A DNA stretch of 64,000 bases from Myxococcales bacterium. Lineage in GTDB: Bacteria; Myxococcota_A; Polyangia; Polyangiales; Houyiibacteriaceae. Below the pieces are notes generated by a model, which saw only the letters and a program-made list of their open reading frames with translations, was not told where the DNA came from and ran no database searches. Each line of letters starts with the position of its first letter. Positions within the stretch are counted from its first letter, which is position 1. Where the stretch lies: the NCBI GenBank assembly GCA_012744445.1, contig JAAYBZ010000138.1, positions 845 to 64,844 on the forward strand, written 5' to 3'. Below are positions 1 to 64,000 of the stretch, in pieces. A program made the position numbers and the translations under genes.

Positions 1-61
1 AGAGCCTGACACCGGCCCCCCAAGGCGGAAGCCCGAGCCCAAGGCCCGCGCAGACCTGGGA

Positions 62-487
62 ATGAGCGCGCCCAGCCAGATCCCCCCCGACGTCCTCGAG
101 AGCTATCGCGCGGCCGAGTACGCGGTCTTCGGCGCAGAAGAATTCGTCCTCCGCGTCGATCGTTCCTCGACCGCGCTCGCGGCGCTCCAGCGCCAAGCGG
201 GCGTGCGCGAGAGCGTCTTCCTCACCGCCTGCAACCCCGAGAGCGTGCCGCTCGACGAGGCGACGAACGCCGCGCGCCAGGCCGAGCTCGCGCGCCTGCT
301 CGAAGAACGCGGCCTCCGCGTCCTCCCCGCCGAGGGAAGGAGCGCCACGCGCGATTGGGTCGAGCCGAGCTTCCTCGTGCTCGGGCTCGGGCTCGCCGAG
401 GCGGCGGAGCTCGGCCGACGCTTCCGCCAGAACGCCATCCTCCACGCGGCCGAGGACGGCGTGCCCCGGCTCATCTTGCTCCGCTGA
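62..487 (+). CDS. DUF3293-like conserved hypothetical protein
   Basis: 141-aa ORF with G/C-dominated third positions. The pattern FLTACNPES...WVEPSFLVLG...RFRQNAI recalls DUF3293 (from memory, not searched). Confidence 0.5.
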   Translation: MSAPSQIPPDVLESYRAAEYAVFGAEEFVLRVDRSSTALAALQRQAGVRESVFLTACNPESVPLDEATNAARQAELARLLEERGLRVLPAEGRSATRDWVEPSFLVLGLGLAEAAELGRRFRQNAILHAAEDGVPRLILLR

Positions 488-511
488 GGCCCCTTTTTCG
501 AGCCGCGCGGG

Positions 512-790
512 GTGATTATCTTGCGTGGGATGGACTGCCGACGCGGCCTCTCCCTCCTCGCCCTCGCGGCGCTCGTCGCCCTCCTCGCCGCCTGCAAGAA
601 GGAGCCGCCGCCCGCGCCGGAAGCGCCCGCTACCGCGGAGCCCGCCGAGCCCGAGCCCGAGGCCGAAGACGCGCCCGAGCCGGAGCCCGAGCCCGAGCCG
701 CCCCGCCCCGTCGAGCAGCTCTCCGAAGAAGAGCTCGAGGCCGAGTGCTTCCGCGGCCGCACCGAGGCCTGCGACCTCCTCGGCCATTGA
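512..790 (+). CDS. small acidic Pro/Glu-rich lipoprotein
   Basis: Signal peptide with lipobox LLAAC, followed by an EPEPEAEDAPEPEPEPEPP linker. The true start may be ATG 530 (MDCRRGLSLL...). Confidence 0.5.
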   Translation: MIILRGMDCRRGLSLLALAALVALLAACKKEPPPAPEAPATAEPAEPEPEAEDAPEPEPEPEPPRPVEQLSEEELEAECFRGRTEACDLLGH

Positions 791-835
791 TCCAACCCTT
801 GCCCCCGGACCTCCTGGTCCTACACTCGTTCCCCC

Positions 836-1930
836 GTGAGCTCGGCCCCGCGTGACTACTACACCGTGCTCGGCGTCTCGCGCGACGTCGACGCCGCCGG
901 GCTCAAGGCCGCGTACCGCAAGCTGGTCATCCAATACCACCCGGACCGGAACCCGGGCGACGCCGAGGCCGAGGCGCGCTTCCGCGAAGCCACGGAGGCG
1001 TACACCGTCCTCTCCGACGAGGAGCGGAGGAAGCGCTACGACCGCTACGGCCACGCCGCCTTCGGCGAGCCGGGCAAGTCGCCCTTCGAGGGCGGGGACT
1101 TCGGCTCGGTGGCCGACATGCTCGAGGGCCTCTTCGGCGAGGTCTTCCGGCGGCGCAAGAAGCACCTCGCCAAGGACCTCACCTACGACCTCACGGTCTC
1201 CTTCGTGGAGGCCGCGCTCGGCGCCGAGAAGAAGATCCGCGTCACGCGATCGGTGCCCTGCATGAGCTGCCGCGGCACGGGCGCCGCCCCCGGCTCCAAC
1301 CCGCCGCCCTGCGCCGAGTGCAAGGGCACGGGCGAGACCAAGCTCAAGCGCGGCTTCCTCTCGAGCACGCGCCCCTGCGTCGCCTGCGGCGGCAAGGGCG
1401 TGCGCATCCTCGAGCCCTGCCCCTCGTGCAGCGGCCGCGGCAAGGAGAAGCGCGAGGACGAGCTCACCGTGCGCATCCCCCCGGGCGTGCAGGACGGCGC
1501 CGTCCGCACGGTGCGCGGCGGTGGCGAGATCGAGCCCGACTCCAAGGGCGATCTCCACGTCACCGTCCACATCGAGAAGCACCCGCTCTTCGAGCGCGAC
1601 GGCGCCGACGTGCGCATGACGCTCCCGGTGAGCGTCCCGATGGCCGCGCTCGGCGCCACGGTCGAGGTGCCCACGCTCGAGGGCAAGGTGCAGATGAAGA
1701 TCCCGCCCGGCACGCAGAGCGGGAAGGTCTTCCGCCTGCGCGGACGCGGCATCCCCGTCTTCGGCGGCGCCGCCAAGGGCGATCAGCTCGTCACCATCCA
1801 GGTCGAGATCCCGCAAGGGCTCGGCCGCAAACACCGCAAGCTCCTCGAGGAGCTCGAGGAGAGCCTCCCCGCCGACGCCCATCCCGTGCGCGCGGCCTAC
1901 CTCGACACCCTCCGCAAGCTCGGTCTCTGA
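836..1930 (+). CDS. dnaJ: DnaJ (Hsp40) co-chaperone
   Basis: J-domain YYTVLGV...YHPDRNPGD, a short G/F region, four CxxCxGxG zinc-finger repeats (CMSCRGTG, CAECKGTG, CVACGGKG, CPSCSGRG) and C-terminal substrate-binding domains. Confidence 0.9.
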   Translation: MSSAPRDYYTVLGVSRDVDAAGLKAAYRKLVIQYHPDRNPGDAEAEARFREATEAYTVLSDEERRKRYDRYGHAAFGEPGKSPFEGGDFGSVADMLEGLFGEVFRRRKKHLAKDLTYDLTVSFVEAALGAEKKIRVTRSVPCMSCRGTGAAPGSNPPPCAECKGTGETKLKRGFLSSTRPCVACGGKGVRILEPCPSCSGRGKEKREDELTVRIPPGVQDGAVRTVRGGGEIEPDSKGDLHVTVHIEKHPLFERDGADVRMTLPVSVPMAALGATVEVPTLEGKVQMKIPPGTQSGKVFRLRGRGIPVFGGAAKGDQLVTIQVEIPQGLGRKHRKLLEELEESLPADAHPVRAAYLDTLRKLGL

Positions 1931-1942
1931 CGGGCCCCCGCG

Positions 1943-3280
1943 ATGTTCGAGGGCGGCTCGCGTGCTATTGCCCCGCCGATGGCCACCCCGCTCGAAGGCA
2001 TCCTCTCGCGGCTCGACGAAGCCCCGAGGCTCCGCGCCGAGGGACGCGTGGAGGCCGTCTCGGGCCTGGCCATCCGCGTGACCCTGCCGGGGGCCTTCGT
2101 CGGTGAGCACGTCGTCCTCGAGCGCTCGGTGGGCGGGCCGCTCGGCGCCGAGGTCGTGGGCCTCGAGCGCGATCGCGCCGTCCTCCTCGCGCACGGCGAG
2201 GTGAGCGGTCTCGCCGCGGGCGACGCGGTGAAGCCCACCGGCCACCCCCTGCGCATCCCCGTGGGGAGCGCGCTCCTCGGCCGCGTCCTCGACGGGCTCG
2301 GGCGTCCGCTCGACGGAGGCCCCGCGCTCCCCCCCACGGCCGCCATCGTGAACGATCCGCCGCCGCCGCTCTCGCGCCCGATGATCGGCGCGCCGCTCTC
2401 GACGGGCGTGCGCGCCATCGACGGCCTCCTCACGCTCGGCCGCGGCCAGCGCGTGGGCCTCTTCGCGGGGAGCGGCGTGGGCAAGAGCTCCCTCCTCGCG
2501 CAGATCGCGCAGATGACCGAGGCCGAGTGCTTCGTCGTCGCCCTCGTGGGCGAGCGCGGCCGCGAGGTGCGCGAATTCCTCGAAGACGGCCTCGGCGAAC
2601 AGGGCCGCGCGCGCGGCGTCGTCGTGGTGGCCACGAGCGATCGGCCCGCGCTCGAGCGGATGCGCGCCGTCGACGTCGCCACGCGCATCGCCGAATCGCT
2701 CCGCGACGAGGGCAAGGACGTGCTCCTCCTCGTCGACAGCGTCACGCGCTTCGCCCGCGCGGCGCGCGAGGTGGGGCTCGCGGCCGGCGAGCCGCCCACG
2801 CGGAGGGCCTATCCGCCGAGCGTCTTCGCCGCGCTCCCGCGACTCCTCGAGCGCGCGGGCCTCTCCGAGCACGGCTCCATCACCGCGCTCTACACGGTGC
2901 TCGTCGAGGCGGGCGACATGGAGGAGCCCATCGCCGACGAGATCCGCGGCATCCTCGACGGCCACATCGTCCTCGATCGCAAGCTCGCCTCGCGCGGGCA
3001 CTTCCCCGCCATCGACGTGCCCGCGAGCCTCTCGCGCCTCTTCCCCAAGCTCGTGTCCAAGCCCCACCGCGAGGCGGCCGCGCGCTTCCGCGCCCTCCTC
3101 GCGGCGCTCGCCGACAAGCTCGATCTGCACGCGATGGGCGCGATCGAGCCCGGTCGCGATCCGCTCTTCGATCGCGCGCTCGCGCGGCGCGACGCGCTCG
3201 AGGCCTTCCTGCGGCAGGCCCAGGACGAGCGCTCGGGCTTCGACGAGACCGTGCGCCGCCTCCTCGAGGTGAGCTCGTGA
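1943..3280 (+). CDS. FliI/SctN(YscN)-family type III secretion-type ATPase, orphan
   Basis: Walker A GSGVGKS and Walker B VLLLVDSVTR. Family blocks RAIDGLLTLGRGQRVG, VGERGREVREF, GEPPTRRAYPPSVF, GSITALYTVLVE and DGHIVLDRKLA..HFPAID are present. The ATG lies 12 nt after the dnaJ stop. Confidence 0.85.
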   Translation: MFEGGSRAIAPPMATPLEGILSRLDEAPRLRAEGRVEAVSGLAIRVTLPGAFVGEHVVLERSVGGPLGAEVVGLERDRAVLLAHGEVSGLAAGDAVKPTGHPLRIPVGSALLGRVLDGLGRPLDGGPALPPTAAIVNDPPPPLSRPMIGAPLSTGVRAIDGLLTLGRGQRVGLFAGSGVGKSSLLAQIAQMTEAECFVVALVGERGREVREFLEDGLGEQGRARGVVVVATSDRPALERMRAVDVATRIAESLRDEGKDVLLLVDSVTRFARAAREVGLAAGEPPTRRAYPPSVFAALPRLLERAGLSEHGSITALYTVLVEAGDMEEPIADEIRGILDGHIVLDRKLASRGHFPAIDVPASLSRLFPKLVSKPHREAAARFRALLAALADKLDLHAMGAIEPGRDPLFDRALARRDALEAFLRQAQDERSGFDETVRRLLEVSS

Positions 3281-5142
3281 ACGCGCTCGAGCGCGGCCTC
3301 GATCGCCTCCTCGCGATGCCTTCGCCGGCCACGGACGCGCTCGAGGAAGCGCTCCTCCGCGAAGCCGTCGAGGCGCTCCGCGCGCGCCCCTATTTCGGCG
3401 CCGGCCTCGTCGATGAGGGCGACGACCATGCGCTCCTCCTCGAGGCCACGGCGAGCGTGCGGCTCTTCGTGCTCCACCACTTCGTCACGCCCCTCGAGCG
3501 CGACGAGGCGACGACGCGCGCCGCGCTCCGCCTCGTCGAGGCGCTCGAAGCCCGCGAGGACGCGCTCGCCCGACAAGCGCCCGCCCCGCTCGCGCTCCGC
3601 CACGAAGTCCTGCGCTACCTCCACCCGAGGCCGCTTGCGCGGAACCTCGAGGGTCTCCGCGAGCTCCTCGCCCGCGTCGAGGCGATGCCCGAACGGCGCG
3701 GCATCTTCCGCTTCCTCCGCGACAAGGCGCACCAGCACCTCCAGTTCTATCGCCTCTTCTTCCGCGCCAAGGCCTACCTCGCGCGGACGCGCCGCATCCG
3801 CGAGAAGCTTCCCCCGCGCGTCCGCGCGCTCCCCGTCGCGCTCGAGACCTTCTCCGCCGTCGAGCAGATGGGGCCCATCGTCGACAACTTCGTCTTCGAC
3901 GGCCTCGGCAAGCCCGCCTCGGATCCCGCGGTCGCCATCGCCGACTTCGGCTTCCTCTACATGCAGATGGCGGACGAGCTCGTCGACTCGATCCTCCACC
4001 ACGCGGGCTACGAGCGCACCATCACGCTCGTGCGGCGGCTCGCGCTCTCGCCCGAGGGGCGCGCGGCCTTCGTGCCCTTCATGCACGTCGAGGCGGCCGA
4101 TCTCCACGAGGTCGGGCTCACCTTCGACTCACCGAACGAGAAGTACCGGACGACGCTCGGCGAGATGATCCTCGCTCTCCGCGAGCTGCGCGAAGTGATC
4201 GAGCGCGAGATCGAGCGGGTCGACGACGCGGAGGGTGTGCGGCGCGAGCTCTCCGCCTTCTTCCACCACTGCTTCTCGACCTTCCTCGACGAGCTCGAAT
4301 TCCTCCGCTCGCGGCCGGGCGCGCGCCTCGACAAGCTCCCGCTCGGCGAGACGCTCTTCCACTTCTACCGCAAGAACAACCTCGTGATGATGCGGTGGCT
4401 CGGCCTCCGCGCGCGGCTCCGCGGAATCGATCCGCGGATCCCGGAGAAGCGCATCCGCGCCTTCGGCTACGTGCTCGCCACCTTCCAGGTCTTCGACGAC
4501 CTCAAGGACCTCGCCGTCGACCTCGAGAAGCAGCCCAACTACGCGCTCCAGATCGCGGCGAGCCACCACCCGCACGAGCTCGCGCGCGCCGAGGCGCGCT
4601 TCTCCTCGCACCGCGAGGCCCTCCGCGTGCGCGACATCCCCTGGGTGAACCTCCGCATGCCCGGCACGGTCCTCACCTGCTTCCGCCTCGTGAAGCTCAT
4701 CGCGCGCTCGCACTTCTCGTGGTTCGAGGACTACGTGATCGATCTCCGCTGGCGCCGGAACTGGCTCGTCCGCCGCGGCAACTTCAACCCCGGCGAGGCG
4801 CGCGGACACCTCCTCGAGGAAGCGCTCGGCGAAGGGCGGCGCCTCCCGCTCCCGGCGCTCGCGCGCGCCGTGCTCCGCGAGCTCTCGGTGCTCCATCGCG
4901 ACGCGAGCCACGACGAGCTCCTCGCCTACGTCTTCGACGTGCTCGCCTTCGAGCGGCGCCCGGCGCTCTGCCTGGCCGCGCTCCCGAACCTCCACCGCGT
5001 CTACCGCATCCTCAACCTCTCGATGCGCATGGCGCCCGAGGAGAAGGCCCGGATCGTGCGCAAGATCCTCGAGATCGCGCCCGAGGAGGTCCTCGCCGTC
5101 GAGCCGCTCCCTCGTGACAACCCGGGTCTCCACGAGACATAG
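3277..5142 (+). CDS. 621-aa helical hypothetical protein with polyprenyl-synthase-like DDxxD signature
   Basis: GTG 3277 overlaps the TGA of the ATPase (GTGA). The region upstream of 3277 in the 871-aa track ORF is an Arg-rich shadow over the ATPase gene. Motifs are ATFQVFDDLKD (aa 403-411) and MADELVD (aa 231-237). Confidence 0.6.
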   Translation: MNALERGLDRLLAMPSPATDALEEALLREAVEALRARPYFGAGLVDEGDDHALLLEATASVRLFVLHHFVTPLERDEATTRAALRLVEALEAREDALARQAPAPLALRHEVLRYLHPRPLARNLEGLRELLARVEAMPERRGIFRFLRDKAHQHLQFYRLFFRAKAYLARTRRIREKLPPRVRALPVALETFSAVEQMGPIVDNFVFDGLGKPASDPAVAIADFGFLYMQMADELVDSILHHAGYERTITLVRRLALSPEGRAAFVPFMHVEAADLHEVGLTFDSPNEKYRTTLGEMILALRELREVIEREIERVDDAEGVRRELSAFFHHCFSTFLDELEFLRSRPGARLDKLPLGETLFHFYRKNNLVMMRWLGLRARLRGIDPRIPEKRIRAFGYVLATFQVFDDLKDLAVDLEKQPNYALQIAASHHPHELARAEARFSSHREALRVRDIPWVNLRMPGTVLTCFRLVKLIARSHFSWFEDYVIDLRWRRNWLVRRGNFNPGEARGHLLEEALGEGRRLPLPALARAVLRELSVLHRDASHDELLAYVFDVLAFERRPALCLAALPNLHRVYRILNLSMRMAPEEKARIVRKILEIAPEEVLAVEPLPRDNPGLHET

Positions 5143-5149
5143 TCGCGCC

Positions 5150-5521
5150 GTGGCCAGCCTCGAAGACAAGAAGCGCGCCGTCGCGCGCTACATCGAAACC
5201 GTCTCCGCGGGAGACCTCGACGGAATCCTCTCGCTCTACACCGAGGACGCGACGCTCGAAGATCCCGTGGGCTCGGCGCCCGTGGTGGGTCACGCCGCCA
5301 TCCGCGCCTTCTACGAGCGCGCGACCAAGATGGGCATCCGCCTCGAGCCCACCGGCCCCGTGCGCATCGCCGGCGACGAGGCGGCCTTCCCCTTCCGCGT
5401 GAGCACGGTAGGCGGCCCCAAGATGACCATCGACGTGATCGACGTCTTCCGCTTCGACGAGGCGGGCAAGGTCGTCTCCATGCGCGCCTACTGGGGCAAG
5501 GAGAACATGAAGATGGGCTGA
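5150..5521 (+). CDS. ksi: delta5-3-ketosteroid isomerase (NTF2/SnoaL fold)
   Basis: From GTG 5150 the 123-aa product matches the remembered Comamonas testosteroni KSI block for block: RYxxxxxAGDLDGI, DATLEDPVGS, AAIRAFY, FRFDEAGKVVSMRAYWGKEN. Tyr14, Asp38 and the Asp99 equivalent are in place. Confidence 0.8.
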   Translation: MASLEDKKRAVARYIETVSAGDLDGILSLYTEDATLEDPVGSAPVVGHAAIRAFYERATKMGIRLEPTGPVRIAGDEAAFPFRVSTVGGPKMTIDVIDVFRFDEAGKVVSMRAYWGKENMKMG

Positions 5522-5525
5522 GCCC

Positions 5526-6638
5526 TCACGCGCGCGAGGTGTCGCGCGTGACCACGCCACCCTGCACGTGGAAGTCCACGCGATCGCGCTCGAGCAAGAT
5601 GAACTCGGGGTGCGTGGTCGTGAGGAAGACCTGCCCGCCGAGGCGCGAGATGCGCTCGAAGAGCCGCCGACTGCGCGTGCGATCGAGCTCGCTCGAGACG
5701 TCGTCGAGCAGGAGGATCGGCACCATCCCGAGGCGCTCGGCCACGTAGTCGAGCTCGGCGATCTTCATCGAGAGCGCGAGCGCGCGGTGCTGCCCCTGGC
5801 TCGCGTGATGGCGCGCGCCCACCTCGCCGAAGCGGAGCTCGAGATCGTCGAGGTGAGGGCCATCGGCCGTGAAGCCGCGGGCCCGATCCACGGGCCACGC
5901 GGCCTCGAGCGCGCGCAGGATCGCGCCCTCGTCGCCCTCGACGCGCGGGGCGTAGCGGGCCTCGAGCCGGAGCACGTCCCCTACGACCTGCTGGAAGGCG
6001 GCCTCGATGCGCGGAGCGATCTCCGTGACGAGCGCGCGGCGGTGCTCGACGATGACGGCCCCGTGCCGGGCCAGGAGGACGTCGTAGGGGGCCACGGCCC
6101 GCCGATCGACCTCCACCTCCTTGAGGAGACGATTGCGGCTCCTGAGGGCCTTCTCGTAGGCCGCGAGGGCCTCCGCGTAGAGGGGGGCGGTGGGCTCGAG
6201 GAGCTCGTCGAGGTAGGCGCGGCGGATCTCGGCGCTCCCGGTCGAGAGCGAGAGGTGCCCCGGGTGGAAGATCACGACCGGCAGGCGCTTGCGGAGGACG
6301 GCGGCGCTCTTCGGGCGCTTCCCGTCGAGGGTCACGCGCCGGGTGCGGCCCCGACCGAGCGCGACCGCGACCACCTGCGAGGTGTGCTCCGCGGCCACGC
6401 GCATCTTGAGCACGGCGTCGCCTGCGCCTAGCGCGATCACGTCGTCGGTCTTGGCGTTCCGGAAGCTCCGGAGCGTGCCGAGGAGGTAGATCGCCTCGAG
6501 CAGGTTGCTCTTGCCGGCTCCGTTCTCCCCGTGGATGACGTTGAAGTGGGGACCGGGCTCGACGTCGAGCCCTTCGAGGTTACGGAAGCCGTGCGTGGCG
6601 ATGCGCTCGATGCGAAGCGCCCGCGGGCCTTCGGCCAC
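5526..6638 (-). CDS. recF: DNA replication and repair protein RecF
   Basis: N-terminal block FRNLEGLDVEPGPHFNVIHGENGAGKSNLLEAI, SMC-like Walker A/B and signature. Lies directly downstream of dnaN. Confidence 0.95.
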   Translation of the reverse strand: MAEGPRALRIERIATHGFRNLEGLDVEPGPHFNVIHGENGAGKSNLLEAIYLLGTLRSFRNAKTDDVIALGAGDAVLKMRVAAEHTSQVVAVALGRGRTRRVTLDGKRPKSAAVLRKRLPVVIFHPGHLSLSTGSAEIRRAYLDELLEPTAPLYAEALAAYEKALRSRNRLLKEVEVDRRAVAPYDVLLARHGAVIVEHRRALVTEIAPRIEAAFQQVVGDVLRLEARYAPRVEGDEGAILRALEAAWPVDRARGFTADGPHLDDLELRFGEVGARHHASQGQHRALALSMKIAELDYVAERLGMVPILLLDDVSSELDRTRSRRLFERISRLGGQVFLTTTHPEFILLERDRVDFHVQGGVVTRDTSRA

Positions 6639-6641
6639 GGA

Positions 6642-7766
6642 TCAGATCCGCATGGGCATGACCACGCCCACGAAGTCGACGTCGTCGCCGACCGGACGGA
6701 TCACGCCGGGGTCGAGCTCGCCCGAGAGCTCGAGCGAGACCTCGTCGTGGGAGAGGGCCTGGAGCGCGTCGAGGAGGTAGCGCGCGTTGAAGCCGATGGA
6801 GATCGAGTCGCCCGAGTAGTCGACGTCGACCTCCTCGAAGCCCTCGCCCACCTCGGGGTTCTGGCTCTGCACGCGGATGAGGCCCGGCTCGATGCAGAGC
6901 TGCACGCCGCCGCTCTTGTCGTGCGCGACGAGGCTGATGCGCCGGAGCGCCTCGACGAGGTTCGCGCGGCTCGCGACGATCTTCCGCGCGTGCTGCTTGG
7001 GGATGACCTTCTCGTAGGGCGGGAACTGCTCCTCCGCGAGCTTCACGCTGAGGAACTGTCCGTCGTGGCGGAAGAAGGCGCTGCCCGCGGCCTTGGCGAT
7101 GCCGATGACGGGCGCGCCGCCCTTGTCGAGCGCGCGGACGTCGTCGAGGAGCTTGCGGAGCTCGGTGACACCCTTGTGCGGGATCAGCATCGAGAAGTCG
7201 AAGCTCGCGCCCGGGACCTTGCGCTCGGCCTTGGAGAGGCGGTGGCCGTCGGTCGTGACCATGCGCACGATCTCGCCCTTGCCCTCGAAGAGCGTGCCCG
7301 AGAGGTGCGGGCGCGTGTCGTCCGACGACATGGAGTAGTGCGTGAGCGTGATGAGCTCGACGAGGCGATCGGCCGGGACCTCCGCGAAGGTCGCGTCGAC
7401 CGGCATGGGCAGCGGCGGGAAGTCGTGCCCCGGGAAGCCCGGCACCTTGTACTGCACCTTGCCGCAGCGGATGGTCAGACCCCGGTTCTCGCCGACCGTG
7501 ATGGAGACCTCGCCCTGCGGGAGCGCCCGCACGATGTCGTGCAGCATCTTCGCGGAGACGGCGATCTGCCCTTCACGCACGACCTTGGCGGGCACCGTGG
7601 AGGTGACGCCCTGGTAGAGGTCGGTCGCGCTGAGCCGGAGCGCCTCGTCGCCCTGCGTGGCGAGCAAGACGTTGGAGAGGATGGGCATCGAGCCCTTGCG
7701 CTCCGCGACGCCGTGAGTGCGGGAGAGACCTCGCAGAAGGTCTCGCTTGTCGATGCTGAGCTCCAT
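6642..7766 (-). CDS. dnaN: DNA polymerase III beta sliding clamp
   Basis: 374 aa. N-terminus MELSIDKRDLLRGL...PILSNVLLAT, with the three-domain clamp pattern and C-terminal VVMPMRI. Confidence 0.95.
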   Translation of the reverse strand: MELSIDKRDLLRGLSRTHGVAERKGSMPILSNVLLATQGDEALRLSATDLYQGVTSTVPAKVVREGQIAVSAKMLHDIVRALPQGEVSITVGENRGLTIRCGKVQYKVPGFPGHDFPPLPMPVDATFAEVPADRLVELITLTHYSMSSDDTRPHLSGTLFEGKGEIVRMVTTDGHRLSKAERKVPGASFDFSMLIPHKGVTELRKLLDDVRALDKGGAPVIGIAKAAGSAFFRHDGQFLSVKLAEEQFPPYEKVIPKQHARKIVASRANLVEALRRISLVAHDKSGGVQLCIEPGLIRVQSQNPEVGEGFEEVDVDYSGDSISIGFNARYLLDALQALSHDEVSLELSGELDPGVIRPVGDDVDFVGVVMPMRI

Positions 7767-7786
7767 GGGTCCAGGCTTTAGGGGTC

Positions 7787-7872
7787 GATCAGGCTTCGAG
7801 ATCGATCTGGGAAATTTAAAGATCGATCACGATCATCAGGGGTGTGGATTGGGGATGTTGGCCGCGAAGATC
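7787..7872. repeat. GATC-dense, locally AT-rich segment next to the DnaA-box array
   Basis: Seven GATC sites in 86 bp (7787, 7800, 7804, 7821, 7825, 7831, 7869), including GATCGATC twice. An all-A/T 9-mer AAATTTAAA sits at 7812-7820. Confidence 0.6.
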
Positions 7873-7983
7873 GCAATTTTCAACGGCAAATCGCGACGCG
7901 GAGCGGTGGATGGAAAAGTGGACACCTCGTGGATGAGTTTTTCCACAGCCTGTCCACGGGCGATGTCCAGAGCCTTGTCCACC
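7843..7983. promoter_or_regulatory. DnaA-box cluster upstream of dnaN (candidate oriC core)
   Basis: Seven 9-mers match TT(A/G)TCCACA at >=7/9. Reverse-oriented: 7843-7851, 7917-7925, 7928-7936. Forward: 7939-7947 TTTTCCACA, 7950-7958, 7963-7971, 7975-7983 TTGTCCACC. Confidence 0.5.
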
Positions 7984-8116
7984 GGATGCTCACATGCGAG
8001 AAAGTGAGACTATATCCTACATGAGCGAGAGACCATCCCCCGCGTCACGGCGCCCATGATGGATGAGGCCCCCTGGGGTGTCGAGCACCCCCCGCGGCTT
8101 CTCGCTTGGTTCGATC

Positions 8117-8130
8117 TAGAACGTGTTCTA
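8117..8130. promoter_or_regulatory. KstR-type operator-like palindrome TAGAACGTGTTCTA
   Basis: Perfect fit to TnnAACnnGTTnnA with fully inverted arms TAGAAC/GTTCTA. It lies 10 nt upstream of the ATG of the KshA-like gene. Confidence 0.4.
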
Positions 8131-8140
8131 TTCTCGGGCG

Positions 8141-9082
8141 ATGGGTCGGACGCAGGGGCTCGAGGGGTATCCGCGAGGACACTTCGTCGTCGCGTTCTCC
8201 GACGAGCTCGCGCAGGGCGAGCTCCGGCGTCTCCACTACTTCGGCCGCGAGCTCGTCCTCTTCCGTGATGCGGAGGGGAGGCCGCGCGTCCTCTCGGCGC
8301 ACTGTCCGCACCGCGGGGCGCACCTCGGCGTGGGCGGGAGCGTCGTGGGGGGCGAGGTCCGCTGCCCCTTCCACGGCTTCCAATTCGACGGCCGCGGCCG
8401 CTGCACGAAGATCCCCTCGGGCGGGCGCGTCCCCGAGGAGGCCCGGCTCGAGGTCTTCGAGACCACCGAGCGGAACGGGATGATCACCGTGCGCTACGAC
8501 CGCGGCGGCGTCGCGCCGGACTACGAGCTGCCCGAGCTCCCCGAGTGCCTCGACCCCGAATACTCCCCCTGGATGGTCCGCACCCTCCGCGTGCGCACGC
8601 ACCCGCGGGAGATCGTCGAGAACGTCGTCGACTTCGCGCACTTCGAGCCCGTACACGAGACGTGTGCCGAGCGCTTCGAGAACGAGTTCCGCGGCCACCT
8701 CGCCGTCCAGCGGAGCGAGGGCGTCGGCGCCCCCACGCATCGCTTCGCGGGGACGGCGTACCGCATCGAGGCCGTCTACCACGGGCCGGGCGTGCAATTC
8801 TCGCGCTTCGAATCACGTGGCATCCGCGTGGTCTTCGTCAACGCCAACACCATGATCGACGAGGGCACGGTGGACCTCCGCTTCGGCGTGCGCGTCGCGA
8901 CGGGCGGCGATCCCCGCTACCACGAGGGCTTCCTCCGGCATTTCATCGGCGACCTCCAGCGCGGATACGAGCAGGACGTCGCCATCTGGGAGCACAAGGT
9001 CTTCCGCGAGCACCCGGTGCTGGCCGAAGGAGACGGCCCCATCGGCGAGCTCCGCCGCTGGTATCGTCAGTTCTACACGTGA
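8141..9082 (+). CDS. KshA-family Rieske [2Fe-2S] non-heme iron oxygenase
   Basis: Rieske motif CPHRG...CPFHG, iron motif NVVDFAHFEPVH, and CTKIP, ERNGMITVRYD. The C-terminal DVAIWEHKVF...GDGPIGELRRWYRQFY matches KshA blocks. An alternative GTG start lies at 8123. Confidence 0.8.
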   Translation: MGRTQGLEGYPRGHFVVAFSDELAQGELRRLHYFGRELVLFRDAEGRPRVLSAHCPHRGAHLGVGGSVVGGEVRCPFHGFQFDGRGRCTKIPSGGRVPEEARLEVFETTERNGMITVRYDRGGVAPDYELPELPECLDPEYSPWMVRTLRVRTHPREIVENVVDFAHFEPVHETCAERFENEFRGHLAVQRSEGVGAPTHRFAGTAYRIEAVYHGPGVQFSRFESRGIRVVFVNANTMIDEGTVDLRFGVRVATGGDPRYHEGFLRHFIGDLQRGYEQDVAIWEHKVFREHPVLAEGDGPIGELRRWYRQFYT

Positions 9083-9090
9083 GGTCGACG

Positions 9091-10977
9091 ATGAGTCTGA
9101 GAGAGCTCCAAGCGAAGGCGGTCCGCGATCCGGAGGGATTCTGGGGGGAGGCGGCGCGCGCCATCACCTTCCGCGTGCCGCCCGCGCGCGTCCTCGACGC
9201 GAGCCGCGCGCCCTTCTACCGATGGTTCGTCGGGGGCGAGCTCAACACCTCGGAGAATTGCCTCGACCGGCACGTGGCGGCGGGGCGCGGCGATCAGCTC
9301 GCGCTGATCTACGACAGCCCGGTCACCGGCACGATCGAGCGCTACACCTACCGTGAGCTGCTCTCTCGCGTGGAGAAGCTCGCGGGCGCGCTCGCCGCGC
9401 GCGGGATCGCGAAGGGCGATCGCGTCGTCATCTACCTCCCGATGATCCCCGAGGCCGCCATCGCGATGCTCGCCTGCGCGCGCCTCGGCGCCGTGCACTC
9501 GGTGGTCTTCGGGGGCTTCGCCGCCAAGGAGCTCGCCGCGCGCATCGACGACGCCAAGCCCAAGCTCGTGCTCTCCGCGTCCTGCGGCATCGAGCCGAAC
9601 CGCGTCGTCGAGTACAAGCCGCTCCTCGACGAGGCCATCCGCCTCGCCACGCACGCGCCCGAGCGCTGCATCATCAAGCAGCGCGCCGCGCGCCGCGCCG
9701 AGCTCGTCGCCGGCCGCGACGAGGACTGGGACGAGGTCGAGCGGAGCGCCACGCCGCACCCGCCCGTCCCGGTCGAGTCCACCCATCCGCTCTACATCCT
9801 CTACACCTCGGGCACGACGGGATCGCCCAAGGGCGTGCTCCGCGACAACGGCGGGCACGCCGTCGCCCTCGCGTGGTCCATGGAGCACGTCTACGGCGTG
9901 AAGCCGGGCGAGGTCTTCTGGGCCGCCTCCGACGTCGGCTGGGTCGTCGGCCACAGCTACATCGTCTACGGACCGCTCCTCCACGGCTGCACCACCGTCC
10001 TCTACGAGGGCAAGCCCGTGGGCACGCCCGACGCGGGGGCCTTCTTTCGCGTCATCGCCGAGCACGGCGTCTCGGTCTTCTTCACCGCGCCCACGGCCTT
10101 CCGCGCCATCCGCCGCGAGGATCCCGAGGGAAAGCACGTGAGGCGCTACGACCTCTCCAAGCTCCGCGCGCTCTTCCTCGCCGGCGAGCGGAGCGATCCC
10201 ACCACCGTCGCCTTCGCCGAAGAGCTGCTCGGCGTGCCCGTCGTCGATCACTACTGGCAGACGGAGACCGGTTGGCCCATCGCGGCCAACTGCCTCGGCA
10301 TCGAGCGCCTCCCCGTGAAGCACGGCTCGCCCACCAAGCCCGTGCCGGGCTGGGACATCCGCGTGCTCGACGAGTTCGGCAAGGAGCTCCCCGCCGGCGA
10401 GATCGGCTCGGTCGTGGTGAAGCTCCCGCTCCCTCCGGGCAGCCTCCTCACCATCTACGGCGACGACGAGCGCTACGTGGAGAAGTACCTCTCGCGCTTC
10501 CCCGGCTTCTACGAGACCGCCGACGCGGGCTACCTCGACGAGGACGGCTACCTCTTCGTGATGGCGCGCACCGACGACGTCATCAACGTCGCGGGGCACC
10601 GCCTCTCCACCGGCGCGCTCGAGGAGGCGCTCGCCTCGCACCCCGACGTCGCCGAATGCGCCGTCGTCGGCGTGCACGACGAGCTCAAGGGACAGCTCCC
10701 GCTCGGCTTCGTCGTCCTCAAGGACGGGGTCGACCGGCCCCACGAAGAGGTAGAGCGCGAGATCGTCGCCCTCGTCCGCGAGCGCATCGGCCCCGTCGCG
10801 GCCTTCCGTCGCGCCGTGGTCGTGCCGCGCCTACCCAAGACACGGTCGGGGAAAATCCTGCGTAAGACGATGCAGGCCATTGCGGAGGAGCGTCAGGTCG
10901 ACACACCGGCTACGATCGACGATCCTAGGATCCTCTCGGAGATCGGCGACGCGTTGCGTTCTTCGAAGAGCCCCTGA
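9091..10977 (+). CDS. AMP-forming acyl-CoA synthetase, propionyl-/acetyl-CoA synthetase-like
   Basis: 628 aa from ATG 9091 (MSLRELQAKAVRDPEGFWGEAA, a PrpE/Acs-like N-terminus). Contains YTSGTTGSPKG, YWQTETG and PKTRSGKILR. The upstream part of the 810-aa track ORF is a shadow over the Rieske gene. Confidence 0.85.
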   Translation: MSLRELQAKAVRDPEGFWGEAARAITFRVPPARVLDASRAPFYRWFVGGELNTSENCLDRHVAAGRGDQLALIYDSPVTGTIERYTYRELLSRVEKLAGALAARGIAKGDRVVIYLPMIPEAAIAMLACARLGAVHSVVFGGFAAKELAARIDDAKPKLVLSASCGIEPNRVVEYKPLLDEAIRLATHAPERCIIKQRAARRAELVAGRDEDWDEVERSATPHPPVPVESTHPLYILYTSGTTGSPKGVLRDNGGHAVALAWSMEHVYGVKPGEVFWAASDVGWVVGHSYIVYGPLLHGCTTVLYEGKPVGTPDAGAFFRVIAEHGVSVFFTAPTAFRAIRREDPEGKHVRRYDLSKLRALFLAGERSDPTTVAFAEELLGVPVVDHYWQTETGWPIAANCLGIERLPVKHGSPTKPVPGWDIRVLDEFGKELPAGEIGSVVVKLPLPPGSLLTIYGDDERYVEKYLSRFPGFYETADAGYLDEDGYLFVMARTDDVINVAGHRLSTGALEEALASHPDVAECAVVGVHDELKGQLPLGFVVLKDGVDRPHEEVEREIVALVRERIGPVAAFRRAVVVPRLPKTRSGKILRKTMQAIAEERQVDTPATIDDPRILSEIGDALRSSKSP

Positions 10978-11011
10978 ACACAACGCGGAACCCAAAGCCC
11001 ACGAGATCCCG

Positions 11012-11509
11012 ATGAGTAACGTCGTAGCCGACGGCAAGGTCGTCATCCTCAACTACACCCTGAAGAACGCCCAGGGCCTCGTCCTCGACGAGTCGACCCA
11101 CGATGATCCGTTCCCCTACCTCCACGGCGCCGACAACATCGTGCCGGGCCTCGAGCGCGCGCTCACCGGGCGCAGCGTCGGCGAGAAGCTCGAAGTGAAG
11201 GTCGAGCCCAAGGACGGCTACGGCGAGCGCGAGGGCGTGCCGCAGGCGGTGCCCCGCTCCGCCTTCCCGCCCGACGCGCCCGTCATGGAGGGCATGCAGT
11301 TCTTCGCGTCCGACGGGCAGGGGAACCACATGCCGATCTGGGTCGTGGGCGTGCAGGGCGACGAGGTCCTCGTCGACGGCAACCACCCGCTCGCCGGTGA
11401 GGTCCTCCACTTCTCCGTGGAGATCCTCGGCGTCCGCGACGCCACGCGCGAAGAGATGGCGCACGGCCACCCGCACGGCGTCACCGGCCACGAAGGCCAC
11501 GACCACTGA
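11012..11509 (+). CDS. slyD: FKBP-type peptidyl-prolyl isomerase SlyD
   Basis: N-terminus VVILNYTLKN, blocks PFPYLHGADNIVPGLERAL and NHPLAGEVLHFSVEI, and a His-rich tail HGHPHGVTGHEGHDH. Confidence 0.85.
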   Translation: MSNVVADGKVVILNYTLKNAQGLVLDESTHDDPFPYLHGADNIVPGLERALTGRSVGEKLEVKVEPKDGYGEREGVPQAVPRSAFPPDAPVMEGMQFFASDGQGNHMPIWVVGVQGDEVLVDGNHPLAGEVLHFSVEILGVRDATREEMAHGHPHGVTGHEGHDH

Positions 11510-11539
11510 GGCGCGCGCCCGAGCGGCACGCGCCCGCGC

Positions 11540-12100
11540 TCAACGCCCTCGTCGCCGGAGCTCGTCGGCCCGGCGGTGGAGGGCGAGGAGCTCGCGCTGC
11601 ACCTCGGGCGGCACGCTCTCGGCGAGGACGATCTTCCACTCGCCGCCGTCCTTGCGCAGGACGACGGGCGGGGCGTCGGTCTCGCCCTCGGGCCGCACCT
11701 CGCAGCGTTTCTCGCTGCAGTCGTAGGTGAGGCTCGCCTTGCGCGCGACGAGCCGGCCGAAGACGAAGCCGGTGAGGCCCTCCTGCTCCTCGACGCGGTA
11801 GTCGGCGAAGGTCTCGAGCATCGCCGCGCGGCTCACGAGCTCGAAGCGCTCGCGCATGAGGAGACGCCGCTGGATCTCGCGCTCGGGCACGTCGGCCACG
11901 CCGTAGGCTTCGAAGAGCGATTCGACGGTCTTCTCGGGCGTCGAGAAGCGCGGGTCGGGCTCGGCGCAGGCCGAGATCACGAGCGAGGCGAAGACGGCGA
12001 GGACGGCGCGCACGGCCCGCTTATCGCAGGCCTCGGGCGCCTTGGGCAAATAAGCGATCGGCTCGCGCCCCGGGCGCCGGGGTGGCAGAACGCGCCCCAT
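11540..12100 (-). CDS. hypothetical lipoprotein
   Basis: Lipobox LVISAC. The start is uncertain: ATG at 12100, or GTG at 12013 giving MRAVLAVFASLVISAC. Confidence 0.5.
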   Translation of the reverse strand: MGRVLPPRRPGREPIAYLPKAPEACDKRAVRAVLAVFASLVISACAEPDPRFSTPEKTVESLFEAYGVADVPEREIQRRLLMRERFELVSRAAMLETFADYRVEEQEGLTGFVFGRLVARKASLTYDCSEKRCEVRPEGETDAPPVVLRKDGGEWKIVLAESVPPEVQRELLALHRRADELRRRGR

Positions 12101-12635
12101 GGCCCTGAAGGCGACGGTGTTCAAAGCCGAGGTCGAGGTCGCCGACGTGGATCGGGGGCATTACGGGACGTATGCGCTCACCATCGCGCGGCACCCCTCC
12201 GAGACCGACGTGCGCATGATGGTCCGCGTGCTCGCCTTCGCGCTCAACGCCACCGAGCGCCTCGAGTTCACGCGCGGCCTCTGCGTCGACGACGAGCCCG
12301 ACCTCTGGGAGCGCGACCTCACCGGGGCCATCACCACCTGGATCGAGCTCGGCCAGCCCGACGAGAAGCGCCTCCGCAAGGCGGCCTCGCGCGCCTCGCG
12401 CGTCGTCGTCTACGGCTACGGCGGCCAAGCCACCCGCGCGTGGTGGGCGTCGCAGAAGACGGCCCTCGCCCGCGTGCGCGGCCTCGAGGTCTACGACGTC
12501 CCGCGCGAGGTGGCCGAGCGCCTCGGCGCGCTCGCCGAGCGCGACATGCGCCTCTCGTGCACCGTGCAGGAGGGCGGCGTCTTCTTCGGCACCGCGGGCG
12601 AGACGCTCCAGTTCGAGCTCGAGCGGCTCACCTGA
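12099..12635 (+). CDS. yaeQ: YaeQ family protein
   Basis: MALKATVFKAEVEVADVDR...LTIARHPSETDVRMMVRVLAFAL...LEFTRGLCVDDEPDLW...WIELGQPDEKR is near-colinear with E. coli YaeQ as remembered. Confidence 0.85.
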   Translation: MALKATVFKAEVEVADVDRGHYGTYALTIARHPSETDVRMMVRVLAFALNATERLEFTRGLCVDDEPDLWERDLTGAITTWIELGQPDEKRLRKAASRASRVVVYGYGGQATRAWWASQKTALARVRGLEVYDVPREVAERLGALAERDMRLSCTVQEGGVFFGTAGETLQFELERLT

Positions 12636-12686
12636 CGCGACGCGAGAGCGCGCTCGTTACGCGGGGCGCCGTGGTAGTCTCGGCCC

Positions 12687-13385
12687 GTGCGAGACGATAC
12701 GGACCTGGCCCGGCTCGCCCGCGAGGGGCGGGAGCGGATCGAGAAGGAAGCGAGGCGAAAGGCCGAGGAGGCGCGGAGCCACGGCAACACGCACGTGCGC
12801 GTCGCGCTCGGGGTGCACTACGGGAGCCCGCGAAAGCGCGTCTCGGGCGTGATCATGGCGCTCGGCATCGTGGGGACGATCGCGACCGCATCCGCCGCGT
12901 CGGCCGTGGACAGCAGCGTGCCCGGCGAGATGGTGATCCTCCCGCTCTTCCTGACCTTCTACGGCGCGCTCGCGCTCGGCCTCCTCCAACCCACCGCGAG
13001 CGAGAGCCGCGTCGTGGCGGAGCATGCCTATGTCGAGGATCGGCCCTACCGCGTCACCGGCTACTTCGAATCGCTCTCCATTACGCCGATGCCGAAGATG
13101 ACGCTCTCGGCGCAGCTCACCTTCGCGGGTGAGGTGCCGCCCACCTCGCTCGTCCGCGACATCGTGGGGCGGGTCGACACGCAGGCGACCGTGGAGCCCA
13201 TGGGCAGCGGGCTCCTCGTCCAGAGCGGCCCCATCTCGGGCGTGACGGGCATCCGCTCGGGCGGCGTCTGGATCCACCGCAACCACATGATCGTGCCCTG
13301 GGTCCACGCCTTCCTCGACGAGGTCGCCGCCCCCCTGCACGCGCGCTATCCGCTCGCGCAGGTCGACTTCGATCGCCTCGTCTGA
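12687..13385 (+). CDS. hypothetical membrane protein
   Basis: 232-aa ORF with coding-like G/C third positions and two hydrophobic helices (GVIMALGIVGTIATASAA, MVILPLFLTFYGALALGLL). No family recognised. Confidence 0.45.
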   Translation: MRDDTDLARLAREGRERIEKEARRKAEEARSHGNTHVRVALGVHYGSPRKRVSGVIMALGIVGTIATASAASAVDSSVPGEMVILPLFLTFYGALALGLLQPTASESRVVAEHAYVEDRPYRVTGYFESLSITPMPKMTLSAQLTFAGEVPPTSLVRDIVGRVDTQATVEPMGSGLLVQSGPISGVTGIRSGGVWIHRNHMIVPWVHAFLDEVAAPLHARYPLAQVDFDRLV

Positions 13386-13446
13386 TCCTTCGCCTTGCGC
13401 GCCGCGCGCCTCGTGCGCGATCCTCGCACGTCCCCCGAGGTCTCCG

Positions 13447-13863
13447 ATGCGCGCGTGGAAGCTTTCGATCGTGGTGTTCGCGTTGCTCTGCGGCGCGGGC
13501 GGGTGCATGAGCTACGAGGAGGGCGCCCGCCAATATCACGTCGGCGCGTACTCCTGCCCCGCCGAGCGGGTCTCCGTCCGGCCTCGGCCCGATCTCGACG
13601 CCTACGACGTCACCTTCGGCGATCTGGTGAAGCCCAGCGAAGAGGTGTTGAACGACCCGGAGCGCTACGCCGTCTGGAAGAAGGAAGACGAGAAGCGCCG
13701 CGCGACCTACCGGAAGAACGGCGAGGTCTACGAGTCCACCGGCTGCGGCCAGACCGCGATCCTCCTCTGCTTCCACCCCCAGAACGTCGGCGGTCGGGGC
13801 GGCATGGATCCCACGCGGGTCGCCTGCGCGCCCCTCAAGGCCGGGCCGGACGTCGTGTACTGA
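13447..13863 (+). CDS. hypothetical lipoprotein
   Basis: Signal peptide MRAWKLSIVVFALLCGAGGC with a lipobox. No family recognised. Confidence 0.5.
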   Translation: MRAWKLSIVVFALLCGAGGCMSYEEGARQYHVGAYSCPAERVSVRPRPDLDAYDVTFGDLVKPSEEVLNDPERYAVWKKEDEKRRATYRKNGEVYESTGCGQTAILLCFHPQNVGGRGGMDPTRVACAPLKAGPDVVY

Positions 13864-13919
13864 GGCGCGCGGCGACGGGGTCGCTTGCCGTGCGCCGTGC
13901 GCCGCCCGAAGATGGGAGC

Positions 13920-14501
13920 GTGTGCGCCGGCTACAGCACCGTGGGGGAGGTCCGAGGCTGGGCCGATACGCGCCTCCTTCCCCTCTTCCCCGAGCTCTTC
14001 GCGCCGCAGGTCGAGCTCGTGCGGCCGACGCACCTCATGCCCGTCGTCGTCGGCCGTGAGGCGTGGCACGTCGAGCGGATGAAGTGGGGCTTCGTCCCGC
14101 GCTGGGGCGTCGCGCGCGGCGCCAAGCCCATGATCAACGCCCGCGCCGAGTCGCTCTTCGAGCGGCCCTATTTCCGCGAGGCGGCGCGGGAGCGGCGCGC
14201 CCTGGTCACGGCGACGGCGTTCTACGAGTGGGTCGCGGTGCCGGGGCAGAAGCGCAAGAAGCGCATCGCCTTCCGGCGGCGCGACGGCCGCGCGCTGCTC
14301 ATCGCGGCGCTCTGGGAGCCGGGGCCCGAGGTGGCGACCTACACCCTCGTCACCACCGAGGCCTCGGCGCCGGTGCGCGCGATCCACGATCGCCAGCCCG
14401 TCGTCCTCGAGGAGGCAGAGCTCGACGCCTGGATGCACGACGGCGATCGCGCCGTGCTCCGCCCGAGCGAAGACGACGTGCTCGTCGGCGCCGAGGGCTA
14501 G
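13920..14501 (+). CDS. SOS-response-associated peptidase (SRAP/YedK, DUF159)
   Basis: GTG 13920 is followed by Cys2 (M-C-A-G-Y), the catalytic N-terminal Cys of SRAP. Also KWGFVPRW, INARAES, AFYEW and IHDRQPVVL. The upstream part of the 368-aa track ORF overlaps the lipoprotein gene. Confidence 0.8.
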   Translation: MCAGYSTVGEVRGWADTRLLPLFPELFAPQVELVRPTHLMPVVVGREAWHVERMKWGFVPRWGVARGAKPMINARAESLFERPYFREAARERRALVTATAFYEWVAVPGQKRKKRIAFRRRDGRALLIAALWEPGPEVATYTLVTTEASAPVRAIHDRQPVVLEEAELDAWMHDGDRAVLRPSEDDVLVGAEG

Positions 14502-15772
14502 GCCTCCGCCGAGCGCTCGGCGCGCTCCACGAGCTCGACGAGGCCCTCGAAGTCGAAGCGCGGCGCATGGCGAGGCGGCATGCGGCCGACGCCGCGCCGA
14601 CGGAGGGCGAGGCGCGCGCGGCGGGCGAGGGCGCGGCGCGAGAGCATCGAGGTCGCCGGCACGTCGCGGCGCACGGGCTCGCGCGCGACGATCTCCTCGA
14701 GGAAATCGGCGAGGCGTTCGTAAGTCCGCGCCGAGGGATCGAAGGTCCACGCCTCGCGCGTCCGCGCGTCCACGGTGAACTCGCGCGCGATCGAGGTGAG
14801 CGCGTCGAGCGAGGGGCGAGGGCCTTCGTCGAGCGCGACGGCGGGCGCGAACGCCTCCTCGACGGTCTGGACGAGGCCGAGCCGCCGGAAGGGGTGGTGT
14901 TCGAGCACGAGGTTCACGGCGGGCACCCCCGCGAGGTGCGCCTCCACGAGGCTCCCGCTCCGCGCCGCGATCACCAGATCGGAGACGCGCACGAGCGGCG
15001 CGATGTCGCCCTCCGACTCGATCGCGACGTTGGGCACGCTCGCCAGATCCTCGAAGTGCGCGCGGTAGTTCTCGAGCTTCGTCGGGTGGAGACGGAGCAC
15101 GAAGAGCACGTCGGGGTTCTCGGCCGCGAGCGCGCGGAGCAGGGCGATCGCGGGATCCCGCAGATCGCGCAGGTAGTGGATCGCCTCGTAGAGGTAGGGG
15201 AGCGGACGCTCGCCCACCATCGCGCGATCGGCCATCGGATCGCGGATCGCCGCCGGATAGGAGTCGACGAAGAGCACGCGCTTCTCTCGGCGCCGGAGGG
15301 CGGGGTCGAGGCGCGCGAGCACCTCGTCTCGCGGCACGCGCGAGAGGCGCACGTGGGAGGCGTGCTTGATCGATCCGCAGACGCGCACACGGCTCGGATC
15401 CATCGCGGGGTTCTCGAGCAGGAGCGCCTCGCGGAAGGCGTCGCCCCAGGCCACCCGTCCGTCGACGAGGCGCGATCCGAGCACCTCGTCGAAGCGGAAG
15501 CGATATTGGTTCACCGGGTTCGCGAACTGCTCCCAGATGAGGTTCACGTTGCGCTGGCGCGGCCCGAGGTCGGCCCACTTGCCGAGGAAGTGCGGGACGC
15601 TGTCGCTCACGTTGTCGAGGACGAGATCGGGCGCGACGCGTGGGAAGTCGCGCTCGAGGTGCCAGGTGTCGGTCCAGACCACCTCGTGCCCGCGCGCCGC
15701 GAGGGCGCGCTCGAGGAGGAGCAGGGCGAAGCGCTCGCGCTCGGGGTGCTCTTCGACGACGAGGACGCGCAT
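14498..15772 (-). CDS. putative surface-carbohydrate biosynthesis protein (GT-B-like)
   Basis: 424-aa ORF, divergent from a cytidylyltransferase gene. Rossmann-like halves (MRVLVVEE..., KRVLFVDSYP..., SDLVIAARSGSLVEAHLAGVP). The family call is tentative. Confidence 0.5.
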   Translation of the reverse strand: MRVLVVEEHPERERFALLLLERALAARGHEVVWTDTWHLERDFPRVAPDLVLDNVSDSVPHFLGKWADLGPRQRNVNLIWEQFANPVNQYRFRFDEVLGSRLVDGRVAWGDAFREALLLENPAMDPSRVRVCGSIKHASHVRLSRVPRDEVLARLDPALRRREKRVLFVDSYPAAIRDPMADRAMVGERPLPYLYEAIHYLRDLRDPAIALLRALAAENPDVLFVLRLHPTKLENYRAHFEDLASVPNVAIESEGDIAPLVRVSDLVIAARSGSLVEAHLAGVPAVNLVLEHHPFRRLGLVQTVEEAFAPAVALDEGPRPSLDALTSIAREFTVDARTREAWTFDPSARTYERLADFLEEIVAREPVRRDVPATSMLSRRALARRARLALRRRGVGRMPPRHAPRFDFEGLVELVERAERSAEA

Positions 15773-15931
15773 CGATCAGCGCGCCTCGCCGCGCGACGCA
15801 GAGAAATCGGATCCGGCGGGGATCATCGCGCTACTCTACCGAAAATCGGGCGCACGGGCGCTCGACGCGACGCGCATGGTGAGATCGATCGGCACGCCCC
15901 TCTGCGCGCGCCTCCACGCGGGGGAGGCGCG

Positions 15932-17596
15932 ATGAAGGGACGCTCCGTCCTCGTGCTCGTCCAGGCGCGCACCTCGTCGACGCGGCTCCCCGGCAAGGTG
16001 CTCCTCCCCGTCGGCGGGATCCCGCTCGCGATCCTCGCGGCGAAGCGCGCGGCGCGCGACGGGCTCCCCACGCGGCTCGCCACGAGCGTCGATCCGAGCG
16101 ACGACGAGCTCGCCCGCCTCGCCGCGCGCGAGGGGATCGATGTCTTCCGCGGCGCGCTCGACGATCCGCTCGCGCGCTTCGTCGCGGCCTCGGCCGACCT
16201 CGGCGGAGGCGCCCTCGTCGTCCGCCTCACGGCCGACAACCCCTTCCCGGACGCCGAATTCGTGCGCGGGCTCGTCGAGGAATGCACCCGCCGCGGGCTC
16301 CGCTACCTCCGCGCCTCGACCGAGAGCGGCCTCGCCTACGGCCTGAGCGCCGAGGTCTTCGACGTCGACGCGCTCCGCGAGGCCGGCCGCGAGGCGCGCG
16401 ATCCCTACGATCGCGAGCACGTCACGCCCTTCTTGCGCCGGCGCGTCGGCGACGCGATCGCCGCGCGCGATCCGTCGCTCGCGCCGTGCCCCCACCTACG
16501 CGCCACGATCGACACCTTCGACGACTACCAGCGCGCGCTCCGCGTCTTTTCGGGCGTGGACGATCCGGTGGGCGTCTCCTACCGCGCGCTCGTCGAGCGC
16601 CTCGCGGCCCTGCCCGACGCGCCCGCCCACGCGATCCCGCGCGCGGCGCGCGAACCGGGGCTCGCCCGCCTCGTGCTCGGTACGGCGCAGCTCGGCCTGC
16701 CCTACGGCGTCGCCAACGAGTCCGGGATGCCCGCCGAGGCCGAGGCCCACGCCATCGTCACGTCGGCCTTCGAGCACGGCGTGACGCACGTCGACACGGC
16801 GCGCGCCTACGGCGAGGCCGAGGCCCGTCTCGGCCGCGCGCTCTCCCGCCTCGGCGCCTCCTCACTCGCCGTGATCACCAAGCTCCGCCCCCTCGACGAC
16901 GGCCTCGCGCGGAGCCCTCGCGAGTGGGCGCTCGAGGCCGAGCGGTCGCTGCTCGAATCCCTCGTCGCGCTCGGACGGCCCTCGGTGGACGTCCTCCTCT
17001 TCCACCGCGCGGGCGATCTCGATCTCGGCGAGGGGGTCGTGCTCGCCCGCCTCCTCGAGCTCCGCGCCGAAGGGCGCGTCGGCGCGCTCGGCGTCTCGGT
17101 CCAATCGCCGGTGGAGGCGCTGCGCGCGCTCGAGCGGCCGGAGCTCACGCACGTGCAGCTCCCCCTGAACCTCCTCGACCATCGCTTCGAGGCCGTGGCC
17201 GAGGCCCGCCTCGCGCGCCCCGACGTCACGATCGTCGCGCGGAGCGCGCTCCTCCAGGGGCTCCTCTCCGGCCGCGTGCCGCCCGCGCGTTTCCCGCGCG
17301 CCGGAGCGGTCGATCCCGCCTCCCTCCTCGCTACGCTGGGCGCGCTCGTCCGCGAGCTCGGCCGCGAGGATCTCGTCGATCTCGCGCTCGCCTACGTGCG
17401 CGGCGAGCCCTGGATCGACGCCGTCGTGCTCGGGATCGAGCGCGTGGACCAGCTCCGCGACGCCGCCCGGCGGTTCTCGACCCCGCCGCTCGACGCCGCC
17501 GCGCGCGCGCGCGTCCGTGAGGCGCTCCCCCGCTGCCCCGACGAGCTCCTGGACCCGAGCCGCTGGACGTTCGATGATCCGCCCGATGGACCCTGA
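15932..17596 (+). CDS. SpsF-like cytidylyltransferase fused to aldo/keto reductase
   Basis: ATG 15932 follows GGGGAGG. N-terminal domain VLVQARTSSTRLPGKVLLPVGG...RLTADNPF...DREHVTPF. C-terminal AKR domain LGTAQLGLPYG...HVDTARAYGEAE. The upstream 1869 nt of the 1177-aa track ORF is a shadow. Confidence 0.75.
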   Translation: MKGRSVLVLVQARTSSTRLPGKVLLPVGGIPLAILAAKRAARDGLPTRLATSVDPSDDELARLAAREGIDVFRGALDDPLARFVAASADLGGGALVVRLTADNPFPDAEFVRGLVEECTRRGLRYLRASTESGLAYGLSAEVFDVDALREAGREARDPYDREHVTPFLRRRVGDAIAARDPSLAPCPHLRATIDTFDDYQRALRVFSGVDDPVGVSYRALVERLAALPDAPAHAIPRAAREPGLARLVLGTAQLGLPYGVANESGMPAEAEAHAIVTSAFEHGVTHVDTARAYGEAEARLGRALSRLGASSLAVITKLRPLDDGLARSPREWALEAERSLLESLVALGRPSVDVLLFHRAGDLDLGEGVVLARLLELRAEGRVGALGVSVQSPVEALRALERPELTHVQLPLNLLDHRFEAVAEARLARPDVTIVARSALLQGLLSGRVPPARFPRAGAVDPASLLATLGALVRELGREDLVDLALAYVRGEPWIDAVVLGIERVDQLRDAARRFSTPPLDAAARARVREALPRCPDELLDPSRWTFDDPPDGP

Positions 17597-18386
17597 GCGC
17601 TGCCACGACCCGTTCTCGCTCGAAGGCCGCGTCGCGCTCGTCACGGGCGCGGCGGGACACCTCGGGCGCGCGCTCTGCCAGGCGCTCGCCTCCGCGGGGG
17701 CGCGGGTCTTCCTCGCCGGTCGCACGGCCGCGCGCCTCGAGGCGTTCGCCGAGGAGCTGCGCGCCGCCGGGCATCGCGCCGACGCGCTCCCGCTCGACGT
17801 GACCTCCACGCGCTCCATCCTGGGCGCCGTCCGCACGATCGAGACCGAGGCCGGTCGCCTCGACGTCCTCGTGAACAACGCGCACGTGCCGCGGAGCGGC
17901 GCCTTCCTCGCCGCCCGGCGCGAAGACTTCGTGGAGGCGACGGAGCTCTCGGTCGCGGCCGCGCACGATCTCGTCACCGCCGCGCTCCCGCTCCTCGAGC
18001 GCGCCGCCCTCGACGGCTCGCCGAGCGTCGTGAACGTTTCCTCGATGTACGGCGTGGTCAGCCCCGATCCGCGCAACTACGCGAGCGAGGCCGAGCAGAA
18101 CCCGCCCTTCTACGGCGCCGCCAAGGCCGCGCTCCTCCAGTACACGCGCCACGCCGCCGTGCACCTCGCCGCGCGGGGCATCCGCGTGAACGCGCTCTCC
18201 CCCGGCGCCTTCCCGGCGCCGGGCGCCGACCCTGCGCTCGTCGCGCGGCTCTCCGCCCGCATCCCGCTCGGACGCGTGGGCACGCCCGACGAGCTCGCGA
18301 CGGCCCTGCTCTTCCTCGCCTCGCCGCGCTCGACCTTCGTCACGGGAGTGAACCTCCCCGTCGACGGGGGCTACACGGCCCACTGA
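17574..18386 (+). CDS. SDR family oxidoreductase
   Basis: TGAAGHLG glycine motif and YGAAK catalytic motif. The start (17574 or 17586) overlaps the end of the preceding gene. Confidence 0.8.
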   Translation: MIRPMDPERCHDPFSLEGRVALVTGAAGHLGRALCQALASAGARVFLAGRTAARLEAFAEELRAAGHRADALPLDVTSTRSILGAVRTIETEAGRLDVLVNNAHVPRSGAFLAARREDFVEATELSVAAAHDLVTAALPLLERAALDGSPSVVNVSSMYGVVSPDPRNYASEAEQNPPFYGAAKAALLQYTRHAAVHLAARGIRVNALSPGAFPAPGADPALVARLSARIPLGRVGTPDELATALLFLASPRSTFVTGVNLPVDGGYTAH

Positions 18387-18406
18387 CCTCCACCCCCGAA
18401 AGCCCC

Positions 18407-19633
18407 ATGAGTCGCCGTCGCAAAGCGATCCTCGCCCTCTTCACGCTCCTCGCGATCCTCGCCGCCGCCGGGGGGGTCGTCGTCCATCGACGCGGCTTCG
18501 ATCGCATCGCCATGGGGCTCACGCTCTTCCGCGGCGTCGCGCAGGGCGAGAACTTCCGGCGCGCGTACGAGATCTTCCCCTCCACCACCATGCCCGCCTC
18601 GACGCGGCCGTATCGCTTCCCCGAGGGCGCGCCGATCGAGCTCCCGAAGCGCTTCACCTACAAGGGTGAGGATCGCGACGTGGAGACCTTCCTCGCCGAG
18701 ACGGACACCAGCGCGCTCCTCGTCCTCCGCGGGGGCGAGCTCCGCTACGAGCGATACTTCGCGCCGGGCGGGCCCGACGTGCACTGGATCTCGTGGTCCG
18801 TCGCCAAGAGCTTCATCTCGGCCCTCGTGGGCATCGCCGTGCACGAGGGGCACATCCGGAGCATCGAGGAGCCCATCTCGGACTACGTCCCGGCGCTCCG
18901 CGGCTCGGGCTACGAGGGCGTGCGCATCAAGGACGTGCTCCAGATGTCGTCGGGCGTGCGCTGGGACGAGACCTACCTCAACCCCGTGAGCGACGTGAAC
19001 CGCTTCGGCGCCGTGCTCTTCCTCGGCGGCTCGCTCGACGCCTTCACGGCCTCGCTCGTGCGCGAGCGCGAGCCCGGCACCTTCAACCACTACTCCTCGG
19101 CCGACACGCACGCGCTCGGCATGCTCCTCACCGAGGCCACCGGCCGCACCGTCACCGACTACATGCACGAGAAGCTCTGGGAGCCGCTCGGCATGGAGAG
19201 CCGCGGCCACTGGCTCGTCGACGACGAGGGCATGGAGATGGTCTTCGGCGGCCTCAACGCGATCGCGCGCGACTACGCCAAGCTCGGCGAGCTCTACCGC
19301 CTCCGCGGCGTCTTCCGCGGCGAATCGATCGTGCCCAGCGAGTGGGTCGACGCCTCGATCCGCCCCGACGCGCCGCACCTCACGCCCGAGGCCAAGAAGG
19401 ACGACGTCTTCCCCGTCGGCTACGGCTATCAGTGGTGGATCCCCGAGGGCGACGAGGGCGAGTACTCCGCCATCGGCATCTACAACCAGTTCGTCTACGT
19501 GAACCCCACGCGCGACGTGGTGATCGTCAAGCTCTCGGCCTTCCGCAACTACGCGCTCGGCATCGACGAGAGCGCCTACCGCGAGCTCGAGACGATCGAA
19601 TTCTTCCGCGCGATCGCCCGCTCACTCGGCTGA
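18407..19633 (+). CDS. serine hydrolase, beta-lactamase/PBP4*-like
   Basis: N-terminal membrane anchor, SxxK motif (WSVAKSF) and a YSSADTHALG block. Confidence 0.75.
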   Translation: MSRRRKAILALFTLLAILAAAGGVVVHRRGFDRIAMGLTLFRGVAQGENFRRAYEIFPSTTMPASTRPYRFPEGAPIELPKRFTYKGEDRDVETFLAETDTSALLVLRGGELRYERYFAPGGPDVHWISWSVAKSFISALVGIAVHEGHIRSIEEPISDYVPALRGSGYEGVRIKDVLQMSSGVRWDETYLNPVSDVNRFGAVLFLGGSLDAFTASLVREREPGTFNHYSSADTHALGMLLTEATGRTVTDYMHEKLWEPLGMESRGHWLVDDEGMEMVFGGLNAIARDYAKLGELYRLRGVFRGESIVPSEWVDASIRPDAPHLTPEAKKDDVFPVGYGYQWWIPEGDEGEYSAIGIYNQFVYVNPTRDVVIVKLSAFRNYALGIDESAYRELETIEFFRAIARSLG

Positions 19634-20308
19634 GCGCGGGGCCGCGCGCGCGAGCACGGCCGGCATCGCGCCGTAGTAGAGCGCGTTGGGTAAGAGGCGC
19701 ACGAGGAAGCCCACGTCCGACGCCTCGCCGGGGAGCCCGAGGATGAGCGCGTCGGCGAGGCTCCACGACGCGTACCAGGCGAGCGCGAGGCGATCGAGCG
19801 CGCGATGCCAGCGGATCGCCTCGGGCGAGCCGAGCCGCGCTTCGACGTAGGGCCGACGGAGCACGATCAACGCGACGAAGAGGAGCTCGTAGACGAGGAA
19901 GAGGACGCGCGGCTCGGCGCTCACGAGCGCGAAGCTCACGACGAGCTCGGACGCGATCGGCACGACGAGCATCCAGCCGAGCGCGCGGAGGAGCCCACGT
20001 GTCGTGATCTCCACGCGCCCGTCGCCGCGGAGCGACTCGGCCGCGAGGAGGTAGCGGAGATCGCCGAGGAGCACGAAGGCGAGCGTCACCCACGTGGGGG
20101 CCGAGCCGGGGAGCCGGCCGATGCCGATCACCTCGTCCGCGGAGAACCACGCGTCCACGCAGGCGAGCAAGAAGAGCGCCGCCGCCGCGCGCCGCACGCT
20201 CGCGTGCCGTCCGGAGAACGCCCGCCGCGCGATCACGTAGCCGAGCACGGCCGAGGCGAGGAGGAGGCCCGGGTGCTGGGCGTGGCTCGCATAGAAGGAC
20301 TCGAACAT
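19622..20308 (-). CDS. hypothetical polytopic membrane protein
   Basis: 228 aa from ATG 20308, whose start overlaps the stop of the upstream gene by 1 nt (TGATG). About six hydrophobic helices. The rest of the 504-aa track ORF is a shadow. Confidence 0.55.
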   Translation of the reverse strand: MFESFYASHAQHPGLLLASAVLGYVIARRAFSGRHASVRRAAAALFLLACVDAWFSADEVIGIGRLPGSAPTWVTLAFVLLGDLRYLLAAESLRGDGRVEITTRGLLRALGWMLVVPIASELVVSFALVSAEPRVLFLVYELLFVALIVLRRPYVEARLGSPEAIRWHRALDRLALAWYASWSLADALILGLPGEASDVGFLVRLLPNALYYGAMPAVLARAAPRSAE

Positions 20309-21123
20309 CACTCCTCGCCCGGCGGGAGCTTCCGCCCCGCCATCGCGCGGAGGTAGGCGACGAGCTCCCGTGCGCGCGTCTCCCGGTCGTCCACGTGCTT
20401 CGAGAGACCCGGCATCGCCGTGCGGAAGCGGACCGAGCGCGGCTCGAGGATGAAGCGCTCGATCCAGGCCTCGTCCATGTACTCGGTGATGCTCGCGGGG
20501 AAGTTCAGCTCGGGCCCGACGCGCCCTCCGTCGCCATTGATCGAATGGCAGCGCGCGCACTCGGTGCGGAAGGTGGCGAAGCCGCGCGCGACCTCGGGCG
20601 ACGCGGGCTCGGGCGGTCGCATGCGCGCGTAGCGCTCCGCCTCGCTCGCGATCTCGATCGAGACGATCTGGTAGGGCCACTCCCAGCCCACCTCGGCGCC
20701 GCCTTCGACGGGCTCCCAGACGAGGTAGGCCGGCGCGAGCGGGACGCGCTCCACCTCGTCTCCGTCGCGCTTCTCGACCGAGAAGTCCGCGTCCTCCCGC
20801 GCGAGGGCGAGGTGCGCGCGGTGGCGGAGGAGCCGCTCGACGGAGACGCCCGCGCGGTAGCCGTCGGCGCAGCCGAAGACCACCTCGTCGGCCTCGCGCC
20901 AGCCGGGCCCGAAGCGCTCGTCGAGGAGCTCGACGGCCGGCACGGTGAGGAAGCGCACCCGACGCCTCTCGTAGGGATCGTCCACCGACACGGGCACGAG
21001 GCGCGTGCGGAGCGTCTCCACCTGGATCGGCGGCGCGCCTTCGACGGCGATCTCGGCGCCGCCGCTCGGCGCGGCGCGCCCGCAGGCCACGAGGAAGAGG
21101 GCGAGGAGCGAGAGGGATCTCAT
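20308..21123 (-). CDS. lipoprotein: SUOX-fold (molybdopterin-oxidoreductase-like, PruR-like) domain fused to c-type cytochrome domain
   Basis: Lipobox LFLVAC. N-terminal domain VVFGCADGYRAGVSVERLL...LAPAYLVWE...WEWPYQIVSIEI. C-terminal CARCH heme motif with an axial Met candidate (TAMPG). Confidence 0.65.
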   Translation of the reverse strand: MRSLSLLALFLVACGRAAPSGGAEIAVEGAPPIQVETLRTRLVPVSVDDPYERRRVRFLTVPAVELLDERFGPGWREADEVVFGCADGYRAGVSVERLLRHRAHLALAREDADFSVEKRDGDEVERVPLAPAYLVWEPVEGGAEVGWEWPYQIVSIEIASEAERYARMRPPEPASPEVARGFATFRTECARCHSINGDGGRVGPELNFPASITEYMDEAWIERFILEPRSVRFRTAMPGLSKHVDDRETRARELVAYLRAMAGRKLPPGEE

Positions 21124-21662
21124 GGCGAGAGCTCACCGAGGGCGATCTCGACGCGCGTCGTGGACTCGGGCTGCGAGGGCCCGCGCGCGCACATGCAGAG
21201 GTGCTGGGCCTCGGTGATCACCCGTGCGCCGCGCGCGCCGCCGTGCTCGATCAGCGCCTCGGCGATCTCGCGCGTGAGGTCTTCCTGGATGCAGAAGCGC
21301 CGGGAGAGCACGTCGACGAGGCGCGGCAATTTCCCGAGCCCGAGGATCCGATCGCCCGGCAGGTAGCTCACGCTCGCGCGCCCGAAGAACGGCAGGAAGT
21401 GGTGCGCGCAGAGCGAGTAGAAGCGCACGTCGTGGACCGTGACCACGCCGCGGCGCTCGCCCGCCTCGAGCACGCGCGTCGTCTTGAGCACGGAGGCGGG
21501 ATCGACGGCGTAGCCCGAGAGCAGCTCGCGGAAGGCGCGCTGGATCCGTGGCTCGCTCTCCGGATCGGCGAACCACGCGAGCGCGCGCGGATCGTCCGTG
21601 ACGTGGGCGCGGAGCCACGCCGCGATGCTCGGCGCGCGATCGCCTTCGTCGGATTGGGTCAT
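21120..21662 (-). CDS. folE: GTP cyclohydrolase I
   Basis: FYSLCAHHFLPFFG, ILGLGKLPRLVD, RRFCIQEDLT and EAQHLCMCARG (zinc ligands Cys/His/Cys). The stop overlaps the start of the next gene (ATGA). Confidence 0.9.
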   Translation of the reverse strand: MTQSDEGDRAPSIAAWLRAHVTDDPRALAWFADPESEPRIQRAFRELLSGYAVDPASVLKTTRVLEAGERRGVVTVHDVRFYSLCAHHFLPFFGRASVSYLPGDRILGLGKLPRLVDVLSRRFCIQEDLTREIAEALIEHGGARGARVITEAQHLCMCARGPSQPESTTRVEIALGELSP

Positions 21663-21748
21663 CTCTCTACCGTCCCCGGGCGCGCGACGTCCGCCTCACC
21701 CCGACGAGGTCCACTCTACCGCCGCAGGCGGCGAGGACCCAAACCGCG

Positions 21749-22930
21749 TCAGTCTTCCCAGGTGGCCGAGGGGAAGGCCGGGCCGGGCTTGGCGAAGAGG
21801 AAGCCCTGGAGGTGCGTGCACTGGAGCCGCACGAGCATGTCGCGCTCGGACTTGGTCTCGACGCCCTCGCCGACCACCTCGATGCCCATCGAGCGGCCGA
21901 GGTTCGCGAGCGCGAGCACCACGCGCTGCTTCACCGGATCGCGATCGATCCCGCGCACGAGCGACATGTCGAGCTTGACGAGGTCGGGGCGCACCGAGGC
22001 GAAGTAGCTCAGGCCGGCGTACCCCGCGCCAAGATCGTCGACCGCGATGCGGTAGCCGAGCTGGCGGAGGCGCGTGAGCCGGCTCTCGAGCTCGGCGATG
22101 CCCTCGAGCGTGGTGCGCTCGGTGATCTCGAGGACCACGCGGTGCGCCTGGCGCGAGAGCGGCGCCGTCGCGTCGAAGAAATCGGCGTCGGCGAGGTCCA
22201 CGGGGTGGACGTTCACGAAGAAGACGGGCCCGCGCGGCACGTGCTCGATCGCCTCCGCGATGCGCGCGCGTATCGTGCGGCCGAGGAGGTGGAGGTTGCC
22301 GAGCTTCTCGGCCGCGTCGAGCACCGCGCCCGGGTGAGGGAGCGAGGGCTCCTCGGTGCGCATCAACGCCTCGAAGCCGTAGGTCTGCCGGAGATCGGCG
22401 GAGATGATCGGCTGGAAGGCGATCCACAGCGTGTCGAGCGCGTTCTGGAAGACCCGCTCGAGCTCCTTGCGGCTCCCCATCGGATCGGTCGCGCGGATCA
22501 TCTGGCGCGCGTAGAGCGCGTCGCGGACGGTCCGGAGCAGCTCCTCGGAGGCGATGGGCTTGAGCAGGTAGCGGAAGGCGCCGTGCTCCACCGCGCCGCG
22601 CGCCGAGTCGATGCTCGGCTGACCGGTGAGGAAGACCACGGGCACGTCGAGCGAGCGCGCGCGCACCGCGCGGAGCAGGTCGAGGCCGTCGCGCCCCGGC
22701 ATCCGCAGGTCGGTGATGAGCATGTCGAAGCGCTCGGACTCGATCCGCGAGAGCGCCTCGTCGGCCGAGGTGGTGGCCACGATCTCGTGACCCGCGCGGG
22801 TGAGGATCCGCTCGAGCAGGCGCAGCACCGCGGGCTCGTCGTCGACGACGAGCAGACGGCCGAGGATCGACTCCTTGTTCGATCCGCCGTTCGACGGCGG
22901 CATCTCGGAAAGACTCTGCGCCGGCATCAT
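21749..22930 (-). CDS. response regulator with EAL c-di-GMP phosphodiesterase domain
   Basis: REC domain (LLVVDDEP...MLITDLRMPGRDG). EAL domain (YGFEALMR, DDLGAGYAGLSYF, KLDMSLVRGI, GEGVET...QGFLFAKP). Confidence 0.85.
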   Translation of the reverse strand: MMPAQSLSEMPPSNGGSNKESILGRLLVVDDEPAVLRLLERILTRAGHEIVATTSADEALSRIESERFDMLITDLRMPGRDGLDLLRAVRARSLDVPVVFLTGQPSIDSARGAVEHGAFRYLLKPIASEELLRTVRDALYARQMIRATDPMGSRKELERVFQNALDTLWIAFQPIISADLRQTYGFEALMRTEEPSLPHPGAVLDAAEKLGNLHLLGRTIRARIAEAIEHVPRGPVFFVNVHPVDLADADFFDATAPLSRQAHRVVLEITERTTLEGIAELESRLTRLRQLGYRIAVDDLGAGYAGLSYFASVRPDLVKLDMSLVRGIDRDPVKQRVVLALANLGRSMGIEVVGEGVETKSERDMLVRLQCTHLQGFLFAKPGPAFPSATWED

Positions 22931-22945
22931 GACCAGGGGTTTACA

Positions 22946-24229
22946 CTAACGAGTGAATTTTTCTACTGCTTTGTATTCCGCATGTCGAGTGCCCAGTTTC
23001 GACGTGACCCAGGCGAGGCTTTCGGCCTGCACGCGCGCGTCCTCGTACTCGGCGAAGGCCGGCGAGGCGCGGCGCAGGAGCTCACGCCCCGCGATGAAGG
23101 GCGCGCGCGCGAAGTGGTAGAGGTGGAAGGGCCCGGCCGAGGGCACCCCGAATTGGGCGCGCGTCCACGGCGGGACGAACCACGAGACGAACGCGAGCTC
23201 GCGGCCGTATTCGAGCCATTCCGCGAGGGAGCCCCCCTTGGGCTCGAAGGCCTCGACGTAGGACTGGACGAGGTGGCGCCCGTCGTCGCCCGAGCGGTTG
23301 CAGGACTTCACCTCGCTCGCCCACATCAGCGCCGCCGCCTCGCCCACGTTCGCCGGGTACCAGGGCGGCTGGACGCCCATGAGATGGCCGACGTAGCGCC
23401 AGAAGTGGAGGAGCGCCTCGATCTCGTCGCGCGTGGTGAGGTAGCCGAGGAGGCGCAGGCCGTAGCCCGGGATGAAGCTCCCACCCATGAGCGTGAGGAG
23501 CGCGTCGCCCTGGCTGATGGGCACGCCCCACGCGTCGAGATCCCATTGGGGATGCGAGAGGAGCCCGGCGCGGACGAAGACGTGCATGAGCCGTACGCGG
23601 AGCGCGGTGCGGACGCCGACGCCGCGCGGCCGGAGCCCGCCGGGCGCGGCCACGTCGATCCAGAACGAGGCCGTCTCGAGGAAGCGGTTCAGGGCGGTCT
23701 TGCCCGCGTAGGCGCCCGTGAAGACGAGGGGCTTGGCCACGGAGCTCTCGCGATAGCCGTGGAGCGTGATCGCGCCCGCGAAGCTGAAGAGGTCGCGCCC
23801 GAAGCGCCGGAAGACGCGGGCGCCTTCCTCGACGCGCGCCCAGTCGACCCACGAGGGCACGGTCTCGATCTCCTCGAAGAGGGCACGGAGCGAGGCGGGG
23901 GCGTCGGGGATGGCGTCCACCCCGTGCTCGAGCGCGCGATCGACCAGCGCGCGCCCCGCGTCCTGGCCGCGCGTGAGGTAGACCTCGGCGACGAAGCGCT
24001 CGGCCACCGGGTCGGCGCGGTAATACGACTCGCCCCAGATGCGCACGGTCTCGTCGTCGAGCGCGCCGGGTGGCCCGAAGATCGAGGCGACGACCTTGCT
24101 CGCGGCCCGGTAGAAGGGTTTGTCGCGGTTCTCGAAGAAACGGAACTCACCGGGCAGCTTGCCGGCGTAGGCGGCCGGATCGAATTGCACGCGGTGGGTG
24201 GTGGGCTTCTCGCTCGGTTCGGCGCTCAT
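22946..24229 (-). CDS. DUF2236 (MpaB/Lcp-family) oxygenase-like protein
   Basis: 427 aa by residue count from MSAEPSEK. Resembles the ER-bound oxygenase MpaB / rubber oxygenase family (RVRLMHVFVR, PISQGDALLTL). The start overlaps the kinase stop (ATGA). Confidence 0.6.
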   Translation of the reverse strand: MSAEPSEKPTTHRVQFDPAAYAGKLPGEFRFFENRDKPFYRAASKVVASIFGPPGALDDETVRIWGESYYRADPVAERFVAEVYLTRGQDAGRALVDRALEHGVDAIPDAPASLRALFEEIETVPSWVDWARVEEGARVFRRFGRDLFSFAGAITLHGYRESSVAKPLVFTGAYAGKTALNRFLETASFWIDVAAPGGLRPRGVGVRTALRVRLMHVFVRAGLLSHPQWDLDAWGVPISQGDALLTLMGGSFIPGYGLRLLGYLTTRDEIEALLHFWRYVGHLMGVQPPWYPANVGEAAALMWASEVKSCNRSGDDGRHLVQSYVEAFEPKGGSLAEWLEYGRELAFVSWFVPPWTRAQFGVPSAGPFHLYHFARAPFIAGRELLRRASPAFAEYEDARVQAESLAWVTSKLGTRHAEYKAVEKFTR

Positions 24230-26214
24230 TCGGTCCTCGTCGTGAAGAGCTCCTCGACGCGTGCGACGAGCTCTTCGGCGGTGAAGGGCTTCTTCAGGAA
24301 CGACCCTCGGAGGGTGGGATCGGCCTCGTCGAGGCCGTGCACCTGCGCGTAGCCGCTCAGGTAGAGCGCGGGCAGCGAGGGCCTCCGCTCGCGGAGCGCG
24401 CGCACGAGATCGACGCCGGTCATCCCCGGCATCATCACGTCGGTGACCACGGCCGCGACCTCGTCGACCGTGGCGTCGTAGAAGGCGAGCGCCTCCTCGC
24501 CGCCTGCCGCGAGGTGCACCCGATAGCCCGCGTCTTCGAGCACGGCCCCGAGGATCCGCCGCACCGAGGCCTCGTCGTCGACGACGAGCACGAGCTTCTG
24601 GTCCTCGTCGACGGCGCGAGGCGGCGCGTCCTGCGACGGCTCGGGCTCGGCGGAGGAGGAGACCTCTTGGGCGCGCGGGAAGTAGAGGCGGACCACCGTC
24701 CCCTCGCCGGGCTTCGAGTCGATGAGGAGCCCGCCGCCGTATTGGGAGACGATGCCGTAGACCATCGCGAGCCCGAGGCCCGTGCCGCCCTGCCCCTTCG
24801 TGGAGAAGAAGGGCTCGATGGCGCGGTGCTTCACCGCCTCGGGCATACCCGCGCCGTCGTCCTCCACCTCGAGCATCACGTAGTCGCCGGACGCCACGGT
24901 GGGCTGCACGTCGAAGATCGGCGTGTCCAAGCGCACGTCGCGGAGGCGCACGCGGATGTGCCCATCGCCCTCGATCGCGTCGCGCGCGTTGATGACGAGG
25001 TTCAAGAGCACCTGGTCGAGCTGCGAGGGCTCCGCGGTGATCTTGCCCGTGCACCCTTCGGTGGAGAGCTCGATGGAGATGGCGTCGCCGACGACGCGGC
25101 CGATCATCCCGAGCGATTCGCGCACCACGCGGACGGGATCGACGGCGCGCGTCTCGAGCACCGCCTGCCGCCCGAACGCTAGGAGTCGATGCGTGAGGTC
25201 GCTCGCCCGCTCGACCGCGCGCGAGATCTCGTCGAGCGAGGGATCGGAGATCCGCCGCTTCATGCTCGCGGCGTGTGCGCCGATCACCGTGAGCAGGTTG
25301 TTGAAGTCGTGCGCGATCCCTCCAGCGAGCCGGCCGAGCGCCTCCATCTTCTGGGCCTGGAGGAGCTGCGCCTCGTATCGCTTGCGCATCGTGACGTCGA
25401 GCGCCGTGCCGACGTAGCCCGTGGGCTTGCCGTGGTGATCGAAGATCGGCGTCGCCTCGCCGAAGACGTCGACGATCTCTCCGTCGGTGCGCACGATGCG
25501 GTATTCCCACGGCCCGATCGGCTCGCCGAGGCTCACGGCGGCGGCGATGCCCGTGATGCGATCGCGATCATCGGGGTGGACCATCGAGAAGTAGAGCTCG
25601 GGTGTCACCTTCACGTCGAAGGGCACGCCGCACATCCGGTAGATCTGCTCGGACCACTCGGCCTCGCCCGTCTCCGGGTACCACTCGAAGGTGCCCACCT
25701 TGGCGATCTGCTGCGCGCGGCGGAAGGCCTGCTCACGGCGCCATAGGTTGGCTTCGGCCTCGACGCGATCCGTCATGTCGAGGAGCGCGCCGACGAACCG
25801 CAGCGCGCGCCCCGACGCGCCCGAGGCGACCTGGCTGATCATGTGGATGTGGCGGATCGACCCATCGGGGCGGAGCACGCGGAAGTCCACCGGCTCGGCC
25901 TCGATCGCGGCCACGGCGCGGCGCGAGACCTCGCGGACCCACGCCGCGTCATCTTCGTGGATGCGCGCGAAGAACGCCTCGGACGAGGGTTTCACGCTGC
26001 GGTCGTATCCGAGGATGACGTAGAGCTGCTCCGACCAATGAATGACGTCGTTCTCGAGATCCCACGCGAAGGTCCCGACGTTGGTCACCTTCTCGGCCAT
26101 CGCGAGGAGCTGCTCGCGCACGTCGAGAGCGAAGGCGTTCGCGAGCGCCGGCCGCTCCGGTCCCTCGAGCGCCCCCCCCATCGTCCGAGACGACTGGTCC
26201 TCGGGTTCCTCCAT
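24226..26214 (-). CDS. soluble hybrid sensor histidine kinase (2 PAS, HisKA, HATPase, REC)
   Basis: PAS repeats ([34 protein letters not shown]), H-box [12 protein letters not shown]-boxes, and a C-terminal REC ([10 protein letters not shown]...[12 protein letters not shown]). Confidence 0.85.
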
Positions 26215-26358
26215 GATCGGCCCGAGTGTACGGGATCGGAGGCCCGTCGATCGTCCTTTTTCGCGGTCGGGTTCTCCCTCGGAACGGTGCGCTCCAGGCG
26301 CAAGAATCGGCGCTGCGCGATCTTGAATCCCCTATTTCGGTGCTTACGGTGACGAGAG

Positions 26359-28965
26359 ATGCGACCCGATCGACTCACCACCAAGACCCGCGAAGCGCTC
26401 GTCGACGCTCAGAACCTCGCCAACGACAAAGGCCATCCCGAGGTCGTCCCCGAGCACTACTTGATCTCGCTCATCCGTCAGGAAGAGGGGCTCGCCCGTC
26501 CGGTGCTCGAGCGCGCCGGGGCCAACGTCACCACCGTCCTCGAACGCGCGGAGCGAGGGCTCTCGAGGCTCCCCGTGGTGCACGGAGGCGCCGAGGCCAC
26601 CCTCTCTCGCCGGCTCCGCCAGGTGCTCACGCGGGCGTGGAAGGAGACGGAGGCCAAGAAGGACGAGTACACGGCGGCCGACCACGTGCTCCTCGCGATG
26701 GTCCAAGAAGACGACGCGATGCGCGCGGTGATCGGCGTCGACGCCTCGGCGCTCGCGCAGGCCATCGACGCCGTGCGCGGCGGGCAGCGGGTCACCGACC
26801 CCGACCCCGAGGGCAAGTTCCAGGCGCTCGAGAAGTACACGCGCGACATCACGGCGCTCGCCAAGAAGGGCAAGCTCGATCCGGTCATCGGGCGCGACGA
26901 GGAGATCCGGCGCGTGCTCCAGGTCCTCTCGCGCCGCACCAAGAACAACCCGGTGATCATCGGCGAGCCGGGCGTCGGGAAGACGGCCATCGTCGAGGGC
27001 ATCGGCCAGCGCATCGCCAAGGGCGACGTGCCCGAGTCGCTGCAGAACAAGCGCGTCCTCGCCCTCGATCTCGGCGCGATGGTCGCGGGCTCGAAGTTCC
27101 GCGGCGAGTTCGAGGAGCGCCTCAAGGCCGTGCTCCAGGAGATCGAGAAGGCCGAGGGGCAGATCATCCTCTTCATCGACGAGCTCCACACGCTCGTCGG
27201 CGCCGGCGCGGCCGAGGGCTCGATGGACGCGAGCAACATGCTCAAGCCGGCGCTCGCCCGAGGCGAGCTCCGCTGCATCGGCGCGACCACGCTCGAGGAG
27301 TACCGCAAACACATCGAGAAGGACGCGGCGCTCGCGCGGCGTTTCCAGCCGGTCTTCGCCAACGAGCCGAGCGTCGCCGACACCATCGCGATCCTCCGCG
27401 GGCTCAAGGAGCGCTACGAGGTCCACCACGGCATCCGCATCCAGGACTCGGCGCTCGTCGCGGCGGCCACGCTCAGCGACCGGTACATCACCGATCGCTT
27501 CCTCCCCGACAAGGCCATCGACCTCGTCGACGAGGCCGCGTCGCGCCTCAAGATGGAGATCGAGTCGCTCCCGAGCGAGATCGACCAGCTCGAGCGGCGC
27601 GCCACGCAGCTCGAGATCGAGCGCGCGGCCCTCAAGCGCGAGAGCGATCCCGCGAGCCAGAAGCGCCTCGCCGAGCTCGAGGCCGAGCTCTCCGAGCTGA
27701 GCGAGAAGCGCTCGACGATGCGCGCCAAGTGGATGCGCGAGAAGGAGCTCATCGAGGTCATCCGCGACAAGAAGGAGGCCATCGAGGAGGCTCGGGTCGA
27801 CGCGGAGCGCGCGCAGCGCACGGGCGATCTCGACAAGGCGAGCCGCCTCCTCTACGGCGACATCCCCGCGCTCCAGCGCGAGCTCACCGAGGCACAGCAG
27901 AAGCTCGCCGAGGTGCAGAAGGAGGGGAGCTACCTCAACGAAGAGGTCACCGAGGAGGAGATCGCCGAGATCGTCTCGCGGTGGACGGGCATCCCCGTGA
28001 GCAAGATGCTCGAGGGCGAGAAGGAGAAGCTCCTCAAGATGGAGGAGAAGCTCTCCGAGCGGCTCGTCGGCCAGAAGGAGGCGATCACGGCCGTGAGCAA
28101 CGCGGTGCGCCGATCGCGCGCCGGGCTCGGCGACCCCAACCGCCCCATCGGCTCCTTCCTCTTCCTCGGCCCCACCGGCGTGGGCAAGACCGAGCTCGCG
28201 CGCGCCCTCGCGGAGCTCCTCTTCAACGACGAGCGCGCGATGGTGCGCATCGACATGAGCGAGTACATGGAGAAGCACGCCGTGAGCCGGCTCATCGGCG
28301 CGCCTCCGGGCTACGTCGGCTACGAGGAGGGCGGTCAGCTCACCGAGCCCGTTCGGCGGCGCCCCTACTCCGTCATCCTCTTCGACGAGGTGGAGAAGGC
28401 GCACCCGGACGTGTGGAACACGCTCCTCCAGGTGCTCGACGACGGCCGCCTCACCGACGGTCAGGGGCGCACGGTCGACTTCACCAACACGGTGATCGTC
28501 CTCACCTCGAACGTGGGCAGCGCCGAGATCCAGGACATCGCCGACGAGACGGCGCGGCGGAACGCGGTGATGCACATCCTCCGCCAGCACTTCCGGCCCG
28601 AGTTCCTCAACCGGCTCGACGAGATCATCGTCTTCCACCCGCTCGGCAAGGAGGAGCTCCGCGCCATCGTCGACATCCAGCTCGCGCGCTTCGAGAAGCG
28701 CCTCGCGGAGCGTGAGCTCGGCCTCGAGGTCACCGACGCCGCCAAGGACGCGCTCGGCGAGCTCGGCTACGACCCCACCTACGGCGCGCGGCCGCTCAAG
28801 CGGGCCATCCAGCGCTACGTGGAGAACCCGCTCGCCGAGGACCTCCTCATGGGTCGATACGCGCCGGGCGACGTGGTGGTGATCGACGCCATCGACGGGA
28901 AGCTCGGCTTCACGCGCAAGCGGCGGAACGGCGGCGGGACGACGGAGACGAGCGCGCACGTCTGA
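26359..28965 (+). CDS. clpB: ClpB disaggregase (Hsp104/ClpB AAA+)
   Basis: 868 aa. Two Walker A sites ([16 protein letters not shown]), a coiled-coil middle domain and a Clp N-domain. Confidence 0.95.
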
Positions 28966-29021
28966 ACGCAACCGGCGCGCCGCGGGGCCGATGCATGGGG
29001 CACCACTTCCAAGGAGGCCCC

Positions 29022-29423
29022 ATGCTCACGGTCCTTTCGCTCTCGCCGCTCTTCGCCCCGCTCCTGCTCGAGGTCCTGAGGCCCACGGGCCCGCGCCTTC
29101 CGGCGCGCATCCTCGTCGGCTCACTGCTCCTCTTCGCGCTGGGCGCCGTGACGTTCCAGCGGGTCGAGCCCCTCGAGGCCTTCGCGATCCACGCCGCCGC
29201 CGCGGCCCTCGTCCGGTGTCTCGGACGCCGGAGCGACGTGATCACCGAGATCCTCGACGTCGGGCTCGTCTCGCTCCTCATCGGCTGCGCGCTCGCCGGC
29301 GCCTTCTACGTCGTCTCGAGCCCTCGCCTCTCCCTCACCACCGCCCTCTCGGGGCTCCTGATCGCCGCCCTCCCGTGGATCCGGCTGCGGGGCGACGTTG
29401 CGCTCCGGGACTGGGCCAAGTAG
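29022..29423 (+). CDS. small hypothetical membrane protein
   Basis: Four hydrophobic segments and G/C-rich third positions. AAGGAGG lies 4 nt before ATG 29022; the track ORF begins at 28995. Confidence 0.45.
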   Translation: MLTVLSLSPLFAPLLLEVLRPTGPRLPARILVGSLLLFALGAVTFQRVEPLEAFAIHAAAAALVRCLGRRSDVITEILDVGLVSLLIGCALAGAFYVVSSPRLSLTTALSGLLIAALPWIRLRGDVALRDWAK

Positions 29424-29461
29424 ATCAACGTCTTGCGCCCCGCGGGCCTTCGTGCCAAGGT

Positions 29462-29490
29462 CCGCCCCCACTCGGCCCTTTCGGGGGCGG
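29462..29490 (+). other. GC hairpin immediately 5' of rpsU
   Basis: CCGCCCCC (29462-29469) pairs with GGGGGCGG (29483-29490) across a 13-nt loop, and ends 10 nt before ATG 29501. Confidence 0.4.
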
Positions 29491-29500
29491 CAAGGTGGCC

Positions 29501-29743
29501 ATGAACGAGGATTTGATGACGAACGTCGAGGCGATTCAGTGTAAGCCCGTCGAGGTCCAGGTTGGAGACCGCGGCGTGGAGCGTGCGGTCAAGCATCTCA
29601 AGCGGAAGATGGCCGCCGAGGGAATCCTGCGTGAGCTGAAGCGTCGCCGTCACTACATGAAGCCGTCGGTGCGTCGCCGGAAGAAGGCCGCCGAGGCCTC
29701 GCGCCGTCGCCGCAAGCGCCTCCGTCAGCCGGATGCGGCCTGA
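29501..29743 (+). CDS. rpsU: 30S ribosomal protein S21
   Basis: VEVQVGDRGVERAVKHLKRKMAAEGILRELKRRRHYMKPSVRRRKK and a basic tail. An alternative ATG 29516 is preceded by GAGGA. Confidence 0.8.
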   Translation: MNEDLMTNVEAIQCKPVEVQVGDRGVERAVKHLKRKMAAEGILRELKRRRHYMKPSVRRRKKAAEASRRRRKRLRQPDAA

Positions 29744-30182
29744 GCGCCCGCGCCCACAAATTCCTCCAAGCCCGCGAAACCCGTGGGCTTTTCTGTTTTC
29801 CCTCCTCCTCTTTTCGGGCCTGCTCGTCGGCTGCGCTCCCGAGGAGCGCCCGTACCCGCCCGACCGTCCCACGACGCCCCCGCCCGGGCTGAGCGTCCGC
29901 GAGTGGGGTGAGAAGATCTTCCGCGATCAGGGCTGCGCCGGCTGCCACGACCTCGGCGGCACCGACGGCGCCGGGGGCACGCTCGTGGGCATCCTCGGCC
30001 GGGAGCGCCGGCTGAGCACGGGCGAGGTCGTCGTCGCCGACGAGGACTACCTCCGGACGAGCATCCTCAGCCCCAACGCCCAGATCGTCGCGGGGCGCCC
30101 CGCCGTGATGCCGAGCTATCGCGACAAGCTCGGCCCGGCCGAGATCGACGCGCTCGTCACCTTCCTCGCCCAGTTGAGGTAG
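29733..30182 (+). CDS. c-type cytochrome lipoprotein
   Basis: Lipobox LLVGC, heme motif CAGCH, Met ligand region AVMPSY. ATG 29733 is the only canonical start and overlaps the rpsU end. Confidence 0.65.
   Translation: MRPERPRPQIPPSPRNPWAFLFSLLLFSGLLVGCAPEERPYPPDRPTTPPPGLSVREWGEKIFRDQGCAGCHDLGGTDGAGGTLVGILGRERRLSTGEVVVADEDYLRTSILSPNAQIVAGRPAVMPSYRDKLGPAEIDALVTFLAQLR
29768..29799 (+). terminator. intrinsic terminator-like hairpin after rpsU
   Basis: AAGCCCGCG / CGTGGGCTT 9-bp stem (one G-U pair), loop AAACC, then TTCTGTTTT. It lies inside the predicted 5' end of the next ORF. Confidence 0.5.
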
Positions 30183-30251
30183 GTCGGAGCCGCCTGCGCC
30201 ATGAGGACGAGATCGCTTGCGCGTGCGTCGTGCCCGCGCTTCATCCCGCCC

Positions 30252-30932
30252 ATGACGAAGATCACGGTCGGGCTCGCGCTCCTCTCGCTGTCGGCGTGCG
30301 GCGGCGCTTCGCCGGGGCCGAGCCCGCCGGGCGAAGCGGCGTCCGAAGGTGAGGCGGCGGAGGTCGCGAGCGGCGAGCTCGCGGCCGAGGCGCGCGAGGT
30401 GCTCGGCGAGCGCTGCGACGCCCGGTACACGGGCCTCATGGACCTCACCGCGATCTTCGTCGACGTACCTTCCGAGCGCGGACGCGTCGTCGTTCCCGCG
30501 CTCGGCGATGGCTACGTCATCGACTGCCGTCCCGAGGGCACGCGGCTCGTCTTGGCGCACCACCCCGAGCGCGCGCGGGAGGTGGAGCTCGAGCTCGATC
30601 CCCACGTGAAGGAGGAGCCCGATCTCGCGGCCGAAGGGAACCGCATCGCCCGCGAGCACGAGGCTCGCGCCAAGTCGGCGGGGGCTGCGGAGATCACGCA
30701 CTCCAAGGTGTGGATGGTCGGCGAGACCTCGTTCTTCTACTTCTTCGGGGCGCGTCGCGACGACGGGGAGACCGAGGCGATGCTCCACGTCTACGGGCTC
30801 ATCCCCTGCGAAGGGGGGCTCCTTCGGTACCACGCGAGCGAACGCACCCAGGATCCCGAGGCGCTCGACGCGCGCACGGTCGAAGGGCTCCTCATCCTCG
30901 CGAACGGGTTCATGGTCCTTCCGCCGCCATGA
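30252..30932 (+). CDS. hypothetical lipoprotein
   Basis: MTKITVGLALLSLSAC lipobox signal from ATG 30252; the track ORF starts at 30201. Confidence 0.5.
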   Translation: MTKITVGLALLSLSACGGASPGPSPPGEAASEGEAAEVASGELAAEAREVLGERCDARYTGLMDLTAIFVDVPSERGRVVVPALGDGYVIDCRPEGTRLVLAHHPERAREVELELDPHVKEEPDLAAEGNRIAREHEARAKSAGAAEITHSKVWMVGETSFFYFFGARRDDGETEAMLHVYGLIPCEGGLLRYHASERTQDPEALDARTVEGLLILANGFMVLPPP

Positions 30933-30966
30933 GGGAGCACGGCGGGATCCGCAGCGCGGGCGCGGG

Positions 30967-31788
30967 TCAGCCACCGCGCCGCTCGCGCAGCACGGACTCG
31001 AAGGCCGCGCCGAAGAGCACGGAGAAGGTGCCGAGCCAGATCCACATCATGAGCACGACGACGCCCGTGAGCGCGCCGTAGGTCTTGGTGTAGTCGGCGA
31101 AGACGTCCACGTAGATCGAGAAGCCGAAGGAGACGACGATCCAGAGCGCCGTGGCGACGACGACGCCGGGGCTCAGCACGGTGCGGATTCGGATCGGCGC
31201 GCCTTCGGCGAGGCGGAAGAGGACGCCGATCGAGGCGACGACCGTCGCCGTGAGGAAGAGCCAGCGCGCGCTCCGTAGGAGCCGCCACGCGCCTTCGAGC
31301 TGGAGGAGCTCGAGGATCGGGGGGACGGCGGCGATGAGGCCGACCGCGATCGTGATGAAGACGACGGTGCCGACCATCATCGCGAAGGCAAGGAGGCGCT
31401 GGCGGAGGGCGCTCCGCACCTCGCCGAGCCCGAAGATCCACTGGATGGCCTTGAGGAGGTTGAAGGCGCCGCGCGAGGCGCTCCAGAAGGCCACGACGAG
31501 GGCGGCGATCACGCCCCCGCCGAGCTTCCCCGGCGTGTCCTGCGCGAGGTCGTCGAGCTGACGGCGGAGGATGGAGCTCGCGTCCTCGGGCAGGAGCTTC
31601 GCGAGCGACTCGGCGTGGTGCGCCATGGTCTCGGCGTCGGCGACGAGGCCGTAGCCGAAGACCGCGGCGATGAGGGCCGGGAAGAGCGAGAGGAAGACGT
31701 AGAACGCGACGCCCGCGGAGAAGAGCGCGGCGTGCCGCTCGGAGGAGCGGCGGAGGGTCGCGGCGAAGACGTTCAGGAGCTCCCGCAT
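30967..31788 (-). CDS. YihY/BrkB family inner membrane protein
   Basis: FSAGVAFYVFLSLFPALI, WSASRGAFNLLKA and YGALTGVVVLMMWIWL; six predicted helices. Confidence 0.8.
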   Translation of the reverse strand: MRELLNVFAATLRRSSERHAALFSAGVAFYVFLSLFPALIAAVFGYGLVADAETMAHHAESLAKLLPEDASSILRRQLDDLAQDTPGKLGGGVIAALVVAFWSASRGAFNLLKAIQWIFGLGEVRSALRQRLLAFAMMVGTVVFITIAVGLIAAVPPILELLQLEGAWRLLRSARWLFLTATVVASIGVLFRLAEGAPIRIRTVLSPGVVVATALWIVVSFGFSIYVDVFADYTKTYGALTGVVVLMMWIWLGTFSVLFGAAFESVLRERRGG

Positions 31789-31825
31789 CGATGCACGCCC
31801 CCACGATAGCGTGCGGGCGGGGGGC

Positions 31826-32470
31826 TCAGGCGAATTCGAGGACGAGCCCCACGTCGAGGCGCGTGATGCCGTCGGGGGCGCGCTCGCTCCGGAGGTCTTC
31901 GTAGGAGAGGGCGAAGTCGGTGAGCCCGCCGAGCTGGAAGACGTGCGTGTAGTACGCCTCGAAGACGGCGCTCTGCCAGCAGCCGAGCTCGATGGGGATG
32001 CCCTTGAGGCGGCCGACCACGCGCTTCGGCGAGGACTCGATCGGCTCGAAGGTGAGGTAGTCGAGGTACTGCGCGAGGACCTTGGGCAGACGGCTCCCGA
32101 TCATGCGCGGCGAGAGGATCGAGAGGAGCCATTTGTACACGCCGCGGATGTCGGCCTCGGCCTGCGCGATGGTGCGGCGGCGGACGAATTCGTGGAAGGG
32201 CAGGCCGGTGAGATCGGCGCAGATCACGCCCGCGTGGGCGAGCGGCATCACGTCGTAGAAATTCGACGCGAGGAAGACCTGGTCGAAGAAGGCCGCCACG
32301 GCGGGATCGGGGAAGGCGGCCTTCATCGCGTCGACACCGCCCGGGACGTGCGCTTCGACGTATTCGAGGTGCCCGCGGTAGGCGATGCCCTTGACGTGGA
32401 AGGGGCTCTCGCCCGGCGGATACCGCAGCGAACGGAGCTCGCTTCCGTCGGTGATGAGGCTCACACCCAT
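31826..32470 (-). CDS. TIGR02265/DUF2378-like (myxobacteria-restricted family) protein
   Basis: 214 aa from ATG 32470 (residue count). HVKGIAYRGHLEYV... resembles this paralogous family from memory. The rest of the 964-aa track ORF is a shadow. Confidence 0.5.
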   Translation of the reverse strand: MGVSLITDGSELRSLRYPPGESPFHVKGIAYRGHLEYVEAHVPGGVDAMKAAFPDPAVAAFFDQVFLASNFYDVMPLAHAGVICADLTGLPFHEFVRRRTIAQAEADIRGVYKWLLSILSPRMIGSRLPKVLAQYLDYLTFEPIESSPKRVVGRLKGIPIELGCWQSAVFEAYYTHVFQLGGLTDFALSYEDLRSERAPDGITRLDVGLVLEFA

Positions 32471-32551
32471 CGCTTCAAGATAGCGCCGATCGCGGAGCGG
32501 GGAAAACCGGCCCCGTTCCGCCGAGCGCGCGACTCTGGCATCGTCGTCGCG

Positions 32552-33952
32552 ATGCGCGCCCTCTTCCTCCTCGGCCTCGCCGCGCTCGCCGCGTGCGGGA
32601 GCGAAACTCCGAAGGACACGAACGAGCCTCCGGAAGATCCTCCCGAGCTCCGCTGGCCGAGGGCGTTCGGATCCACCGACGAGCTCGGCGAGCGCCGCGG
32701 GCGACGCTTCGCGCGCGCCATCGTGCACCTGCACTCGCCGCTCTCGCACGACGCGTGCGACGGCGAAGGCTGGGTCGACGGCGCGCTCGCCGACGAGGCC
32801 TGCCTCGCGAGCCTGCGCGACGCGCTCTGCACCCTCCGCGTCGACGTGGCGATGATCACCGACCACGCGCCGCACGTGAACACCGTGCCCTTCGAGGACG
32901 CCTACCTGCGCGATCCCGCCGACGAGGAGATCCGCGACGACGAAGGCGCGCTCGTCGCGACGCGGATCGCGTGCGCCTCGGGGCATCGTGTGCTCGTCCG
33001 CCTCGGCAGCGAGAACGACCTCATGCCCATCGGGCTCTCGCGCCACCCCGGCGACGGCCTCTCGGTCGGCGAGCTGAACGAGCTCTACGACGGGAACGAC
33101 GAAGCCGCGGTCGAGGCGTTCCGCGAAGCGGGTGCGCTCGTCTGGGCGGCGCACGGCGAGTCCAAGCCCTTCGCGCACGTGCGCGCGCTCGGTCTCGACG
33201 GAATGGAGATCTACAACCTCCACGCGAACGTCGACCCGACGATCCGCCGCGACTACCTCGGCCTCGGGCCGCTCGACTTCGCGGGGGCGCTCCTCCAGTT
33301 CGCGCTCAGAAAGACCCTCGCGCCCGACCTCGCGGTGCTCGCCTTCCTCGAGGAGAGCCGCCCGGCGCTCGCGACCTTCGACGCGCTCCTCGCCGACGGG
33401 ATGCGCATCACCGGCACCGGCGGCTGCGACGCGCACGAGAACACCTTCCCCGTCGAGCTCGCCGACGGCGAACGCGCCGACAGCTACCGCCGCATGATGA
33501 GCTGGATCACCAACCACCTCCTCGTCGACGAGCGCTCGCCCGAGGGCGTGCACGAGGCGCTCGAGCGCGGGCGCGTCTTCGTGGTCTTCGAGGTGCTCGG
33601 CACCCCGCGTGGGCTCGACTTCGTGGCCGAGGCCGAGGGCGAGCTCTTCGAGATGGGCGAGACGGCGCCGCTCGGCGCGACCCTGCGCGTCGCGGGGCCC
33701 ACGATCGACGCGCGCTGGCCGTCCGAGGGCGCGAGCTACGTGGTGCGCCTCCTCCGCGCCACGCCCGAGGGCGCGGTCGAGGTCGCCTCGGCCGTCGACG
33801 AGGGGCTCGAGCACACGCCCACCGAAGCCGGCGCCTACCGCGTCGAGATCCGCATGCTCCCGGAGCACGCGCGCCCCTTCCTGGGCTCGCTCGCCGACGA
33901 CCTCGTGCGCGAGGTCCCCTGGATCTACTCCAACGCCATCTTCGTCGAGTAG
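32552..33952 (+). CDS. PHP-domain-like lipoprotein
   Basis: Lipobox LAALAACG and His-rich metal motifs VHLHSPLSHD, ITDHAPH, GGCDAHEN. ATG 32552 is in frame with the 713-aa track ORF. Confidence 0.55.
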   Translation: MRALFLLGLAALAACGSETPKDTNEPPEDPPELRWPRAFGSTDELGERRGRRFARAIVHLHSPLSHDACDGEGWVDGALADEACLASLRDALCTLRVDVAMITDHAPHVNTVPFEDAYLRDPADEEIRDDEGALVATRIACASGHRVLVRLGSENDLMPIGLSRHPGDGLSVGELNELYDGNDEAAVEAFREAGALVWAAHGESKPFAHVRALGLDGMEIYNLHANVDPTIRRDYLGLGPLDFAGALLQFALRKTLAPDLAVLAFLEESRPALATFDALLADGMRITGTGGCDAHENTFPVELADGERADSYRRMMSWITNHLLVDERSPEGVHEALERGRVFVVFEVLGTPRGLDFVAEAEGELFEMGETAPLGATLRVAGPTIDARWPSEGASYVVRLLRATPEGAVEVASAVDEGLEHTPTEAGAYRVEIRMLPEHARPFLGSLADDLVREVPWIYSNAIFVE

Positions 33953-33967
33953 TGGTACTAAGGGGCC

Positions 33968-34810
33968 GTGACCCTCGATCCGAAGAAAGTCGGGCAGAAG
34001 ACCGAGCCCCACCGCGTGCGGTACGTCGATCGCGACGTGCTCCTCTACAACCTCGCCATCGGCGCCGAAGCAGAGCGCGATCTCCCGTTGCTCTACGAGG
34101 GCTTCGGCCCCAAGGTCGTGCCGTCGTTCGCGGTGATCCTCGCGTGGCCCGCGATCACCGAGCTCTTCGACATCGTGATGGGCGGTGACCTCTCGGGCAT
34201 CGTGCACGGCGCGCAGTCGATCCGCCTGCACAGGCCGCTCCCGCCCGAGGCCGAGGTCTTCACCACGGGGCGCATCGACGGCTTCTACGACCTCAAGCGC
34301 CTCGCCGTCTCCGTGCTCTCCACCGAGACGCGCACGGCGGGCGGCGAGCTCCTCGCCGAGACGGAATGGGAGGTCGTGCACCTCACCGAGGGCGGCTTCG
34401 GCGGCGAGAAGCCTCCCAAGAAGCCGCGCCCGCCCAAGCCCGACGCGGCGCCGCTCTTCGAGGTCGAGGTGGAGACGCGCCCCGAGCAAGCGCTCCTCTA
34501 CCGGCTCACCGGCGATCGCAACCCGCTCCACGCCGATCCGGAATTCGCCAAGAAGGTCGGCTTCGATCGGCCGATCCTGCACGGGCTCTGCACCTTCGGC
34601 ATCGTCGCGCGCGTGCTCACGCGCGAGCTCGCCGGCAACGAGCCGTCCAAGCTCCGCGCGCTCCGCGGGCAGTTCGTCAAGCCGGTCTTCCCGGGCGAGA
34701 CGCTCGTGGTCCGCGCGCACCGCATCGACGAGGGGATCCGCGTCGAGGCCGAGGTGGAGGAGCGCGGCGAGATCGTCTTCGGCTTCGGCCTCGCCGAGCT
34801 CGAGGGATGA
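33968..34810 (+). CDS. double hot-dog MaoC-like (R)-specific enoyl-CoA hydratase (hydratase-2 type)
   Basis: YRLTGDRNPLHADPEFAKKVGFDRPILHGLCTFG plus an N-terminal degenerate hot-dog half. Confidence 0.8.
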   Translation: MTLDPKKVGQKTEPHRVRYVDRDVLLYNLAIGAEAERDLPLLYEGFGPKVVPSFAVILAWPAITELFDIVMGGDLSGIVHGAQSIRLHRPLPPEAEVFTTGRIDGFYDLKRLAVSVLSTETRTAGGELLAETEWEVVHLTEGGFGGEKPPKKPRPPKPDAAPLFEVEVETRPEQALLYRLTGDRNPLHADPEFAKKVGFDRPILHGLCTFGIVARVLTRELAGNEPSKLRALRGQFVKPVFPGETLVVRAHRIDEGIRVEAEVEERGEIVFGFGLAELEG

Positions 34811-35511
34811 TCGACGCGCTCCGCGCCGCGCTCGCGTCGGCCGGCTTCGGCGTGACGGCCGTGGGGCAGGTGGGTCCCTACAACCGCGAGGTCGGGCCCA
34901 TCGCGCCCGCGTTCGTGCTCCCCGACTTCGGGCGGGAGGACGCGCTCGTCCTCCTCGTGGGCAACGGCGGCGAGCTCCTCGAGGCGCTCCGCGCCGCCGC
35001 GGCGGCCGAGCCTTCGTTCGCCTCGCGCCCGGACCCCATCGAGCACCTCACGCGCGAGGTCGTCACACGCCTCGCGCGGACCCACCTCGGAGGCGTCTCG
35101 CACGCGATCCGCTTCACGGCCGATCCGCCGCCGCGGACCTTCGCGGCGGTGCGGCTCGCGCGCCTGCTCGGGCTCGCGGAGACCGGGCCGACGCAGCTCT
35201 CGATCCACCCCGAGCGCGGGCCCTGGATCGCGCTCCGCGCGGCGATCGTCGTCGACGTGGAAGGGCCCGTGCCCGAGGCGCCCGCCTCCCGATGCGCGCG
35301 TTGCGAAGGACGGCCGTGCGTGCCCGCGATGGACGCGGCGCTCGAGGCGATCGGGGGCCTTCCGAACCTCGGACGGGCGACGCTCCGGGCCCACGCCGAT
35401 CGCTTCATCGCAGCGCGGAAGGCCTGCCCCGTCGGGCGCGACCACACCTATCCGGGCCCCCTGCTCCGATACCACTACACTCTCGAGAGAGACCTTCTCT
35501 TCCCGCGTTGA
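34807..35511 (+). CDS. CblC/MMACHC-like (QueG/RdhA-type cobalamin-binding fold) protein, tentative
   Basis: ATGA overlap with the MaoC gene. GFGVTAV...ALVLLVGNGG...SIHPERGPWIALRAAIVVDVEGP parallels the human MMACHC block [20 protein letters not shown] as remembered. Also contains CARCEGRPC...CPVG. Confidence 0.4.
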   Translation: MIDALRAALASAGFGVTAVGQVGPYNREVGPIAPAFVLPDFGREDALVLLVGNGGELLEALRAAAAAEPSFASRPDPIEHLTREVVTRLARTHLGGVSHAIRFTADPPPRTFAAVRLARLLGLAETGPTQLSIHPERGPWIALRAAIVVDVEGPVPEAPASRCARCEGRPCVPAMDAALEAIGGLPNLGRATLRAHADRFIAARKACPVGRDHTYPGPLLRYHYTLERDLLFPR

Positions 35512-35530
35512 AGGTCGAGCGGAGCGCACC

Positions 35531-36292
35531 ATGTCGAAACCCTCGGTCAAGCAGTACTACGAGCCGGCCCCCGACACCGACTTCGAGGCGTTCGCCGCCG
35601 TCGTCGAGTCGAGGCGGAGCATCCGCCGCTTCGCGGACGAGCCCATCCCGGACGAGGTCGTCCACCGCTGCCTCGACCTCGCGCTCCTCGCGCCCACGTC
35701 GAGCAACCTCCAGGCCTGGGAGTTCTACCGCGTGGTCGATCCCGAGAAGAAGAAGCGCCTCGCCGAGGCCTGCCTCTCGCAGCCCGCGGCCACCACCGCG
35801 CCCGAGCTCATCGTCGCGGTCGCGCGCCTCGACACCTGGGAGGAGCACAGCGACGCGATCCTCGAGGTGCTCGAGCGATCGGAGTGGGCGTGGCCCAAGT
35901 CGATGAAGCTCTACTACAAGGTCGTGACGCGCGTGGCCTACGGGCTCGGCCGCTTCGGCGAGCTCTCGCTCTTCAAGCGCGCCGCGATCCCGCTCACGGG
36001 CCTCTTCCGCCCGATCCCGCGCGGGCCGAAGTCGCGCGCCGAGCTCGTCACCTGGGCGGTGAAGTCCTCGGCGCTCGCCTGCGAGAACCTCATCCTGGCC
36101 TTCCGCGCCGCGGGCTACGACACCTGCGCGATGGAGGGCATGGACGAGGCGCGCGTGAAGCGCATCGTCGGGCTCGGCGACAACCCCGACGCGATCGTCA
36201 CCATGGTGATCAGCGCGGGCAAGCGCGTCCCCGGCGGCGTCTACGGCCCGCGCATCCGGCTCCCGCGGGAGCGCTTCATCCACGAGGTCTGA
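35531..36292 (+). CDS. nitroreductase family protein
   Basis: VVESRRSIRRFADEPIPDEVV...LAPTSSNLQAWEF is a typical nitroreductase N-terminus. Confidence 0.85.
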   Translation: MSKPSVKQYYEPAPDTDFEAFAAVVESRRSIRRFADEPIPDEVVHRCLDLALLAPTSSNLQAWEFYRVVDPEKKKRLAEACLSQPAATTAPELIVAVARLDTWEEHSDAILEVLERSEWAWPKSMKLYYKVVTRVAYGLGRFGELSLFKRAAIPLTGLFRPIPRGPKSRAELVTWAVKSSALACENLILAFRAAGYDTCAMEGMDEARVKRIVGLGDNPDAIVTMVISAGKRVPGGVYGPRIRLPRERFIHEV

Positions 36293-36304
36293 GCAGGGCG
36301 CGCC

Positions 36305-37264
36305 TCAGCGCGCTTCGGCGCGGGCGCCCGCCACCTCGGCCGCGACGGCGTCGAAGCGCAGGCCCGTGCGCGTCTCCGTCGCGTCCCAGAGGCGCGCGGC
36401 GAGCGACTCGTCGTAGGAGCGCTTGCTCGAGCGGGTCACGGCGGGCACGCCGCGCGTGCCGAAGAGCTTGCTCGGCCCCACGTAGGAGCCGCCGGGGATG
36501 GGCGCGAGCGCGGCGTAGAGCGAGGGCCAGGCGCCCATGTGCGCGGGCTGGGCCACGACCGCGTTGCCCCAGACGAGGATGTCGGCGAGCCACGGGGCGA
36601 GGCGCGCGAGCGAGGTGCTCTTGGTGATCTGCGTCGCGGCGACGCCGGGGTGGCAGGCCATCGAGAGGGTGCGGAGCCCCGCGCGCCGGAGGCGACGCTC
36701 GAGCTCGTAGGCGAAGAGGAGGTTGGCGAGCTTGCTCCGCGCGTAGGCCGCGGCCGCGCTGTAGCCGCGATCGAAGTCGAAGTCGTCGGGGTCGATCGTG
36801 GCGCGCGCGTGCGTGACGCTGCTCACGGTGACGACGCGCCCGCCCGGCGCGCGCTCGAGGAGCGGGAGGAGGCGCAGCGAGAGCACGAAGTGGCCCACGT
36901 GGTTGGTGCCGAGGTGCGACTCGAAGCCGTCCTTCGTGGCGCTCTTGGGCAGGCCCATGATGCCCGCGTTGTTGATGAGCACGTCGAGCCGCTCGGTGCG
37001 CTCGGCGAGCAGGCGCGCGAAGGCCTCGACCGAGGCGAGGTCGGCGAGGTCGAGGGGGAGGGCCTCGGCCTTCGAGCCCGGGGCGCGCCGCCGGAGCTCC
37101 TCGAGCGCCCCCTCGGCGCGCTTCGGGTCGCGGCAGGCGAGGACGGTGTACGCGCCCTTCTTCGCGAGGGCGACGGCCGTCTCGAACCCGATCCCGCTGT
37201 TGCCGCCGGTGACCACGGCGGTGCGTCCTTCGAGGTGGGGAAGCGTCTCTTCGAAGCTCGACAT
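36305..37264 (-). CDS. SDR family oxidoreductase (retinol dehydrogenase/WWOX-like)
   Basis: 319 aa from ATG 37264. Contains VVTGGNSGIG, INNAG and YARSKLAN. Confidence 0.85.
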   Translation of the reverse strand: MSSFEETLPHLEGRTAVVTGGNSGIGFETAVALAKKGAYTVLACRDPKRAEGALEELRRRAPGSKAEALPLDLADLASVEAFARLLAERTERLDVLINNAGIMGLPKSATKDGFESHLGTNHVGHFVLSLRLLPLLERAPGGRVVTVSSVTHARATIDPDDFDFDRGYSAAAAYARSKLANLLFAYELERRLRRAGLRTLSMACHPGVAATQITKSTSLARLAPWLADILVWGNAVVAQPAHMGAWPSLYAALAPIPGGSYVGPSKLFGTRGVPAVTRSSKRSYDESLAARLWDATETRTGLRFDAVAAEVAGARAEAR

Positions 37265-37400
37265 GTTGGGGGCGTTTCTATGACCGGAATTGGCCTCGAG
37301 TCCACCCTCACGACGCCCGCGGGCGAAGGGCCGCGCCCGGCGGAGGCCTCGGGACGACGAAAATTTCACCCGAAGGAGACGATGTAGGATAACTCTACAC

Positions 37401-38096
37401 ATGCGCGCCCCCCTCGCCCTCGCCACGATCGCCACGCTCGTGCTCCTCGGCACCCGCGCCGAGGCCCAGCAAGGCGACGCCCCGCCCTCCTCCTTCCAGA
37501 GCTTCACCGAGCTCGAGATGCGCGCCGACCTGGAGTCGCTCGTCCCCCGCCTCCACTTCGACGTGCACGGGGCGGCGCGGCGCGCGGCCGACGTCACCGA
37601 GGCGCGGGCGCGGCTCGGGCTCGGCGTGCGGCTCAACGGCTGGGCCATCCTCTCGGCGGGCTACGCCTGGGCGCCCACCTTCGTCGACGAGGGCCCCGAC
37701 TTCCGAGAGAACCGCTTCTTCCAGCGGCTCACGGCGCGCTTCGCGAGCTCGCGGGCCGAGGTCTTCGCCGAGGGACGGCTCGAGCAGCGCTTCTCGCCCG
37801 ACACCGTGGGGGCCGGCTGGGCCTCGTCGCTCGCGGCGCGCGGGGCGCTCCGGCTCGGGCCCACGGGCTTCTGGGTGCTCGTCGAGCAGCGCGCGATCTT
37901 CCAGATGAACGACACCGACTCGGGTCTCACGGCCGGCCTCGAGGAGCACCGGCTCTTCGGCGGCTTCGCCTACGACCTCGGGCCGCGCACGATCCTGCGC
38001 TTCGGCTACATGCACCGGTACATGCCGATGAACGCGACGCCCGTGGGGCACGTCCTCTTCGTCGGGCCGCGCATGGCGTTCCGGACGGGAAGGTGA
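37401..38096 (+). CDS. DUF2490-like secreted/outer-membrane protein
   Basis: Signal peptide ending AEA-QQ and a beta-rich repeat pattern with a RENRFFQRL block. The family call is from memory. Confidence 0.5.
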   Translation: MRAPLALATIATLVLLGTRAEAQQGDAPPSSFQSFTELEMRADLESLVPRLHFDVHGAARRAADVTEARARLGLGVRLNGWAILSAGYAWAPTFVDEGPDFRENRFFQRLTARFASSRAEVFAEGRLEQRFSPDTVGAGWASSLAARGALRLGPTGFWVLVEQRAIFQMNDTDSGLTAGLEEHRLFGGFAYDLGPRTILRFGYMHRYMPMNATPVGHVLFVGPRMAFRTGR

Positions 38097-38103
38097 GGGG
38101 AAG

Positions 38104-38577
38104 ATGGGGGCTCGACGATTCTTGGTCTTCGCCGCGGCGTTTGCTTGCGCCGCGCTCTCGCCCGCCGAGGCGCCGGCCGATCGCGACGTGCAGACGATCC
38201 TCCCGCCGGGCCTCTACGTCTTCCAGACCCGCCTCGACCACGCGACGTGCGGCGAGTCGAGCTCGTCGGGGAACGTGACGAGCTACTTCGCCGCGCTCGA
38301 CGGAAGGCCCGGCGCGCGCGAGATGACGATGACGCTCCTCAACTCGTCGAACTGGCCCGCGTGGAAGATCACGATCCGCGGGACCGACAAGGTGATCGGC
38401 GACGCGCAGCAGGCGAACGTCGTGGGGCCCCACCGCGGCGAGGCGCACTTCGAGCTCCAGCTCGCCCGCGGAAAGCTCGTGGGCCGTGGCTCACGCGCGT
38501 GGACGCAGCGCGTGGACGGCGAGCCGACACGCTGCCGGATGGCCTTCGACGCGCTCCTCAAGCCACTTCACGACTGA
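38104..38577 (+). CDS. secreted hypothetical protein
   Basis: Signal peptide MGARRFLVFAAAFACAALSPAEA. No family recognised. Confidence 0.45.
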   Translation: MGARRFLVFAAAFACAALSPAEAPADRDVQTILPPGLYVFQTRLDHATCGESSSSGNVTSYFAALDGRPGAREMTMTLLNSSNWPAWKITIRGTDKVIGDAQQANVVGPHRGEAHFELQLARGKLVGRGSRAWTQRVDGEPTRCRMAFDALLKPLHD

Positions 38578-39341
38578 GCGCGCGCGAAGGCCTCGAGGTG
38601 GCGCGCGGTCTCCTCGGCGCGCTCGAAGGGGAACATGTGGCCCGCGCCCTCGAGGCGCACGAGGGACGCGCGCGGGAGTCGGTCGGCGAGGAAGCGCGCG
38701 TACTTCTCGGGCGTGAGCGGGTCGTCCGTGCCCGTCACGACGAGCGCCGGGAGGTCGATCTCGGCGAGCGCCTCCATCCGGTCGAACGCGTCCGCGGCGC
38801 GCCAATCGGCGAGGGCCGAGGCGGGCGGGATCGCGCGATCGAGGGCGTGCGCCGCGGCGAGGCGCGCGGGATCGGGGGAGGCGAAGGCGACGGGCGGCGT
38901 GAGCATGGGCTCGCCCTCTTGGGCGGCGGAGGAGACGGCCTCGAGGATGGCAGGGCTCACGCGGAGCCGCGCCCCGGAGGCGAGGAGCGCGATCGCGCGC
39001 GGCCTCCGTCCGGGCGGGAGGAGCGCGCATTCGATGGCGACGGCGCCGCCGAGCGAATGGCCGCACGCGATCCACGCGGTCTTGCCGAGCGCGTGCATCG
39101 CCTCGCCGGCGAGGCGCGCGAGCTCGCCGGTCCGATCGAGCGCCGGGCCCTCGCTCTCGCCGCGGCCCGGCGCGTCGAGGACCATCACCTCGAGGCCACG
39201 CACCGCCGCGGCGAGGGGCTCGAGGTGGCGCGCGCCCTGACCCGCGCCGTGGAAGAAGACGAGCGTGGGGCCCTCGCCCCCGCGATGGAGGAAGCCGAGC
39301 CGTCGGCCCAGGGCCCGGACGTGCAGAGGGGAGAGGCTCAC
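38568..39341 (-). CDS. alpha/beta hydrolase
   Basis: GTG 39341 overlaps the ppnN stop (GTGA). Contains HGAGQG, the nucleophile elbow GHSLGG, and AGHMFPFE. Confidence 0.75.
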   Translation of the reverse strand: MSLSPLHVRALGRRLGFLHRGGEGPTLVFFHGAGQGARHLEPLAAAVRGLEVMVLDAPGRGESEGPALDRTGELARLAGEAMHALGKTAWIACGHSLGGAVAIECALLPPGRRPRAIALLASGARLRVSPAILEAVSSAAQEGEPMLTPPVAFASPDPARLAAAHALDRAIPPASALADWRAADAFDRMEALAEIDLPALVVTGTDDPLTPEKYARFLADRLPRASLVRLEGAGHMFPFERAEETARHLEAFARAQS

Positions 39342-40741
39342 GACGACCGCTCGTCGATCACGTAACAAGCGCGGTACTCGCCCTCGAGCTTCATGCGCTG
39401 CTCGGCGGCGAAGCTCGAGAGGAGCTCCTCGATGGCGTTCATCAGCGCGCGGTCGGCGCGGAGGCGGAAGGGGCCGTGCTCCTCGACGGCGCGGATGCCC
39501 GAGTCCTTGACGTTGCCCGCGACGAGCCCCGAGAAGGCGCGGCGGAGATTCACGGCGCGCTCGTGGACGGGCTGATCGAGCCGGAGCTCCAGCGCGGCCA
39601 TCGCCTCGTGCGTGGGCTCGAAGGGGCGCTGGAAGCCCTCGGGGATGCGCAGCCGCCAGTTGTAGGCGAAGGCGTCGTCGGTGCGGCTCCGATGCGTGCG
39701 GACGTCCTCCACGCCGTCGACGAGCGCGCGCGCCACGGCCTCGGCGTCGTCGTAGATGATGCGGTAGCGGCGCAGGGCCTCGCTCCCGAGCGTGGTGCCG
39801 ATGAAGCGATCGATGCGCTCGAAGTATGAGCGCGCCGACTGCGGGCCCGTGAAGATCACGGGCATCGGCTGGTCTTCGTTGTCGGGCTCGAGGAGGATGC
39901 CGAGGAGATAGAGGATCTCCTCGGTGGTGCCCACGCCGCCCGGGAAGATCACGAAGCCGTGGCCCACCCGCACGAAGGCCTCGAGGCGCTTCTCGATGTC
40001 GGGGAGGATGACGAGTTTGTTGACGATGGGGTTGGGCGGCTCGGCGGCGATGATGCCGGGCTCCGTGATGCCCACGTAGCGGCCGCTCGTGAGGCGCTGC
40101 TTGGCGTGGCCGATGGCTGCGCCCTTCATCGGACCCTTCATGGCGCCCGGGCCGCAGCCGGTGGCCACGTCGAGGCCGCGGAGGCCGAGCTCGTAGCCCA
40201 CGCGCTTGGTGTAGACGTACTCCTCGCGCGAGATGGAGTGGCCGCCCCAGCAGACGACGAGGTTGGTGGGCGAGCGCGCGTCGAAGATCCGGCCGTTGCG
40301 CAAGATGGAGAAGACGGCGTCGGTGATCGCCGCGGGCGTGGAGAGCTCCAGTCGTCCCGCCTCCACCTCGGTGGCCACGTAGACGATGTCGCGGAGCACG
40401 CTGAAGAGGTGCTCGCGCACGCCCTCGATCATGCGGCCGTCGACGAAGGCCGTGGCCGGGGCGTTCCACACCTCGAGGCGCACGCCGAAGGGCTCGCGAT
40501 CGATGCGGATCTCGAAGTCGCTGAACGTGTCGAAGAGGAGCTTCGCGTCGTCGATCTCGATGCCGGAGGCGAGGACGGCGAGCGCGCACTTGCGGAAGAG
40601 CGGGTGGAGGCCCCCCGCGCCGCGGCTCTCGAGGAGGGTGAGCTCGCGCTGCGAGAGGTGTTCGAGCGCACCACGCGGGCTGACCTGGGCGTGGGCGAGC
40701 TTGCGCCTGTTGAGCTCGGCGCGGGAGAGGGAGTCGGACAC
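39338..40741 (-). CDS. ppnN: nucleotide 5'-monophosphate nucleosidase PpnN (YgdH, LOG family)
   Basis: Colinear with E. coli YgdH as remembered: VVCWGGHSI, TGCGPGAMKGPMKGAAIGHA, ITEPGIIAAEPPNPIVN, PDIEKRLEAFVR, FPGGVGTTEEILYLLGIL, RRAFSGLVAGNVK. Confidence 0.85.
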   Translation of the reverse strand: MSDSLSRAELNRRKLAHAQVSPRGALEHLSQRELTLLESRGAGGLHPLFRKCALAVLASGIEIDDAKLLFDTFSDFEIRIDREPFGVRLEVWNAPATAFVDGRMIEGVREHLFSVLRDIVYVATEVEAGRLELSTPAAITDAVFSILRNGRIFDARSPTNLVVCWGGHSISREEYVYTKRVGYELGLRGLDVATGCGPGAMKGPMKGAAIGHAKQRLTSGRYVGITEPGIIAAEPPNPIVNKLVILPDIEKRLEAFVRVGHGFVIFPGGVGTTEEILYLLGILLEPDNEDQPMPVIFTGPQSARSYFERIDRFIGTTLGSEALRRYRIIYDDAEAVARALVDGVEDVRTHRSRTDDAFAYNWRLRIPEGFQRPFEPTHEAMAALELRLDQPVHERAVNLRRAFSGLVAGNVKDSGIRAVEEHGPFRLRADRALMNAIEELLSSFAAEQRMKLEGEYRACYVIDERSS

Positions 40742-40821
40742 CGTGCGGATTCTACCAGGCGTGCCCGCGCACGGCCCGCGCGACTTCCTTCGGGGCGCCT
40801 GGGCTGGTATGGCCCCGCTCC

Positions 40822-41622
40822 ATGACGAAGCGATTCGACGGGAAGGTCGCCTGGATCACGGGCGGCGGGAGTGGGATCGGCCGCGCGCTCGCGCTCGAGC
40901 TCGCGCGGCGAGGCGCGAAGGTGGCCGTCTCGGGGCGGAGGCGCGATCGCCTCGACGAGGTGGTCTCCGCGATCGAGGCCCAGGGCGGCGAAGGGCTCGC
41001 CGCGCCGTGCGACGTGACCGACGAGGCGAGCCTCGTCGCGGCCAAGGACGCGATCCTCGCGCGCTTCGGCAAGCTCGACGTCGTCGTCGCCAACGCCGGC
41101 TTCGGCGTCACGGGGCGGCTCGAGGAGATCGACGCCGCGGCGTGGCGGCGGCAGCTCGAGACGAACGTCGTGGGCGTGGGCAGCACCATCCACGTGACGA
41201 TGCCCGAGCTCCGGCGCACGCGCGGCCAGATGGTGATCGTGGCCTCGGCCGCCTCGCTCATCTGGGCGCCCGAGTCCGGCCCCTACTGCGCCTCCAAGGC
41301 CGCCGCGCGCGTCATCGGCTACACGCTCGCCGCCGAGATGCACGGCACGGGCGTGGCCGTGACCACGATCCACCCCGGCTTCGTCGAGAGCGAGATCGCG
41401 CGGGTGGACAACGAGGGCGTCTTCGATCCGAGCCGCAAGGACCACCGCCCGCAGAAGCTGATGTGGCCGACCGAACGCGCGGCGCGCGTGATGGCCGACG
41501 CGATCGCCAAGCGGAAGCGCGAGTACGTCTTCACGGCCCACGGCAAGCTCGGCGCCTTCTTCGGCACGCACTTCTCCGGGCTCGTCTACTGGGCGCTCAC
41601 GCGCTTCCGGCTGAAGGTCTGA
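40822..41622 (+). CDS. SDR family oxidoreductase
   Basis: ITGGGSGIG, NAG and YCASKAA motifs. Confidence 0.85.
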   Translation: MTKRFDGKVAWITGGGSGIGRALALELARRGAKVAVSGRRRDRLDEVVSAIEAQGGEGLAAPCDVTDEASLVAAKDAILARFGKLDVVVANAGFGVTGRLEEIDAAAWRRQLETNVVGVGSTIHVTMPELRRTRGQMVIVASAASLIWAPESGPYCASKAAARVIGYTLAAEMHGTGVAVTTIHPGFVESEIARVDNEGVFDPSRKDHRPQKLMWPTERAARVMADAIAKRKREYVFTAHGKLGAFFGTHFSGLVYWALTRFRLKV

Positions 41623-42543
41623 TCAGGGCACGTGCCCGAGGAAGGAGAGCTGGAGGATCGTCTCGCCGTAGCTCCCGAACTCCTGCCGGATCGAGAAGGC
41701 GAGCGAGATCTTCTGGTGTGAGTACCCGAGGCCGGCCGTGAGCGCGTGCACGTCGCGGCCGAGATCGCCCCGGTAGCCGAGCCGGAGGGGCACCTTGTCG
41801 AGCGCGACCACTTCGAGGCCCGTCCCGAGGAGGATCGTCGCGTGGTCGAAGGTGGAGAGGTCCGTGAGGAGATCGAAGCCGATGTCGACCACGCGCTGCC
41901 AGCCGTAGGCGATGCCGCCGCCCACCCGCTGGGGCACGAGCGGCGAGTGCCGGTCGACGAGGTTCTCGCCGATGACGGCGACGTGGAAGCCCTCGGTGAT
42001 CGTGAGGCGGACGGCGGCGTCCAGCGTAAAGCCCTTGGCGTGCGGGCCGATGGGCTGCCCGCCCTCGCTCTTGTCGTTCGCGCCGAGCCGCACGTAGCGC
42101 CCCGCGATGCCCGCCGACAGCCGGCTGCCGAGGCGCATGGCCATGCCGGCCTTGAGGTCGAGGCCGGAGTAGTCGCGCCCGCGGTTGCCGAAGACGCCCC
42201 GAGTCATGACGCCGGCGGCCACCGCCGCGGTGCGCGAGTCGACGATGGCACCGCCGGCGCCGAAGGTCCGCTCGCCCGCGACGTTCGTGAACGTGGTCTC
42301 GAGGTCGTAGAGGGGCACGAGCGGCATGTTCGCGACGTTGCCGGCGAGCGCGCCGGTGCCCCAGGTGCTCGCGCGGTTGCCGAGGCCGAGCGCGAGGCTC
42401 CGCGCGGTCTCGAAGCTGTCCTCGCGGGGCACGGTCGCGGGGGGCGCCGAGGAGACGCCGGAGGGGGCCTCGGTCTGGGCGCGGGCGGTCGCCGCCACGG
42501 CGAGGACGGCCAGCGCGAGCGCGGTCGCGGCGCGGGGGAGCAT
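41623..42543 (-). CDS. secreted beta-rich (outer-membrane-like) hypothetical protein
   Basis: Signal peptide MLPRAATALALAVLAVAATARA-Q from ATG 42543, followed by an alternating beta-strand pattern. Confidence 0.5.
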   Translation of the reverse strand: MLPRAATALALAVLAVAATARAQTEAPSGVSSAPPATVPREDSFETARSLALGLGNRASTWGTGALAGNVANMPLVPLYDLETTFTNVAGERTFGAGGAIVDSRTAAVAAGVMTRGVFGNRGRDYSGLDLKAGMAMRLGSRLSAGIAGRYVRLGANDKSEGGQPIGPHAKGFTLDAAVRLTITEGFHVAVIGENLVDRHSPLVPQRVGGGIAYGWQRVVDIGFDLLTDLSTFDHATILLGTGLEVVALDKVPLRLGYRGDLGRDVHALTAGLGYSHQKISLAFSIRQEFGSYGETILQLSFLGHVP

Positions 42544-42700
42544 GGCGCGCACTCTAAGGCCGAGCCTCCGCGTCCTCCAAAAACCTTGACGAAAGATCAG
42601 GATTGCACGAAGCCCCGCGACGTGGTGTGGCCGGCCCCCTCCGAGGACGGCCGTCACCCCGTGGGCCGAAAACCTACATCTTCATGCGACCTTCCCTTCG

Positions 42701-43073
42701 TCTTCCACAACCTATCCACAGCGTGTGAAAATTGGGGATAACTCGGGGCCGCTCGCGGCCTCCTCTCGGCGAGCGTCGCCGACGACGAATTTTGCAGTAA
42801 TTCCGATGTCTTACGCAGAAGAGCGGGGGCGGCTCGGAGGCCCTCGACGGGATCGCCTCGGATCGTGCTCTCGGAATTCGACGAGATCCCGAGCAGTTAG
42901 AAATTCGTGTTCGATCCCTCGTAGACGCCCCGAAAACGTCCTGCTAGGGTCGCCGCTCCTCAGCTCGAGGCAGGACGTTTCACCTCGTCGGAGCTTCCCC
43001 CCGAAGGAGCACGACGCGGCGGGCCGGCCCTGGTAGGGGGCTGAGCAGATCCCTGTGGATTACCTGGGGATCA
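42701..43073. promoter_or_regulatory. DnaA-box cluster upstream of dnaA
   Basis: 42701-42709 TCTTCCACA; 42712-42720 CTATCCACA; 42733-42741 reverse complement TTATCCCCA; 43054-43062 reverse complement TAATCCACA; 43065-43073 reverse complement TGATCCCCA. A further box sits at 43121-43129 inside the first dnaA codons. Confidence 0.45.
42934..42980. repeat. 11-bp perfect inverted repeat in the dnaA upstream spacer
   Basis: AAACGTCCTGC (42934-42944) and GCAGGACGTTT (42970-42980), separated by 25 nt. Confidence 0.6.
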
Positions 43074-43110
43074 ATGGGTTTTTCCGTCCTATTTCGTGGG
43101 TTGAACGCCG

Positions 43111-44490
43111 ATGCAGGTCCTGTGGAAGACGACGCTCGAATCACTTCGGGAGCACATTTCGGAGGAGACGTTCCAGTCGCTCATTCGCCCGATCGAGCTC
43201 GCGTCGCTCGAGGGAAAGACCGCCCTCTTCCGCGTTCCCAACACCTTTCACGGTGAGTGGGTGACGGCGAACCTCGGGGACGTCATCTCGGACGCCCTCT
43301 GCGCGGCGGCCGAGGATCTCGGCCGTGAGATCCCCCGCCCCCTCGAGATCGCCTTCGAGGTCGACGACTCCCTCATGGACCGCTTCGAGATCGAGGAGAC
43401 CCCGGCGGAGCCCGCGAAGCCCGCGCGCGCCTCGGTCGCGCCCTCGGCCACCCCCTCCGCCGCCCCGCGGCTCAACGCCAAGTATTCGTTCGACAATTTC
43501 ATCGTCGGGCCCTCCAACCAGCTCGCCCACGCCGCGAGCGTGGGGGTGGCCAAGGCGCCGGGATCACGCATGAACCCCCTCGTCATCTGCGGCGAGACGG
43601 GCCTCGGCAAGACCCACCTCACCAACGCCATCGGCCGCGCCATCTACGAGGCCAACCCGAAGGCGCGCATCATCTACCTCTCGGCCGAGGAGTTCACCAA
43701 CGAGTTCCTCCTCGCCCTCCGCAACCAGCGGGCCGACGAGTTCCATCAGCGCTTCCGCCGCGAGTGCGACGTCCTCCTCATGGACGACATCCAGTTCCTC
43801 GCCGAACGCGAACGCACCCAAGAGGTGTTCTTCCACACCTTCAACACCCTCTACCAAGAGGGCAAACAGATCGTCATCACCTCCGACGTCTACCCCCAGC
43901 ACATCCCCGGCATGCAGGAGCGGCTCGTCAGCCGCTTCGAGGCCGGCATGGTGGCCGACGTCCAGCCGCCCGAGCTCGACACCCGCGTCGCCATCCTCCA
44001 GAAGAAGGCCGAGGAGGAGGGTATCGACCTCGATCCAGCCGTCGCCGACTTCCTCGCGCGCGTCGTCAAGAACAACGTGCGCGAGCTCGAGGGCATCCTC
44101 ATCCGCCTCGCCGTCAAGGCCGAGCTCCTCGGGCGCCGCATCGACATGGAGCTCGCCCGGGACGCGACCCGCTCCCTCATCGTCGAGGCCAACAACACGG
44201 CCACCACGGTCGAGGACATCCAGAAGGCGGTCTGCGCGTACTTCGGGATCCGCCTGAGCGACCTCAAGGGCAAGCGTCGGCACCGCGCGGTGAGCTTCCC
44301 CCGCATGGTCGCCATGTACCTCGCGCGGCAGCGGCTCGGCACGAGCTTCCCCGAGCTCGGCGACCGCTTCGGCGGCAAGGACCACACCACGGTGATGAAC
44401 GCGGTCCGCAAGATCGACCGCCTCGTCGAGGAGAGCGACGAGCAGGTCGTCGCCAGCATCGAGGCCATCGAGCGCCGCCTCGGCTTCTAG
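43111..44490 (+). CDS. dnaA: chromosomal replication initiator DnaA
   Basis: 459 aa. YSFDNFIVGPSNQLAHAA, Walker A GETGLGKTHL, LLMDDIQFL, sensor and box VII regions, and domain IV GGKDHTTVMNA. Confidence 0.95.
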   Translation: MQVLWKTTLESLREHISEETFQSLIRPIELASLEGKTALFRVPNTFHGEWVTANLGDVISDALCAAAEDLGREIPRPLEIAFEVDDSLMDRFEIEETPAEPAKPARASVAPSATPSAAPRLNAKYSFDNFIVGPSNQLAHAASVGVAKAPGSRMNPLVICGETGLGKTHLTNAIGRAIYEANPKARIIYLSAEEFTNEFLLALRNQRADEFHQRFRRECDVLLMDDIQFLAERERTQEVFFHTFNTLYQEGKQIVITSDVYPQHIPGMQERLVSRFEAGMVADVQPPELDTRVAILQKKAEEEGIDLDPAVADFLARVVKNNVRELEGILIRLAVKAELLGRRIDMELARDATRSLIVEANNTATTVEDIQKAVCAYFGIRLSDLKGKRRHRAVSFPRMVAMYLARQRLGTSFPELGDRFGGKDHTTVMNAVRKIDRLVEESDEQVVASIEAIERRLGF

Positions 44491-44517
44491 TTTTCGAAGT
44501 CCCCCCGCTTCGAGCCC

Positions 44518-44570
44518 GAGCGCGGCGTGGGCAGGCAAGGGAAGGCCTGCTCACGCCGCGCTCTCCTTTT
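44518..44570 (+). terminator. strong intrinsic terminator after dnaA
   Basis: 18-nt arms GAGCGCGGCGTGGGCAGG / CCTGCTCACGCCGCGCTC (17 of 18 paired), a 10-nt loop, then TCCTTTT. Confidence 0.6.
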
Positions 44571-44667
44571 CGGGATGCGGAGTCATCCCGCGTACCGATC
44601 TGGTCTCCTGAGGGGAAGGGACCTATCTTGGGACTCCGAGTGGCCCGATCGGCCAAAGGAGACGACC

Positions 44668-45009
44668 ATGGATCGCAAAGACGAGACGCGCGGCGCGAGC
44701 CGCCGAGACTTCCTGAGGAAGACCGCGGGCTTCGGCCTCGTGGTGGTGGGTGCGCCGGCGTTCCTCTCCGCCTGCGGCAAGGGGGACGAGGGCCCCAACT
44801 GCCTGAACCCGCCCGGGCTCACCCCCGCCCAGCGTCAGCAGCGCACGGCCCTCGCGTACGTCGAGAAGGTCGCCGACCAGAGCCGCCGCTGCGACGTCTG
44901 CACCTTCTACACGGATCCGACGGCCGCCGGGCAGTGCGGCGGGTGCAATCTCGGGCTCGGCCCCGTGAATCCTGGCGGAAGCTGTAATAGCTTTGCGCCC
45001 AAGTCATGA
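44668..45009 (+). CDS. Tat-signal high-potential iron-sulfur protein (HiPIP)
   Basis: AAGGAG precedes ATG 44668. Twin-arginine SRRDFLRK. Cys pattern CDVCTFY...GQCGGC...GGSCNSF matches the HiPIP layout CxxCxF...C...C. Confidence 0.7.
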   Translation: MDRKDETRGASRRDFLRKTAGFGLVVVGAPAFLSACGKGDEGPNCLNPPGLTPAQRQQRTALAYVEKVADQSRRCDVCTFYTDPTAAGQCGGCNLGLGPVNPGGSCNSFAPKS

Positions 45010-46040
45010 TCTCGAGAAAACTCACCCTCGCGCTGGTCTGCGTCGCGTTCGCGGCCTGCTTCAAGAAGGACGAAGACAAGGCGGCGCCTGCCCCGGAAGC
45101 CACCGAGGCTCCGGCGAAGAAGCTGCCTTTCGAGCCGTTGCCCGAGGTCGAGGTCGACCCGAAGAAGGTCGAGCTCGGCCGGCGGCTCTACTTCGACACG
45201 CGCCTCTCGGGCGACGGCACCTTGAGCTGCGCGTCCTGCCACTCCTTCGACAAGGGCGGCGCCGACGCGGCCAAGGTGTCCACGGGCATCCGCGGGCAGC
45301 AGGGCCCCATCAACTCGCCCACCGTGCTCAACGCGCACCTGAACTTCGTGCAGTTCTGGGACGGGCGCGCGAAGGACCTCGAGGAGCAGGCGCTCGGCCC
45401 GGTCGAGAACCCGGTCGAGATGGGCGCCACCTGGCCCGAGGTCGTCGAGCGGCTCAAGGCCGACGAGAAGATGGTCGAGTGGTTCGACGCCCTCTACGAG
45501 GACGGGATCACCAAGGAGAACATCGCGGCGGCGATCGCGGAATTCGAGCGCTCGCTCTCCACGCCGGCGCCCTTCGACCGCTACCTCCAGGGTGACGAGG
45601 ACGCCATCTCCGAGAAGGCGAAGCGCGGCCTCGACCTCTTCGTGAAGACGGGCTGCGTCTCGTGCCACACGGGCCCGGGCCTCGGCGGCACGATGTTCCA
45701 GAAGTTCGGCCTGCTCGAGGACTACTTCCCGATCCGCGGCGGCGAGCTCACCGAGGCCGACCTCGGTCGCTACAACGTCACCAAGAACGAGGCCGACAAG
45801 CACATGTTCAAGGTGCCGCTCCTCCGCAACGTCGCGCTCACGGCGCCCTACTTCCACGACGGCTCGGTCGACGACCTCGGCCGCGCGGTGGAGATCATGG
45901 CCCGCGTGCAGCTCCGCAAGAAGCTCGAGCCCGACGAGATCGAGGCGATCGTCGCCTTCCTCGAGACGCTCACCGGCGAGCTCCCGCCCCACGCGGCGCC
46001 GCCCGAGGACGACGAGAAGGAGCCCAAGGGCGAGAACTGA
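45006..46040 (+). CDS. di-heme cytochrome c peroxidase (CCP/MauG family) lipoprotein
   Basis: Lipobox AFAAC, two CxxCH motifs (CASCH, CVSCH), and INSPTVLN, FWDGRA, ENPVEMG. ATGA overlap with the HiPIP gene. Confidence 0.9.
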   Translation: MISRKLTLALVCVAFAACFKKDEDKAAPAPEATEAPAKKLPFEPLPEVEVDPKKVELGRRLYFDTRLSGDGTLSCASCHSFDKGGADAAKVSTGIRGQQGPINSPTVLNAHLNFVQFWDGRAKDLEEQALGPVENPVEMGATWPEVVERLKADEKMVEWFDALYEDGITKENIAAAIAEFERSLSTPAPFDRYLQGDEDAISEKAKRGLDLFVKTGCVSCHTGPGLGGTMFQKFGLLEDYFPIRGGELTEADLGRYNVTKNEADKHMFKVPLLRNVALTAPYFHDGSVDDLGRAVEIMARVQLRKKLEPDEIEAIVAFLETLTGELPPHAAPPEDDEKEPKGEN

Positions 46041-46203
46041 TCGCCTGACGTTCGCCGACGCCCACCGCGCGTTCGGAGGCTCGACCTCCGCCGCCGGTGG
46101 GCGTTCGTCGTCTTGCGATCGCGCGTGCGCCGGGCGATCCTCGCTGCGGGCCCCATCCCCGCTCGAAGAGGAGTCGACCATCTACACCCTCGGCCTCGCC
46201 ACG

Positions 46204-47934
46204 ATGGACAACAGCGCCGCCTGCTTGTTCGACGGGCCCCGTCTCGTGGCCGCCGTGGAGAACGAGCGGCTGAGCCGCATCAAGAACGACGGCGCCTTTC
46301 CGACCCGCGCCATCGCGGCCTGCCTCGAGACGGCCGGTATCACCCTCGCCGAGGTCGATCGCGTCGCCGTCTACTGGCAGCCCTGGCGTGTGGGCACGCG
46401 CGCGTGGGGGACGCTCCGCAAGATGATGGGCTCGCGCGTCGCGCGCCGCGCCGTGGCCGCGCGGGCGCGGGCGATGTTCTCGCGCGCGGCCGGCGACCAC
46501 GACGACGCGGCGCAGGGGCGCTGGGCCGACCTCTTCCGCGTGCGGCGGCGCATCGAGGAGGCCCTCGGCGAAGGGCTCTGCGCGGAGATCCGGTTCTACG
46601 ACCACCACCTCGCCCACCAGCTCTACGCCGAGGCGATGCGTGACTGGGACGAGCTCGCCTCGCTCTCCTACGACGGCGGGGGCGAAGCGGCGTCTACGGT
46701 GGTGAGCGTGGTGCGCTCCGGCGAGCGGAGGACGCTCTCCGTACACCGCTGGCCCAACTCGCTCGGGCATTTCTACTCCACCTTCACCGGCTACCTCGGG
46801 TTCCAGATGCTCGAGGGCGAGTACAAGATGATGGGCCTCGCGCCCTACGGATCGCCGCGCTTCGCGAGCGCGCTCGAGGAGGAGATCCTCCGGCTCGAGC
46901 CCGAGGGGCGATATCGGTTGAACACGCGCCTCTGCGACTATCACGCGGCGCTCGTGGGCCGGTTCCATCCGCGGCTCGAAGCGCTCTTCGGCCCGCCGCG
47001 CAAACCGAACGAGCCGCCGAGCGAGGCGCACGTCGACCTCGCGGCCTCGGTGCAGCACGTCTTCGAGCGCGCCCAGGCGCACGTCCTCTCGCCGCTCGCC
47101 CACGTCGCGCCCGATCTCCGGCGGCTCGTGATCTCGGGCGGCTGCGCGCTGAACGTCACCGCCAACGGGCGCCTCCTCGAGAAGGGCCTCTTCGACGAGA
47201 TCATCATCCCGCCCGCGCCGCACGACGCGGGCTGCGCGATCGGGGCGGCGATGGCCGATCTCCGCGCGCGAGGCGTCGGCGTCGATCACGCCTCCGTCCG
47301 CACGCCCTACCTCGGGCCACGCTACGAGGATCGGCGCATCGCGGAGGCGGTGCGGCGCGAGGTCGGATGTGATCTCACCCCCATGGGTGAACAGGACCTC
47401 GTCGACGCGACGGCCGCGATCCTCGCCGGGGGGCTCGTGGTCGCGTGGTACCAGGGCCGATCGGAATTCGGCCCGCGCGCGCTCGGGGCGCGCTCCTTCC
47501 TCGCCGATCCGCGGCGCGACGAGATCCGCGAGGAGCTCAACCGAAAGATCAAGAAGCGCGAGCTCTTTCGCCCCTTCGCGCCCTCGGTCGTCGAAGAGGC
47601 CGCGGGCGAATTCTTCGAGCTCGCGCAGCCGAGCCCCTACATGAACATCGTCGCGCGCGTCCGCCCCGAGGCGAGATCGCGCATCCCCGCGGTCACGCAC
47701 GTCGACGGCACGGCGCGCGTGCACACGGTCTCGGCCGCGGCCAACCCGCGCTACCACGCGCTGCTGCGGAGGTTCGGCGAGCTCACGGGCGTGCCCGTGC
47801 TCCTCAACACTTCGTTCAACATCCAGGAGCCCATCGTCGAGACGCCGGAGGAGGCCCTCGCCACCTTCCGCGCCTCGGGCGTCGACGCCCTCGTCATCGG
47901 CCCGTACGTGGTGCGGAGGGAGCAGCTCGCGTGA
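46204..47934 (+). CDS. NodU/CmcH-family carbamoyltransferase
   Basis: AAVENERLSRIKNDGAFP, the YDHHLAHQ region, and C-terminal GVPVLLNTSFN. The conserved first strand IYTLGL lies in frame upstream of the ATG; see the finding on a possible ATC start at 46180. Confidence 0.85.
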   Translation: MDNSAACLFDGPRLVAAVENERLSRIKNDGAFPTRAIAACLETAGITLAEVDRVAVYWQPWRVGTRAWGTLRKMMGSRVARRAVAARARAMFSRAAGDHDDAAQGRWADLFRVRRRIEEALGEGLCAEIRFYDHHLAHQLYAEAMRDWDELASLSYDGGGEAASTVVSVVRSGERRTLSVHRWPNSLGHFYSTFTGYLGFQMLEGEYKMMGLAPYGSPRFASALEEEILRLEPEGRYRLNTRLCDYHAALVGRFHPRLEALFGPPRKPNEPPSEAHVDLAASVQHVFERAQAHVLSPLAHVAPDLRRLVISGGCALNVTANGRLLEKGLFDEIIIPPAPHDAGCAIGAAMADLRARGVGVDHASVRTPYLGPRYEDRRIAEAVRREVGCDLTPMGEQDLVDATAAILAGGLVVAWYQGRSEFGPRALGARSFLADPRRDEIREELNRKIKKRELFRPFAPSVVEEAAGEFFELAQPSPYMNIVARVRPEARSRIPAVTHVDGTARVHTVSAAANPRYHALLRRFGELTGVPVLLNTSFNIQEPIVETPEEALATFRASGVDALVIGPYVVRREQLA

Positions 47935-48803
47935 GCGGCGGCTTCTTCCTCACGGTGGACTTCGAGGAGTTCGCGCACGACCTCAAGCGCGACCTCGGGT
48001 TGTGGGAGACGGGGCCCCTGCGCGTCGACGCGCTCTGGTCGGGCTACGAGCGCATCGCGCGCTTCCTCGCGCGACACGGCGACGCCAAGGCGACCTTCTT
48101 CTGCACGGGGATCATCGCGGAGCGCGCGCCCGATCTCGTCGGGCGGATCGCGGCCGACGGCCACGAGGTGGCCTGCCACTACTTCTTCCACGACGAGATG
48201 GATCGCTCGAGCGCCGAGGACGTGAGCCGCTTCGCCGCGCGCGCGAAGGAGGCCCTGGAGGATGCCGCGGGGACGGAGGTGCTCGGCTTCCGCGCGCCGA
48301 AGTTCCGCATCGAGAGACGCGATCCTGCACAGTACCGCGCCATCGCGCGCCTCTTCCGCTACGACTCGTCGTGGTACGGGGCGTCGCCCGAGGAGGCGCG
48401 TGCGTTCCTGCGTCGTATGGGAGTGGACGCGCTCGCGCTCTTCCCCGTCTTCGCGGCGCCGCCCTTCCGCGGCGCGCCGCCGCTCCGGCTCGGCGGGAGC
48501 TACCTCAAGCTCTTCCCGCTCGGCGTGGCGGAGCGATGGATCGCGCGCGCGGAGGCGGCGGGGCAGGCGCCGATCGTCTACGTGCACCCCTACGAGCTCG
48601 CGACCGAGGGAGATTTTCTGCTCGACCTCGCGGAGCTCGCGCCCCTCGGGGCGGCGCGCGCGGCGTATTGGTGGCTCCGGCAGAACCAATGGCACCGCGC
48701 GGGCAACGGGGGCTTCGAGGCGAAGCTCTCGGCGCTCGCGCGCGCGCACGGCCTCCGCGGGAGGCTCCGCGATCACCTCGACGCGGCCGTCACGCTCGGC
48801 TGA
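47931..48803 (+). CDS. polysaccharide deacetylase (NodB homology/CE4, DUF3473-like)
   Basis: GTGA overlap with the carbamoyltransferase gene. Contains FFLTVDFEEF, ATFFCTG, DGHEVACH and GFRAP. Confidence 0.75.
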   Translation: MSGGFFLTVDFEEFAHDLKRDLGLWETGPLRVDALWSGYERIARFLARHGDAKATFFCTGIIAERAPDLVGRIAADGHEVACHYFFHDEMDRSSAEDVSRFAARAKEALEDAAGTEVLGFRAPKFRIERRDPAQYRAIARLFRYDSSWYGASPEEARAFLRRMGVDALALFPVFAAPPFRGAPPLRLGGSYLKLFPLGVAERWIARAEAAGQAPIVYVHPYELATEGDFLLDLAELAPLGAARAAYWWLRQNQWHRAGNGGFEAKLSALARAHGLRGRLRDHLDAAVTLG

Positions 48804-48929
48804 GCGCGGTGTCCGTTCGCGAGGTCCCACGCCCGGGAGCTGCGCAGAGGCTTGCAACGCGCGCGTCGAACACCGACATTGGGACGAGGCGGGGGGGAGC
48901 CCGCCGCAACACGCGAAAGGACGACGTCC

Positions 48930-49220
48930 ATGTCGAGCGAGGGGTATCACGAACCAATCGAAGAGCTCAGCGACGCGACGCGCGACATGCACCGCGCGAT
49001 CGTCTCGCTCATGGAGGAGCTCGAGGCGATCGACTGGTACAACCAGCGCGTCGACGCCTGCAAGGATCAGGAGCTCAGGGCCATCCTCGTCCACAACCGC
49101 GACGAGGAGAAGGAGCACGCGGCGATGGTCCTCGAGTGGATCCGGCGGCGCGACTCGACGTTCGCGAAGGAGCTCGAGGAGAAGCTCTTCACCACCGGCC
49201 CCATCGTGCACGGCCACTGA
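48930..49220 (+). CDS. encapsulated-ferritin (EncFtn)-family ferritin-like protein lacking a C-terminal targeting peptide
   Basis: AAAGGA precedes ATG 48930. HEPIEELSD...HRAIVSLMEELEAIDWYNQRVDA...ILVHNRDEEKEHAAMVLEWIRRRD...LFTTGPI is colinear with Rhodospirillum rubrum EncFtn as remembered. Confidence 0.75.
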   Translation: MSSEGYHEPIEELSDATRDMHRAIVSLMEELEAIDWYNQRVDACKDQELRAILVHNRDEEKEHAAMVLEWIRRRDSTFAKELEEKLFTTGPIVHGH

Positions 49221-49230
49221 CGGCCACTGA
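49211..49230 (+). repeat. 10-bp perfect tandem duplication spanning the EncFtn stop codon
   Basis: CGGCCACTGA CGGCCACTGA. Confidence 0.9.
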
Positions 49231-49490
49231 GGGCGGAGACGCGCGCCTCGCGCGACCTCGAGGCATCGAGCCGGAGCGTGGATCGGTACCAAGGGTGATT
49301 CTTTTCTCGCGCCACCATCTCTTCCGATGTGGGAGGCGGGAGCAGAAATTCCCCGTAATTCATGCTCTTCCTCGCGGTTTTGCGCGAATTCTCACGTTTT
49401 CGTGCCTCGACACGCGCATCACTTGGATCCATCCTTGGCGAGTTCCGGCGTCGCCGCGGAAAGCTGTTCCGATAACCAAGGATTTCACGC

Positions 49491-50024
49491 GTGAAGACCA
49501 TCTTTTCGGGTGCTGTCCCCATGACCACTCTCCGGACCTCGCGGAGCGCGTCCATCGACGTCCTCGAGATCGACGAGGATCACGTCAAGGGCGCGTACAA
49601 GAACGTGCTCCTCATGGTCTGGGCCAAGCGGACCCTAGCCGACGCGTATCGTCGGGCGATCAGCATCGTCCACGAGATGCGCGTCGATCACCCCCAGGGG
49701 GTATGTCTCTTCCAGGTCGTCGAGGACACGGCCGTGCCGCCGGATACCGACGCGCGCGAGGCGTTCACCGATCTCCTCAAGACCGAGGGCGTGAAGCAGT
49801 TCTCCGTCGTCTTCGAGGCGAGCGGCTTCAAGGCCGCGGCCGTGCGCGCCATCGTGCAGGCGGGGCAGGCGCTCGTCCGGCCCAAGTTCCCGCACTCGGT
49901 GCATCAGTCGGTCGCGGCGTCGGCGGCGTGGCACGCGGGCCTCTCCCGTGAGCACTCGGCGGCCGAGCTCCAGGAGGCCGTCCAGCTCCTGCGCGAGCTG
50001 CACCGCTCGCGCTACCCGGTCTGA
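49491..50024 (+). CDS. hypothetical protein
   Basis: 177-aa ORF with G/C-rich third positions, followed by a clean terminator. No family recognised. The start may be the internal ATG (MTTLRTS). Confidence 0.45.
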   Translation: MKTIFSGAVPMTTLRTSRSASIDVLEIDEDHVKGAYKNVLLMVWAKRTLADAYRRAISIVHEMRVDHPQGVCLFQVVEDTAVPPDTDAREAFTDLLKTEGVKQFSVVFEASGFKAAAVRAIVQAGQALVRPKFPHSVHQSVAASAAWHAGLSREHSAAELQEAVQLLRELHRSRYPV

Positions 50025-50048
50025 GCCGCTCTCGCCCCAGGGGCCGAG

Positions 50049-50085
50049 AAAAAGGCGCCGCCTCCTCTGAGGTCGGCGCCTTTTT
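50049..50085. terminator. bidirectional intrinsic terminator between convergent genes
   Basis: AAAAA-GGCGCCG, a 13-nt loop, then CGGCGCC-TTTTT. Confidence 0.6.
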
Positions 50086-50109
50086 CGTGCGCGTGAGCGA
50101 CCGCGCCGC

Positions 50110-50772
50110 TCAGGCGTTGGCCGCGCTCTGCTTCGCGAAGGCCACGTCGGCCATGCGCAGGAACGAGCCGAAGATGCGGCCGACCATCGGGAGCGCTCGC
50201 TCGCGGACGTCGTCCGGCAGGACCTCCTCGTCGCGCTCTTCGTCCTCGAACATCTCGTGGCCGGACTCGGCCTCGGCGTGGACGGGGCCGAAGTACTTGA
50301 GCTTTCCGTCGTCGCCCGACTCGGCGGCCTGACGGCAGACGCGCGCGATGAACGCGCCCGCGGCCGCCTCGAGCGCCTCCACGAAGACGATCCGCAGGCG
50401 ATCGTCGTCGACGCGGAAGATCTCGGAAGCGATCGCGAGCGATTCCTCGCGGACCACGTCGAGCGCCGGATCGTAGAGCCAGCGGACGTCGCGTACGCGC
50501 TCGCCGAAGATCAGGTCGAGGTCGTCGAGGAACCACTCCTGGTGCCCGCGATCCTCGCGCGCGTGCGTCGCGAGCGTCGCGCGGATCTCGGGATCCTTGG
50601 CGAGCGAGGCGTTGATGCGCGTGATGTCCTGGAAGGTCATCACCCACGGCGCGAGCACCTCCGCGAACGCGAGCGCACGCGAGAGGTCGGGGTTCGGCTT
50701 CATCTCGGTGAACAGGGGGTGGGAAACCAGCTCACCGAGGTGCTTCTGGATGCACTCGTTGACGATCTTCAT
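50110..50772 (-). CDS. heme-oxygenase-like fold protein (TenA/PqqC/HDO-type, possible di-iron enzyme)
   Basis: All-helical 220-aa protein with carboxylate/His pairs on helices (HAREDRGHQEW, EALEAAAG, HAEAESGHEMF). The family call is tentative. Confidence 0.45.
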   Translation of the reverse strand: MKIVNECIQKHLGELVSHPLFTEMKPNPDLSRALAFAEVLAPWVMTFQDITRINASLAKDPEIRATLATHAREDRGHQEWFLDDLDLIFGERVRDVRWLYDPALDVVREESLAIASEIFRVDDDRLRIVFVEALEAAAGAFIARVCRQAAESGDDGKLKYFGPVHAEAESGHEMFEDEERDEEVLPDDVRERALPMVGRIFGSFLRMADVAFAKQSAANA

Positions 50773-50799
50773 CTCGAATCCGGGGAGAGGTGGGTGCGC

Positions 50800-51909
50800 T
50801 CAGACGATCGCGGAGGGCGCGCTCGAATCACGCCGCGTCCGCTCGATCCTTCGGCGATAGAGCATGGGCGCGAGGTAGGCCGTGGTGCGGATCGCCCTCG
50901 GGCCAGGCCGGAAGGACGCGTAGGTGATGACGCCCGTGCACTCCCTGAGCGGGCCAGGCGCGATGGCCCTCACGGCGTCGTGGAGCATCGTCGCCTCGGT
51001 GGCGTCCATCTTGGACATGATGCGCGCGAGGACGGCTTCGTCGTTGGGGCAGTAGCAGCGGATGGGCACGTGCAGCGTCCCCACCGGCGCGTCGCTCTTC
51101 CCGTCGAAGGCGAAGCAGACCAGGATCGGGCGCTCGTTGAACGGGCCGAGGTGCCCCGTGAGCCCGTAGAGGAGCTCGGAGGCGAGGCCCGGGTCGAAGT
51201 TGCGCGTCGGCTCGACGAGGCGCTCCACGGCGCGCGCGGAGTCGGAGCGCGCGACGTAGATCTTCACGCGCGCCGTCTCGGTCGCCGCGAGGTCGAGCGA
51301 GAAGTAGCGGAGCGCGTCGCCGTCGTCGCCGACGAGCCGTTCGACGAGCGCGGCTTCCTTTTCGAGGCCGAGCTCGACGAGCGCCTCACGGACGAGCGAG
51401 GGCGCGCGCGCCGCCCCGTGGATCCGCGGGTTGACGTACGCCTTGAAGAGCGACTCGCCCGTCGACTCGAGCACGGCGGCGTGCCAGAGGGCGAAGACCG
51501 CGTCGTCGCCCTCCTCGGGGGCGAAGAGCGGCGCGATCCGGGCGAAGCGTTCGAGGCTCGCGCCTTCGTGCTGCGCGAGCGCGTCGTTCACCGCGAGGCC
51601 CGCCTTCCAATTGGACGCGAGCGTGAACGGTGCCTCCTGGGGCTCGACGAGCATGCGGAGCTCGGTGCGTCCGTCGTTGAACGCCGCCGAGAGCTCGAAG
51701 GGCGATCCGTCGTCGCAGATGTCGTTGGGCCAAGGCGGACGGTCCCCGAGCGGCAGCTCGGCCCAAGGACCGCTCAGCCGCTCGAAGACGCGCACGGCGT
51801 GCGCCACCGACTCCTCCGAGGCGTGGATCGCACGCCCCAGCGCCGTCGCGAACTCCCCCAAGGCCGCGCGAAAGGAGCGCGACCCACCCTCATCCATCAC
51901 GCGTGCCAT
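50800..51909 (-). CDS. DMATS-type (ABBA) aromatic prenyltransferase
   Basis: PWPNDICDDGSPFELS, LFKAYVNP, RYFSLDLAATETARVKIYV and ILVCFAFDG resemble tryptophan dimethylallyltransferase-family blocks. The start lies 1 nt after the stop of the upstream gene. Confidence 0.65.
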   Translation of the reverse strand: MARVMDEGGSRSFRAALGEFATALGRAIHASEESVAHAVRVFERLSGPWAELPLGDRPPWPNDICDDGSPFELSAAFNDGRTELRMLVEPQEAPFTLASNWKAGLAVNDALAQHEGASLERFARIAPLFAPEEGDDAVFALWHAAVLESTGESLFKAYVNPRIHGAARAPSLVREALVELGLEKEAALVERLVGDDGDALRYFSLDLAATETARVKIYVARSDSARAVERLVEPTRNFDPGLASELLYGLTGHLGPFNERPILVCFAFDGKSDAPVGTLHVPIRCYCPNDEAVLARIMSKMDATEATMLHDAVRAIAPGPLRECTGVITYASFRPGPRAIRTTAYLAPMLYRRRIERTRRDSSAPSAIV

Positions 51910-51910
51910 C

Positions 51911-53359
51911 TCAGATGTCGATTCCCGGAGTGAGGATCTTCTTCTTGTCGTAGCGCGCCTTGAGCTTGTTGTGCTCGGGCAGCTGCGGGCCGAGGTGGTG
52001 GACCCAGTCGACCCGAGCGAAGTCGAGCGAGCCGATCGGATAGCGATACCCGCCGTGGAGCCGCGCCTTGTCGAAGAGCCGGCGGTTGCGCCGCATCATG
52101 CGATCGGCGTACGCGGCGTCGTACCCCGGCGTGGGCGCCGCCGTGAGGATGTCGAAGAGGAAGATCCACTCGTCCTGCGGCAAGCGGAGCGAAGGCCGCT
52201 TGAAGCGCGAGCGGCGCTGCGGGAAGAGCAGGAAGAAGCCGGCCTCGCCGACGTCCTCGGGCGTGAGCGTGGGCATGACCTCGCGGACGTAGTGCTCGAC
52301 GGTGCGGCCGGGGAGGAAGACGTCGAACCAGGGGTGCATGACGTCGTCCCACATCCCCGCGGCCTTGAAGCCGTCGACCGCCGCGTCGACGCGGAGCGCG
52401 TACTCGAGGAACGTGGTGTCGGCGACCTGCATCATCGGCGCCACGTGCTCGAGGTCACGGAGGAGGTGCGCCTGGTTGGGCGGCTGCGCCGGGTCGTAGT
52501 ACTTCACGGCGTTGAGCACGCTCATGAAGCCGGGGCCCATCGGGCTCGGCACCCACATGTTGAAGACGTCGTCGAATTCGTTCCTCCGGAGGAGCTTCCA
52601 GAGGTCGCGGAACATCGACTGATCGTCGAGGTAGATCAGCTGGAAATTCAGCGCGCGCGGGAGCGCGGGGACGAGCTCGACCACGGCGCGCGTGATGATG
52701 CCGTATTGGCCGAGGCCGCCGAGAACGCCGTTGAAGAGATCGCGGTTCTTGGTGTCGGAGCAGCGCACGATGTCGCCGTTGCCGGTGACGACCTCGAGCT
52801 CGTAGACGTGGTCGATCTGCGCGCCGCGATCGAAGCTCGAGGAGATGCCGCCCATCGAGAGCGTGCCGCCGAAGGAGAGGCCCGTGAAGCCCGTGAGGAC
52901 GGGCGGCGTGAGGCCCTGCGGCACCGTGAGGTGGAGGAGATCCTTCCACGTGGCGCCGGCGTCGACGTCGGCCTCGCCCGCGTCGATCGAGTGGATCGCG
53001 TCGAGCGTGCCCATGTCGATCATGAGCGTGGCGAGCGAATGACCGTGCGTGGAGTGCGCCTGTCCGCGCGCCGCGACGCAGATGCGGTTGTCGGCGCAGT
53101 AGCGCACCATCTTCTGGATGTCGGCGACCGAAGCCGGGCGGAGCACCGCGTTGGGCGTGCCGTAGACGATGTTGCCGGCGTCGGTGGAGTACGCCTCGAG
53201 GCTCGAGGGATCGGTGACGAGCTCACCCTCCAGCGGCGGGATCGGCTTGTTCTTCTTGGCCTCCGCGACGGGGATCCAGCGCCCGCCGATCGGATCGAAC
53301 CCGGCGATGGCGGTGGCGGCGGCCACACCCGAGAGGAACTGACGTCGGTTCAATGCCAT
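51911..53359 (-). CDS. Tat-signal FAD-linked oxidase, cytokinin dehydrogenase (CKX)-like
   Basis: From ATG 53359: MALNRRQFLSGVAAATAIAG (twin-arginine). FAD PCMH domain (VLRPASVADIQKMV...AARGQAHSTHG). CKX-like C-terminal domain (MHPWFDVFLPG, KARYDKKKILTPG). Confidence 0.7.
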   Translation of the reverse strand: MALNRRQFLSGVAAATAIAGFDPIGGRWIPVAEAKKNKPIPPLEGELVTDPSSLEAYSTDAGNIVYGTPNAVLRPASVADIQKMVRYCADNRICVAARGQAHSTHGHSLATLMIDMGTLDAIHSIDAGEADVDAGATWKDLLHLTVPQGLTPPVLTGFTGLSFGGTLSMGGISSSFDRGAQIDHVYELEVVTGNGDIVRCSDTKNRDLFNGVLGGLGQYGIITRAVVELVPALPRALNFQLIYLDDQSMFRDLWKLLRRNEFDDVFNMWVPSPMGPGFMSVLNAVKYYDPAQPPNQAHLLRDLEHVAPMMQVADTTFLEYALRVDAAVDGFKAAGMWDDVMHPWFDVFLPGRTVEHYVREVMPTLTPEDVGEAGFFLLFPQRRSRFKRPSLRLPQDEWIFLFDILTAAPTPGYDAAYADRMMRRNRRLFDKARLHGGYRYPIGSLDFARVDWVHHLGPQLPEHNKLKARYDKKKILTPGIDI

Positions 53360-53417
53360 GTGCTCCCTCAACTTCTCATCACTCCACGGCGATGGTGAGA
53401 TCCCGACTTGTTTTGCG

Positions 53418-53445
53418 GAGAATTCACCCCGAAAGGTGAGTTCTC
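53418..53445. promoter_or_regulatory. 11-bp inverted repeat upstream of the prenyltransferase operon
   Basis: GAGAATTCACC, 6-nt spacer, GGTGAGTTCTC (10 of 11 complementary). It lies 59-86 nt upstream of ATG 53359. Confidence 0.35.
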
Positions 53446-53790
53446 GACTCATTCAAGAGTAAGCCGCGACGTCGAGCGATCACAAGAAAATTTCGAGACG
53501 AGAGATCGGATCCGTGCGCGGATGTAGTGACGTCGGAGCAGCGTTCACACGCACGCGCACGCAGTGCTCCGCGCGCACCGACGAAGCTCACCCCAAGGAG
53601 TGATCGTGCGCGCGAATGGCGACGCGATCGACGCGCCATCACGCGGGGAGACGACGTGCGAGCGCGAGCGCGCGACGGAGGGCCGCCGCGCTCGCGTGCG
53701 TCATCGGCGCGCGCTTGGGCGTGGCTCAGCTCGAGACGGAAGCGCCACCGCCGCCCGCGAAGGGGCGGTTGGTTCGAGGCGCGTGGTGCG

Positions 53791-54942
53791 TCAGCGCACG
53801 CCGCTCTTCTTGCGCGCGATCACCATCTTCATGATGTTCGCCGTCCCGTCGCCGATCTGGAGGCCGAGCACGTCGCGCAGGCGCTGCTCGAAGGGCAGCT
53901 CGCGGCTGTAGCCCGCGTGACCGTGCGCGAGGAGACAGTGGTGCACGACGTCGAAGGCGAGCTTCGGCGCCCACCACTTGGCCATCGCGGCGAGCTCGGT
54001 GTGCTCGCGACCGCGATCCTTCATGGAGAGCGCCTTGAGGCAGATGAGGCGCGCTGCCTCCACGTAGGTCTCGTCCTCGGCGAGCGGGAAGCTCACGCCC
54101 TGGAAGCTCGCGAGCTTCTTGCCGAAGGCCTCGCGCTCGGCGACGTACTGCCAGGTCTCGCGCAGGCTCTCGCGCGCGATCGCGAGGCATTGCAGCCCGA
54201 TGAGCGCGCGGCTGAAGTCGAAGCCCTGCATCACCTGGGTGAAGCCCTTGTTCTCCGCGCCGAGGAGGTGGTCCTTGGGCACGCGCACGTTGTCGAAGAA
54301 GATCGAGCCGCGCCCGATGCAGTGCTCGCCGAGATCGTCGAAGCGCGTGCGTGTGATGCCGGGGAGGTCCATCGGCACGCAGAACGCGCTCACGCCGTGC
54401 GCGCGCGACTCGACGGTGCCCGTGCGGGCGAAGACCACGGCGACGTCGCAGAGATCGCCGAAGGAGATGCTCGTCTTCTCGCCGTTGAGGACGTAGTAGT
54501 CGCCGTCACGCTTCGCCTCGAGGCGGATGGCGGCGGCGTCGCTCCCGTAGTCGGGCTCGGTGAGCGCGAGCGCGATGAGCGCCTCGCCGCTGCAGATCCG
54601 AGGCAGCCAGTGGCGCTTGATCTCCTCGTTCGCGTTCTCCACGAGGACGTGCGCGTTGAGCGAGCCGAGGAGCTGCACGTAGGCCACGTTGAAGTCGCCG
54701 GCGGCGATCTCCTCCATGACGAGGCCGCTCGTGACGAAGTCGAGGCCCGCGCCGCCGTACTCCTCGGGGATCTCCACGCAGATCAGCCCGAGCTCGCCCA
54801 TCCGGCGGACGAGCCCGCGATCGAGCACGCGGCTCTTGTCGCGCTCGCGATAACCGGGGGCGAGCGCCTCCTTGGCGAAGGCCGCGGCCGTCCTGACGAT
54901 CTCTTCCTGTTCGGGGCTGAGCGTGAAGTCCATGGCGGACAA
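53791..54942 (-). CDS. acyl-CoA dehydrogenase
   Basis: 383 aa. Contains LTEPDYGSDA, YYVLNGEKTSIS and the C-terminal QIGDGTANIMK region. Confidence 0.9.
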   Translation of the reverse strand: MSAMDFTLSPEQEEIVRTAAAFAKEALAPGYRERDKSRVLDRGLVRRMGELGLICVEIPEEYGGAGLDFVTSGLVMEEIAAGDFNVAYVQLLGSLNAHVLVENANEEIKRHWLPRICSGEALIALALTEPDYGSDAAAIRLEAKRDGDYYVLNGEKTSISFGDLCDVAVVFARTGTVESRAHGVSAFCVPMDLPGITRTRFDDLGEHCIGRGSIFFDNVRVPKDHLLGAENKGFTQVMQGFDFSRALIGLQCLAIARESLRETWQYVAEREAFGKKLASFQGVSFPLAEDETYVEAARLICLKALSMKDRGREHTELAAMAKWWAPKLAFDVVHHCLLAHGHAGYSRELPFEQRLRDVLGLQIGDGTANIMKMVIARKKSGVR

Positions 54943-54975
54943 TTAGCGCCCGAGCGGCCTCGAATCGAGCGCGAA

Positions 54976-56190
54976 TCAGTACCAGGCGGTCGCGCCGAGC
55001 GTGATCGTGTTCTGCCGGCGCGCGTTGGCGACGTAGGGCGAGCCCGGCGAGCCATCGCCCATCACCTGACGGCGGTAGAAGACGTCGCTCGCCGCGGAGT
55101 CGAAGCGGTGCTCGAGGCGGAAGGAGACGTTGCGGTGCGGCCGGTAGTCGAGCGTCGAGGTGAGCGAGCCGAGGCGCTTGGTGGGCCAGAAGATCGGCGT
55201 GGCGGTGTCGGCTCCGTCCCGCGCCACGTACTCGCGGAAGACGTCACCCCGGAGGGCGAAACGGAGCACCTCCTCGAGGATGGTGACGCGGGCGTAGAGG
55301 GCGCTCGCGACCCAGCCGCTCGAGCCGAAGCGGGTCGGCTCGACGCCGCCGTCGAAGTGCAGGCCGAAGTGGAGCCGCCGGTGGGCCTCGGCGAGCATCT
55401 GGAGGTCGAAGAGGTGCCGCCAGTGCTGGCCCTCCGGCGCGCCGGTCGGGCGCTCGATGCCGGTGAAGTAGACGAAGGCGATGGCGATCGCGTCGAGCGG
55501 CATGAGCTGCACGTCGAAGGCGATGGACTTCCCGTCGTTGTCGTCGACGACGCTGTTCCAGCCGTTGTAGGCGGCGAGCGTGGCGACGATCATGTCGCTC
55601 AGCGCGTAGGAGAGCTTCACGCCCGTGTGGTAGATGGGCAGCGCGAAGAAGAGGTTCGAGCGCGACCACTGGTCGCTCGAGTGGATCGCGAGCGTCTCGA
55701 GCCCCACCGGCGAGAGGAAGATGCCCGCCGCGACGGAGAGCCCGTCGACCTTGGCGAAGCGGTAGCCCGCGTAGGCCTCCTGCACGTACTTGAAGACCTC
55801 GGCCGAGGTGGCGTTGGTGCCGCTCGCGCCCGGGAAGGAGGGCTCCTTCAGGTAGTAGGTGCTCGGTGTGTGGCCGACCTGGAGCATCACCCGCCCGAAG
55901 GCGCCGCGCGCGTCGAACGAGCCGCCGAGCGCGAGGTTGGTGAGCGTGAAGGTGTTGTGTCGGTTGTCGAAGCCGCGGAGGTGCGTGATGCGGTTCGAGG
56001 GCCGGTTGAAGTTCCACTGGTAGTGGGTCTCGACGTAGGCCTCGATCTCGTAGGGCTTCTTCTCCTCGACGGGCTCGAAGGGCGCGCCGGCGTCGTCGGC
56101 GCGCGCGATTCGAGGCGCCGCGAGCGCGAGGACGAGGCCGAGGAGGGCGAGCGCGCGGCCGCGGCGCGGCGGGGACGACGGGCGCTTCAT
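54976..56190 (-). CDS. outer-membrane beta-barrel porin-like protein
   Basis: 404 aa from ATG 56190, which overlaps the upstream stop (ATGA). Signal peptide ...PRIARA-DD, alternating strands, and a terminal aromatic TAWY. Confidence 0.6.
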   Translation of the reverse strand: MKRPSSPPRRGRALALLGLVLALAAPRIARADDAGAPFEPVEEKKPYEIEAYVETHYQWNFNRPSNRITHLRGFDNRHNTFTLTNLALGGSFDARGAFGRVMLQVGHTPSTYYLKEPSFPGASGTNATSAEVFKYVQEAYAGYRFAKVDGLSVAAGIFLSPVGLETLAIHSSDQWSRSNLFFALPIYHTGVKLSYALSDMIVATLAAYNGWNSVVDDNDGKSIAFDVQLMPLDAIAIAFVYFTGIERPTGAPEGQHWRHLFDLQMLAEAHRRLHFGLHFDGGVEPTRFGSSGWVASALYARVTILEEVLRFALRGDVFREYVARDGADTATPIFWPTKRLGSLTSTLDYRPHRNVSFRLEHRFDSAASDVFYRRQVMGDGSPGSPYVANARRQNTITLGATAWY

Positions 56191-57014
56191 GCGGCGAGCT
56201 GGATGAGGCTCTGGCCCTTCTCGACGCGGACCTCGCGGTATTTCGCGCCCTCGATCTCCACGCCGAGCTCGCGGCGCACCTCGACGAGGGGCCGCTCGAG
56301 GAGCGGGATCCAGTCCACCGTGGGGAACCACTTGGCCCGGCGGCCACGGCGATAGCCTTCGACGATGGCCCTGCGGCCGTCGCGGTCGATGGGTGTGGGG
56401 AGTACGGGGCCGAGCGCCGCCGAGATGCCCACGAGGAGGCCCACGCCGAGGTTGCCGAGCTGCGCGAAGCTGAAGGCGAGGAGCGCGAGCTCGCCCACCA
56501 CGTCGCCGTGATAGCCCGTGACCACGTGCCAGACGTCGTGCACGTCGCGGAGGTAGCCCGCGATGAAGTCGGCCTCCCCCTTGCCCTTGAGCAGACGCGT
56601 GCCCTTGACGCTCGCCTCGACGAGGCCGTCGGCCGAGATGTTCTCGCGCGTGACGAACTCGAGGTACGCGCGGCCGAGGCTGCCGTCGGGGAGCGCCGCG
56701 AGGCGCGCGCGGTCGGAGAGCACCGCGACGAGGTTGGGTCGCCGCGCGAGGAGGTCCTTGCCGCGGGGCGACTCGACGAAATGCCCCATGGCGCGGTACT
56801 CGAGGGGACCGATCAGCGACGAGAAGAGCGTGAAGACGTGCGAGGTCTCGTGCGGATCGAAGATGATGCCCTTGAGCCCGGGGAGGATCCCGCTCGGCGT
56901 GAACATCGGCACGCCGGCCTCGCGCATGATCTCCTGGGCGCGGCGGAAGCGTCGGATCTCTTCGCGGAGGCTGGCCCGCGGATGCGGATCGGCGATCGAC
57001 ATGGGCCGAATCAT
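56187..57014 (-). CDS. Coq4-family protein
   Basis: [20 protein letters not shown] fits the Coq4 HDxxH-x(10-11)-E metal motif. Confidence 0.6.
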
Positions 57015-57069
57015 AGACGAGGGGGCCCGCGATGGCGAGATGCGCTCGTCCGAGCGGCGAGGAGAGGCT

Positions 57070-57690
57070 ATGAAGCGACCGATGAAGACCTTCTTCGAGC
57101 GCTACAGGCCCCACCCGTGGCACGGGCTCCCCGTGGGTCCCAACCCCCCCGAGGTGGTCAGCGCCTACATCGAGATCACGCCGTTCGACACGGTGAAATT
57201 CGAGATCGACAAGGAGACGGGCTACCTCCACGTGGATCGCCCGCAGGCCTTCAACTCGCTGCCGCCCACGCTCTACGGGTTCATCCCGCGCACCTATTGT
57301 GGGGAGCGCGTGGCCAAGCTCGCCGGGACCGACAAGGGCGACGGCGATCCCCTCGACGTGTGCGTGCTCTCCGAGCGGCCGATCGATCGCGCCGACATCC
57401 TCCTCAAGGCGCGCCCCGTCGGCGGGCTCCTGATGATCGACCACGGCGAAGCCGACGACAAGATCATCGCCGTGCTCGAGCAGGACCCCGTGTGGGGCGG
57501 CGCGCGCGACATCCGCGAGATCCCGAGCTCGCTCGTCGAGCGGCTGCGCCACTACTTCCTCACGTACAAGTGGAAGCCCGGCGAGCCCAAGGACGAGCAG
57601 GTCACCGTCGACAGGATCTACGGCGCCGATGGGGCCGCCGCCGTCATCGAGGCGAGGATCGCGGACTACGACGCGCGCTTCGGCCGCTGA
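57070..57690 (+). CDS. ppa: inorganic pyrophosphatase (family I)
   Basis: GGAGAGG precedes ATG 57070. Contains [29 protein letters not shown] and [10 protein letters not shown]. Confidence 0.9.
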
Positions 57691-57693
57691 GGC

Positions 57694-59202
57694 TCAGACC
57701 GGGGCGATCCGCATCACCCCGCGCCACATGCCGAGGTAGGCCGTGCCGCTCGGTCCGAGCGTGAGGGTGGCCCAGCCGTTGTCGTGCTCTTGTCGCTGCG
57801 GGCCTTCGAAGACGGGTTGGTCGTAGACGACGTTGCCCGTCGCGAAGTCCACGCCGATGAGGCTCCAGCGCCAGACGCCCTTGCGCTCGGCGAGCTTTCC
57901 GTCCGGTTTGGGCTTCTGGATCCACTTCATCGCGTAGATGTAGATGAGCCCGTTCTGGAGGGAGAGCTTGGGCGTGCTCGACATCAGGTCGACGTCGCGC
58001 GCGTACCACTTCTTCACCAGCCTGCGGGTCGTGGGATCGACGTCGAGGCGGATGAGGCCGGGCGACTTCACGAGCTTGTCGATCTGGAACGGGTTCATGT
58101 ACCCGAAGGTGTTGCCCGCGACGATGCTCCGGCCGTGGCCGACGAACGAGTTCTCGCAGGCCGACCCCGGCTGGTCGGCGAAGACCGGGTGCTCGTCGAG
58201 GAGCTCGCCCGTGCGCTGATCGAAGAGGCAGACGTTCATCACGGGCGAGTTGTCGCCGATGGCCACGTAGTCGTCGCCGAGGAGGGTGGGCGTGGTGCCC
58301 GAGCCGGGCGCGAGGAGGCCGGGCTTGGGCACGCCGGGGTCGTAGGGCGTGCGGAATTTCTGGAGGATCTTCCCCGCGCCGAGCTCGAAGCGATAGAGCG
58401 CGCCCTCGCTCACGACGATGAGGCCGTTCCGGCTCATCGAGCACGAGTTGCCGATGGGCTCGCCGAGCTGGATCGTGGGGATCTGCGGCGCCTGGGTGGG
58501 CGGCCGCGCAATGCCCACGCGCCCCGCCTCGGTGATGAACCAGTAGCCGAGCGGCGCCGCCTTGTCGGGCGAGCCGACGTTCTTCGTGTCCATCACGGGC
58601 ATGCACGAGGTGAGCTTGTCGTCGGCGGGGATGTCCGCCTTCAGCCGGTAGAGCACCTCGAAGTACCTGCTCGGTCGATCGGGGCGCTGCGCGATCACCC
58701 AGATCTCGTTGTCGATCGTGGGCACCACGATGCGGTCGTGGATGTCGATCACGAAATAGCTGCCGCCCGAGGTGCTCTTGAAGACGCGGTCGATGTCGAA
58801 GAGCGCCTTGAACGCGCTCACGCTCCGCGGCGGGAGCGCAAGTCCGTAGAGCGGCTCGAGCGTGTGCGGGTGCAGCCGCAGCAGCGTCGTCGAGCCGGCC
58901 GAGAAGGAGATCGTGAGGACGCGCCCCTGCGAGTCGATGCCGAAGGACGGGCAGATGCCCGCGAATTTGGCGGCCTGGTTCTGCCAGTAGGTGATCTCGC
59001 AGCGCTTCGCGTAGGGACCCGGCCAGACGCTCGAGTCGCTCGCGTAGACGTCTTCGTGCATCGTGCGCGTGCCCGAGCCCACCTGCGGGAGCGGCGGGTT
59101 CGGCGGGCCGAGGTCGGGCGAGACGGTGTAGGGCAGGACGCGCGCGTCGCTCGGCGCTTTGACCTTCTTGGGCTTCGAGGCGAGGACGTCTTTGAGGGCC
59201 AT
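57694..59202 (-). CDS. hypothetical 502-aa beta-rich protein
   Basis: Clean ORF with coding-like G/C third positions. No signal peptide and no recognised family. Repeated short beta-strand/turn patterns suggest a propeller-like fold (inference). Confidence 0.5.
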   Translation of the reverse strand: MALKDVLASKPKKVKAPSDARVLPYTVSPDLGPPNPPLPQVGSGTRTMHEDVYASDSSVWPGPYAKRCEITYWQNQAAKFAGICPSFGIDSQGRVLTISFSAGSTTLLRLHPHTLEPLYGLALPPRSVSAFKALFDIDRVFKSTSGGSYFVIDIHDRIVVPTIDNEIWVIAQRPDRPSRYFEVLYRLKADIPADDKLTSCMPVMDTKNVGSPDKAAPLGYWFITEAGRVGIARPPTQAPQIPTIQLGEPIGNSCSMSRNGLIVVSEGALYRFELGAGKILQKFRTPYDPGVPKPGLLAPGSGTTPTLLGDDYVAIGDNSPVMNVCLFDQRTGELLDEHPVFADQPGSACENSFVGHGRSIVAGNTFGYMNPFQIDKLVKSPGLIRLDVDPTTRRLVKKWYARDVDLMSSTPKLSLQNGLIYIYAMKWIQKPKPDGKLAERKGVWRWSLIGVDFATGNVVYDQPVFEGPQRQEHDNGWATLTLGPSGTAYLGMWRGVMRIAPV

Positions 59203-59264
59203 GCCCCCTCGTACAGCGAACGGCCGCGCGTCGTAAAGAGGCTCCGATCACCCGCGGGGGCGTC

Positions 59265-60092
59265 TCAGGACTCGAGGCGATCCTTGAACTGCGGGTAGAA
59301 GTACCGGACGCTCTGCTTGGCCAGCGTGAGCGAGAGCTTCTTGGGGAGGAGCCGCCCGAAGAGCAGCGCGGCGAGGCGATCGCCCGCGCTCGAGACGTAG
59401 CTCGGCGTCTTCCCGAGGTGGGCGAGCGCCTCCTCCGCCACCTCGCGCGGCTCGCGGATGAGGTATTTCGCCCGCCCCACGTCGACGTTGGAGCCGAGGA
59501 GGGCGTTGGTCCGGGTCATGCCGGGCGCGAGCGCGAGGACGTCGATCCCCTCGCCGCGGAGCTCTTCGTAGAGGGCCTCGGCGAGCGCGAGCGTATAGGC
59601 CTTGGTCGCTGCGTAATTCGCGATGAGCGGGGTGTGGAGGAAGGCCGAGTTGGAGCTGAGGAGGACGATGCCGCCTCGCTTCCGCGCGCGCATCCGCTGC
59701 CCGAAGCGGTGCGTGAGCGCGAGGCTCGCGCGGCAGTGGAGATCGAGCGCCGCGAGCTGCGGCTCGAGCGGGAGGTCGAGGAAGGGCCCGAGGAGCGCGA
59801 TCCCCGCGTTGCTCACGAGGAGGCCGACCTCGTGCCGGTCGCGCATGGCCGCCACCGCCTCGACGAAGGCGGGGTCGGTGAGGTCGCCGGTCATGGCGTG
59901 GACCTCGACCCCGTGCGTGGCACGGAGCCGCTCCGCGAGCGCCTCGAGCGGCGAGGAGGGGAGGTCGACGAGCACGAGGTGGAGGCCGCGCGCGGCGAGG
60001 CTCTCGGCGAACGCCGCCCCGATGCCCGCGGCCGCGCCGGTCACCACGGCGTGCGTCCCATATCGTCGTCGAAAGTCGTCCGTGTCGGCCAT
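59265..60092 (-). CDS. SDR family oxidoreductase
   Basis: From ATG 60092, preceded by GGGAGG. Contains VVTGAAAGIG, SNAG and YAATKAY. Confidence 0.85.
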   Translation of the reverse strand: MADTDDFRRRYGTHAVVTGAAAGIGAAFAESLAARGLHLVLVDLPSSPLEALAERLRATHGVEVHAMTGDLTDPAFVEAVAAMRDRHEVGLLVSNAGIALLGPFLDLPLEPQLAALDLHCRASLALTHRFGQRMRARKRGGIVLLSSNSAFLHTPLIANYAATKAYTLALAEALYEELRGEGIDVLALAPGMTRTNALLGSNVDVGRAKYLIREPREVAEEALAHLGKTPSYVSSAGDRLAALLFGRLLPKKLSLTLAKQSVRYFYPQFKDRLES

Positions 60093-60201
60093 CCTGGCGC
60101 CTCCCCGCGAACGGTAGATTACCGAACGGCGGATCACGAGTTCAAACGACGCGGCCCCGCCCCGTGGCCCTCGCCCCGCCGAGCGGCTAAACCGGCGGTC
60201 G

Positions 60202-61728
60202 ATGGCACGATCCCCCCTCCTCCCCTTCGGGCTCGCGGTCCTGAGCGGTGCCCTGCACGGCCTCGGATGGGCGGGCTTCGGGTACTACCCGCTCGCCTTC
60301 GTCTGCTTCGTGCCGCTCCTCTTCGCGCTCGAGCGCGTGCGCGACGCCTCGTGGAAGCGGCGCTTCTCGGTGGGCCTCGTCCACGGCACGGTCGCCTACG
60401 GCGTCGGCTACCACTGGCTCGTCGAATTCCTCGAGACCTTCTCGGGCTACAGCTTCATCCCGAGCCTCTTCATCGGGGGCGTGTTCTTCGTCTATCTCGG
60501 CGTGCTCACGGCGCTCTTCGCGCTCGCCTACGGGCCGATGCGCGCGGGCGGCGCGGCGCCGACCTTCGCGCTCGTCTTGGGCGTCGTGGCGCTCGAGCGC
60601 TACTTCCCGACGCTCTTCCCCTCGCACCTCTCGGTCACGCTCCACGAGCTGCCGATCTTCCTCCAGGTCGTCGACCTCGGCGGGCCCTCGCTGCTCACGG
60701 CGATGATGCTCGCCGTGAACGGCGCGGTCTTCGAGGTCGCGCGCATGTTCCTCGCCCGCGGGCCCTTCCCCAGGCGCGAGCTCCTCGCCGCGGTCCTCGC
60801 CTTCGGCTTCGTGCTCGCCTACGGCGCCTATCGCATCGGCGAGGTCGGCGCGCGCGTCGCCGAGGCCACGCACGTCGAGGTGGGCCTCGTGCAGGCCAAC
60901 ATGGGCATCTTCCAGAAGCGCGAGGATCCGCGCGAGGGACACTTCCGCCACCTCGAGCAGAGCGTGCGCCTCGAGCGCGAAGGCGAGCTCGACCTCCTCG
61001 TCTGGCCGGAGTCGGCCTACCACTACGCGCTCCACGAGGACGAGACGAACGTCTCGCGCAGCGTGCGTGGGCCGCTCAAGACGCCGCTCCTCTTCGGCGG
61101 CATCGCGATCCGCGAGGTCGACGACGAGCTCCGCTACTTCAACACCGCGTACCTCACCGACGCGCAGGGCGAGATCGTCGGCACCTACGACAAGACCTAC
61201 CTGCTCATGTTCGGCGAGTACCTGCCCTTCGGCGAGCAGTTCCCCATCCTCTACGAGCTCTCGCCCAACTCGGGCCGCTTCACCAAGGGGACGCACACCC
61301 GCCCGCTCCTCCTCGGCGACATGCGGATCACGACCCTCATCTGCTACGAGGACGTGCTCCCGGAGTTCACGCGCGACGCCGTGCGCGCCGCCCACCCGAA
61401 CCTCCTCGTGAACATCACCAACGACGCGTGGTTCGGCGACACGCAGGAGCCCTACATCCACCTCGCGATGGCCAAGCTCCGCGCCGTCGAGCACCACCGC
61501 GCCCTCGTCCGCGCGACCAACAGCGGCGTGAGCGCGATCGTCTCGCCCACGGGCGAGATCGTGGAGCAGAGCGGCCTCCTCGAGCGCGCGAGCCTGCGCG
61601 CCTCCGTCCCCCTCCTCGACGACCGCACCCTCTTCGAGCGGCTCGGCTCCTGGCCGGCCGTCCTCTCGCTCTTCCTGGGCCTCTTCTACGTCGCCAAGGG
61701 AATCTTCCGCCCCGTGCGGGCCCGCTGA
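60202..61728 (+). CDS. lnt: apolipoprotein N-acyltransferase
   Basis: Polytopic N-terminal half. CN-hydrolase domain with LVWPESA, YDKTYLLMFGEYLPF and LICYE (Glu-Lys-Cys triad context). Confidence 0.9.
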   Translation: MARSPLLPFGLAVLSGALHGLGWAGFGYYPLAFVCFVPLLFALERVRDASWKRRFSVGLVHGTVAYGVGYHWLVEFLETFSGYSFIPSLFIGGVFFVYLGVLTALFALAYGPMRAGGAAPTFALVLGVVALERYFPTLFPSHLSVTLHELPIFLQVVDLGGPSLLTAMMLAVNGAVFEVARMFLARGPFPRRELLAAVLAFGFVLAYGAYRIGEVGARVAEATHVEVGLVQANMGIFQKREDPREGHFRHLEQSVRLEREGELDLLVWPESAYHYALHEDETNVSRSVRGPLKTPLLFGGIAIREVDDELRYFNTAYLTDAQGEIVGTYDKTYLLMFGEYLPFGEQFPILYELSPNSGRFTKGTHTRPLLLGDMRITTLICYEDVLPEFTRDAVRAAHPNLLVNITNDAWFGDTQEPYIHLAMAKLRAVEHHRALVRATNSGVSAIVSPTGEIVEQSGLLERASLRASVPLLDDRTLFERLGSWPAVLSLFLGLFYVAKGIFRPVRAR

Positions 61729-61785
61729 CGCGGCGCGCCGTTTACGCGGCCTCCGTGGTCCCTATGATGGGAGAGAGGGGGCCAC

Positions 61786-62286
61786 ATGCATCGAGAACGA
61801 TTTCATCTGAAGCGACTGACCCGTGAGGGCGTGAAGGGGGCGCTCGCCAAGGCCGAGCGGTACCGTCTCCTCAACCAGCCCGAGGCGGCGGAGAGCATCT
61901 GCCTCGACGTCCTCGACGTCGATCCCACCAACCAGGAGGCGCTCGACATGTTGATCGTCACGCTCTCCGACCAGCTCGGGAACGAGAGCCCGGGGCTCGC
62001 GCGGCGTGCGCTCGAGCTCACGCAGCTCGTCGAGGACGACTACCGACGCCACTACCTCCGAGGGCTCGTCCACGAGCGCGAGGGGCGCGCGGCGTTGCGG
62101 CGCGCGATGGGGGCGCACGCGGCCTACGAGTGCTTCCGCGAGGCGATGGAGCAATTCGAGCGCGCCGAGGCGATCCGGCCGCCCGGGGTCGACGACCCGA
62201 TCCTCCGGTGGAACAGCTGCGTGCGCATCATCCAGCGCGAAGGCCTCCGCCCCGAGCCGCACCAGGCGGAATTCCAGCTCGAGTGA
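61786..62286 (+). CDS. TPR-like helical hypothetical protein
   Basis: 166-aa helical-repeat ORF (AESICLDVLDVDPTNQEAL...). Confidence 0.5.
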   Translation: MHRERFHLKRLTREGVKGALAKAERYRLLNQPEAAESICLDVLDVDPTNQEALDMLIVTLSDQLGNESPGLARRALELTQLVEDDYRRHYLRGLVHEREGRAALRRAMGAHAAYECFREAMEQFERAEAIRPPGVDDPILRWNSCVRIIQREGLRPEPHQAEFQLE

Positions 62287-62289
62287 GGC

Positions 62290-64000
62290 TCAGCGCTCGG
62301 ACGGGAGGAGCAGCCGGAAGGCGCCCTTCGCGTCGGAGGTCGTCTCGCCGAGGCGGACGATGCGGGGCTCGCCGTCTCCCTCCACCTCGACGAAGGCGCG
62401 GAGCGTGGCCTCGGCGAGCGGGAGGCCGTCCTCCGCGAGGAGCGTGCCGGCGAGGACGGTGGGCGCGGGGACCACGAGCTCGTGGCCCGTGCGCGACGCG
62501 GGCGCGTCGATCGGGACCGCCGTCGCCACGGCGTACGGGTAGCCGCGCGTCGCGGCCGGGCGCGCGAAGAGATCGAAGACGCCGAGGTCGATCGGGAGGT
62601 CCACGAGGCCGTCCCGATCCGTCGTCGCCACGCTCGAGCGCGCGTAGTCCACGACCGCGGCCCCGCGGCCGCTGCCCTGCGCGCGAGGCGATGCCTGCAC
62701 CTCGACGAGGTCGATCGGGGCCCCGTCGAAGCCGCGGAGGAAGAGCGCGAGCTCGGCGCGGCGCTCGAGCTCGAAGGCCTGCCCGAGGACCTGGGTGAGC
62801 CCCTCGGCGTCCGGGATGATCACCTCGTCGACGCGGATCGCGAGGTCTTGGGTCTCGAGCGGCGTGATCACGACGGTGAAGGTGCCGGGCTGGAGCTCGA
62901 CGCGGATGCGCCCCGCGTCCTCGCCCTCGCCGCTCAACGTGGTCGTGCGGTAGAACGCGGGCGCGCCGGAGATGGGGTCGGGCGCCTGGGCGGATTGGAA
63001 GGAGACCGTCGCGAGCGGGACGGGCGCGCCGGTCTCCGCGTCGAGCACGAGCGCCTCGTAGTGGACGATCGGGTAGCGCCGCATCTGGAGCTCGAGCGGC
63101 CAGGCGAGGCTCGCGGCCGGGAAGGTGGTGGCGCGGTAGGGGCTGCCGCTGAGCGCCGGGATCACCTGGAGGTCGTAGTCGCCGAGGAAGTCGGGCGAGA
63201 GGCGGAGCGCGAACTGGCCGTCGACCACCTGCGCGGTCGAAGAGACGGCGCGGCCGGTCGCGGGATCGACGGCGCGGATCTCCACGCCGGAGACGGGCGC
63301 CTCGGTGTCGTCGAGGCCGACCGAGGTGAGCGTCCCCGAGACCTCGCACGCCCTCGCCGCGAGGTCGGCGCACGGCTCGAAGAGCGTCGGCGAGAACGTG
63401 ATGTCGAAGGTGCCCTGCCCCGGATCGAAGACCAGGTCGGGGAAGTAGAGCGGCGGGAGCTGGCGCGAGGCGAGCGTCGTCTCGTCGAGCTCGGGCGCGC
63501 CCTGGACGCTGGCGAAGAGCGAGCCGGCGACGCGGACCTCGAGCGAGAGCGACTCCCCGGCCGTCACGCTCACGAGGTAGTCGACGCTTCCGTCGCCGAG
63601 CGGATCGCCGGTCTCGACCTCGACGCGGGCCTCGGGGATGCCGGGGGCCTTCGAGGGGCGGTAGAAGGAGAGCACGGCCGGCACGCGCTGGCCGCGGTAG
63701 CGCACCCGCCCGGAGAGCCGCGTGAGCGGGGCGGTCGTGAGGTCGCGGCGCTCGTTCGTCTCGATCGTGATCGGCGGGAGGACGCTCGAGGCGGGCGCGC
63801 GCCCTTGCTCGGACGGCGCGGTGATCACCTGGAGCACGACGCGCATCGGCGCCGCGGGCTCGGCCGCGCAGACGCCCTCGAAGCAGATCCCGGTCGTGCA
63901 CTGCACGTCGACGTTGCACTCGTTGAGGGCGTCGTAGTGCGTGCCCCGGACGAAGCTGCAGCCCGCGACCAGCGCGAGGAGGGCGAGCGTGATCCCGACG
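62290..64000 (-). CDS. large lipoprotein with carboxypeptidase-regulatory-like beta-sandwich repeats (5' end outside window)
   Basis: The frame stays open from 63906 to the window edge and reads ...GITLALLALVAGCSF (lipobox), then a Cys-rich CNVDVQCTTGICFEGVC motif. The true start lies beyond 64000. Confidence 0.55.
   Translation of the reverse strand, partial: VGITLALLALVAGCSFVRGTHYDALNECNVDVQCTTGICFEGVCAAEPAAPMRVVLQVITAPSEQGRAPASSVLPPITIETNERRDLTTAPLTRLSGRVRYRGQRVPAVLSFYRPSKAPGIPEARVEVETGDPLGDGSVDYLVSVTAGESLSLEVRVAGSLFASVQGAPELDETTLASRQLPPLYFPDLVFDPGQGTFDITFSPTLFEPCADLAARACEVSGTLTSVGLDDTEAPVSGVEIRAVDPATGRAVSSTAQVVDGQFALRLSPDFLGDYDLQVIPALSGSPYRATTFPAASLAWPLELQMRRYPIVHYEALVLDAETGAPVPLATVSFQSAQAPDPISGAPAFYRTTTLSGEGEDAGRIRVELQPGTFTVVITPLETQDLAIRVDEVIIPDAEGLTQVLGQAFELERRAELALFLRGFDGAPIDLVEVQASPRAQGSGRGAAVVDYARSSVATTDRDGLVDLPIDLGVFDLFARPAATRGYPYAVATAVPIDAPASRTGHELVVPAPTVLAGTLLAEDGLPLAEATLRAFVEVEGDGEPRIVRLGETTSDAKGAFRLLLPSER

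Follow-up and report, generated by a model that had tools for sequence, protein, structure and literature searches.

A translationally coupled folE, PruR-cytochrome c lipoprotein and seven-helix membrane protein gene trio as a candidate pterin module in a Myxococcales bacterium

Pterin signalling has been defined only recently; PruR is so far the one protein type on which it rests, and DcpA/DTB its one kind of output. Structures of PruR are available from A. tumefaciens (Atu3496; 7kos/7kou), Vibrio (7kom, 7kp2) and Klebsiella (7rkb) (PMC11194511, PMC13259868). In PruR, the pterin is sandwiched by Y104 and W160 and forms a hydrogen bond with N102 (PMC11194511), the latter position being an Asp in PruR groups C and D (PMC13259868).

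Here we analysed 64,000 nucleotides of DNA from a Myxococcales bacterium (the window), in which folE, a gene for a PruR-like lipoprotein with a haem site and a gene for a polytopic membrane protein lie downstream of a REC-EAL gene. The original prediction was that these genes may form a pterin-linked periplasmic module tied to c-di-GMP turnover. We find that the link to pterins is supported and the link to c-di-GMP is not.

Layout and conservation of the gene trio

As read from the sequence, the three genes of the trio all lie on the minus strand, with the following features in and next to them:

19622..20308 (-), seven-helix (7TM) membrane protein, 228 aa, unnamed family, third gene of the trio (AF2, Foldseek)
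20308..21123 (-), lipoprotein, 271 aa, with a PruR-type pterin-binding domain and a class I cytochrome c (AF2, Foldseek)
20338..20598 (-), cytochrome c domain, residues 176-262 (PF13442, PF00034, alignment to class I cytochromes c)
20413-20415 (-), presumed axial Met237 (alignment)
20545-20559 (-), CARCH haem site, C189-H193 (sequence)
20629..21054 (-), PruR-like degenerate SUOX-fold domain, residues 24-165 (profile and fold)
20671-20673 (-), Y151 of the lipoprotein (sequence)
20857-20865 (-), D87-G88-Y89 of the lipoprotein (sequence)
21082..21123 (-), signal peptide with lipobox LVAC (Cys14), read from the translation MRSLSLLALFLVAC
21120..21662 (-), folE paralog (GTP cyclohydrolase I type IA, 180 aa), first gene of the trio (PF01227)
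21663..21748 (-), spacer of 86 nt between the REC-EAL gene and folE
21749..22930 (-), REC-EAL response regulator, 393 aa, a neighbour outside the conserved module (Pfam)

The gene junctions were confirmed as predicted. The folE gene ends in ...TCG CCA TGA, so that its stop overlaps the lipoprotein start (ATGA); the lipoprotein gene ends in GAG GAG TGA, the final A of which opens the membrane protein gene (an overlap of 1 nt, TGATG); and 86 nt separate the REC-EAL stop at 21749 from the folE ATG at 21662. No promoter-like or terminator-like site was detected in this spacer, and its folding is not above that of shuffled sequence (z = 0.05). The upstream genes in the window are a kinase, an MpaB/Lcp-type oxygenase and REC-EAL.

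The linkage of folE to the lipoprotein gene, which the original prediction had singled out for checking in other genomes, is conserved and translationally coupled in many of them. The order folE, PruR-cytochrome c, 7TM recurs with tight coupling in more than 20 loci, mostly from Myxococcota, and overlaps of 1-4 nt are conserved across them. Because the same gene order and short overlaps recur in more than 20 independent loci, the coupled trio is not a product of chance. Of the 87 loci in the initial analysis, 12 have the full trio (this window included), and in a further four FolE adjoins the lipoprotein gene. The trio was also found in three family relatives and in all five loci picked by FolE similarity alone.

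Most of the lipoprotein family, in nitrifiers, methanotrophs and Bacteroidia, stands alone, with neither folE nor the 7TM gene; in four genomes with such a stand-alone homologue the 7TM gene was absent, while a positive control was matched. Since most members lack folE, the PruR-cytochrome c domain would need no dedicated supply. A creatininase-family gene takes the place of FolE in a deeper clade, where it is coupled to the same lipoprotein. The trio of relatives is usually accompanied by one more enzyme, of a kind that acts on lipophilic substrates: a desaturase like CarF/PEDS1, a P450 or a fusion of Metallophos and GT1. These accessory genes point to lipid chemistry, which the pterin module proposed below leaves unaccounted for.

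The FolE paralog shares the zinc and catalytic residues of type IA GTP cyclohydrolase I, with the complete Cys/His/His/Cys set, and matches PF01227 (GTP_cyclohydroI) well over threshold (6.6e-44; 149.9 bits against a cut-off of 27). The catalytic motifs CxHH, QE and HxC..RG are kept across its clade (CAHH, QE, HLCMCARG). It falls below the NCBIfam equivalog cut-off of TIGR00063 (118.7 against 181.6 bits), as does the other FolE of this genome, and this sub-threshold score marks the operon FolE as a divergent subclade. Compared with typical type IA enzymes, the operon FolEs form a distinct short clade of 170-180 aa with an N-terminal segment of their own. Their nearest solved structure is PDB 9ujf ('GTP cyclohydrolase 1'; E 1e-60 to the FolE studied here), with 57-66% identity to every FolE of this operon type; our literature search gave no paper describing it. 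That this folE might be the sole housekeeping copy is ruled out by the second folE, which adjoins a ribA-like gene and whose product is 40% identical to the operon FolE. The operon folE is a second, divergent paralog with intact catalytic residues. Among the loci examined, FolE of this type always adjoins the PruR-cytochrome c gene, and a same-genus relative without the lipoprotein has a housekeeping-type folE only.

The lipoprotein and its membrane neighbour

The signal peptide and lipobox of the 271-aa protein, with a Cys at the matching place in many homologues, predict that it is targeted outside the cytoplasm, to the periplasm. Its N-terminal domain had been proposed to adopt a SUOX fold, and this was borne out in a PruR-type, degenerate form. 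In a Foldseek search of the PDB with the AF2 model (pLDDT 89.5), ranks 1-7 were all PruR structures (target-normalised TM 0.61-0.73). A profile of the N-domain only also matched PruR of three species (7kom, 4e-4; 7kos, 0.011; 7rkb, 0.055). The other proposed check, with PF00174, gave only a marginal match (12.7 bits against a cut-off of 24).

In the profile alignment, D87 corresponds to PruR N102, Y89 to Y104 and Y151-Q152 to W160-Q161, so that Y151 takes the place of W160. D87 and G88 are invariant in both of our alignments (31 full-length sequences and 45 N-domains), Y89 shows no variation among the 31 full-length sequences and reaches at least 90% conservation in the 45 N-domains, and the Y151 position is a Trp in many family members. 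The predicted loss of the Mo-ligand Cys was also found: P47-Y48 aligns with P69-W70 of PruR, the PW motif that replaces this Cys, and throughout the family the position is P-Y or P-H, never Cys. As modelled, the N-domain is therefore a PruR-type, Cys-less and shortened SUOX fold of about 140 aa that retains the predicted pterin contacts, and it may well bind a pterin.

The CARCH haem site was confirmed in the C-terminal domain, where the Pfam cytochrome c match spans residues 177-259. C189, C192 and H193 (CxxCH) are invariant in the 31 full-length sequences, and M237-P238, at least 90% conserved, matches the region of the axial Met in the alignment to class I cytochromes c; the domain thus has both the CxxCH and the distal Met ligand of this class. 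With 271 aa and a C-terminal cytochrome c, the lipoprotein departs from the single-domain PruR of about 170 aa. It had been described as a novel haem-fused form, which holds in that PMC11194511 and PMC13259868 do not mention a cytochrome fusion of PruR; however, the fusion is a large existing family, with 33 homologues, 393 relatives in species genomes and 1135 representative clusters (about 1,100 at 50% identity). Its public annotation as a c-type cytochrome only hides the pterin domain from database users.

The third gene encodes a protein with no match in Pfam, NCBIfam or PDB sequences. The best Foldseek matches of its AF2 model (pLDDT 94.6) are microbial rhodopsins, at a weak level (TM 0.5-0.6, E 6e-3 to 9e-2). 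It shares with type 1 rhodopsins the seven-helix arrangement, with helices two and three linked through a short beta-hairpin, but the Schiff-base Lys is missing and its sequence resembles neither PF01036 nor any PDB chain. We therefore rejected a true microbial rhodopsin: helix G carries an invariant Arg204 and no Lys, and the likeness is of fold only. The positive-inside rule, applied to the sequence, suggests that the N-terminus is out and the C-terminus in, with buried Asp, Arg, Tyr and Trp residues. D52, D83, R85, E141, W182, D186, R204 and N208 are invariant in the family, and the protein has no output domain and no conserved WX7E.

Proposed mechanism and competing explanations

We consider it reasonably probable that the three overlapping genes together make up a pterin module complete in itself. 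The FolE paralog would convert GTP to 7,8-dihydroneopterin triphosphate in the cytoplasm, as a supply apart from that of the housekeeping folE. A pterin derived from this product would reach the periplasm and bind to the PruR-type domain, where Tyr89 and Tyr151 would stack on either side of it and Asp87 would form a hydrogen bond with it. The His193/Met237 haem c would exchange electrons with the bound pterin, or set pterin binding by its redox state, so that the lipoprotein may act either as a redox enzyme between pterin and cytochrome c or as a pterin sensor gated by redox state. The invariant 7TM protein would be the membrane partner, as a pterin exporter or a signal receiver, and is a concrete candidate. 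We infer pterin binding, the electron transfer and its direction, the identity of the ligand pterin and the role of the 7TM protein. The operon contains no pteridine reductase or epimerase.

In a bolder version, which we hold to be doubtful, the trio would make up a whole pterin redox shuttle across the envelope. The 7TM protein with its rhodopsin fold would then be the pterin exporter that has long been sought, or else a partner that binds pterin in the membrane. The lipoprotein would be the first oxidoreductase to act between pterin and cytochrome c, and would move electrons between the periplasmic electron pool and a tetrahydropterin that has been exported. The shuttle would serve or sense the oxidative lipid chemistry of an attached oxygenase (CarF-like, P450 or, here, possibly MpaB/Lcp-type), and may be newly wired to the kinase and REC-EAL in this genome.

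Alternatively, the operon may be the remnant of a lipid-oxygenase cassette, in which FolE gives tetrahydropterin to a CarF/PEDS1-like desaturase, the cytochrome and 7TM protein serve lipid chemistry, and the window has lost the desaturase. BH4 serves alkylglycerol monooxygenase (AGMO), which is a precedent for such a supply. Immediately upstream of FolE, and in many cases overlapping it, there is a CarF-like gene in 10 of the initial 87 loci and in loci L090-L092, L114 and L117. We nevertheless judge this explanation unlikely. The trio is kept without a desaturase in this window and in L027, L045, L115, L116 and L118, L007 has the desaturase and no FolE, and no PF10520 gene was found in the window or in this genome, which is 94% complete. 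Moreover, the His boxes of the desaturase are in loops rich in Arg and Lys that probably face the cytoplasm, which makes it unlikely that they are fed directly by a haem in the periplasm. The PF10520 enzyme of relatives scores 124 bits against the CarF model NF045946, far under the equivalog cut-off of 500.

The module could also report the periplasmic pterin state to c-di-GMP turnover through REC-EAL, as PruR does via DcpA. The REC-EAL gene lies on the same strand across the 86-nt gap with no detectable terminator, has strong Pfam scores (REC 5e-30, EAL 4.5e-47), and its EAL motif and receiver DD..D acidic residues are readable in the translation. This is quite improbable all the same, as this adjacency occurs just once in about 100 loci: of 86 other loci, only one, on a Nitrosospira contig, has an EAL gene upstream of the homologue, an unrelated one, and no GGDEF or EAL domain was found in the 11 Pfam-annotated contexts. 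REC-EAL and the upstream PAS kinase start without a hydrophobic segment, so we take both to be soluble proteins that could not make contact with one in the periplasm, and no DcpA-type partner or periplasmic domain is present at the locus. On the same strand, 15 nt separate REC-EAL from the kinase-MpaB pair before it; this spacing marks its natural unit, into which it fits better than into the trio. The proposed tie to c-di-GMP turnover is thus unsupported, and in this window the neighbouring c-di-GMP gene should not be taken as the output of the module.

It is very unlikely that the N-domain is a true Moco domain, which would make the lipoprotein a small oxidoreductase, like sulfite dehydrogenase or MsrP, that carries its own cytochrome c as acceptor. 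Cytochromes c are frequent partners of SUOX enzymes, the fold matches include SorU (4pwa) and SoxCD (2xts), with YedY (1xdq) first at rank 9, and 12 of the 45 members have weak PF00174 matches. However, the best fold and profile matches are PruR and not enzymes, and the PruR-like length of about 140 aa compares with a 263-residue YedY chain in the fold matches. Its PF00174 score, far under the gathering threshold, and the missing Mo-ligand Cys led us to reject a SUOX molybdoenzyme.

Finally, a meaningless adjacency of a housekeeping folE and an unrelated cytochrome, for which nothing speaks beyond the general frequency of chance neighbours, has a negligible probability given the second folE in the genome, and is refuted by synteny and coupling conserved across families and phyla.

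Comparison with known systems

SorAB, SorT/SorU, SoxCD, chicken sulfite oxidase and YedY/MsrP-MsrQ all connect a SUOX-fold domain with a pterin site to a haem protein, as the trio does, and MsrPQ also couples this domain to a membrane partner. Unlike these enzymes, the lipoprotein has no Mo-ligand Cys, a truncated cleft and no dimerisation domain, and the 7TM protein lacks the conserved His for haem b of an MsrQ-type partner. The comparison with CarF/PEDS1 and BH4-dependent alkylglycerol monooxygenase concerns the relatives, in which a His-box enzyme of PF10520 is encoded upstream of folE, whereas the window has none.

The closest likeness is to PruR, with which the lipoprotein shares export, a SUOX fold shortened to about 140 aa and without the Cys, the aromatic sandwich and the Asn/Asp contact; a tight operon with a membrane protein is also common to both systems. 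We did not assign the locus to the PruR-DcpA/DTB systems: the downstream 7TM protein has no output or WX7E, and REC-EAL lies upstream in a position that is not conserved. The lipoprotein differs from PruR in its cytochrome c fusion, its lipid anchor and a Tyr or His for the tryptophan of the PW motif. The partner of PruR is a DcpA-type sensor with a WX7E periplasmic domain, and here it would be a 228-aa 7TM protein without a cytoplasmic output domain. The trio also has a dedicated folE in the operon, unlike PruR systems. Whereas PruR surveys cover Proteobacteria, PruR-cytochrome c proteins occur in Myxococcota, Bdellovibrionota, Bacteroidota and nitrifiers. The family thus adds a putative PruR-type pterin pocket joined to a haem, with its own pterin-synthesis gene, and extends beyond the surveyed phyla to cultured nitrifiers and methanotrophs.

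The predicted pterin-binding lipoprotein and its gene context

The genes considered here follow one another closely on the minus strand:

21749-22930, minus strand, REC-EAL gene, head to tail with folE
21120-21662, minus strand, folE paralog; its stop shares ATGA with the start of the lipoprotein gene
20308-21123, minus strand, lipoprotein of 271 aa with a lipobox (LVAC14) and a CARCH haem motif
19622-20308, minus strand, polytopic (7TM) membrane protein of 228 aa; its start shares one base with the lipoprotein stop (TGATG)

The REC-EAL gene ends 86 nt before the folE start. Re-reading the sequence confirmed the features described in the original prediction, namely the ATGA, the 1-nt overlap, the 86-nt gap and the CARCH motif. 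A convergent gene of the beta-lactamase family (PF00144; 18407-19633) overlaps the 3' end of the 7TM gene by 12 nt at its own 3' end (19622-19633).

Pfam detects just the C-terminal cytochrome c domain of the lipoprotein. Its AlphaFold model, built from an alignment of 31 homologues, is confident (pLDDT 89.5), and in a Foldseek search against the PDB ranks 1-7 were all PruR (7rkb, 7kom, 7kou, 7kp2, 7kos), the periplasmic pterin-binding protein with a shortened SUOX fold that is coupled to the c-di-GMP enzyme DcpA in Agrobacterium. YedY first appeared at rank 9, and the remainder were mostly class I cytochromes c. An N-domain profile of 45 sequences also matched PruR, from Vibrio vulnificus (E = 4e-4), Agrobacterium (0.011) and Klebsiella (0.055). 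The SUOX-type fold that had been proposed for this domain is thus borne out by both approaches. A direct PF00174 assignment was dropped: the whole lipoprotein gave nothing at E <= 0.1 and the isolated domain only a marginal 0.093, so that identifying the domain took fold comparison together with the family profile.

In the profile alignments, D87-G88-Y89 corresponds to PruR N102-D103-Y104, Y151-Q152 to W160-Q161, and P47-Y48 to P69-W70, the motif that stands in for the molybdenum-ligand cysteine in PruR; the cysteine itself is absent. In PruR, Y104 and W160 stack on either side of the pteridine ring and N102 forms a hydrogen bond with it (PMC11194511), and some PruR groups have Asp at the position of N102 (PMC13259868, a 2026 review). 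Because the contact residues align with those of PruR and the change from N102 to Asp is known, the N-domain keeps the pocket of PruR in a conservative form, without the Mo cysteine. In the haem domain CxxCH is invariant, and a conserved Met-Pro lines up with the methionine that serves as axial ligand in class I cytochromes. One further protein of 2440 aa (P0129) contains 16 separate matches to the N-domain profile and may be a giant repeat protein of PruR-like modules.

A second folE and the conserved trio

The first analysis covered 87 loci: the window, five context loci, one a duplicate contig, and 80 genome loci. A folE of the window's type lies directly upstream of the lipoprotein gene in 16 of the 87, and the membrane gene adjoins the lipoprotein gene in 15, usually directly downstream. 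A CarF/PEDS1-like desaturase gene (PF10520) is nearby in 12/87, in 10 of these directly upstream of folE, and three relatives from the same family share the order desaturase-folE-lipoprotein-7TM. As an independent test, five members of the FolE clade were chosen by FolE similarity alone; in every one the next gene encodes a lipoprotein homologue and the one after it the membrane protein, with gene overlaps of 1-4 nt in most. The co-occurrence of folE and lipoprotein is found in other genomes.

On the family tree the window groups with Sandaracinaceae loci, with good support. Linked forms fall in the deeper Myxococcota and Bdellovibrionota lineages, and stand-alone genes make up the nitrifier, methanotroph, alphaproteobacterial and Bacteroidia clades. 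A search for the membrane gene in four stand-alone genomes did not find it, and the positive control matched. The lipoprotein is the part that stays constant; in the linked lineages this extends to the whole trio.

It had been asked whether folE might simply be the sole housekeeping copy, with no conserved linkage. The genome (a 3.77-Mb assembly, 94% complete) carries two folE genes, the second of which adjoins a ribA-like gene, shares 40% identity with that of the window and is probably the housekeeping one. This second copy (about 823-2040 on another contig of the assembly) encodes 186 aa with a canonical N-terminus, and the neighbouring ribA-like GTP cyclohydrolase II gene is divergent. Relatives of the family that bear the lipoprotein have an additional folE of the window's type, and the one from the same genus that lacks the lipoprotein has folE of the housekeeping type only. 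In this closest genome, 93% complete, the lipoprotein and the operon-type folE are both missing, so the trio is patchy even inside the genus.

The window-type FolE keeps the catalytic residues, and its clade numbers at least 543 clusters, mainly from Myxococcota. PDB entry 9ujf ("GTP cyclohydrolase 1", 197 aa) falls in this clade and shares 57-66% identity with every operon-type FolE, the special N-terminal segment included. Literature searches found no paper describing 9ujf and nothing relevant on the folE-desaturase cluster.

The membrane protein and accessory genes

The membrane protein had no match in Pfam, NCBIfam or PDB sequences. Its model is very confident (pLDDT 94.6), shows a short beta-hairpin between helices two and three, and resembles microbial rhodopsins (TM 0.5-0.6, E about 1e-2). 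A retinal rhodopsin was rejected, as there is no sequence match and helix G carries an invariant arginine and no lysine. D52, D83, R85, E141, W182, D186, R204 and N208 are invariant in the family, and where they sit in the predicted helices suggests a polar cavity within the bundle.

Accessory genes around the lipoprotein vary in relatives, with a CarF-like desaturase in most loci. In two loci (L115, 2701-7484; L116, 2729-7485) a Metallophos phosphoesterase and a P450 that lacks a signal peptide flank the trio, and in a third (L118, 6043-8478) a Metallophos-GT1 glycosyltransferase fusion does. These neighbours could be a neopterin triphosphate phosphatase and a tailoring enzyme, or lipid enzymes. 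In a deep-branching locus without folE (L005, 5001-6691 and 6930-8401), a creatininase-family gene takes the place of folE and overlaps the lipoprotein stop, with the 7TM and CarF-like genes on the opposite strand.

We considered the periplasmic cytochrome c as a cytochrome b5-like donor to the CarF-like desaturase and dropped it as the main idea. The His boxes of this enzyme lie in Arg/Lys-rich loops and are probably cytoplasmic, which makes a direct feed from the periplasmic haem unlikely. No CarF-like gene was found in the window's genome using PF10520 or a relative's protein, although at 94% completeness its absence is not proven. What the window adds is a minimal trio without desaturase, from a genome in which the search for this enzyme came up empty.

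The upstream unit and a proposed pterin-haem module

The original prediction tied the module to c-di-GMP turnover through the REC-EAL gene. This part did not stand, whereas the link to pterin did. Among the loci compared, REC-EAL adjoins the trio only in the window, and none of 11 Pfam-annotated contexts contains GGDEF or EAL. The REC-EAL gene starts 15 nt after an MpaB/Lcp-type (PF09995) oxygenase gene, which is itself joined to a preceding PAS hybrid kinase gene by a stop-start overlap; kinase and oxygenase (22946-26214) together with REC-EAL make up a compact unit on the same strand, immediately upstream of the trio, and the natural unit of REC-EAL is the kinase/oxygenase pair. REC-EAL and the kinase both lack a hydrophobic segment at the N-terminus and are therefore unlikely to contact a periplasmic protein. 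Scanning the 86-nt gap found no promoter, terminator or RNA structure, with a scan ill-suited to 70% GC Myxococcota. Co-transcription of REC-EAL and folE is possible; functional coupling of the trio to REC-EAL is unsupported. Elsewhere, in one Nitrosospira contig (L048, 896-1564), a gene with an EAL domain precedes a stand-alone homologue by about 250 nt, and other Nitrosospira loci lack it.

In the best-supported reading, the dedicated FolE would supply pterin in the cytoplasm, the periplasmic pterin pocket would be wired to haem c, and the 7TM protein would serve as membrane partner. Further pterin genes present in the genome, for PTPS/QueD, FolB and pterin-4a-carbinolamine dehydratase, possibly assist. 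Ferricytochrome c is readily reduced by tetrahydropterins, so electron transfer between the pterin site and the haem is plausible. Which way the electrons would flow, which pterin would bind and what the 7TM protein would do are all inferences. As relatives attach another type of oxygenase (CarF-like or P450) to the trio, the MpaB-type enzyme may occupy this accessory slot in the window, as a single instance; the junction of the trio with the kinase/oxygenase/REC-EAL unit is unique to the window.

Relatives of the lipoprotein number 393 in species-representative genomes, and the family comprises 1135 clusters at 50% identity, most of 260-300 aa and thus of the fusion form. Where public names are given to the homologues, they read "c-type cytochrome" and nothing more. 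This fusion module of the PruR kind is widespread, without annotation and open to experiment.

Follow-up and report, generated by a model that had tools for sequence, protein, structure and literature searches.

An operon of three genes was observed on the minus strand of a DNA stretch of 64,000 nucleotides from a Myxococcales bacterium (GCA_012744445.1 JAAYBZ010000138.1:845-64844), hereafter the window. [quoted passage not shown]

Organization of the operon and its boundaries

The three open reading frames and the gaps of 1 and 27 nt that separate them were read from the sequence, confirming the operon of the preliminary description (Table 1). The open reading frame of gene 1 covers 51911-53452 (minus strand), and its internal start at 53359, with GGGAG located 4 nt ahead of the ATG, yields a protein of 482 aa beginning with MALNRRQFLSG; this start was also chosen by independent gene callers. 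The gene 1 stop codon (TGA) reaches 51911, and gene 2 opens with an ATG at 51909, although the gene callers favor the ATG at 51897, resulting in 365 aa. The longer gap extends from the gene 2 stop (50800) to the gene 3 ATG (50772), and no obvious ribosome-binding site was seen for gene 3 in the sequence.

Table 1. Coordinates of the features of the operon and its surroundings in the window.
Feature	Position	Strand	Evidence
Gene 1, Tat-exported (predicted) CKX-fold flavoprotein, 482 aa	51911..53359	-	PF01565 + PF09265, TIGR01409, plant CKX matches
Gene 2, DMATS-type aromatic (tryptophan-type) prenyltransferase, 369 aa	50800..51909	-	PF11991, solved bacterial DMATS enzymes
Gene 3, AetD/SktA-type HDO, 220 aa	50110..50772	-	AetD sequence and structure match
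Bidirectional intrinsic terminator	50049..50085	both	Sequence and folding energy
Accessory gene, 177 aa, convergent with the operon	49491..50024	+	Conserved neighbor in relatives
Upstream spacer, presumed promoter and 5' leader	53360..53790	-	GC profile, inverted repeats, alignment

Downstream, a hairpin (AAAAAGGCGCCG...CGGCGCCTTTTT, at about 50049-50085) is placed between the stop of gene 3 (50110) and that of the convergent gene (50024), and is common to both. Its stem (GGCGCCG/CGGCGCC, by eye) encloses a loop of 12 nt and is followed by a U-run on either strand. Folding energies of -32.3 kcal/mol (z-score -4.7) and -35.1 kcal/mol (z-score -4.6) were obtained for the minus and plus strands, respectively, and none of 200 shuffled sequences was equally stable, in agreement with the bidirectional terminator initially proposed. 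A simple terminator scanner missed this hairpin, the loop of which exceeds the 8-nt limit of the scanner.

Upstream, the low-GC spacer already described was found again, with 431 bp and a GC content of 0.62-0.66 vs. about 0.68-0.73 in the surroundings. It contains an inverted repeat, whose arms lie at 53436-53448 and 53471-53483, and, at 53424-53440, a CTCACC-N6-GGTGA element; both are also found upstream of the L002 orthologue when the spacer is aligned with the upstream regions of loci L002 and L090. An Rfam search of the spacer returned no match, and a sigma-70 consensus was sought there and not found.

Identity of the three enzymes

All three family assignments of the preliminary description proved right. 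Of the profiles it had proposed, PF01565, PF09265 and PF11991 matched, while PF14518 did not match gene 3; the heme-oxygenase-like diiron assignment of this gene was nevertheless borne out by sequence comparison and structural modeling.

The gene 1 product has the two-domain architecture of CKX (PF01565, FAD_binding_4, 1.5e-25; PF09265, Cytokin-bind, 2.9e-22), and in the PDB it is closest to plant CKXs (5.5e-53). In CKX, the histidine of the GHS motif links FAD covalently, and this flavin-linking residue is found in gene 1 as His102 within an AHS motif aligned to GHS. By contrast, the catalytic Asp is absent in an alignment with five CKX structures, in which LTGFT of gene 1 is aligned to WTDYL of CKX and Gly157 occupies the Asp position. 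This Asp (ZmCKX1 Asp169, equivalent to AtCKX7 Asp162) polarizes N10 of the substrate (PMC10610038, PMC9340367). Gly is likewise found at this position in L002, L090, L091, L092 and L095, five of the seven further CKX-like proteins in the gene 1 clade, and only L094 and P0088 retain the Asp. This replacement argues that gene 1 does not encode a cytokinin oxidase and, with no adenylate isopentenyltransferase present, makes the oxidative cleavage of an N-prenyl chain, named as the CKX reaction in the preliminary description, unlikely. On sequence grounds, gene 1 is placed outside the CKX functional family.

Export of this flavoprotein is predicted from a Tat signal (TIGR01409, 18.0 bits vs. a cut-off of 16.7) that spans about residues 1-33 (53359-53261) and displays a twin-arginine motif followed by a hydrophobic region (NRRQFLSGVAAATAIAGF). 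Twin-arginine motifs are also present in the orthologues of L002, L090, L091, L092 and L095, so that, with the window protein, each of the six stand-alone orthologues in the prenyltransferase-associated clade has one. This conservation is in line with the earlier suggestion that one step takes place in the periplasm.

Gene 2 matched the DMATS family PF11991 (5.1e-15, 56.1 bits vs. a gathering score of 25). Its near-full-length matches among solved bacterial DMATS enzymes are 6ZRX/6ZRY (5.5e-38, 6ZRX covering residues 42-357), MpnD (4YL7), PriB, TleC, 6-DMATS (7W8U, which we take to be IptA) and CymD. The nearest solved relatives include tryptophan and indolactam prenyltransferases, and from homology to such structures we infer an ABBA barrel. 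The DDxxPxE(L/F)S motif, whose Glu binds the indole N-H in DMATS enzymes, is present as DDGSPFELS (residues 66-74), aligned with DDHTPVEFS of 6ZRX. The cut-off of the NCBIfam subfamily TIGR03429 was not reached (96.6 bits vs. 163.85), and by these scores gene 2 is a divergent member of DMATS. No signal peptide was found in its product, and its closest homologues are mostly prenyltransferase-HDO fusions.

Gene 3 had no family match in Pfam or NCBIfam, including PF14518 (Haem_oxygenas_2) at E <= 0.01; among ten scanned relatives, PF14518 was below its cut-off in seven, without match in two and above it only in P0090. The only PDB sequence match is AetD (4.5e-7), with an identity of only about 20%. 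An AF2 model (pLDDT 88.5, pTM 0.86) was compared with the PDB using Foldseek, and the top 21 matches were all AetD chains (TM 0.81-0.85), other HDOs, TenA and CADD being found at TM 0.70 or less. The model thus confirms the heme-oxygenase-like helical bundle.

The AetD ligands are H72/D76/H79/E140/H172/E176/H179, with Fe1 bound by H79/H172/E176 and Fe2 by D76/E140/E176/H179, whereas Y167 hydrogen-bonds the tryptophan carboxylate and F44 and I146 clamp the indole (PMC10654658). According to the alignment, the predicted ligands of gene 3 are H70, D74, H77, E135, H165, E169 and H172, corresponding to Fe1 (H77/H165/E169), Fe2 (D74/E135/E169/H172) and H70; each is conserved in 92-100% of 88 family members, the D74 position being always Asp or Glu. 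Likewise, the predicted substrate contacts Y160, W43 and I142 are aligned to Y167, F44 and I146, and these positions are Y/F, W/F and F/L/I across the 88 members. By sequence and model together, gene 3 is assigned as an AetD/SktA-type HDO. The second-sphere positions said to separate AetD from SktA are AetD-like in gene 3 (Leu134/Ala137; M139/A142 in AetD). Since the second of them varies within the family (Thr in 36, Ala in 30 and Ser in 10 of the 88 members), an AetD-like or SktA-like outcome is not readable from sequence.

Recurrence of the trio

A fusion census of the HDO family covered its 150 best representatives, of which 36 were fusions, including 30 with a prenyltransferase (29 prenyltransferase-HDO and one HDO-prenyltransferase), four HDO-CKX-like proteins and two triple fusions, one of which (P0088) has the operon order CKX-prenyltransferase-HDO. 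Some are proteins of isolates, e.g., Hyalangium rubrum WP_321545901.1. Two distinct HDO clades show the association with prenyltransferases, and the fusion order in one is the reverse of that in the other. In addition, all three functions are adjacent at seven independent loci (L002, L090, L091, L092, L094, L095 and a JGI contig), and this synteny recurs where the proteins are only 30-65% identical to those of the window. The triple fusions have no signal peptide, and the flavin step would therefore be cytoplasmic in those organisms.

Hence, the comparisons indicate that the trio is a real, widely recurring and uncharacterized enzyme module, not peculiar to the Myxococcales genome of the window, whose proteins are functionally coupled. 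The previously inferred minimal cassette, dedicated to a prenylated aromatic metabolite, is thus backed by fusions, by synteny in distant relatives and by the conserved Tat signals, and neither of the in-silico findings that would have spoken against it, a middle protein other than an ABBA prenyltransferase or a trio absent from every relative, was obtained.

The composition of the surrounding loci varies. Locus L093 harbors the prenyltransferase, the HDO and a small accessory protein, with no CKX-like gene within about 6 kb on either side, and in L091 and L092 tryptophanase-like genes lie beside the module. In cyanobacterial and other homologues, the HDO is paired with an SktC-like flavin monooxygenase (FMO). 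Throughout the genus Legionella, a pair formed by an HDO and a "cytokinin oxidase" is conserved (lpg0894 and the gene upstream of it). CKX-like partners of the Legionella type fall into another clade, without the His, the Tat signal or a prenyltransferase alongside, and therefore say little about the reaction of gene 1. The convergent gene of the window appears, from its conservation, to be a fourth gene that often accompanies the trio. It has a 71% identical neighbor in L002; in L089/L090, a 48% identical copy immediately follows the prenyltransferase-HDO fusion, and in L093 a 45% identical copy separates the prenyltransferase gene from the HDO gene. No significant family was found for it in Pfam, NCBIfam or PADLOC, and its single-sequence AF2 model (pLDDT 52) is too low for use.

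Proposed pathway and alternative readings

From the sequence relationships, the module probably makes a small oxidized prenyl-indole from tryptophan. We consider it reasonably probable that the three enzymes act in a single short pathway that starts from L-tryptophan and DMAPP and ends in a small lipophilic product of this kind, for which we infer the substrate, the step order, the C1 group formed and the flavoprotein reaction. In the cytoplasm, the DMATS enzyme would prenylate the indole ring of L-tryptophan. The AetD-type oxidase would then hold the amino-acid end of prenyl-tryptophan on Fe1 and, with O2, trim the alanyl side chain to a one-carbon C3 substituent (nitrile, aldehyde or methyl). 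AetD offers precedents for the first two, releasing glycolate with the nitrile or glyoxylate and ammonia with the aldehyde, and SktA for the methyl group, formed along with cyanide and CO2. Finally, the neutral product would exit the cytoplasm and undergo a last two-electron dehydrogenation in the periplasm by the Tat-exported flavoprotein, most likely converting the dimethylallyl chain into a diene or else, following a VAO/PCMH-type logic, the 3-methyl group via a methylene-indolenine into an alcohol or aldehyde.

Tryptophan is proposed for the HDO because all AetD ligands, Tyr160 and the W43/I142 clamp are kept, and for the prenyltransferase because of its nearest solved relatives, even though DMATS enzymes can take other aromatic substrates. 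The periplasmic location is suggested by the twin-arginine motifs kept in the six stand-alone orthologues. The step order is based on the SktC-like FMO pairing and on the aet and skt pathways, in which ring decoration precedes the HDO and the flavoenzyme follows it (PMC11869266).

It is an attractive, albeit doubtful, possibility that the module is the route to indiacen-type myxobacterial antibiotics, which are 3-formylindoles with a 4-(3-methylbuta-1,3-dienyl) chain. The AetD-type HDO would have evolved to yield the C3 aldehyde or methyl directly from prenyl-tryptophan, and the CKX-fold enzyme, formerly dedicated to N-prenyl cleavage and devoid of the amine-polarizing Asp, would have been repurposed for the periplasmic dehydrogenation of the C-linked prenyl chain or the skatole methyl. 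By extension, the Legionella pair would then make an unrecognized tryptophan-derived indole metabolite.

With the same module and logic, the substrate could instead be tyrosine, phenylalanine or some further aromatic amino acid, and the product a benzonitrile, a benzaldehyde or a compound of the cresol type, in each case prenylated. Tyrosine prenyltransferases are known within the DMATS superfamily, AetD crystals with bound L-Tyr and L-Phe (8ZVG, 8ZVH) are among the Foldseek matches, and the pocket of gene 3 is not identical to that of AetD (Trp43 vs. Phe44). Such a substrate seems unlikely given that the top solved relatives of gene 2 all act on tryptophan or indole substrates, that the indole-clamp and carboxylate-binding residues are conserved in gene 3, and that both characterized members of the HDO subfamily are tryptophan enzymes (PMC11611611, PMC11869266). 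We judge equally improbable that the flavoprotein, instead of catalyzing the last step, acts on an external or periplasmic substrate, e.g., in precursor supply or recycling, or as a self-protective, detoxifying oxidase for the indole product or by-products. Its spatial separation from the two cytoplasmic enzymes, the CKX-free L093 locus and the catabolic role of plant CKXs (PMC9340367) would fit this function, but the HDO-CKX and triple fusions put the flavin domain on the HDO polypeptide, which argues for consecutive steps on one metabolite, and the 1-nt gap couples gene 1 translationally to gene 2.

Despite the PF09265 domain and the plant CKX matches of gene 1, a cytokinin system resembling fas, where a true cytokinin dehydrogenase would cleave an N-prenylated purine or amine once it had been formed, is very improbable. 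A fas-type locus combines an adenylate isopentenyltransferase with a functional CKX; here, the prenyltransferase is a DMATS enzyme, Gly replaces the catalytic Asp in gene 1 as in most of its clade, and the third partner is a tryptophan-type HDO. As for three unrelated genes being neighbors by chance, to which the lack of an obvious ribosome-binding site for gene 3 might point, this is hardly conceivable in view of the conserved synteny between distant proteins, and is effectively already refuted by the fusions.

Comparison with known systems

Gene 1 shares with plant CKXs (ZmCKX1, AtCKX7) the two-domain fold, the flavin-linking His and a pocket adapted by evolution to a dimethylallyl group, but differs from them and from the Rhodococcus fascians fas system by the Gly and the Tat signal, and from fas by its DMATS and HDO partners in place of an isopentenyltransferase. 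It belongs to the VAO/PCMH flavoprotein superfamily, as do vanillyl-alcohol oxidase and p-cresol methylhydroxylase (PCMH). The latter is periplasmic and converts an aromatic methyl through a quinone-methide into alcohol and aldehyde; by analogy, it is proposed as a model for a 3-methylindole to indole-3-carbaldehyde step, although gene 1 has a different C-terminal domain and no cytochrome subunit was seen at the operon.

Truncated side chains are also known from bacterial tryptophan prenyltransferase loci: IptA, a 6-DMATS, leads to 6-dimethylallylindole-3-carbaldehyde, and SCO7467/SCO7468, a 5-DMATS and a flavin monooxygenase, lead to 5-dimethylallylindole-3-acetonitrile. Points in common with the present module are the 6-DMATS (7W8U) among the solved homologues of gene 2 and the tryptophanase-like genes near the trio in L091 and L092. 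These loci differ in using a flavin monooxygenase or tryptophanase rather than a diiron HDO, and have no CKX-like partner.

The tryptophan pathways of AetD and SktA are closer precedents than fas, which the preliminary description had put forward. AetD, the aetokthonotoxin nitrile synthase (PDB 8JI2, 8TWN; PMC10654658, PMC11611611), is the closest solved structure to gene 3 (TM 0.84), which has counterparts of all its metal ligands, of Tyr167 and of the indole clamp, with Leu/Ala in place of M139/A142. The aet cluster itself contains halogenases, a tryptophanase and a P450, and neither a prenyltransferase nor a CKX-like enzyme. The skt cluster of Nostoc punctiforme NIES-2108 comprises SktA (skatole synthase), SktB (tryptophan halogenase) and SktC (flavin monooxygenase) (PMC11869266). 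While the operon comes from a myxobacterium instead of a cyanobacterium, has a DMATS prenyltransferase in place of the halogenase and a Tat-exported CKX-fold oxidase of the VAO superfamily in place of the cytoplasmic FMO, and its HDO belongs to a separate clade only distantly related to SktA, both systems share an identical HDO ligand set and the same three-gene layout, i.e., a tryptophan ring decorator, an alanyl-truncating HDO of the AetD family and a flavoenzyme proposed to oxidize the indole.

Recurrence and fusion of the three proteins

[quoted passage not shown] The cassette proposed in the preliminary description was recovered in relatives, at the loci L002, L090, L091, L092, L094 and L095 and on a JGI contig (see table); at L093, the prenyltransferase and the HDO were present and a CKX-like gene was absent within about 6 kb on each side. 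When the best 150 of the 708 HDO representatives were scanned with the window's own three proteins, 29 prenyltransferase-HDO fusions were counted, together with one HDO-prenyltransferase fusion, four HDO-CKX-like fusions and two triple fusions, P0070 and P0088; the latter (1071 aa) has the order of the operon, CKX-prenyltransferase-HDO. A Myxococcota MAG and the isolate Hyalangium rubrum are among the sources of these fusions, and the closest homologues of the gene 2 prenyltransferase are themselves mostly prenyltransferase-HDO fusions. The module is uncharacterised and widely distributed. As for the window's own organism, the Myxococcales MAG source (GXY23_10730) was matched at 100% identity by more than 160 metagenome contigs.

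The size of the HDO family depended on the sensitivity of the search. A word-indexed protein search retrieved 8 relatives with the HDO and 17 with an 88-sequence profile, while an exhaustive HMM search yielded 708 related representative clusters, including 190 at E ≤ 1e-30. Hence, the two small counts are a sensitivity artefact and the idea of a tiny HDO family was rejected. In a rough neighbour-joining tree of HDO domains, the window HDO fell outside the clade of C-terminally fused HDOs and grouped with the Hyalangium HDO-prenyltransferase fusion, so that the association with prenyltransferases is seen in two HDO clades and with either order of fusion. Between the window and L090, identity reached 65% for the CKX-like protein and 54% for the prenyltransferase but only 33% for the HDO. 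Taken with the separate HDO clades, this low value suggests that the HDO partner was exchanged while the module was retained.

Coordinates and arrangement of the features considered, in the window and at related loci
Feature	Location	Strand	Arrangement or remark
Gene 1	window 53359-51911	minus	start MALNRRQFLSG, 482 aa
177-aa protein	window 49491-50024	plus	family not assigned; convergent with the operon
Inverted repeat and adjacent CTCACC-N6-GGTGA element	window 53424-53483		repeat GTGATCGCTCGAC-N22-GTCGAGAACTCAC; upstream of gene 1
Encapsulin-associated ferritin-like gene (EncFtn)	window 48852-49220	plus	TIGR04535, 129.9 bits (cut-off 125)
dnaA	window about 43121-44500	plus	mapped from L004 16273-17652
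Cyclohexanecarboxyl-CoA dehydrogenase equivalog	window 53791-54942	minus	TIGR03207, 596 bits (cut-off 575)
Module	L002		three genes in the window's order, with 64-75% protein identity to it
Module	L090		Tat-CKX, then prenyltransferase-HDO fusion
Module	L091, L092		prenyltransferase-HDO fusion, then Tat-CKX
Module	L094		CKX, prenyltransferase, HDO
Module	L095		Tat-CKX, then fused prenyltransferase/HDO protein
Module	JGI contig		prenyltransferase, HDO-containing protein, CKX-like gene nearby
Tryptophanase-like Beta_elim_lyase gene	L091 13450-14883		flanks the module
Tryptophanase-like Beta_elim_lyase gene	L092 11960-13369		flanks the module
Module flank	L095 7863-10258		kynureninase-like gene and Toluene_X (FadL-type) outer-membrane channel
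HDO and CKX-like pair	L023 8001-10080		L. pneumophila subsp. fraseri
FAD_binding_3 gene	L023 6435-7784		just upstream of the HDO

Operon layout and genomic context

As the preliminary description had stated, the three genes are co-directional on the minus strand, separated by 1 nt (gene 1 stop to gene 2 start) and 27 nt (gene 2 stop to gene 3 start) when read from the sequence. A longer open reading frame of gene 1 would extend to 53452; independent gene callers chose the 482-aa form, whose ATG at 53359 follows a GGGAG located 4 nt upstream. The proposed bidirectional terminator downstream of gene 3 also held, as a hairpin (AAAAAGGCGCCG...CGGCGCCTTTTT) whose folding energy lies between -32 and -35 kcal/mol for the two strands. 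Its z is about -4.7, no equally stable fold occurred among 200 shuffled sequences, and it is common to the convergent gene ending at 50024. Upstream of gene 1, the 431-bp spacer indeed has a lower GC content (0.62-0.66) than its surroundings (about 0.70). It contains an inverted repeat adjoined by a CTCACC-N6-GGTGA element, both recognisable upstream of the L002 orthologue, which could represent a candidate operator or 5'-leader hairpin. No sigma-70 consensus promoter was found in the region; neither the operon region nor the entire 64-kb window contained a riboswitch or any further RNA family that reached the Rfam gathering threshold, and the whole window (1-64000) was devoid of tRNA genes.

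The 177-aa protein recurs beside the module at L002 (71% identity), at L089/L090 (48%, co-directional) and at L093 (45%). From this sequence recurrence, it is probably a fourth component of the module, e.g., a regulator, a carrier or an immunity protein. It had no significant match among Pfam, NCBIfam or PADLOC families, its single-sequence structure prediction reached a pLDDT of 52, and a defence-system match was found by PADLOC for none of the four proteins (the three operon products and this one). Its equation with the approximately 140-aa, weakly SpoIIAA-like neighbours of the module in L091 and L092 was discarded, as hhalign showed no relationship. Nearby lies an encapsulin-associated ferritin-like gene, and the Pfam listing of 20 kb around it contained no encapsulin shell family. 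The upstream gene matching TIGR03207 lies beyond the 431-bp spacer, and at other loci it is not a conserved neighbour of the module. The distance between a dnaA gene and the operon is about 6 kb, which places the cassette close to a probable replication origin, in a setting of housekeeping-type genes and not in a large biosynthetic cluster.

At other loci, the module is flanked by further genes related to tryptophan. Besides tryptophanase-like genes in L091 and L092, an FAD_binding_3 monooxygenase gene flanks the module in L091; an SktC-like FMO follows the HDO in cyanobacterial homologues and in L003. The tryptophanase, FAD monooxygenase, FMO and KMO genes found alongside the module at other loci have no homologue in the window, nor do the kynureninase-like and Toluene_X genes of L095.

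Assignment of the three enzymes

The CKX-like nature of gene 1 was supported by the FAD_binding_4 and Cytokin-bind domains of Pfam, and its predicted twin-arginine export by a Tat family above the NCBIfam cut-off. In the clade associated with prenyltransferases, all six stand-alone CKX-like proteins (window, L002, L090, L091, L092, L095) keep the Tat signal, which is missing from the triple fusions. A PDB sequence search gave plant cytokinin dehydrogenases as best solved relatives (5.5e-53). His102 of gene 1 retains the histidine of the GHS motif, which we take to be the flavin-linking position. Instead of the WTDYL motif of CKX, gene 1 carries LTGFT, and its Gly157 aligns with the catalytic Asp of five of five plant CKX structures among the alignments listed. 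This Asp (ZmCKX1 Asp169, AtCKX7 Asp162) reportedly takes part in catalysis and polarises N10 of the substrate (PMC10610038, PMC9340367). Because it is missing, gene 1 was assigned to the CKX fold but not counted among the cytokinin dehydrogenases.

Gene 2 passed PF11991, in line with the DMATS-type assignment, and aligned over nearly its full length with solved bacterial DMATS structures, 6ZRX/6ZRY being the best (5.5e-38), followed by MpnD, PriB, TleC, a 6-DMATS and CymD. Since its score lies under the TIGR03429 subfamily cut-off, it is a divergent member. For gene 3, the expected profile match was not obtained (no Pfam or NCBIfam match), while the HDO-type family was borne out through AetD. 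Indeed, three AetD constructs were the only PDB sequence matches (4.5e-7), and the AF2 model (pLDDT 88.5) matched AetD with a TM of 0.84, the next HDOs reaching at most 0.70. In AetD, the ligands of Fe1 are H79, H172 and E176 and those of Fe2 are D76, E140, E176 and H179, with H72 nearby (PMC10654658). In the alignment, all these published ligands are retained in gene 3 (H70, D74, H77, E135, H165, E169, H172), and the equivalent positions are 92-100% conserved across 88 HDO family members. Substrate contacts are likewise conserved: Y167 of AetD, which hydrogen-bonds the tryptophan carboxylate, aligns with Y160, while F44 and I146, which clamp the indole, align with W43 and I142. Second-sphere positions reportedly differ between AetD (M139, A142) and SktA (T139, T142) (PMC13108848); those of gene 3 (Leu134, Ala137) are AetD-like, but family members differ at the second of them, so that the C1 group is not readable from sequence.

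A second clade of CKX-like proteins lacks both the flavin-linking His and the Tat signal, and has P(L/Y)N in place of TDY. They occur directly downstream of an AetD-type HDO in roughly 65 species or genomes of Legionella, Tatlockia and Fluoribacter (L011-L088), the genome scan having used patterns from an 8-sequence HDO alignment that were biased to the unfused, Legionella-like clade. They are also found in Reyranella and in HDO-CKX fusions, and no prenyltransferase accompanies them. The L. pneumophila flavoprotein appears, by annotation, to be the 'cytokinin oxidase' lpg0894, whose expression is lowered in a letS mutant (PMC5928044). Literature searches on Legionella with 'cytokinin oxidase' or with the pair genes returned no functional study. 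The FAD_binding_3 gene of L023 was read as kynurenine-monooxygenase-like, Pfam giving the generic domain only.

Proposed pathway and comparison with known systems

AetD converts 5,7-dibromo-tryptophan to the corresponding indole-3-carbonitrile and glycolate, with the indole-3-carbaldehyde, glyoxylate and ammonia as shunt products (PMC11611611), and SktA converts tryptophan or 5-bromo-tryptophan to the corresponding skatole, cyanide and bicarbonate (PMC11869266). Only these two AetD-family enzymes, a nitrile synthase and a skatole synthase, respectively, have been characterised, a March 2026 review naming no others (PMC13108848). Because the amino-acid end of tryptophan must be intact for DMATS enzymes as well as for these HDOs, the prenyltransferase would act before the HDO, and the HDO before the flavoprotein. 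The latter, in the periplasm, would perform a hydride abstraction, either at the benzylic/allylic C1' of a C-linked dimethylallyl group, yielding a diene, or at a 3-methyl group, which might be oxidised through a methylene-indolenine as in PCMH/VAO chemistry. That the Asp which polarises the amine has been lost is more in keeping with a carbon-linked than with a nitrogen-linked prenyl group.

Indiacens carry a 4-(3-methylbuta-1,3-dienyl) side chain. They are produced by two myxobacteria, Sandaracinus amylolyticus and S. defensii, and have a 3-formylindole core; in indiacen B a dienyl chloride chain is built at C-4 (PMC9042329, PMC4660955, PMC9306752). Each of their structural features maps onto one enzyme of the module, which makes the latter, by analogy, a candidate route to indiacen-type products, albeit a rather unlikely one. 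No published gene assignment for indiacens was found in the literature, and searches combining Sandaracinus and dimethylallyl gave nothing relevant. Likewise, the full-text literature searched contained no paper joining AetD/SktA-type HDOs with DMATS enzymes or prenyltransferases.

These results define a large, uncharacterised branch of the AetD family whose members share a polypeptide or an operon with DMATS prenyltransferases and CKX-fold flavoproteins. They also propose a route of three enzymes, open to direct testing, by which prenylated indole nitriles, aldehydes or skatoles would be made. Such a route is a candidate explanation for bacterial prenyl-indole-3-carbaldehydes such as the indiacens, and gives bacterial 'cytokinin oxidase' homologues, including the Legionella-wide one, a first functional context. 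Triple fusions, which occur naturally as single chains, would make convenient biocatalysts.

The echo of the Rhodococcus fas cytokinin locus suggested in the preliminary description was rejected: a cytokinin system is ruled out by the absence of the catalytic Asp in gene 1 and by the prenyltransferase class, gene 2 being a DMATS enzyme. Judging from its sequences, the operon belongs to the AetD-type HDO and DMATS families and would operate in the manner of the tryptophan pathways skt and aet. The skt cluster combines a halogenase, an HDO and a flavin monooxygenase (PMC11869266); the window operon shares the logic of skt and aet but differs from them in the decorating enzyme and in the flavoenzyme.
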